NCBI RefSeq assembly: GCF_006345805.1
Contig: NW_021833608.1
Location: 1-61,530 of the forward strand
Direction: 5' to 3'
Length of the DNA: 61,530 nt
Source: Octopus sinensis
Taxonomy: Eukaryota
Positions 1 to 61,530 of this stretch are shown here, piece by piece. The first letter of the stretch is position 1, and the number at the start of each line of letters is the position of its first letter. The notes below the pieces were generated by a model, which searched no databases, was not told the origin of the DNA, and worked only from the letters and a program-made list of their open reading frames with translations. The position numbers and the translations under genes are program-made.

Positions 1-14764: not shown

Positions 14765-16122
14765 GAGAACACCTGGGGAAGTTTAAGATGTAAGGAAGAA
14801 AATACGGAGCTCCGAAATCTATCCACAAACACCGAAAACAAGGACATCCTATGGAGCCAAATATTTACTAACAAAGAATTGGACTGTATCCGAGTAAGTA
14901 ATACTAATTGAAATTTATTACTATTTTCGAAACGAAATGATGTATTTTGACTCGATATCATCTCCACCTCTAACACAACACATGTAAACATGCGTGGAAC
15001 ATCAAGATCATCCCCGACCTCAAACACCATGTACAAAAGAACTACGAAGTAATTAAATGCCACTGATACTATTCAACCCAAGAATAACAATCGAGCGGTA
15101 CGTACATTAAACTTACAACAAAAAATGCACGAAAAACTACACGTGCGAAATAATGTGACAACAGAAATAAACGGACCGGTACCCTACGAAAATTACGACC
15201 GTCAAAATAATGGGCCGGACGTTGTACCTCATGTCCCGCAAATAAAACCCAAAAGATGTAAATGGACACGTGAGGAATACATTTCTATCTTACACGCATA
15301 CTTCACAGCAATGCTCTACCCAAAAAATGAAAATACAACAACACATACATATAAAATATGGAAGGAAAATAATAGAGATATAGACTTGGATACAGCAATG
15401 AACCCTAATAAATTAGCTAACGTACGAAGATACATTCTCAAAGCCAAAAAAATATCAGAAATAGAAATAGAACATTTAAAAGAAAAAATACACCAGGAAA
15501 ATGTAGATAGAATCCACACAACAATGCCCAATAATATAAACACTGAAACTGTAAAACACGAAGACAAACGCAACATTCCCAACAAACACGATGTAAACAA
15601 CGAAGGGGAGCATAATGATTATGATAATATAAAAAATAAAATAGTCAAAGAACTGAAAACCACAGAGCCCAAAATGGACCACCGACCATACCTCCCAAGA
15701 ATCAAAAGAAATGAAATAACAACACCAATTATAAACAGCATAAACCTAGCCGTCAATGAACTAGCCACTGAAACAAAAAGAAGTGATATCACTGAGCTAA
15801 ATGAATTAATATACGCAGCAGCCACTGCAGCCACAAAAGAAGCTGGATACTCACCCAAACCCGCCCAAACAGGAGTACCACCACCCAAACAAACCCTGTG
15901 GATAAATAACATCCAAAACAAAATAAAAAAATTTAGAAAAGACCTGTCGATTCTTAATGAAATCAGCAAACAATCAACGCTACTGAGCAACAAAAAGAGA
16001 ACGAAAATACTCCGCAAATATAACATTACAGAAAAAGATTTGCCGGAGATAAAAGAAAAGCTGAAGCAAGATATCCTTGCCAAAACACAAAGGATCCGCC
16101 GGTACGAGAAACGCCAACGCTT
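14762..16122 (+). mobile_element. Family B 5' part (5'UTR and N-terminal ORF), 3'-truncated at the polarity switch
   Basis: Collinear with the reverse complement of 54210-55575; ORF 15125-16216 carries KWTREEY..W..NKLANVRRY, the N-terminal domain shared with family A; breaks at ...caacgctt. Confidence 0.9.
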
Positions 16123-16134
16123 ATTATTATTATT

Positions 16135-17386
16135 CAGTAGTTTTATTTTTATTTTTAAAGCGTGCTTTCACTTCACTACCGAGCGCAGCTCTGTGTGCCT
16201 TGGGTATGTGATGTGATTTGTTGTGATGCTCTGATGGTTATTGTGTGGAAAGTGTTCTGCGTAGGATGTGTGCAGTGCCTAGTAGTGCAATTTTCTGTAT
16301 GTTATATGTGTTTGTAAGTCCTGGTGTTTTTGTTATGTATTTGTCTGAATATTTTTTTATCATGCCTAATGCACCTACTATGATAGGAATTGTATCTGTT
16401 TTCAGATTCCACATTCTAGTTACCTCTATTTCCAGGTCTTTGTATTTTGAGAGTTTCTCCATTTCTTTTAGAGACACGTTGTCATCTGCCGGTACTGATA
16501 CATCAATTAGAAAGCATTTTTTTCTTCATGGTCTCTGACAACTATATCTGGTCTGTTGGTCTTAATTTCTCTATCTGTGTGTATCGGCATATCCCAGAGT
16601 ATGGTTGCTTTCTCGTTTTCTGTGACCTTTTCTGGTGTGTGCCTATACCATCTTTTTTCTGTTGTTATTCCATAATGTTGGCATAGCATCCAATGTATGT
16701 AAGTTCCAACTCTGTCATGTCTGTGAATATATTCCTTCTTAGCCAGGACTGGGCAGCTAGAGATAATATGATTTATTGTTTCTTGTCCATCTCCACATAT
16801 TCTGCAGTTACTTGTAATATTTCTTTTCATTACATGTTTTTGGTAATTTCTGGTGGGGAGGCTTTGGTCTTGTGCTGCAATTAAAAATCCCTCTGTTTCT
16901 GCTTTGAGTCCTGAGCGTCTCAACCATTGCTGGGATTTTTCTTTGTCTATTTCTTTTGCGTTTAGTTTAGTCCAGTATTTACCATGAAGGGGCTTTTCTT
17001 GCCATCGTTTTATCATGGTTCGTTGCTGTTCTATTTTTAGTTTGAATTTCATTTTTTTTATAGCTTTTGTTGTTTCTTCATCTTCTTCTTCTTCTTCATG
17101 TTTTTTAGGTGGTATGATTTCTTGTTTGTATTTGTCAGCTTCCTTAAATACTGAGAACAGTTCTTTGTTTTGCTCGTGTTTTTCCGCTATCTGGATCAGT
17201 TTTCCTTCCTTCTGAAGTAGATATTTTTGCAGTCCTATGGTGGTTATTTTATAGTAGTTTTCCAGCTGTATAAGGCCTCTACCACCTTCTATACGTTGTA
17301 TATATAGTCTTTCTATGTCAGATTTTGGGTGATGCATCCTAGATCCTGTCATTATTTTTCTTGTTTTCCTGTCTATTTTGGTCAGT

Positions 17387-17391
<5 letters not shown>
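16135..17391 (-). mobile_element. Family B copy, 5'-truncated (~1.25 kb)
   Basis: ORFs 16507-17352 and 16238-16477 (CCHC, RLE); 3'UTR; short (TAA)4 tail at 16121-16134. Confidence 0.92.
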
Positions 17392-17480
<89 letters not shown>

Positions 17481-17611
17481 CATTATTATTATTATTATCA
17501 TTAACATTATCATTATCATTACCATTATCATTATTATTATTATTATTAATTATTTATATTATTATTATTATTATTATTATCATTATTATTATTATTATCA
17601 TTAAGATTATC

Positions 17612-17649
<38 letters not shown>

Positions 17650-17756
17650 GATTATTATTGTTATTATTAATATTACCATTTTTATTGTTATTATTATTAT
17701 TATTATTATTAATAGTAGTAGTAGTAGTAGTAGTAGTAGCATTATCATTATCACAG

Positions 17757-17794
<38 letters not shown>

Positions 17795-17882
17795 TTTATT
17801 ATCATTATCAATATCATTATCATTATTATTATTATTATTCTTATTCTTCTTCTTATTATTATTAATATGATCATTATTAATC

Positions 17883-17938
<56 letters not shown>

Positions 17939-18016
17939 ATTATTATTATTATCATAATCATGATTATTATCATTATCGTTATCATTATCATTATCATCAT
18001 CATCATCATCATTATT
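17392..18016 (+). repeat. Degenerate (ATT)n/(ATC)n/(AGT)n field
   Basis: Direct inspection. Confidence 0.95.
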
Positions 18017-18193
18017 AAGATGGCCGAATCGTTAGCACGCTGGACCAAGTGATGAGCTGCAACTGCATTTCCCCCGTCTGTACCTTTTGAATTCAAATTC
18101 TTGTTCGAATGAAATGAGTATCTGTGGAGCATTGGGGTCGATATGATCTAATTGCCCTTCGACACAATTTTAGGCCTTGTGCCTAGAGTACAA
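18017..18193 (+). mobile_element. tRNA-derived SINE family S (ATT-tailed), head partly deleted
   Basis: aagatgg..gaatcgttagcacgctgg..gaattcaaattc (A/B-box-like)..ggccttgtgcctagagtacaa(att)n; six further homologous copies in the window. Confidence 0.8.
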
Positions 18194-18223
18194 ATTATTA
18201 TTATTATTATTATTATTATTATC

Positions 18224-18261
<38 letters not shown>

Positions 18262-18275
18262 CATTATTATTATTA

Positions 18276-18832
18276 CTTTTTCTTTCTTCTTTCAAATTTG
18301 CTTCCATTTCTTGCCGAGTGTCTTCCCGACTCCTAGGGCAAAGAAACTCATAGTATACATTGGTAAGCCATTAAACCAAACTCAATAGTTCGTTTATTTA
18401 TTTATTTATTTATTATTTTTTTCTTTTAAATTAAAATACATGAGCAGCAACAGTTCTCACATCGACAATGCTCTTCTTAATACGTGTGATGTACCAGTTC
18501 AGACAATCTTTTGCACTTCTTGCAGGGATGGTAAGACAGGGATCATTCTCATATAATTTTCGGTTCCCTACTTGATCATTCCTAGCGCTCCTACGATCAC
18601 TGGTATTGTGACCGCCTTGAGATGCAACATTTTCTCAATTTCAATGAGTAGGTCTTTATATTTTCTGAGCTTGTCAAACTCTTTCGCTGAGATATTATGA
18701 TCACAGGGGATGCTCATGTCGATCAATAAGCAAACTTTATTGTTTTGGTCTTTCACAACAATATCTGGTTTATTGGCCTTGATGGTTCGGTCTCTATGTA
18801 CTGGAAAGACCCACAGAATGGTTACATTTCTT
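18276..18832 (-). mobile_element. R4/Dong-type family C, 5'-truncated 3' fragment
   Basis: Translates to TILW..RDRTIKANKPDIVVKDQNNKVCLLIDMSIPCDHNISAKEFDKLRKYKDL (RLE), with its own 3'UTR and (AAT)n tail. Confidence 0.85.
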
Positions 18833-18836
18833 ATTA

Positions 18837-18884
<48 letters not shown>

Positions 18885-18986
18885 GATTATTATTATTATT
18901 ATGATTATTATTATTTTTATGATTAATATTATTGTTATTATTATTAATATTTTTGTTATTGTCATTATCATTATTATTACTATTTC

Positions 18987-19020
<34 letters not shown>

Positions 19021-19080
19021 TTTAATAACATTATTATTATCATTATCATTATTATTACTATTTTTATTATTAACATAATA

Positions 19081-19117
<37 letters not shown>

Positions 19118-19171
19118 ACATTACCACTATTATTATTATTAGTATTATTATGATTATTATTATTATTTTTA

Positions 19172-19233
<62 letters not shown>

Positions 19234-19260
19234 GTTATTATTATTATTATTATTATTATG

Positions 19261-19302
<42 letters not shown>
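18833..19302 (+). repeat. Degenerate (ATT)n field
   Basis: Direct inspection. Confidence 0.95.
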
Positions 19303-19305
<3 letters not shown>

Positions 19306-21371
19306 TAGTTTTATTTTTATAGCGTGCTTTCATTTCACTACCGAGCGCAGCTCTGTGTGCCCTAGGTATGTGCTGTGATTTGTTGTGATGCTCTGATGGT
19401 TATTGTATGGAAAGTGTTCTGCGTGGCATGTGTGCAGTGCCTAGTAGTGCAATTTTCTGTATGTTATATGTGTTTGTAAGTCCTTTTTTTGTTATGTATT
19501 TTTATGAATAATTTTTATCATGCCTAATGCACCTACAATGATAGGAATTGTTTCTGTTTTTAGTTTCCACATTCTGGTTACCTCTATTTCCAGGTCTTTG
19601 TATTTTAAAAGTTTCTCCATTTCTTTAGAGACACGTTGTCATCTGCCGGTATTCATACATTAATTAGAAAGCATTTTTTTCTTCATGATCTCTGACAACT
19701 ATATCTGGTCTGTTGGCCTTAATTTCTCTGTTTGTGTGTATCGGCATATGCCAGAGTATGGTTGCTTTCTCGTTTTCTGTTACCTTTTCTGGTGTGTGCC
19801 TATACCATCTTTTTTCTGTTGTTATTCCATAATGTTGGCATAGCTTCCAATGTATGTAGGTTCCTTCTCAGCCATGACTTATTGTTTCTTGTCCATCTCC
19901 ACATATTCTGCAGTTACTTGTTATATTTCTCTTCATTACATGTTTTTGGTAATTTCTTGTGGGGAGGCTTTGGTCTTGTGCTGCAATTAAAAATCCCATT
20001 GTCTTTGCTTTGTCCTGAGCTTCTCAACCATTGCTTGGACTTATCTTTGTCTATTTCTTTTGCGATTAGTTTAGTCCAGTATTTACCAGGAAGGGGCTTT
20101 TCTTGCCATCGCTTTATCATGGTATGTTGCTGTTCTATTTGTAGTTTGGATTTCATTTGTTTTATAGCTTTTGTTGTTTCTTCATTTTCTTCTTTTTCTT
20201 CTTCATATTTATTAGGTGGTATGATTTCTTGTTTGTATTTGTCAGCTTCCTTAAATACTGAGAACAGTTTTTTGTTTTGCTCGTGTTTTGCCGCTATTTT
20301 ATCAGTTTTCCTTCCTTCTGAAGTAGATATCTTTGCAGTCCTATGGTGGTTATTTTATAGTAGTTTTCCAGCTGTATAAGGCCTCTACCACCTTCTATAC
20401 GTTGTATATATAGTCTTTCTATGTCAGATTTTGGGTGATGCATCCTAGATCCTGTCATTATTTTTCTTGTTTTCCTATCTATTTTGTCAGTTCATTTAGT
20501 GTCCAGTTAAGGATATTGTAGCTGTAACTTAAGGATATTGTAGCTGTAATGGATTCCTAAGTATTTGTAAGTTTGGCTTTGGTTTAATTCTTTTATTTCA
20601 TTGGTTTTTATCTAGTGTGATGTTGCTACTCTTAACTAGTTTTCCTCTTTTCATGGTTACTTTGGCGCATTTTTCTAATCCAAATTTCATATCTATTTCT
20701 TTGGTAAATCCATGAACTGAATTTAATAGTGTTTCCAGCTGTTTGTCATTTGCAGCGTATAGTTTTTGGTCATCCATATATAAAAGGTGGCTGATCGCTT
20801 TGCCGTAACATTTATATCCGCATCCAGTTCTATTTAGCATATCAGATAGAGGTGACAGTGCCAAGCAGAAAAGGAATGGAGAGAGCGTGTCTCCCTGGAA
20901 TATTCCTCTTCTAATGGGGATGGCTTTGGTTTTCATGAGTCCCTCTTTTGTTTGGAGCTGTAGCACTGTTTGCCATTTATTCATAGAGTGCTCTATGAAT
21001 TTTATGATTGTTGGTGCTACTTTGTTAATGGCTAGTGTTTCGAGGTTCCATATGTGGGGGATACTATCAAACGCCTTTTTGTAGTCGATCCAGGCCATAC
21101 TGAGGCCTTTCTTCTTTCTGTGGCTGTCTTCAGTTACGGCTTTATTAACCATTAGTTGATCTTTACAGCCATATGAGCACTTGCGGCATCCTTTCTGCTC
21201 TTCTGGGAACAGTTTGTTTTCGTCCAGGTGCTTGTTCAACATTTGCGATATCACTGCAGTAAATGCCTTGTACAATGCAGGGAGATAGGATATTGGTCTG
21301 TAGTTTTCTGGATTTGCTGTCTCATTTGAATTGAGAATTAAGATGGTTTTCCCCTTCGTGAGCCATTCAGG
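19303..21371 (-). mobile_element. Family B copy, 5'-truncated, more diverged, with internal deletion
   Basis: RT fragment 20598-21275 (GIFQGDTLSP, YMDD) plus C-terminal fragments and 3'UTR; ~140-bp deletion at ~20530 relative to the 51609-55601 copy. Confidence 0.9.
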
Positions 21372-21406
21372 AATTATAAATATTGTTATTATTATTATTA
21401 TTATTA

Positions 21407-21454
<48 letters not shown>

Positions 21455-21459
21455 CATCA

Positions 21460-21524
<65 letters not shown>

Positions 21525-21525
<1 letters not shown>

Positions 21526-22755
21526 TATGTTTGACTTTTGCTTTATATTTGTACAAGTTGGCTCCAAGTCTCACCCAGAGACCTCAAGAGACAACAGGTT
21601 GGAAGTTCATGTTGTTCTTATGCCTAGTGTGACATATATTGGGGGGGGGGAGTTATTGGTGTTGTACTAACGAATGTCTAAAAAAAATCTTTTTTTTCTT
21701 TTTAAAACCGGTAATTATGTTTGTATAAACCTTAAGATTACATAGAGAGTATTTTGCGTAGGGTATGAGCAGTTCCCATGAGCACTATCTTTTGAATTTC
21801 TGCCATTTTTGGATTTCCTGGTATCTGAGTTAGGTAGCTATCAGCCCCTTTTGCTATCATTCCCAGCGCACCTATGACAACAGGTATTGTTTTAGTCTTC
21901 AGCTTCCACATTTTGCTGATTTCTATTTCAAGATCTTTATATTTGCTCAGTTTTTGGTAGGTCTTGACAGATACGTTTATATCGATTGGGACTGTCATAT
22001 CAATGAGGAGGTATGTTCTTTGTTTGAAGTCTTTCAATATGATGTCTGGCATATTTGCATCTATCTTCCTTTCAGTTTGAATGGTGAAGTTCCAGAGGAG
22101 TGAGATGTGGTCATTTTGAAGCACTGGGGGTGGTTTGTGTTCCCACCAGTTTTTTTCATGGGCCAAATCCAGGTTTTTACAGATTACCCAGTGAATATAT
22201 TGTGCAGCTCTATCGTGCCTGTTCAGATATTCTGTAGGCGCTAGAAGACTGCACTTGGTGACCACATGGTCAATGGTTTCATTTTGTTGTCGGCATACAC
22301 GACACGTTGGACTGCTTCTGATCTTTAATATGTTGGCTGGTAGTTTCTTGTTGGTAGCCATTGATCTTGAGCTGCTATGTTAAACCCCTCTGTTTCAGAT
22401 TTTAAGCCAGAGGCCATTAGCCATTGATGGATCAGGGCTTTGTCAACATCTGCATTATTTGCTCTCTTTGGGTATTTGCCATAGAGAGGTTTTTCTTGCC
22501 ATTTATCATTCAGAATATCGAAGGCCGCAGATTTAGCACGGGTTTTCATGCGCTTAGCTTTTTCTGTGCCTGTTTCTTGTATGTCTATCTCTAATTCCGA
22601 AATTTGTTATATTCGGAATTCACTTAGATATTCCTTTGCCTGTTTTGTGACTGAGTATGATGCTTTCTTGTTTTCATGTTTTGAGACAAGTTTTAACATC
22701 CAGTCCTCAGAGTTTTTCAGGTGTCTAGGCCAATTGTAGCAATCTTCATTGTTAT
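21525..22755 (-). mobile_element. Family A copy (3'UTR type A1), 5'-truncated
   Basis: ORFs 22325-22549 and 21738-22361; 3'UTR; flanked by (ATT)n. Confidence 0.92.
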
Positions 22756-22777
22756 TATTATTATTATTATTATTATT

Positions 22778-24030
22778 CTATGTTTGACTCTTGCTTTATG
22801 TCTGTACAAGTTGGCTCCAAGTCTCACCCAGAGACCTCAAGAGACAACAGGTTGGAAGTTCCGTGCCGTATATTTGGGGTTTTTTTGGTGTTGTCCTAGT
22901 GAATGTCTAATACATAAAAATAAAATTTTTAAAAAATAAAAATAAAAAAAATAAAATAGAATAAAATAAATAAATAAATAAATTTAAAAAAAGTTTGTTT
23001 TAAACCTTGGGATTACATAGAGAGTATTTTGCGTAGGATATGAGCAGTTCCCATGAGCACTATCTTTTGAATTTCTGCCAATTTGTGGTTTCCTGGTATC
23101 TGAGTTAGGTAGCAATTAGTCCCTTTCGCTATCATTCCCAGGGCACCTATGACAACAGGTATTGTTTTAGTCTTCAGCTTCCACATTTTGCTGATTTCTA
23201 TATCAAGATCTTTATATTTGCTCAGTTTTTGGTAGGTCTTGACAGATACGTTTATATCGATTAGGACAGTCATATCAATGAGGAGGCATGTTCTTTGTTT
23301 GAAGTCTTTCAATATGATGTCTGGCCTATTTGCATCTATCTTCCTGTCAGTTTGAATGGTGAAGTTCCAAAGGAGTGAGATGTGGTCATTTTCAAGCACT
23401 GGAGGTGGATTGTGTTCCCACCAGTTTTTTTCATGGGCCAAATCCAGGTTTTTACAGATTACCCAGTGAATATATTGTGCAGCTCTATCGTGCCTGTTCA
23501 GATATTCTGTAGGCGCTAGAAGACTGCACTTGGTGACCACATGGTCAATGGTTTCATTTTGTTGTCGGCATACACGACACGTTGGACTGCTTCTGATCTT
23601 TAATATGTTGGCTGGTAGTTTCTTGTTGGTAGCCATTGATCTTGAGCTGCTATGTTAAACCCCTCTGTTTCAGATTTTAAGCCAGAGGCCATTAGCCATT
23701 GATGGATCAGGGCTTTGTCAACATCTGCATTATTTGCTCTCTTTGGGTATTTGCCATAGAGAGGTTTTTCTTGCCATTTATCATTCAGAATATCGAAGGC
23801 CGCAGATTTAGCACGGGTTTTCATGCGCTTAGCTTTTTCTGTGCCTGTTTCTTGTATGTCTATCTCTAATTCCGAAATTTGTTATATTCGGAATTCACTT
23901 AGATATTCCTTTGCCTGTTTTGTGACTGAGTATGATGCTTTCTTGTTTTCATGTTTTGAGACAAGTTTTAACATCCAGTCCTCAGAGTTTTCAGGTGTCT
24001 AGGCCAATTGTAGCAATCTTCATTGTTATT
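22778..24030 (-). mobile_element. Family A recombinant copy (3' half like 24052-26305, 5' half like 21525-22755)
   Basis: Diagnostic SNPs switch between 23409 and 23438; same 5' truncation point as the 21525 copy. Confidence 0.88.
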
Positions 24031-24051
24031 ATTATTATTATTATTATTATT

Positions 24052-26301
24052 CTATGTTTGACTCTTGCTTTATGTCTGTACAAGTTGGCTCCAAGTCTCA
24101 CCCAGAGACCTCAAGAGACAACAGGTTGGAAGTTCCGTGCCGTATATTTGGGGTTTTTTTGGTGTTGTCCTAGTGAATGTCTAATACATAAAAATAAAAT
24201 TTTTAAAAAATAAAAATAAAAAAATAAAATAGAATAAAATAAATAAATAAATAAATTTTAAAAAAGTTTGTTTTAAACCTTGGGATTACATAGAGAGTAT
24301 TTTGCGTAGGATATGAGCAGTTCCCATGAGCACTATCTTTTGAATTTCTGCCAATTTGTGGTTTCCTGGTATCTGAGTTAGGTAGCAATTAGTCCCTTTC
24401 GCTATCATTCCCAGGGCACCTATGACAACAGGTATTGTTTTAGTCTTCAGCTTCCACATTTTGCTGATTTCTATATCAAGATCTTTATATTTGCTCAGTT
24501 TTTGGTAGGTCTTGACAGATACGTTTATATCGATTAGGACAGTCATATCAATGAGGAGGCATGTTCTTTGTTTGAAGTCTTTCAATATGATGTCTGGCCT
24601 ATTTGCATCTATCTTCCTGTCAGTTTGAATGGTGAAGTTCCAAAGGAGTGAGATGTGGTCATTTTCAAGCACTGGAGGTGGATTGTGTTCCCACCAGTTT
24701 TTTTCATGGGTCAAATCCAGGTTTTTGCAGATTACCCAGTGAATATATTGTGCAGCTCTATCATGCCTGTTGAAGTACTCTGTAGGTGCTAGAAGACTGC
24801 ATTTGGAGACAACATGATCAATGGTTTCATTTTGTTGTCGGCATACACGGCATGTTGGGCTACAGCCGTTCTTTAATATGTTGGCTGGTAGTTTCTTGTT
24901 GGTAGGCATTGATCTTGAGCTGCTATGATAAACCCCTATGTTTCAGATTTTAAGCCAGAGGCCATTAGCCATTGATGGGTCAGGGCTTTGTCAATATCTA
25001 CATTATTCGCTCTCTTTGGGTATTTGCCATAGAGAGGTTTTTCTTGCCATTTATCATTCAGAATATAGAAGGCCGCAGTTTTGGCACGGGTTTTCATGCG
25101 CTTAGCTTTTTCTGTGCTTGTTTCTTGTATATCTATCTCTAATTCCGAAATTGGTTGTATTCGGAATTCACTTAGATATTCCTTTGCCTGTTTTGTTACT
25201 GAGTATGATGCTTTCTTGTTTTCATGTTTTGAGACAAGTTTTAACATCCAGTCCTCAGTGTTTTTCAGGTAGGTGTCTAGGCCAATTGTAGCAATCTTCA
25301 TTCTTATTGCCAGTTGTAAAAGACCACGGCCTCCCTCTTTTCTTGGCAGATAGAGTCGTTCTGTATCTGCCTTAGGGTGGTGCATTCTATGGATTGTCAA
25401 CAGTTTCCTTATTTTTCTGTCGAGCTGACATTTTTCAGTAATTGACCAGTTAACAATATTGAAACTCTAAGTCACGACTGGTATAGCTAATGCATTGATC
25501 GCTTCGATCCTGTTTCTTGCATTCAGCTCTGTCTTGAGTATTGCTCTCACTCTTCGATAGCATTCTCTCCTGATCCTTTCCTTCATCTCTGAATGCCTTA
25601 TTCCGTTCCCTTCAATTACCCCTAGGTACTTGTAGCTCTCCGCTGGGTCTAGTTCTTTTATGACATTCTGCTTGTCAAGGTTAACGTTAGATGTTTCTGT
25701 CATTTTTCCTTTGATAAAGGTAGCTTTTGCACATTTACCGAGGCCGAATTGCATTCTGATGTCGTCACTGAATTGTTTGACTATCGCTAGTAAGCCCTTG
25801 AGTTGTTGGTCATTTTTTGCAAAAAGCTTTAAATCATCCATGTAAATGAGATGATTTATATTTTTATCGAACATTTTATACCCATACTGCGCATCATTGA
25901 GCAGCTTTGAAAGAGGTAAGGATAAACAAAAGAGGAGTGGTGACAGTGAGTCACCCTGGAACATGCCACACGAAATTTTTACATCACCAGCATTTAGGGA
26001 TTCATTGTCACTGTTCAGAGTTAGTGTGGTTCTCCATGATCTCATACTTACAGTCAAGAAGTTTCGCAGAGTTGGTGCTATCTTATACATTTCCAGGCAT
26101 TTCCTAAACCAGCTATGTGGTAGGCTATCAAAAGCCTTTTTAGAGTCTATCCAGGCTATTGATAAGTTTTTGTGTGGTTTGTGACAATCTTCTAAGATCA
26201 TCTTATTGATGAGTAGTTGGTCTTTACAGTCGTAGGATCCACGTTTACATCCTTTCTGTTCATTATGGAATATGCTGTTGTCTGTTAAAAAACTATAGGT
26301 A

Positions 26302-26305
<4 letters not shown>
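24052..26305 (-). mobile_element. Family A copy (3'UTR type A2), 5'-truncated within RT
   Basis: ORFs 25467-26201, 24936-25400, 24286-24909. Confidence 0.92.
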
Positions 26306-26570
<265 letters not shown>

Positions 26571-28036
26571 CTATGTTTGACTTTTGCTTTATATTTGTAC
26601 AAGTTGGCTCCAAGTCTCACCCAGAGACCTCAAGAGACAACAGGGTTGGAAGTTCATGTTATACTCAGTAACAAAACAGGCAAAGGAATATCTAAGTGAA
26701 TTCCGAATACAACAAATTTCGGAATTAGAGATAGACATACAAGAAACAGGCACAGAAAAAGCTAAGCGCATGAAAACCCGTGCTAAATCTGCGGCCTTAG
26801 ATATTCTGAATGATAAATGGAAAGAAAAACCTCTCTAAGGCAAATACCCAAAGAGAGCAAATAATGCAGATGTTGACAAAGCCCTGACCCATCAATGGCT
26901 AATGGCCTCTGGCTTAAAATCTGAAACAGAGGGGTTTATCATAGCAGCTCAAGATCAATGCCTACCAACAAGAAACTACCAGGCCAACATATTAAGATCA
27001 GAAGCAGTCCAACGTGTCGTGTATGCAAGCAACAAAATGAAACCATTGACCATGTGGTCTCCAAGTGCAGTCTTCTAGCGCCTACAGAGTATCTCAACAG
27101 GCACGATAGAGCTGCACAATATATTCGCTGGGTAATCTGTAAAAACCTGGATTTGCCCCATGAAAAAAACTGGTGGGAACACAAACCACCCCCAGTGCTT
27201 GAAAATGACCACATCTCACTCCTCTGGAACTTCGCCATTCAAACTGACAGAAAGATAGATGCAAATAGGCCAGACATCATATTGAAAGACTTCAAACAAA
27301 GAACATGCCTCCTCATTGATATGACTGTCCCAATCGATATAAACGTATCTGTCAAGACCTACCAAAAACTGAGCAAATATAAAGATCTTGAAATAGAAAT
27401 CAGCAAAATGTGGAAGCTGAAGACTAAAACAATACCTGTTGTCATAGGTGCCCTGAGAATGATAGCAAAAGGGGCAGATAGCTACCTAACTCAGATACCA
27501 GGAAACCCAAAAATGGCAGAAATTCAAAAGATAGTGCTCATGGGAACTGCTCATATCCTACGCAAAATACTTTCTATGTAATCTCAAGGTTTAAAACAAA
27601 CATAATTTTCGGTTTAAAAAAAAAAAAAAAAAATATTATTATTATATTATTATTATTATTATATTATTATTATTATTATATTATTATCATTATTATATTA
27701 TTATTATTATTATTATCATTATTATCATTATTATTATTATCATTATTATTATATCATTATTATCATTATTATTATTATTATATTATTATTATTATTATTA
27801 TTATCATTATTATTATTATTATTATTCAGTAGTTTTATTTTTATAGCGTGCTTTCACATCACTACCGAGCGCAGTTCTGTGTTCCTTGGGTATGTGCTGT
27901 GATTGTTGTGATGCTCTGATGGTTATTGTATGGAAAGTGTTCTGCGTAGGATGTGTGCAGTGCCTAGTAGTGCAATTTTCTGTATGTTATATGTGTTTGT
28001 AAGTCCTGGTGATTTTGTTATGTATTTGTCTGAATA

Positions 28037-28103
<67 letters not shown>

Positions 28104-42200: not shown

Positions 42201-43002
42201 TGTAGTTCTGTTGGGTCAATATTTGTGTGACTTTCTTTATCTATTTGATGCTCATCTGTCTTAGTGTTTATGATTGGTTCAGGGAGTATTTCACTTTGCC
42301 TATCACTTATACTAACTCTTTCAATCCTCACTTCGTTTTTATCAGCCCTGGGCTGGTCTATAATTATTTCCTCTGCATTATCTTCTCTAGCTGCAGCTTC
42401 GTTCATTTTATCCGATATTGCTTGTCTAACTTGATCAATCTCTACTTCAGTCAGTAATTTTTTTTTTATAATGTTTCTTCTGACGTTGGCAAGTTTGTTA
42501 CTGTCTATGTAGGGTCTTACTTTAGGGTGTTTCTGTCTCCAGTTTAAGTATGCTTGTACAGTGTTAGATTTATCTGTGGGGAAATATATGGCATGGTAGA
42601 AGGCCTCAAGAACTTCTTTATTATCTTCCCTAGACCATTTTTCCTTCTTTTTCTTTTGATTATTTGGTGATGAGCATGGATGGTCATCTGTTGAAATATT
42701 CCGGTTGTGGGGTACGTCCAGCTCCTGTGTGTTGGGAAGATTTGATCCAGTAGCTGATTTTTCAATCAGAATTTGGTTCAATTTTCGGGTACGTGGTCTT
42801 TTGTAATCCGCGCAACGACCAATGCGGCTTATTGTTTGATTTGTTGGCCTTGAAGCACGACGAGCTTCCATTCTTATATTAGGAGATGGATCTGTCAGTT
42901 TATGGTTCACTACATGTAAGCATTGCTCATAGCGCCGCTTCTTAAGACTAGCAGATCTATATTCGTCTGTATTTTTTTGTTGATAGTTTTATCTCCGAAC
43001 AT
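39268..43002 (-). pseudogene. Family A polyprotein (Myb-like N-terminus, RT, CCHC, RLE), disrupted
   Basis: KWSREDNKEVLEAFY..W..NKLANVRR, RT motifs, YMDD; ~79-bp deletion at ~39924 and a 1-bp loss at ~39685 break the C-terminus; likely start ATG at 43002 needs A7 to be A8 at 42972-42978. Confidence 0.85.
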
Positions 43003-43040
43003 TTTTTTCCCCCTCTTCCTTTCTTCAAGTCTCACTCTGC

Positions 43041-43807
43041 CTGTATTAGTTCGAAATAATGAGAATAAAATACGGAGAAGGAAAAGAAAAAAAGGGAAAA
43101 AGACGGGATCTGTTAGTTATTACTGTTATTACTATCACCTTCACCACCATCACCATAATCAGCAACATCACCATCACCATCATCAGCAACATCACCATCA
43201 CCATCATCATCATCAATGACATTGTTTTATATGTAGCCACAGCCAATATCAACACTCCTACTGTCATTGTGTGGGAGAATGGTTGGTTAAAGAATTCATG
43301 TTCTTTGGGTCTATAAATAGATTCGGCCGATGGTGGAGACAAAGGACGTTAATGGTCAGTAAAAAGTCAAGCTTGTTTACATTTATTTATTTATTTATTT
43401 ATTTATTTTTTCTTTCTCTTTTCTTCCTCTCCACAAACATATGTATATGTATACTCACTCACACATATTATCTGATATTTACGTCGATGATTTTTTTTAA
43501 TAAAAAACTTTCTGAGTTCAATGTTATGTATATATTTTAAAAATTTCTGAATTTAGTTGTATGTATATATTAGTAGGTGCTTAATTCCATAACTTTTTAT
43601 CGTGCATTTAATTGTGTTGTTACAATAAAAGGTAATTTAAAAGGCAATTTTACACATTCTTATAGTCATGAGAGACGACTAAATGTAAATGTTCACACAG
43701 AATTGGAGATATTTATGTTTCTAATTTTTCTTGTTAGGTGCACGTTTGTATGAGCTGTAAATATGTAAGTTTTTTAACTTATTTTGAGGGAAATTCAAAT
43801 TACTCAC
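43041..43807 (-). other. Putative spliceosomal intron in the family A 5' leader
   Basis: Donor GTGAGT (43807-43802), AT-rich body, branch-like ACTAAC (43117-43112), long pyrimidine tract (43107-43074), acceptor TACAG|G (AG at 43042-43041). Confidence 0.55.
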
Positions 43808-43898
43808 AGAAAACAGTAGATCTTCCAGTTTTCTACAGTTGTTTTTTTACCGTTGTCCTGCTGGGTTCGCTGTTGCCAGTTCAGAGCATCGTAAAAAT

Positions 43899-43931
43899 AC
43901 GTCCATCGCCTGTCACGTCCAGCCGCCTTCC
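43899..43931 (-). promoter_or_regulatory. Putative internal Pol II promoter (DPE-like GGACGT at +12 and +28)
   Basis: GGAAGGCGGCTGGACGTGACAGGCGATGGACGT directly after (AAT)n; the second GGACGT sits at +28..+33 from the first non-repeat base. Confidence 0.45.
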
Positions 43932-43971
43932 ATTATTATTATTATAATTATTATTATTATTATTATTATTA

Positions 43972-44008
<37 letters not shown>

Positions 44009-44023
44009 TATTATTATTATCAC

Positions 44024-44069
<46 letters not shown>

Positions 44070-44111
44070 TTATTATTATTATTATATTATTATTATATTA
44101 TTATTATTATT

Positions 44112-46922
44112 CTATGTTTGACTTTTGCTTTATGTCTGTACAAGTTGGCTCCAAGTCTCACCCAGAGACCTCAAGAGACAACAGCTTGGAAGTTCTGTGC
44201 CATATATTGGGGTTTTTTTTTTTTTTGGTGTTGTACTAGTGAATGTCTAATACATAAAAATAATAAATGAATAAATTAATTTTAAAAAATAAATAAATAA
44301 AAATAAAAAAATTAAAAAAATTTTTTAAAATAAAGAAATAAAATAAAATAAAATAAAATAAAATTAAAAAAAATTTAAATAAATAAACAAAAAAGTTTGT
44401 TTTAAACCTTGGGATTACATAGAGAGTATTTTGCGTAGGATATGAGCAGTTCCCATGAGCACTGTCTTTTGAATTTCTGCCATTTTGGGGTTTCCTGGTA
44501 TCTGAGTTAGGTAGCAATGAGTCCCTTTCGCTATCATTCCCAGGGCACCTATGACAACAGGTATTGTTTTAGTCTTCAGCTTCCACATTTTGCTGATTTC
44601 TATTTCAAGATCTTTATACTTGCTCAGTTTTTTGGTAGGTCTTGACAGACACGTTTATATCGATTGGGACAGTCATATCAATGAGGAGGCATTTTCTTTG
44701 TCTGAAGTCTTTCAATATAATGTCTGGCCTATTTGCATCTATCTTCCTGTCAGTTTGAATGGTGAAGTTCCAGAGGAGTGAGATGTGGTCATTTTCAAGC
44801 ACTGGAGGTGGATTGTGTTTCCACCAGTTTTTTTCATGGGGCAAATCCAGGTTTTTGCAAATTACGCAGTGAATATATTGTGCAGCTCTATCATGCCTGT
44901 TGAGGTACTCTGTAGGCGCTAGAAGACTGCATTTGGAGACAACATGGTCAATGGTTTCATTTTGTTGTCGGCATACACGACATGTTGGGCTACTGCTGTT
45001 CTTTAATATGTTGGCCTGGTAGTTTCTTGTTGGTAGGCATTGATCTTGAGCTGCTATGATAAACCTCTCTGTTTCAGATTTTAAGCCAGAGGCCATTAGC
45101 CATTGATGGGTCAGGGCTTTGTCGATATCTGCATTATTCGCTCTCTTTGGGTATTTGCCATAGAGAGGATTTTCTTGCCATTTATTATTCAGAATATCTA
45201 AGGCCGCAGTTTTGGCACGGGTTTTCATGCGCCTAGCTTTTTCTGCGCTTGTTTCTTGTATATCTCTCTCTAATTCCGAAATTGGTTGTATTCGGAATTC
45301 ACTTAGATATTCCTTTGCCTGTTTTGTGACTGAGTATGATGCTTTCTTGTTTTCATGTTTTGAGACAAGTTTTAACATCCAGTCCTCAGAGTTTTTCAGG
45401 TAGGTGTCTAGGCCAATTGTAGCAATCTTCATTGATATTGCCAGTTGCAAAAGACCACGGCCTCCCTCTTTTCTTGGCAGATAGAGTCGTTCTGTATCTG
45501 CCTTAGGGTGGTGCATTCTATGCATTGTCCACAGTTTGCTTATTTTTCTGTCGAGCTGACATATTTCAGTAATTGACCAGTTAACAATATTGAAACTGTA
45601 AGTCACGACTGGTATGGCTAATGCATTGATCGCTTCGATCCTGTTTCTTGCATTCAGCTCTGTCTTGAGTATTGCTCTCACTCCTCGATAGCATTCTCTC
45701 CTGATCCTTTCCTTCATCTCTGAGTGCCTTATTCCGTTCCCTTTAATTACCCCTAGGTACTTGCAGCTCTCCGCTGGGTCTAGTTCTTTTATGACATTCT
45801 GCTGGTCAAGGTTAACGTTAGATGTTTCTGTCATTTTCCCTTTGATGAAGGTAGCTTTTGCACATTTATCGAGGCCGAATTGCATTCTGATGTCGTCACT
45901 GAATTGTTTGACTATCGCTAGTAAGCCCTTGAGTTGTTGGTCATTTTTTGCAAAAAGCTTTAAATCATCCATGTAAATGAGATGATTTATATTTTTATCA
46001 AACATTTTATACCCGTACTGCGCGTCATTGAGCAGCTTTGAGAGAGGTATTAAGGATAAACAAAAGAGGAGTGGTGACAGTGAGTCACCCTGGAAAATGC
46101 TACACGAAATTTTTACATCACCAGTATTTAGGGATTCATTGTCACTGTTCAGAGTTAGTGTGGTTCTCCATGATCTCATACTTACAGTCAAGAAGTTTCG
46201 CAGAGTAGGTGCTATCTAATACATTTCTAGGCATTTCCTAATCCAGCTATGTGGTAGGCTATCAAAAGCCTTTTTATAGTCTATCCAGGCTATTGATAAG
46301 TTTTTGTGTGGTTTGTGACAATCTTCTAAGATCATCTTATTGATGAGTAGTTGGTCTTTACAGTCGTAGGATCCACGTTTACATCCTTTCTGTTCATTAT
46401 GGAATATGCTGCTGTCTGTTAAAAAACTATAGGTATATTCCGTCAGGACAGATGTTAGTGTTTTGTACATAGTTGTTAAGCAGGTTATGGGTCTATAGTT
46501 TTTTGGTTCATTTGTTTCTTCGCTTTTTGGAAGAAGGAATGTTAACCCATTAACTAGCCAAGGAGGCATCCTACAAGGGTGTTGCAAAACATCATTGTAC
46601 AGTTCCGTTAGCAGTTCATGGCTCTCTGGGAAGTCATTCAGCCAGAAGTTAGGAATTTTATCCTTTCCTGGAGACTTCCATTTGCTTGACCTCCTGAGAG
46701 CAGATCTTATATCTTCTACCTTGACACCCTCCCACTTTTGCTCTTCTAAGGGGTCCAGTTCTGTAGATAATCTTTCAATCGTTGTGCGTTTTTTCTTCTG
46801 CCCATATTTTATTCAAAAATCCCTGCACTTCTTCTTTAGATGGTACAGACCTTGCAGTAAACACTGTTTTTCCTATCTTCCTGTAAAAATTCTTGGTGTT
46901 ATTTTTGAACATGTTGTTGTCC
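44112..46922 (-). mobile_element. Family A copy (A2 3'UTR), 5'-truncated ~2.8 kb
   Basis: ORFs 46216-46587, 44614-46191; expanded AT-rich 3'UTR spacer. Confidence 0.92.
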
Positions 46923-46954
46923 TATTATTATTATTATTATTACTATTATTATTA

Positions 46955-47061
<107 letters not shown>

Positions 47062-47136
47062 TTCATTATTATCATTATTATTATTATTATCATTATTATC
47101 ATCATTATTTTCATTATTATTATTATTATTATTATT

Positions 47137-48969
47137 CTGTGTTTGACTTTTGCTTTATATTTGTACAAGTTGGCTCCAAGTCTCACCCAGAGACATCAAG
47201 AGACAACAGGGTTGGAAGTTCATGTTGTTGTTATGCCTAGTGTGCCATATATTTGGGTGGTGGGGTGTTGTACTAATGAATGTCTAAAAAATTTTTATTT
47301 TATTTTCTTTTTTAAACCGAAAATTATGTTTGTTTTAAACCTTGAGATTACATAGAAAGTATTTTGCGTAGGATATGAGCAGTTCCCATGAGCACTATCT
47401 TTTGAATTTCTGCCATTTTTGGATTTCCTGGTATCTGAGTTAGGTAGCTATCAGCCCCTTTTGCTATCATTCCCAGGGCACCTATGACAACAGGTATTGT
47501 TTTAGTCTTCAGCTTCCACATTTTGCTGATTTCTATTTCAAGATCTTTATATTTGCTCAGTTTTTGGTAGGTCTTGACAGATACGTTTATATCGATTGGG
47601 ACAGTCATATCAATGAGGAGGCATGTTCTTTGTTTGAAGTCTTTCAATATGATGTCTGGCCTATTTGCATCTATCTCTCTGTCAGTTTGAACGGTGAAGT
47701 TCCAGAGGAATGAGATGTGGTCATTTTCAAGCACTGGAGGTGGTTTGTGTCCCCACCAGTTTTTTTCATGGGGCAAATCCAGGTTTTTACAGATTACCCA
47801 GTGAATATATTGTGCAGCTCTATCGTGCCTGTTGAGATACTCTGTAGGCGCTAGAAGACTGCACTTGGAGACCACATGGTCAATGGTTTCATTTTGTTGC
47901 TTGCATACCCGACACATTGGACTGCTTCTGATCTTTAATATGTTGGCCTGGTAGTTTCTTGTTGGTAAGCATTGATCTTGAGCTGCTATGATAAACCCCT
48001 CTGTTTCAGATTTAAGCCAGGAGCCATTAGCCATTGATGGGTCAGGGCTTTGTCAACATCTGCATTATTTGCTCTCTTTGGGTATTTGCCATAGAGAGGT
48101 TTTTCTTGCCATTTATCATTCAGAATATCTAAGGCCGCAGCTTTAGCACGGGTCATGCGCCTAGCTGTTTCTGTGCCTGTTTCTTGTATGTCTATCTCTA
48201 ATTCCGAAATTTGTTGTATTCGGAATTCACTTAGATATTCCTTTGTCTGTTTTGTTACTGAGTATGATGCTTTCTTGTTTTCATGTTTTGAGACAAGTTT
48301 TAACATCCAGGCCTCAGAGATTTTCAGGTAGGTATCTAGGCCAATTGTAGCAATCTTCATTGTTATTGCCAGTTGTAAAAGTCCAGGCCTCCCTCTTTTC
48401 TTGGCAGCTAAAATCGTTCTGTATCTGACTTAGGGTGGTGCATTCTATGCATTGTCAACAGTTGTTGTATTTTTCTGTCAAGATTACATATTTCAGTCAT
48501 TGACCAGTTAACATTATTGAAACTGTAAGTCACGACTGGTATGGCTAATGCATTGATCGTTTCGATCCTGTTTCTCGCATTCAGCTCTGTCTTGAGTATT
48601 GCTCTTACTCTGTGATAGCATTCTCTCCTGATCCTTTCCTTCATCTCTGAATGCCTTATTCCTTCTCCTTCAATTACCCCTAGATATTTGTAGTTCTCTG
48701 CTGGGTCTAATTCTTTTATGACATTCTGCTGGTCAAGGTTAACGTTAGATATTTCTGTCATTTTTCCTTTGATAAAGGTAGCTTTTGCACACTTATCAAG
48801 GCCAAATTGCATTCTGATGTCATCACTGAATTGTTTGACAATCGCAAGTAAGCCCTTGAGTTGTTGGTCATTTTTTGCAAAGAGCTTTAAATCATCCATG
48901 TAAATGAGATGATTTATATTTTTATCAAACATTTTATATCCGTACTGCGCGTCATTGAGCAGTTTTGAG

Positions 48970-48970
<1 letters not shown>
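47137..48970 (-). mobile_element. Family A copy (A1 3'UTR), 5'-truncated ~1.8 kb
   Basis: ORFs 48408-49058 (part), 47986-48360, 47348-48034. Confidence 0.92.
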
Positions 48971-49023
<53 letters not shown>

Positions 49024-49027
49024 GTTA

Positions 49028-49414
49028 CTCTTTTTTCTTCTTTCAAATTTGCTTCCATTTCTTGCCGAGTGTCTTCCCGACTCCTAGGGCAAAGAAACTC
49101 ATAGTATACATTGGTAGGCCATTAAACCAAACTCAATAGTTCGTTCATTTTTTTTATTTATTTTTAAGTTAAATTAAAATACATTAGCAGCAACAGTTCT
49201 CACATCGACAATGCTCTTCTAAATACGTGTGATGTACCAGTTAAGACAATCTTTTGCACTTCTTGCAGGGATGGTAAGGCAGGGATCATTCTCATATAAT
49301 TTTCGGTTCCCTTCTTGATCATTCCTAGTGCTCCTACGATCACTGGTATTGTAACCGCCTTGAGATGCCACATTTTCTCAATTTCAATGAGTAGGTCTTT
49401 ATATTTTCTGAGCT
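49028..49414 (-). mobile_element. Family C 3' fragment
   Basis: Near-identical to 18276-18670; 10-nt duplication agtaggtctt at its 5' junction. Confidence 0.85.
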
Positions 49415-49422
49415 AGTAGGTC

Positions 49423-49457
<35 letters not shown>

Positions 49458-49472
49458 ATTATTATTATTATT

Positions 49473-49494
49473 CTATGTTTGACTTTTGCTTTAT

Positions 49495-49500
<6 letters not shown>
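49473..49500 (-). mobile_element. 28-nt family A extreme 3' end
   Basis: ctatgtttgacttttgctttatatttgt matches the family A terminus exactly, inside (ATT)n. Confidence 0.8.
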
Positions 49501-49531
<31 letters not shown>

Positions 49532-49913
49532 ATTATTATTATTATCATTATTGTTATTATTATTGTAATTGTTACTGTTAATGTTGTTGTTGCTATTTTT
49601 ATTCTTGTTGTTGTTGTTGTTGTTATTATTATTATTATTATCCTTATCATTACTATTATTATTATTATTAATATTATTATTATTATTATGATTATGATTA
49701 TTATTATTATTATTATTATTATCATTAATACCATTATTATTATTATTAATATTATTATTATTATCAATATTACCATCATTCTTCTTCTTCTTCTTATTAT
49801 TATTATTGTTGTTATTTTTATTGTTATTGTTATTGCTGTTGTTGTTGTTGTTATTATTATTGTTATTATCATTATCAATATTATTATTATTATTATTATC
49901 ATCATCATTATTG

Positions 49914-49944
<31 letters not shown>

Positions 49945-49988
49945 ATTATATTATTATTATTATTATTATTATTATCATCATCATTATT

Positions 49989-50174
49989 AAGATGGTGAGC
50001 TGGTGGAATCGTTAGCACGCTGGACGAAGTGCTGAGCTGCAACTGCATTTCACCCATCACTACCTTCTGAATTCAAATTCCTGTTCGGATGAAATGAGTA
50101 TCTGCGGTGCATTGGGGTTGATGTGAACTAATTGCCCTTCGACACAATTTCAGGCCTTGTGCCTAGAGTACAAA
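49989..50174 (+). mobile_element. SINE family S
   Basis: Paralog of 37545-37730. Confidence 0.8.
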
Positions 50175-50244
50175 TGATTATTATTATTATTATTATTATC
50201 ATCAATATCATTATCATTTAAATTATCATTATCATTATCATTAA

Positions 50245-50286
<42 letters not shown>

Positions 50287-50350
50287 TATTATTATTGTTG
50301 TAATTATTATTATTATTATTATTATCATCATCATCATCATCATCATTATT

Positions 50351-50536
50351 AAGATGGTGAGCTCGCGGAATCGTTAGCACGCTGGACGAAGTGCTGAGCT
50401 GCAACTGCATTTCACCCATCACTACCTTCTGAATTCAAATTCTTGTTCGGATGAAATGATTATCTGCGGAGCATTAGGGTCGACGCGATCTAATTGCCCC
50501 TCGGCACATTTTTAGGCCTTGTGCCTAGAGTACAAA
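50351..50536 (+). mobile_element. SINE family S
   Basis: Same motifs; positional paralog of 38126-38302. Confidence 0.8.
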
Positions 50537-50543
50537 TTATTAA

Positions 50544-50642
<99 letters not shown>

Positions 50643-50645
50643 CAT

Positions 50646-50858
50646 TCAGTAGTTTTATTTTTATAGCGTGCTTTCACTTCACTACCGAGCGCAGCTCTGT
50701 GTGCCTTGGGTATGTGCTGTGATTTGTTGTGATGCCCTGATGGTTACTGTATTGAAAGTGTTCTGCGTAGGATGTGTGCAGTGCCTAGTAGTGGCGATTT
50801 TCTGTATGTTATATGTGTTTGTAAGTCCTGGTGTTTTTGTTATGTATTTGTCTGAATA
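50646..50858 (-). mobile_element. Family B 3' end, 5'-truncated (~213 nt)
   Basis: 3'UTR plus last ORF codons. Confidence 0.9.
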
Positions 50859-50904
<46 letters not shown>

Positions 50905-50946
50905 TAGTAGTTTTATTACTTCACTACCGACCGCAGCTCTGTGTGT
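50905..50946 (-). mobile_element. Family B terminal remnant with internal deletion
   Basis: tagtagttttatt..acttcactaccgaccgcagctctgtgtg matches pieces of the B 3'UTR. Confidence 0.7.
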
Positions 50947-51062
50947 ATTATTATTATTATTATTATTTTTTTTTTTTCAATTTTTCAATCATCATCATCA
51001 TCATCATCATCATCATTACCATTATTATTATTATTATTATATTATTATCATTATTATTATTA

Positions 51063-51094
<32 letters not shown>

Positions 51095-51107
51095 TATTAT
51101 TATTATA

Positions 51108-51196
<89 letters not shown>

Positions 51197-51342
51197 ATAT
51201 AAAGGATTGAGGTAACTCCTCCTGAAGATATAGAGTTAAAATTAAAAGAAGAGTGCCATTGTTATCTAGTGAACAATATTTCGACATCACGTGTGTCTTC
51301 AACTGGTTCAAAAAATAAATTTGTCAATCTACATCATTTTGG

Positions 51343-51531
51343 TTAATATATAAAGGATTCCTTTCAACACATGGCTATGATGCTCCCCCACTACTTCTCT
51401 TCATGATCATGTTCTCAGCCACTATGGGACATGGTCAACTGGTTAAGGTCAAACAACTGACAAGCAAATCTGTGGTATTGAGCAGAATATTTGTTATAGC
51501 CCATATTTTATACCAAGACAAAATAATGTAC
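51343..51531. repeat. Fragment of an unclassified interspersed repeat
   Basis: Non-microsatellite block (acatggctatgatgctccccc...gtggtattgagcagaatatttg...ccaagacaaaa) that resembles an Octopus repeat from memory; not verifiable here. Confidence 0.35.
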
Positions 51532-51608
<77 letters not shown>

Positions 51609-51611
<3 letters not shown>

Positions 51612-54600
51612 TAGTTTTATTTTTATTTTTATAGCGTGCTTTCACTTCACTACCGAGCACAGCTCTGTGTGCCTTGGGTATGTGCTGTGATTTGTTGTGA
51701 TGCTCTGATGGTTATTGTATGGAAAGTGTTCTGCGTAGGATGTGTGCAGTGCCTAGTAGTGCAATTTTCTGTATGTTATATGTGTTTGTAAGTCCTGGTG
51801 TTTTTGTTATATATTTGTCTGAATATTTTTTATCATGCCTAATGCACCTACTATGATAGGAATTGTTTCTGTTTTCAGATTCCACATTCTAGTTACCTCT
51901 ATTTCCAGGTCTTTGTATTTTGAGAGTTTCTCAATTTCTTTTAGAGACACGTTGTCATCAGCCGGTATTGATACATCAATTAGAAAGCATTTTTTTCTTC
52001 ATGATCTCTGACAACTATATCTGGTCTGTTGGCCTTAATTTCTCTATCTGTGTGTATCGGCATATCCCAGAGTATGGTTGCTTTCTCGTTTTCTGTGACC
52101 TTTTCTGGTGTGTGCCTATACCATCTTTTTTCTGTTGTTATTCCATAATGTTGGCATAGCTTCCAATGTATGTAGGTTCCAACTCTGTCATGTCTGTGAA
52201 TATATTCCTTCTTAGCCAGGACTGGGCAGCTAGAGATAATATGATTTATTGTTTCTTGTCCATCTCCACATATTCTGCAGTTACTTGTAATATTTCTTTT
52301 CATTACATGTATTTGGTAATTTCTGGTGGGGAGGCTTTGGTCTTGTGCTGCAATTAAAAATCCCTCTGTTTCTGCTTTGAGTACTGAGCTTCTCAACCAT
52401 TGCTGGGATTTTTCTTTGTCTATTTCTTTTGCGTTTAGTTTAGTGCAGTATTTACCATGAAGGGGCTTTTCTTGCCATCGTTTTATCATGGTTCGTTGCT
52501 GTTCTATTTTTAGTTTGGATTTCATTTGTTTTATAGCTTTTGTTGTTTCTTCATCTTCTTCTTCTTCATGTTTATTAGGTGGTATGATTTCTTGTTTGTA
52601 TTTGTCAGCTTCCTTAAATACTGAGAACAGATTTTTGTTTTGCCCGTGTTTTGCCGCTATGTGGATCAGTTTTCCTTCCTTCTGAAGTAGATATTTTTGC
52701 AGTCCTATGGTGGTTATTTTACAGTAGTTTTCCAGCTGTATAAGACCTCTACCACCTTCTATACGTTGTATATATAGTCTTTCTATGTCAGAGTTTGGGT
52801 GATGCATCCTAGATCCTTTCATTATTTTTCTTGTTTTCTTATCTATTTTGGTCAGTTCATTTCGTGTCCTGTTAAGGATATTGTAGCTGTAACTTATAAC
52901 TGGGACAGCTAAAGTGTTGATACCTATTATCTTGTTTTTAGCATTGAGCTCTGTGTTTAGTATTGATCTAACTCGTCTACAATATTCTTTTTTTATTTTC
53001 TCTTTCATTTGTGTGTGTTGTGTCTTATCTAGTTCATGGATTCCTAAGTATTTGTAAGTTTGGCTTTGGTCTAATTCTTTTATTTCATTGGTTTTATCTA
53101 GTGTGATGTTGTTACTCTTAACTAGTTTTCCTCTTTTCAGGGTTACTTTGGCGCATTTTTCTAATCCAAATTTCATATCTATTTCTTTGGTAAATCCATG
53201 AAATGTCTTTAATAGTGTTTCCAGCTGTTTGTCATTTGCAGCGTATAGTTTTAGGTCATCCATATATAAAAGGTGGCTGATCGTTTTGCCGTAACATTTA
53301 TATCCGCATCCAGTTCTATTTAGCATATCAGATGGAGGTGACAGTGCCAAGCAGAAAAGGAGTGGAGAGAGCGTGTCTCCCTGGAATATTCCTCTTCTAA
53401 TGGGGATGTCTTTGGTTTTCATGAGTCCCTCTTTTCTTTGGAGGTGTAGGACTGTTTGCCATTTATTCATAGAGTGCTCTATGAATTTTATGATTGTTGG
53501 TGCTACTTTGTTAATGGCTAGTGTTTCGAGGATCCGTGTGTGGGGGATGCTATCAAACGCCATTTTGTAGTCAATCCAGGCCATACTGAGGCCTTTCTTC
53601 TTTCTGTGGCTGTCTTCAGTTATGGCTTTATTAATCATTAGTTGATCTTTACAGCCATACGAGCCTTTGCGGCATCCTTTCTGCTCTTCTGGGAACAGTT
53701 TGTTTTCGTCCAGGTGCTTGTTCATCCTTTGTGATATCACTGCAGTAAATGCCTTGAACATAGTAGGGAGGCAGGTTATTGGTCTGTAGTTTTCTGGTTT
53801 TTCTGTTTCATTTGATTTAGGAATTAAGATGGTTTTCCCCTTCGTGAGCCATTCAGGCATTGTCTCTGGCTCTGCTAGTACGTTGTTTTCAGCCAGCTTT
53901 TTGTGCATTCCTGTTAGATATTTCAACCAGAAGTTGGGGATCTTGTCATGCCCAGGTGCCTTCCAGTTGCTTAGTCTTTGCAGTGCCTGGGTGACCTCTT
54001 CAGTTGTTATGTGGGTCCAAGGTTGTTCAGATGCCGAGTTTGTTATTCTGATACTCCTTTTTTTTGGTGGTTCGTTCGCCGACCATATTTCTCCCCAGAA
54101 TTCTTCCAATTCTTCTGCCGTTGGTGCTGCAGTGACTTCTATTTTATTTTTTCCCAGTTCTTGGTAGAACTTTTTGGGGTTGGAGTTGAACTTTTTGTTT
54201 TCTTCAAAGAAGCGTTGGCGTTTCTTGTACCGGCGGATCCTTTGTGCTTTGGCAAGGATATCTTGCTTCAGCTTTTCGTTTATTTCAGGCAAATCTTTCT
54301 CTGTGATGTTATATTTGCGGAGTATTTTTGTTCTCTTTTTGTTGCTCAGTAGCGTTGATTGTTTGCTGATTTCATTAAGAATCGACAGGTCTTTTCTAGT
54401 TTTCTTTTTATTTTGCTTTGGATGTTATTTATCCACAGGGTTTGTTTGGGTGGTGGTACTCCTGTTTGGGCGGGTTTGGGTGAGTATCCAGCTTCTTTTG
54501 TGGCTGCAGTGGCTGCTGCGTATATTAGGTTATTTAGCACAGTGATATATTTTTTTTTGATTCAGTGGCTATCAGTTCAGTGACGGCTAGGTTTATGCTG

Positions 54601-61530: not shown

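What the first reader, a model, noticed from the sequence alone, without database searches (positions are those of the whole stretch)
43002..43931. Canonical spliceosomal intron in the 5' leader of an R4/Dong-type retrotransposon
Seen on the minus strand, upstream of the only full-length family A ORF: 124-nt exon-like block from the (AAT)n junction, GTGAGT donor (43807), ~767 nt of AT-rich sequence with microsatellites and upstream ATGs, ACTAAC branch motif (43117-43112), ~35-nt pyrimidine tract, no further AG until TACAG|G (43041), then an ATG 38 nt into exon 2 (43002) that joins the long ORF if the A7 at 42972-42978 is A8. Established: retrotransposed copies normally lose introns; introns retained in retroelements are known mainly from Penelope-like and LTR elements that use unspliced RNA as template. 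Inference: this element may splice for translation but retrotranspose unspliced RNA, or it captured a host exon-intron-exon leader. I know of no such report for R4/Dong elements, but have not been able to check the literature.
Basis: partly seen in the sequence, partly recalled or inferred. Interest (0 to 1): 0.82.

Follow-up and report, generated by a model that had tools for sequence, protein, structure and literature searches.

The report
Intron-like insert in retrotransposon leader
A dead copy of a (TAA)n-targeting Dong-type jumping gene has a 5' leader about four to seven times longer than its relatives' leaders, because of a 767-base AT-rich stretch bracketed by textbook splice signals, but nothing available here can show that it is ever spliced or that other copies share it.

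Summary
The element is a restriction-like-endonuclease (RLE) non-LTR retrotransposon that targets (TAA)n, so the R4/Dong-type call holds.

Three corrections:
- The copy is not intact. It lacks 79 nt at 39924, which cuts off the CCHC/endonuclease domain.
- The conserved start codon is ATG 42871, by alignment to three relatives. The ATG at 43002 and the A7-to-A8 repair are not needed.
- ACTAAC lies in a 9-nt tandem duplication at the end of a (GAT/GGT)n minisatellite.

The intron itself cannot be tested. Region 42507-43931 is single-copy in the window, and no copy was found in any collection.

Relatives with recoverable 5' ends have short, intronless leaders of 142, about 195 and about 230-255 nt. 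A's leader is 1060 nt unspliced and 293 nt if spliced. So the 767 nt is an addition specific to the A lineage or to this copy.

Donor-acceptor pairs of this quality occur three times in 123 kb. A second family shares GTRAGTAAT at the same leader position but has no acceptor before its start codon.

Verdict: partly supported. The segment is plausibly spliceable, but it is unproven as an intron.

The parts
43932..44111 (-). (AAT)n target microsatellite abutting the element's 5' end. It is also the 3' tail or target of the upstream 5'-truncated family A copy.
   Evidence: period 3, 61 copies
43808..43931 (-). 5'-terminal leader block ('exon 1'): 124 nt, GC 48%, starts GGAAGGCGG, two GGACGT motifs at 43920 and 43904, two upstream ATGs.
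   Evidence: The G-rich start next to (AAT)n matches the 5' ends of family B, L006/L010 and L007.
43802..43807 (-). GTGAGT donor-like site, extended GTGAGTAAT.
   Evidence: GT[AG]AGTAAT occurs only here and in the two family B leaders across both strands of the window.
43041..43807 (-). 767-nt AT-rich (GC 30%) intron-like segment. It holds 22 ATGs, small tandem duplications and microsatellites, and has no homolog elsewhere.
43382..43407 (-). (AAAT)n giving six overlapping sense-strand AATAAA poly(A)-signal hexamers inside the segment.
43112..43245 (-). (GAT/GGT)n minisatellite (24-nt higher-order unit) ending in a 9-nt tandem duplication, AGTAATAAC x2, that contains the ACTAAC 'branch' motif.
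   Evidence: Similar (GAT)n blocks lie within (AAT)n arrays at 26342-26490 and inside the leader of relative L007.
43074..43103 (-). 30-nt pure pyrimidine run.
   Evidence: Pairing with the downstream purine run is no better than shuffles.
43041..43043 (-). CAG acceptor-like site followed by G, preceded by 69 nt free of AG. Nearer branch candidates are CTCAT (A at 43060) and TTTAT (A at 43066).
42872..43040 (-). Remaining leader ('exon 2' up to the conserved start), 169 nt with four upstream ATGs, including the ATG at 43002.
42869..42871 (-). Conserved initiation codon (MEARRASRPTNQTISRIGR...).
   Evidence: Alignment to the N-termini of P0001, P0008 and P0026.
39923..42868 (-). Main ORF: divergent Myb-like motif (KWSREDNKEVLEAFY...W), then RT (Pfam RVT_1 at residues 568-823 of the 1021-residue open frame). 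It ends prematurely at the deletion point.
39924..39925 (-). Site of a 79-nt deletion relative to six other family A copies. It shifts the frame and creates the stop.
   Evidence: The uninterrupted homologous ORF in L003/P0004 spans this point.
39271..39922 (-). Remnant coding sequence for the C-terminal CCHC zinc motif and the restriction-like endonuclease (RPD...D...K). It is now out of frame.
38981..39270 (-). 3' UTR (about 200 nt, ending ...GCAAAAGTCAAACATAG) followed by (AAT)n.
55437..55601 (-). Comparator: family B copy 1 leader start, with a 19-nt GGGGACGTAAGGAGAACA repeat and GTAAGT at 55442-55437. The probable start ATG at 55346 is 96 nt further on, with no AG in between.
14762..14899 (+). 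Comparator: family B copy 2 leader start, with GTAAGT at 14894-14899.

Best explanation
Region 43931-39068 (minus strand) is one copy of a (TAA)n-specific, R4/Dong-type non-LTR retrotransposon. It is 5'-complete but dead.

Its leader runs from the (AAT)n junction at 43931 to the conserved start codon at 42871, 1060 nt in all. Related families have leaders of 142-255 nt.

The excess is a discrete 767-nt AT-rich, microsatellite-laden segment (43807-43041). This segment is specific to the A lineage or to this copy. It is not an ancestral feature of the clade.

The segment is bracketed by a consensus GTGAGT donor and by a pyrimidine-tract/CAG|G acceptor with a long AG-free zone. If this copy or its master were transcribed from the 5' end, the spliceosome would most likely recognise and remove it. 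The result would be a 293-nt leader, within reach of the relatives' sizes, that has lost 22 upstream ATGs and six AATAAA signals.

Shown: the anatomy, the family assignment, the correct start codon, the deletion, the leader lengths of relatives, and the background frequency of comparable signals.

Inferred: that the 5' block and the ORF belong to one element, and that the segment can be spliced.

Not shown: any splicing, or the presence of the segment in other copies.
For: - Motifs are at the stated coordinates.
- GC content steps from 48% to 30% to 38% exactly at the proposed junctions.
- The 5' block abuts (AAT)n with the same G-rich TG|GG start as families B, L006/L010 and L007, and GGACGT motifs cluster there as in B.
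- No Dong-type ORF remnant lies downstream of A's 3' end, as a nested-insertion model would require.
- L007 shows that a (GAT/GGT/AAT)n array can sit inside a Dong-type leader.
- The start codon at 42871 is conserved in three relatives.
- Relatives' leaders are 142 nt (two independent contigs), about 195 nt and 228-255 nt. None has a leader intron.
- A comparable donor-acceptor pair is expected in only about 2% of 1-kb segments.
- The spliced leader would be 293 nt and would lose 22 of 28 upstream ATGs and all six AATAAA signals.
- The ORF is otherwise intact over 1021 codons, so the copy is young. That makes slow in-situ accretion of 767 nt of complex sequence unlikely.
Against: - Region 42507-43931 is single-copy in the window and has no match anywhere else searched, so there is no conservation evidence at all.
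- Two other donor-acceptor pairs of equal quality occur by chance in the same window.
- ACTAAC is a by-product of a 9-nt duplication.
- The pure pyrimidine run ends 33 nt before the AG, so the branch-to-AG distance would be 72 nt if ACTAAC were used.
- The spliced leader still carries six upstream ATGs.
- In family B the shared GTRAGTAAT cannot be a leader-intron donor, because no AG precedes the start codon.
- General knowledge of L1 (PMC5860796): spliced LINE RNAs are themselves retrotransposed. An efficiently spliced intron should therefore be lost quickly unless unspliced RNA is the preferred template.
- The copy is defective, so its leader may not represent the active master element.
Confidence: 0.4

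Rival explanations
1. The extra DNA is passive: either a copy-specific insertion or simply a long unspliced leader. In this reading the 767 nt is non-functional DNA, either acquired by this copy or carried by the family as part of a long 5' UTR. The splice-like signals are fortuitous products of AT-rich, low-complexity sequence. The element is never spliced there.
For: - Two other equally good donor-acceptor pairs arise by chance in the window.
- The pyrimidine run, (AAAT)n, (GAT/GGT)n and the 9-nt duplication are all low-complexity features typical of this window.
- ACTAAC is explained by the duplication.
- Relatives have no leader intron.
- The copy is already damaged by a 79-nt deletion.
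- The window is a highly rearranged repeat array.
Against: - There are no target-site duplications, terminal inverted repeats or TE homology around the segment.
- The otherwise intact 1021-codon ORF argues that the copy is young.
- The signals sit exactly at the GC-content steps, and removing the segment restores a leader of near-typical length.
- An unspliced leader with 28 upstream ATGs and six AATAAA signals would be a poor mRNA and a poor full-length template.
Confidence: 0.35
2. Two elements are juxtaposed. In this reading family A's real 5' end is near 43111, just after the degenerate GTAATAACAGTAATAACTAAC and (GAT/GGT)n array, which would be a decayed target microsatellite. That gives a leader of about 240 nt. 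Region 43246-43931 would be the orphaned 5' leader of another Dong-type element.
For: - (GAT)n blocks are part of the target arrays directly 5' of another truncated copy.
- A 240-nt leader would match family B's 228-255 nt.
Against: - Non-LTR copies are truncated at the 5' end, not the 3' end, so an orphan 5' leader needs an extra deletion event.
- No remainder of such an element lies beyond A's 3' end.
- The sequence at 43111 (AGATCCCG...) lacks the G-rich start seen at all other Dong-type 5' ends, whereas 43931 has it.
- L007 shows the same kind of microsatellite inside a single leader.
- The end of the block resembles no Dong 3' terminus.
Confidence: 0.1
3. The GTRAGTAAT motif about 125-160 nt into the leader is a conserved U1 snRNP-binding element, not a splice donor. 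It would be shared by Dong-type families A and B and would suppress premature polyadenylation or aid export. A's downstream acceptor would be incidental.
For: - GT[AG]AGTAAT and ACTGTnTnCn(n)GTRAGT occur only in the A and B leaders in 123 kb, at +125, +133 and +160.
- In B no acceptor exists before the start codon.
- A's segment contains six AATAAA signals that would need suppression.
Against: - The A and B leaders do not align above shuffles, even locally around the motif, and the motif was chosen after seeing both.
- The L006/L010 and L007 leaders have no such motif.
Confidence: 0.1

Closest known systems
R4/Dong clade of restriction-like-endonuclease non-LTR retrotransposons (Dong of Bombyx mori; Dong-like elements of insects, molluscs, cnidarians and ostracods; PMC7998251)
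   Same: - Single ORF with a central RT and a C-terminal CCHC plus PD..D..K endonuclease.
- Insertion into (TAA)n, with head-to-tail arrays of 5'-truncated copies.
- No N-terminal zinc fingers, and a divergent Myb-like W...W motif near the N-terminus.
   Different: This copy's leader is 1060 nt and carries an intron-like 767-nt segment. Relatives recovered here have 142-255-nt leaders without one. My searches found no report of an intron in this clade, but the literature search was limited.
Penelope (Penelope-like elements) leader intron (PMC2377424; Arkhipova et al. 2003, cited there)
   Same: A spliceosomal intron lies in the 5' leader close to the transcription start. In Penelope it is 75 bp long and sits 46 bp downstream of the start. 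It is retained through retrotransposition, and the spliced form is needed for expression.
   Different: Penelope-like elements have a telomerase-like RT and a GIY-YIG endonuclease. Here the enzyme is R2-like with an RLE. Penelope's intron is experimentally spliced and its splice sites are conserved between species. Here nothing of that kind is shown, and the segment is ten times longer.
Human LINE-1 5'UTR splice sites and SpIREs (PMC5860796)
   Same: It is a non-LTR element whose 5' UTR contains functional splice donor and acceptor sites, so the idea of splice signals in a LINE leader has precedent.
   Different: L1 is an APE-type, two-ORF element. Its splicing is a harmful side reaction, and spliced copies are evolutionary dead ends that lose promoter elements. 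Here exon 1 would be retained, and no spliced copies are known.
R2 elements (solved structures 9nl3, 9dou, 8gh6)
   Same: They are the closest proteins with solved structures. The alignment covers the RT, the CCHC motif and the RLE (E about 1e-29).
   Different: R2 targets 28S rDNA, has N-terminal zinc fingers, is co-transcribed with rRNA and is released by an HDV-like ribozyme. No ribozyme was detected here, and the target is (TAA)n.

Membership tests
R4/Dong-type RLE non-LTR retrotransposon | Central reverse transcriptase domain in a single long ORF | tested here: met
   Pfam RVT_1, E 2.9e-25, residues 568-823 of the open frame. The best PDB hits are R2 proteins.
R4/Dong-type RLE non-LTR retrotransposon | C-terminal CCHC zinc motif followed by a PD-(D/E)xK restriction-like endonuclease | tested here: met
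   CRVC...H...C and RPD...D...K are read in other family A copies. The homologous region of P0004 aligns to the R2 CCHC/RLE. In this copy the domain is out of frame because of the 79-nt deletion.
R4/Dong-type RLE non-LTR retrotransposon | Site-specific insertion into (TAA)n microsatellite (Dong) or rDNA (R4) | tested here: met
   All copies in the window and all relatives in L002-L010 are flanked by (AAT)n at their 5' and/or 3' ends.
R4/Dong-type RLE non-LTR retrotransposon | Divergent N-terminal Myb/SANT-like domain without zinc fingers (PMC7998251) | tested here: inconclusive
   The motif K(K/R)xKW(S/T)REExxxV...F/Y...W...NKLANVRR is conserved among A, B, P0001, P0008 and P0026. Pfam gives no hit even at E<=5. 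The published detection needed HHpred.
R4/Dong-type RLE non-LTR retrotransposon | Phylogenetic placement of the RT with reference Dong/R4 sequences | not tested
   No named Dong/R4 reference sequences were retrievable with these tools.
U2-type spliceosomal intron | GT donor matching the GTRAGT consensus | tested here: met
   GTGAGT at 43807-43802.
U2-type spliceosomal intron | Branch site, pyrimidine tract and YAG acceptor in the usual arrangement | tested here: met
   CAG|G at 43041, 74% pyrimidines at positions -40 to -3, and 69 nt free of AG. The spacing is atypical: the pure 30-nt run ends 33 nt before the AG. Branch candidates lie at -72 (ACTAAC), -25 and -19.
U2-type spliceosomal intron | Removal from RNA (spliced cDNA or reads, or intron-less retrocopies) | not testable with these tools
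   There are no transcript data. The host genome is absent from all collections.
U2-type spliceosomal intron | Splice sites conserved among copies or related families while the interior diverges | tested here: inconclusive
   No second copy of 42507-43931 exists in the data. Relatives L006/L010 and L007 have no leader intron. Family B shares GTRAGTAAT at the same position but has no acceptor before its start codon.
Penelope-like elements (intron-retaining retroelements) | Telomerase-like RT with a GIY-YIG endonuclease | tested here: not met
   The RT and endonuclease are R2-like/RLE. Any resemblance concerns only how the leader might work.
HDV-like ribozyme-processed 5' ends (R2 and related elements) | Self-cleaving ribozyme fold at the element's 5' end | tested here: not met
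   No Rfam family reaches gathering score in the whole window. In 42700-44300 there are only chance-level hits with E above 0.7.

The most novel reading that the evidence does not exclude
Family A Dong-type elements of this host maintain a genuine spliceosomal intron in their 5' leader. The spliced RNA, with a 293-nt leader cleared of 22 upstream ATGs and six poly(A) signals, would serve as mRNA. Unspliced RNA would be the template for target-primed reverse transcription, so the intron would be inherited. This is the Penelope strategy arising independently in an R2-like, RLE-bearing LINE. The GTRAGTAAT motif shared with family B would be its evolutionary seed.
Probability: 0.15. Interest if true: 0.7.

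Novelty: new variant of a known kind. Interest (0 to 1): 0.35.

Why it matters
Retrotransposed copies normally shed introns. Stable introns in retroelements are known mainly from Penelope-like elements.

A maintained leader intron in an R2-like, site-specific LINE would show that the strategy of splicing for translation while copying unspliced RNA evolved more than once. It would also raise the question of how such an element separates its mRNA pool from its template pool despite cis-preference.

If the segment is instead copy-specific junk, the locus is an ordinary dead Dong-type insertion in a (TAA)n array. In that case its only lesson is that consensus splice signals arise easily in AT-rich repeats.

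Tried and rejected
- **HDV-like or other ribozyme at the 5' end:** no Rfam hit.
- **Pyrimidine tract as one arm of a functional hairpin with the downstream purine run:** the fold is no better than dinucleotide shuffles, z = -1.3.
- **ATG 43002 with an A7-to-A8 repair as the start codon:** rejected, because P0001, P0008 and P0026 all begin at a Met that aligns with ATG 42871.
- **Sequence homology of A's leader to the leaders of B, L001, L006 or L007:** no alignment beats shuffles. Only the motif-level resemblance remains.
- **A about 700-nt insertion in A relative to B, anchored on TATTTCGAAC:** not significant.
- **Nested non-autonomous Dong-derived element:** the end of the block resembles no Dong 3' terminus, and there are no target-site duplications or terminal inverted repeats.
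- **Hidden coding or TE homology in the segment:** blastn and tblastx against the window and ten related loci found only microsatellite matches.
- **Finding other family A 5' ends:** nothing came from two protein searches, an exact-protein look-up, protein-pattern scans of the viral, metagenome and genome collections, or exact DNA scans.
- one tblastn run used only the C-terminal part of the query because of a slicing error. It was redone with the full query.
Full report
**1. What is in the sequence**

Read on the minus strand, a long (AAT)n tract ends at 43932. A 124-nt, 48%-GC block follows at 43931-43808, then GTGAGT at 43807-43802. After that comes 767 nt of 30%-GC sequence.

This sequence contains:
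- an (AAAT)n run, which gives six overlapping AATAAA hexamers at 43407-43382;
- small tandem duplications;
- a (GAT/GGT)n minisatellite at 43136-43212;
- a 9-nt tandem duplication at 43116-43133 that contains ACTAAC.

A pure 30-nt pyrimidine run lies at 43103-43074. It is followed by 33 nt of mixed sequence and then TACAG|G, with the G at 43041.

The long ORF frame is open from 42988, the ATG at 43002 is in another frame, and one extra A at 42972-42978 would join them.

**2. What the element is**

The ORF carries a Pfam RVT_1 domain. Six other family A copies in the window have 79 nt that this copy lacks, exactly where its ORF stops at 39924.

With those bases the ORF continues for about 245 more residues. 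That extension runs through a CRVC...H...C motif and an RPD...D...K restriction-like endonuclease (RLE) signature. A relative from a metagenome (P0004 on L003, 61% identical) has this whole region as one uninterrupted ORF. Its best matches among solved structures are R2 retrotransposon proteins, and the alignment covers the RT, the CCHC motif and the endonuclease.

Every copy in the window and every relative fetched is flanked by (AAT)n. Other family A copies form head-to-tail arrays of 5'-truncated units.

These are the defining features of R4/Dong-type elements as summarised in PMC7998251. The N-terminal Myb-like motif is visible and conserved in alignments, but Pfam does not detect it. No named reference sequences were available for a phylogeny.

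**3. The start codon**

Three independent relatives begin with a Met that lies 9-12 residues before a conserved RIGR motif:
- P0001: MQTRSKT..IGR
- P0008: MKSRTRNNSCRIGR
- P0026: M..MSSNEKTYRIGR

This Met aligns with A's in-frame MEARRASRPTNQTISRIGR at 42871. The ATG at 43002 and the proposed A7-to-A8 repair are therefore unnecessary. That ATG is simply one of several upstream ATGs. The leader is 1060 nt unspliced, or 124 + 169 = 293 nt if 43807-43041 were removed.

**4. Can conservation be tested?**

It cannot be tested with these data. Within the window nothing matches 42507-43931 except microsatellite fragments. The longest other family A copy starts at the equivalent of 42506.

Outside the window I found nothing:
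- The protein database holds no family A protein. The best identities are 38-62%.
- An exact-protein look-up failed.
- Protein-pattern scans of the viral, metagenome and genome collections were empty.
- Exact DNA scans with exon-1 sequences were empty.

The host genome is evidently not in the searchable collections.

**5. Leaders of related families**

This was the most informative comparison available.

- **L006 and L010.** These are two independent contigs of one family, one of them 977 kb long. Both read (AAT)n | GGGCATGG... and reach the conserved ATG after 142 nt, with no GTRAGT and no insert. L009 is the same leader, 5'-truncated against (AAT)n.
- **L007.** Its leader of about 195 nt is homologous to L006's. 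A degenerate (GAT/GGT/AAT)n array sits inside it, between the conserved 5' part and the ATG.
- **Family B.** This family is in the window itself, with protein 25-43% identical to A. Two copies keep their 5' ends, at 55601 (minus strand) and 14762 (plus strand). Their leaders are about 255 and 228 nt to the probable start, MRGTSRSSPTPN.

All of these 5' ends begin with a G-rich TG|GG-type sequence next to (AAT)n, as does 43931. Five of the nine GGACGT hexamers in the window lie in the first 45 nt of A and B1.

I take this as good evidence for two points. First, 43931 is a genuine Dong-type 5' terminus. Second, the 767-nt segment is an addition in the A lineage or in this copy, not an ancestral feature of the clade.

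**6. The shared donor-like motif**

GT[AG]AGTAAT occurs only three times on both strands of the window, at A 43807, B1 55442 and B2 14894. These lie 125, 160 and 133 nt into their leaders. The longer pattern ACTGTnTnCn(n)GTRAGT is found nowhere else.

This is suggestive, but I weight it lightly for three reasons:
- I chose the motif after seeing both sequences.
- The A and B leaders do not align above shuffles, even locally.
- In both B copies there is no AG at all in the 96 nt between GTAAGT and the probable start codon. In B the motif therefore cannot be the donor of a leader-only intron.

It may be chance, or it may be a U1-binding element with another role.

**7. Are the signals more than chance?**

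The window has 45 GT[AG]AGT sites on its two strands. Six YAG acceptors have at least the observed pyrimidine content and AG-free distance. Three strong donor-to-acceptor pairs lie within 1.5 kb of each other, including this one.

That is roughly 2% for a given 1-kb segment. The combination is notable for this particular leader but not exceptional for a scan of the whole window.

The architecture is also slightly atypical. If ACTAAC were the branch site, it would lie 72 nt from the AG. It owes its existence to a tandem duplication. Nearer yUnAy candidates exist at -19 and -25.

In favour of a discrete unit, GC content steps exactly at both junctions. Removal would also delete 22 of 28 upstream ATGs and all six AATAAA hexamers.

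**8. Alternatives considered**

- **Two juxtaposed elements, with A's real 5' end near 43111.** I raised this because (GAT)n blocks are part of the target arrays elsewhere. It is weakened in four ways: L007 provides a precedent for such an array inside one leader; 43111 lacks a G-rich start; no orphan element remainder lies beyond A's 3' end; and LINE copies are truncated at the 5' end, not the 3' end.
- **A nested transposon or non-autonomous Dong derivative.** This finds no support: there are no target-site duplications or terminal inverted repeats, no resemblance to Dong 3' termini, and no homology anywhere.
- **Slow in-situ growth.** This is unlikely because the 1021-codon frame is otherwise intact, so the copy is young.
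- **A ribozyme or a hairpin as the reason for the pyrimidine tract.** Both were rejected.

**9. Most likely mechanism and confidence**

I think the most likely reading (about 0.4) has three parts:
- This is one Dong-type copy.
- Its leader carries a lineage-specific 767-nt segment.
- The spliceosome would recognise that segment if the leader is transcribed.

Almost as likely (about 0.35), the segment is passive DNA with fortuitous signals and is never spliced. Juxtaposition of two elements and a non-splicing U1-site role share most of the rest.

There is a general argument against a stably maintained, efficiently spliced intron. Spliced LINE RNAs are themselves retrotransposed, as in human L1 SpIREs, where splicing is deleterious (PMC5860796).

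Penelope shows the opposite is possible. It has a 75-bp intron 46 bp downstream of the transcription start, which is spliced in most transcripts and is required for expression (PMC2377424).

**10. Novelty and verdict**

Splice signals in retroelement leaders are known from L1 and from Penelope-like elements. My limited searches found no report for R4/Dong-type elements. If the segment is a real intron, this would be a new variant of a known kind and moderately surprising to specialists.

As it stands, the evidence is one defective copy with no transcript data and no second copy. The decisive tests are a survey of family A 5' ends in the host genome and a search for split reads across 43808|43040. 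Both are simple but lie outside these tools.

Noticed in passing
window 39924 (minus strand), compared with 2775-2854, 25021-24942, 45152-45073, 48083-48005, 26846-26925 and 22473-22394: The 'full-length' family A copy lacks 79 nt that six other copies have. The deletion creates the stop codon and separates the RT from the CCHC/endonuclease domain.
   Followed up: yes
window 55601-51700 (minus strand) and 14762-16216 (plus strand): A second Dong-like family (B), 25-43% identical to A in protein. Two copies keep their 5' ends. Copy B1 has 2.5 tandem copies of a 19-nt unit (GGGGACGTAAGGAGAACA) at its extreme 5' end, which copy B2 lacks.
   Followed up: partly
window 26600-34650: A composite block is tandemly repeated five times, with periods of about 1.55 kb and then about 1.75 kb. 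Each unit is a short minus-strand A 3' fragment, then a plus-strand 5'-truncated A copy, then (in the last three units) an inverted A fragment. This indicates segmental duplication after insertion.
   Followed up: no
window 21558-26305 (minus strand): A head-to-tail array of three 5'-truncated family A copies, separated by spacers of about 55 nt. This is the pattern expected from successive insertions into each other's (TAA)n tails.
   Followed up: no
window 5100-14760: Nearly pure (AAT)n over almost 10 kb (GC 7-8% at 6-10 kb), interrupted by fragments of Dong-like C-terminal coding sequence, for example at 11229-11726.
   Followed up: no
window 26342-26500 and 50990-51020: (GAT)n blocks with occasional GGT are embedded in the (AAT)n arrays. 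The same repeat type occurs inside A's leader and inside L007's leader.
   Followed up: partly
window 56616-59720 (minus strand); also 38800-38989, 56337-56526, 50357-50627, 49995-50271, 37556-37824 and 38128-38396: An unrelated APE-type LINE with apurinic/apyrimidinic endonuclease and RT domains. A segment of about 190-270 nt next to (AAT)n is repeated at least six times and may be this or another element's 3' tail.
   Followed up: no
L006 250-672: The relative's locus shows the same architecture: (AAT)n, a heavily 5'-truncated Dong-like 3' end, (AAT)n, then a full-length element. Tandem stacking in (TAA)n is therefore general for this group.
   Followed up: partly
P0002: One of the few database hits to the A protein is a partial reverse transcriptase annotated from the microsporidian Hamiltosporidium magnivora (24% identity).
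   Followed up: no
window 42988-42872 (minus strand): The ORF frame stays open for 39 codons upstream of the conserved ATG. This may be chance (roughly a 5-10% expectation in this composition) or a remnant of an N-terminal extension.
   Followed up: partly
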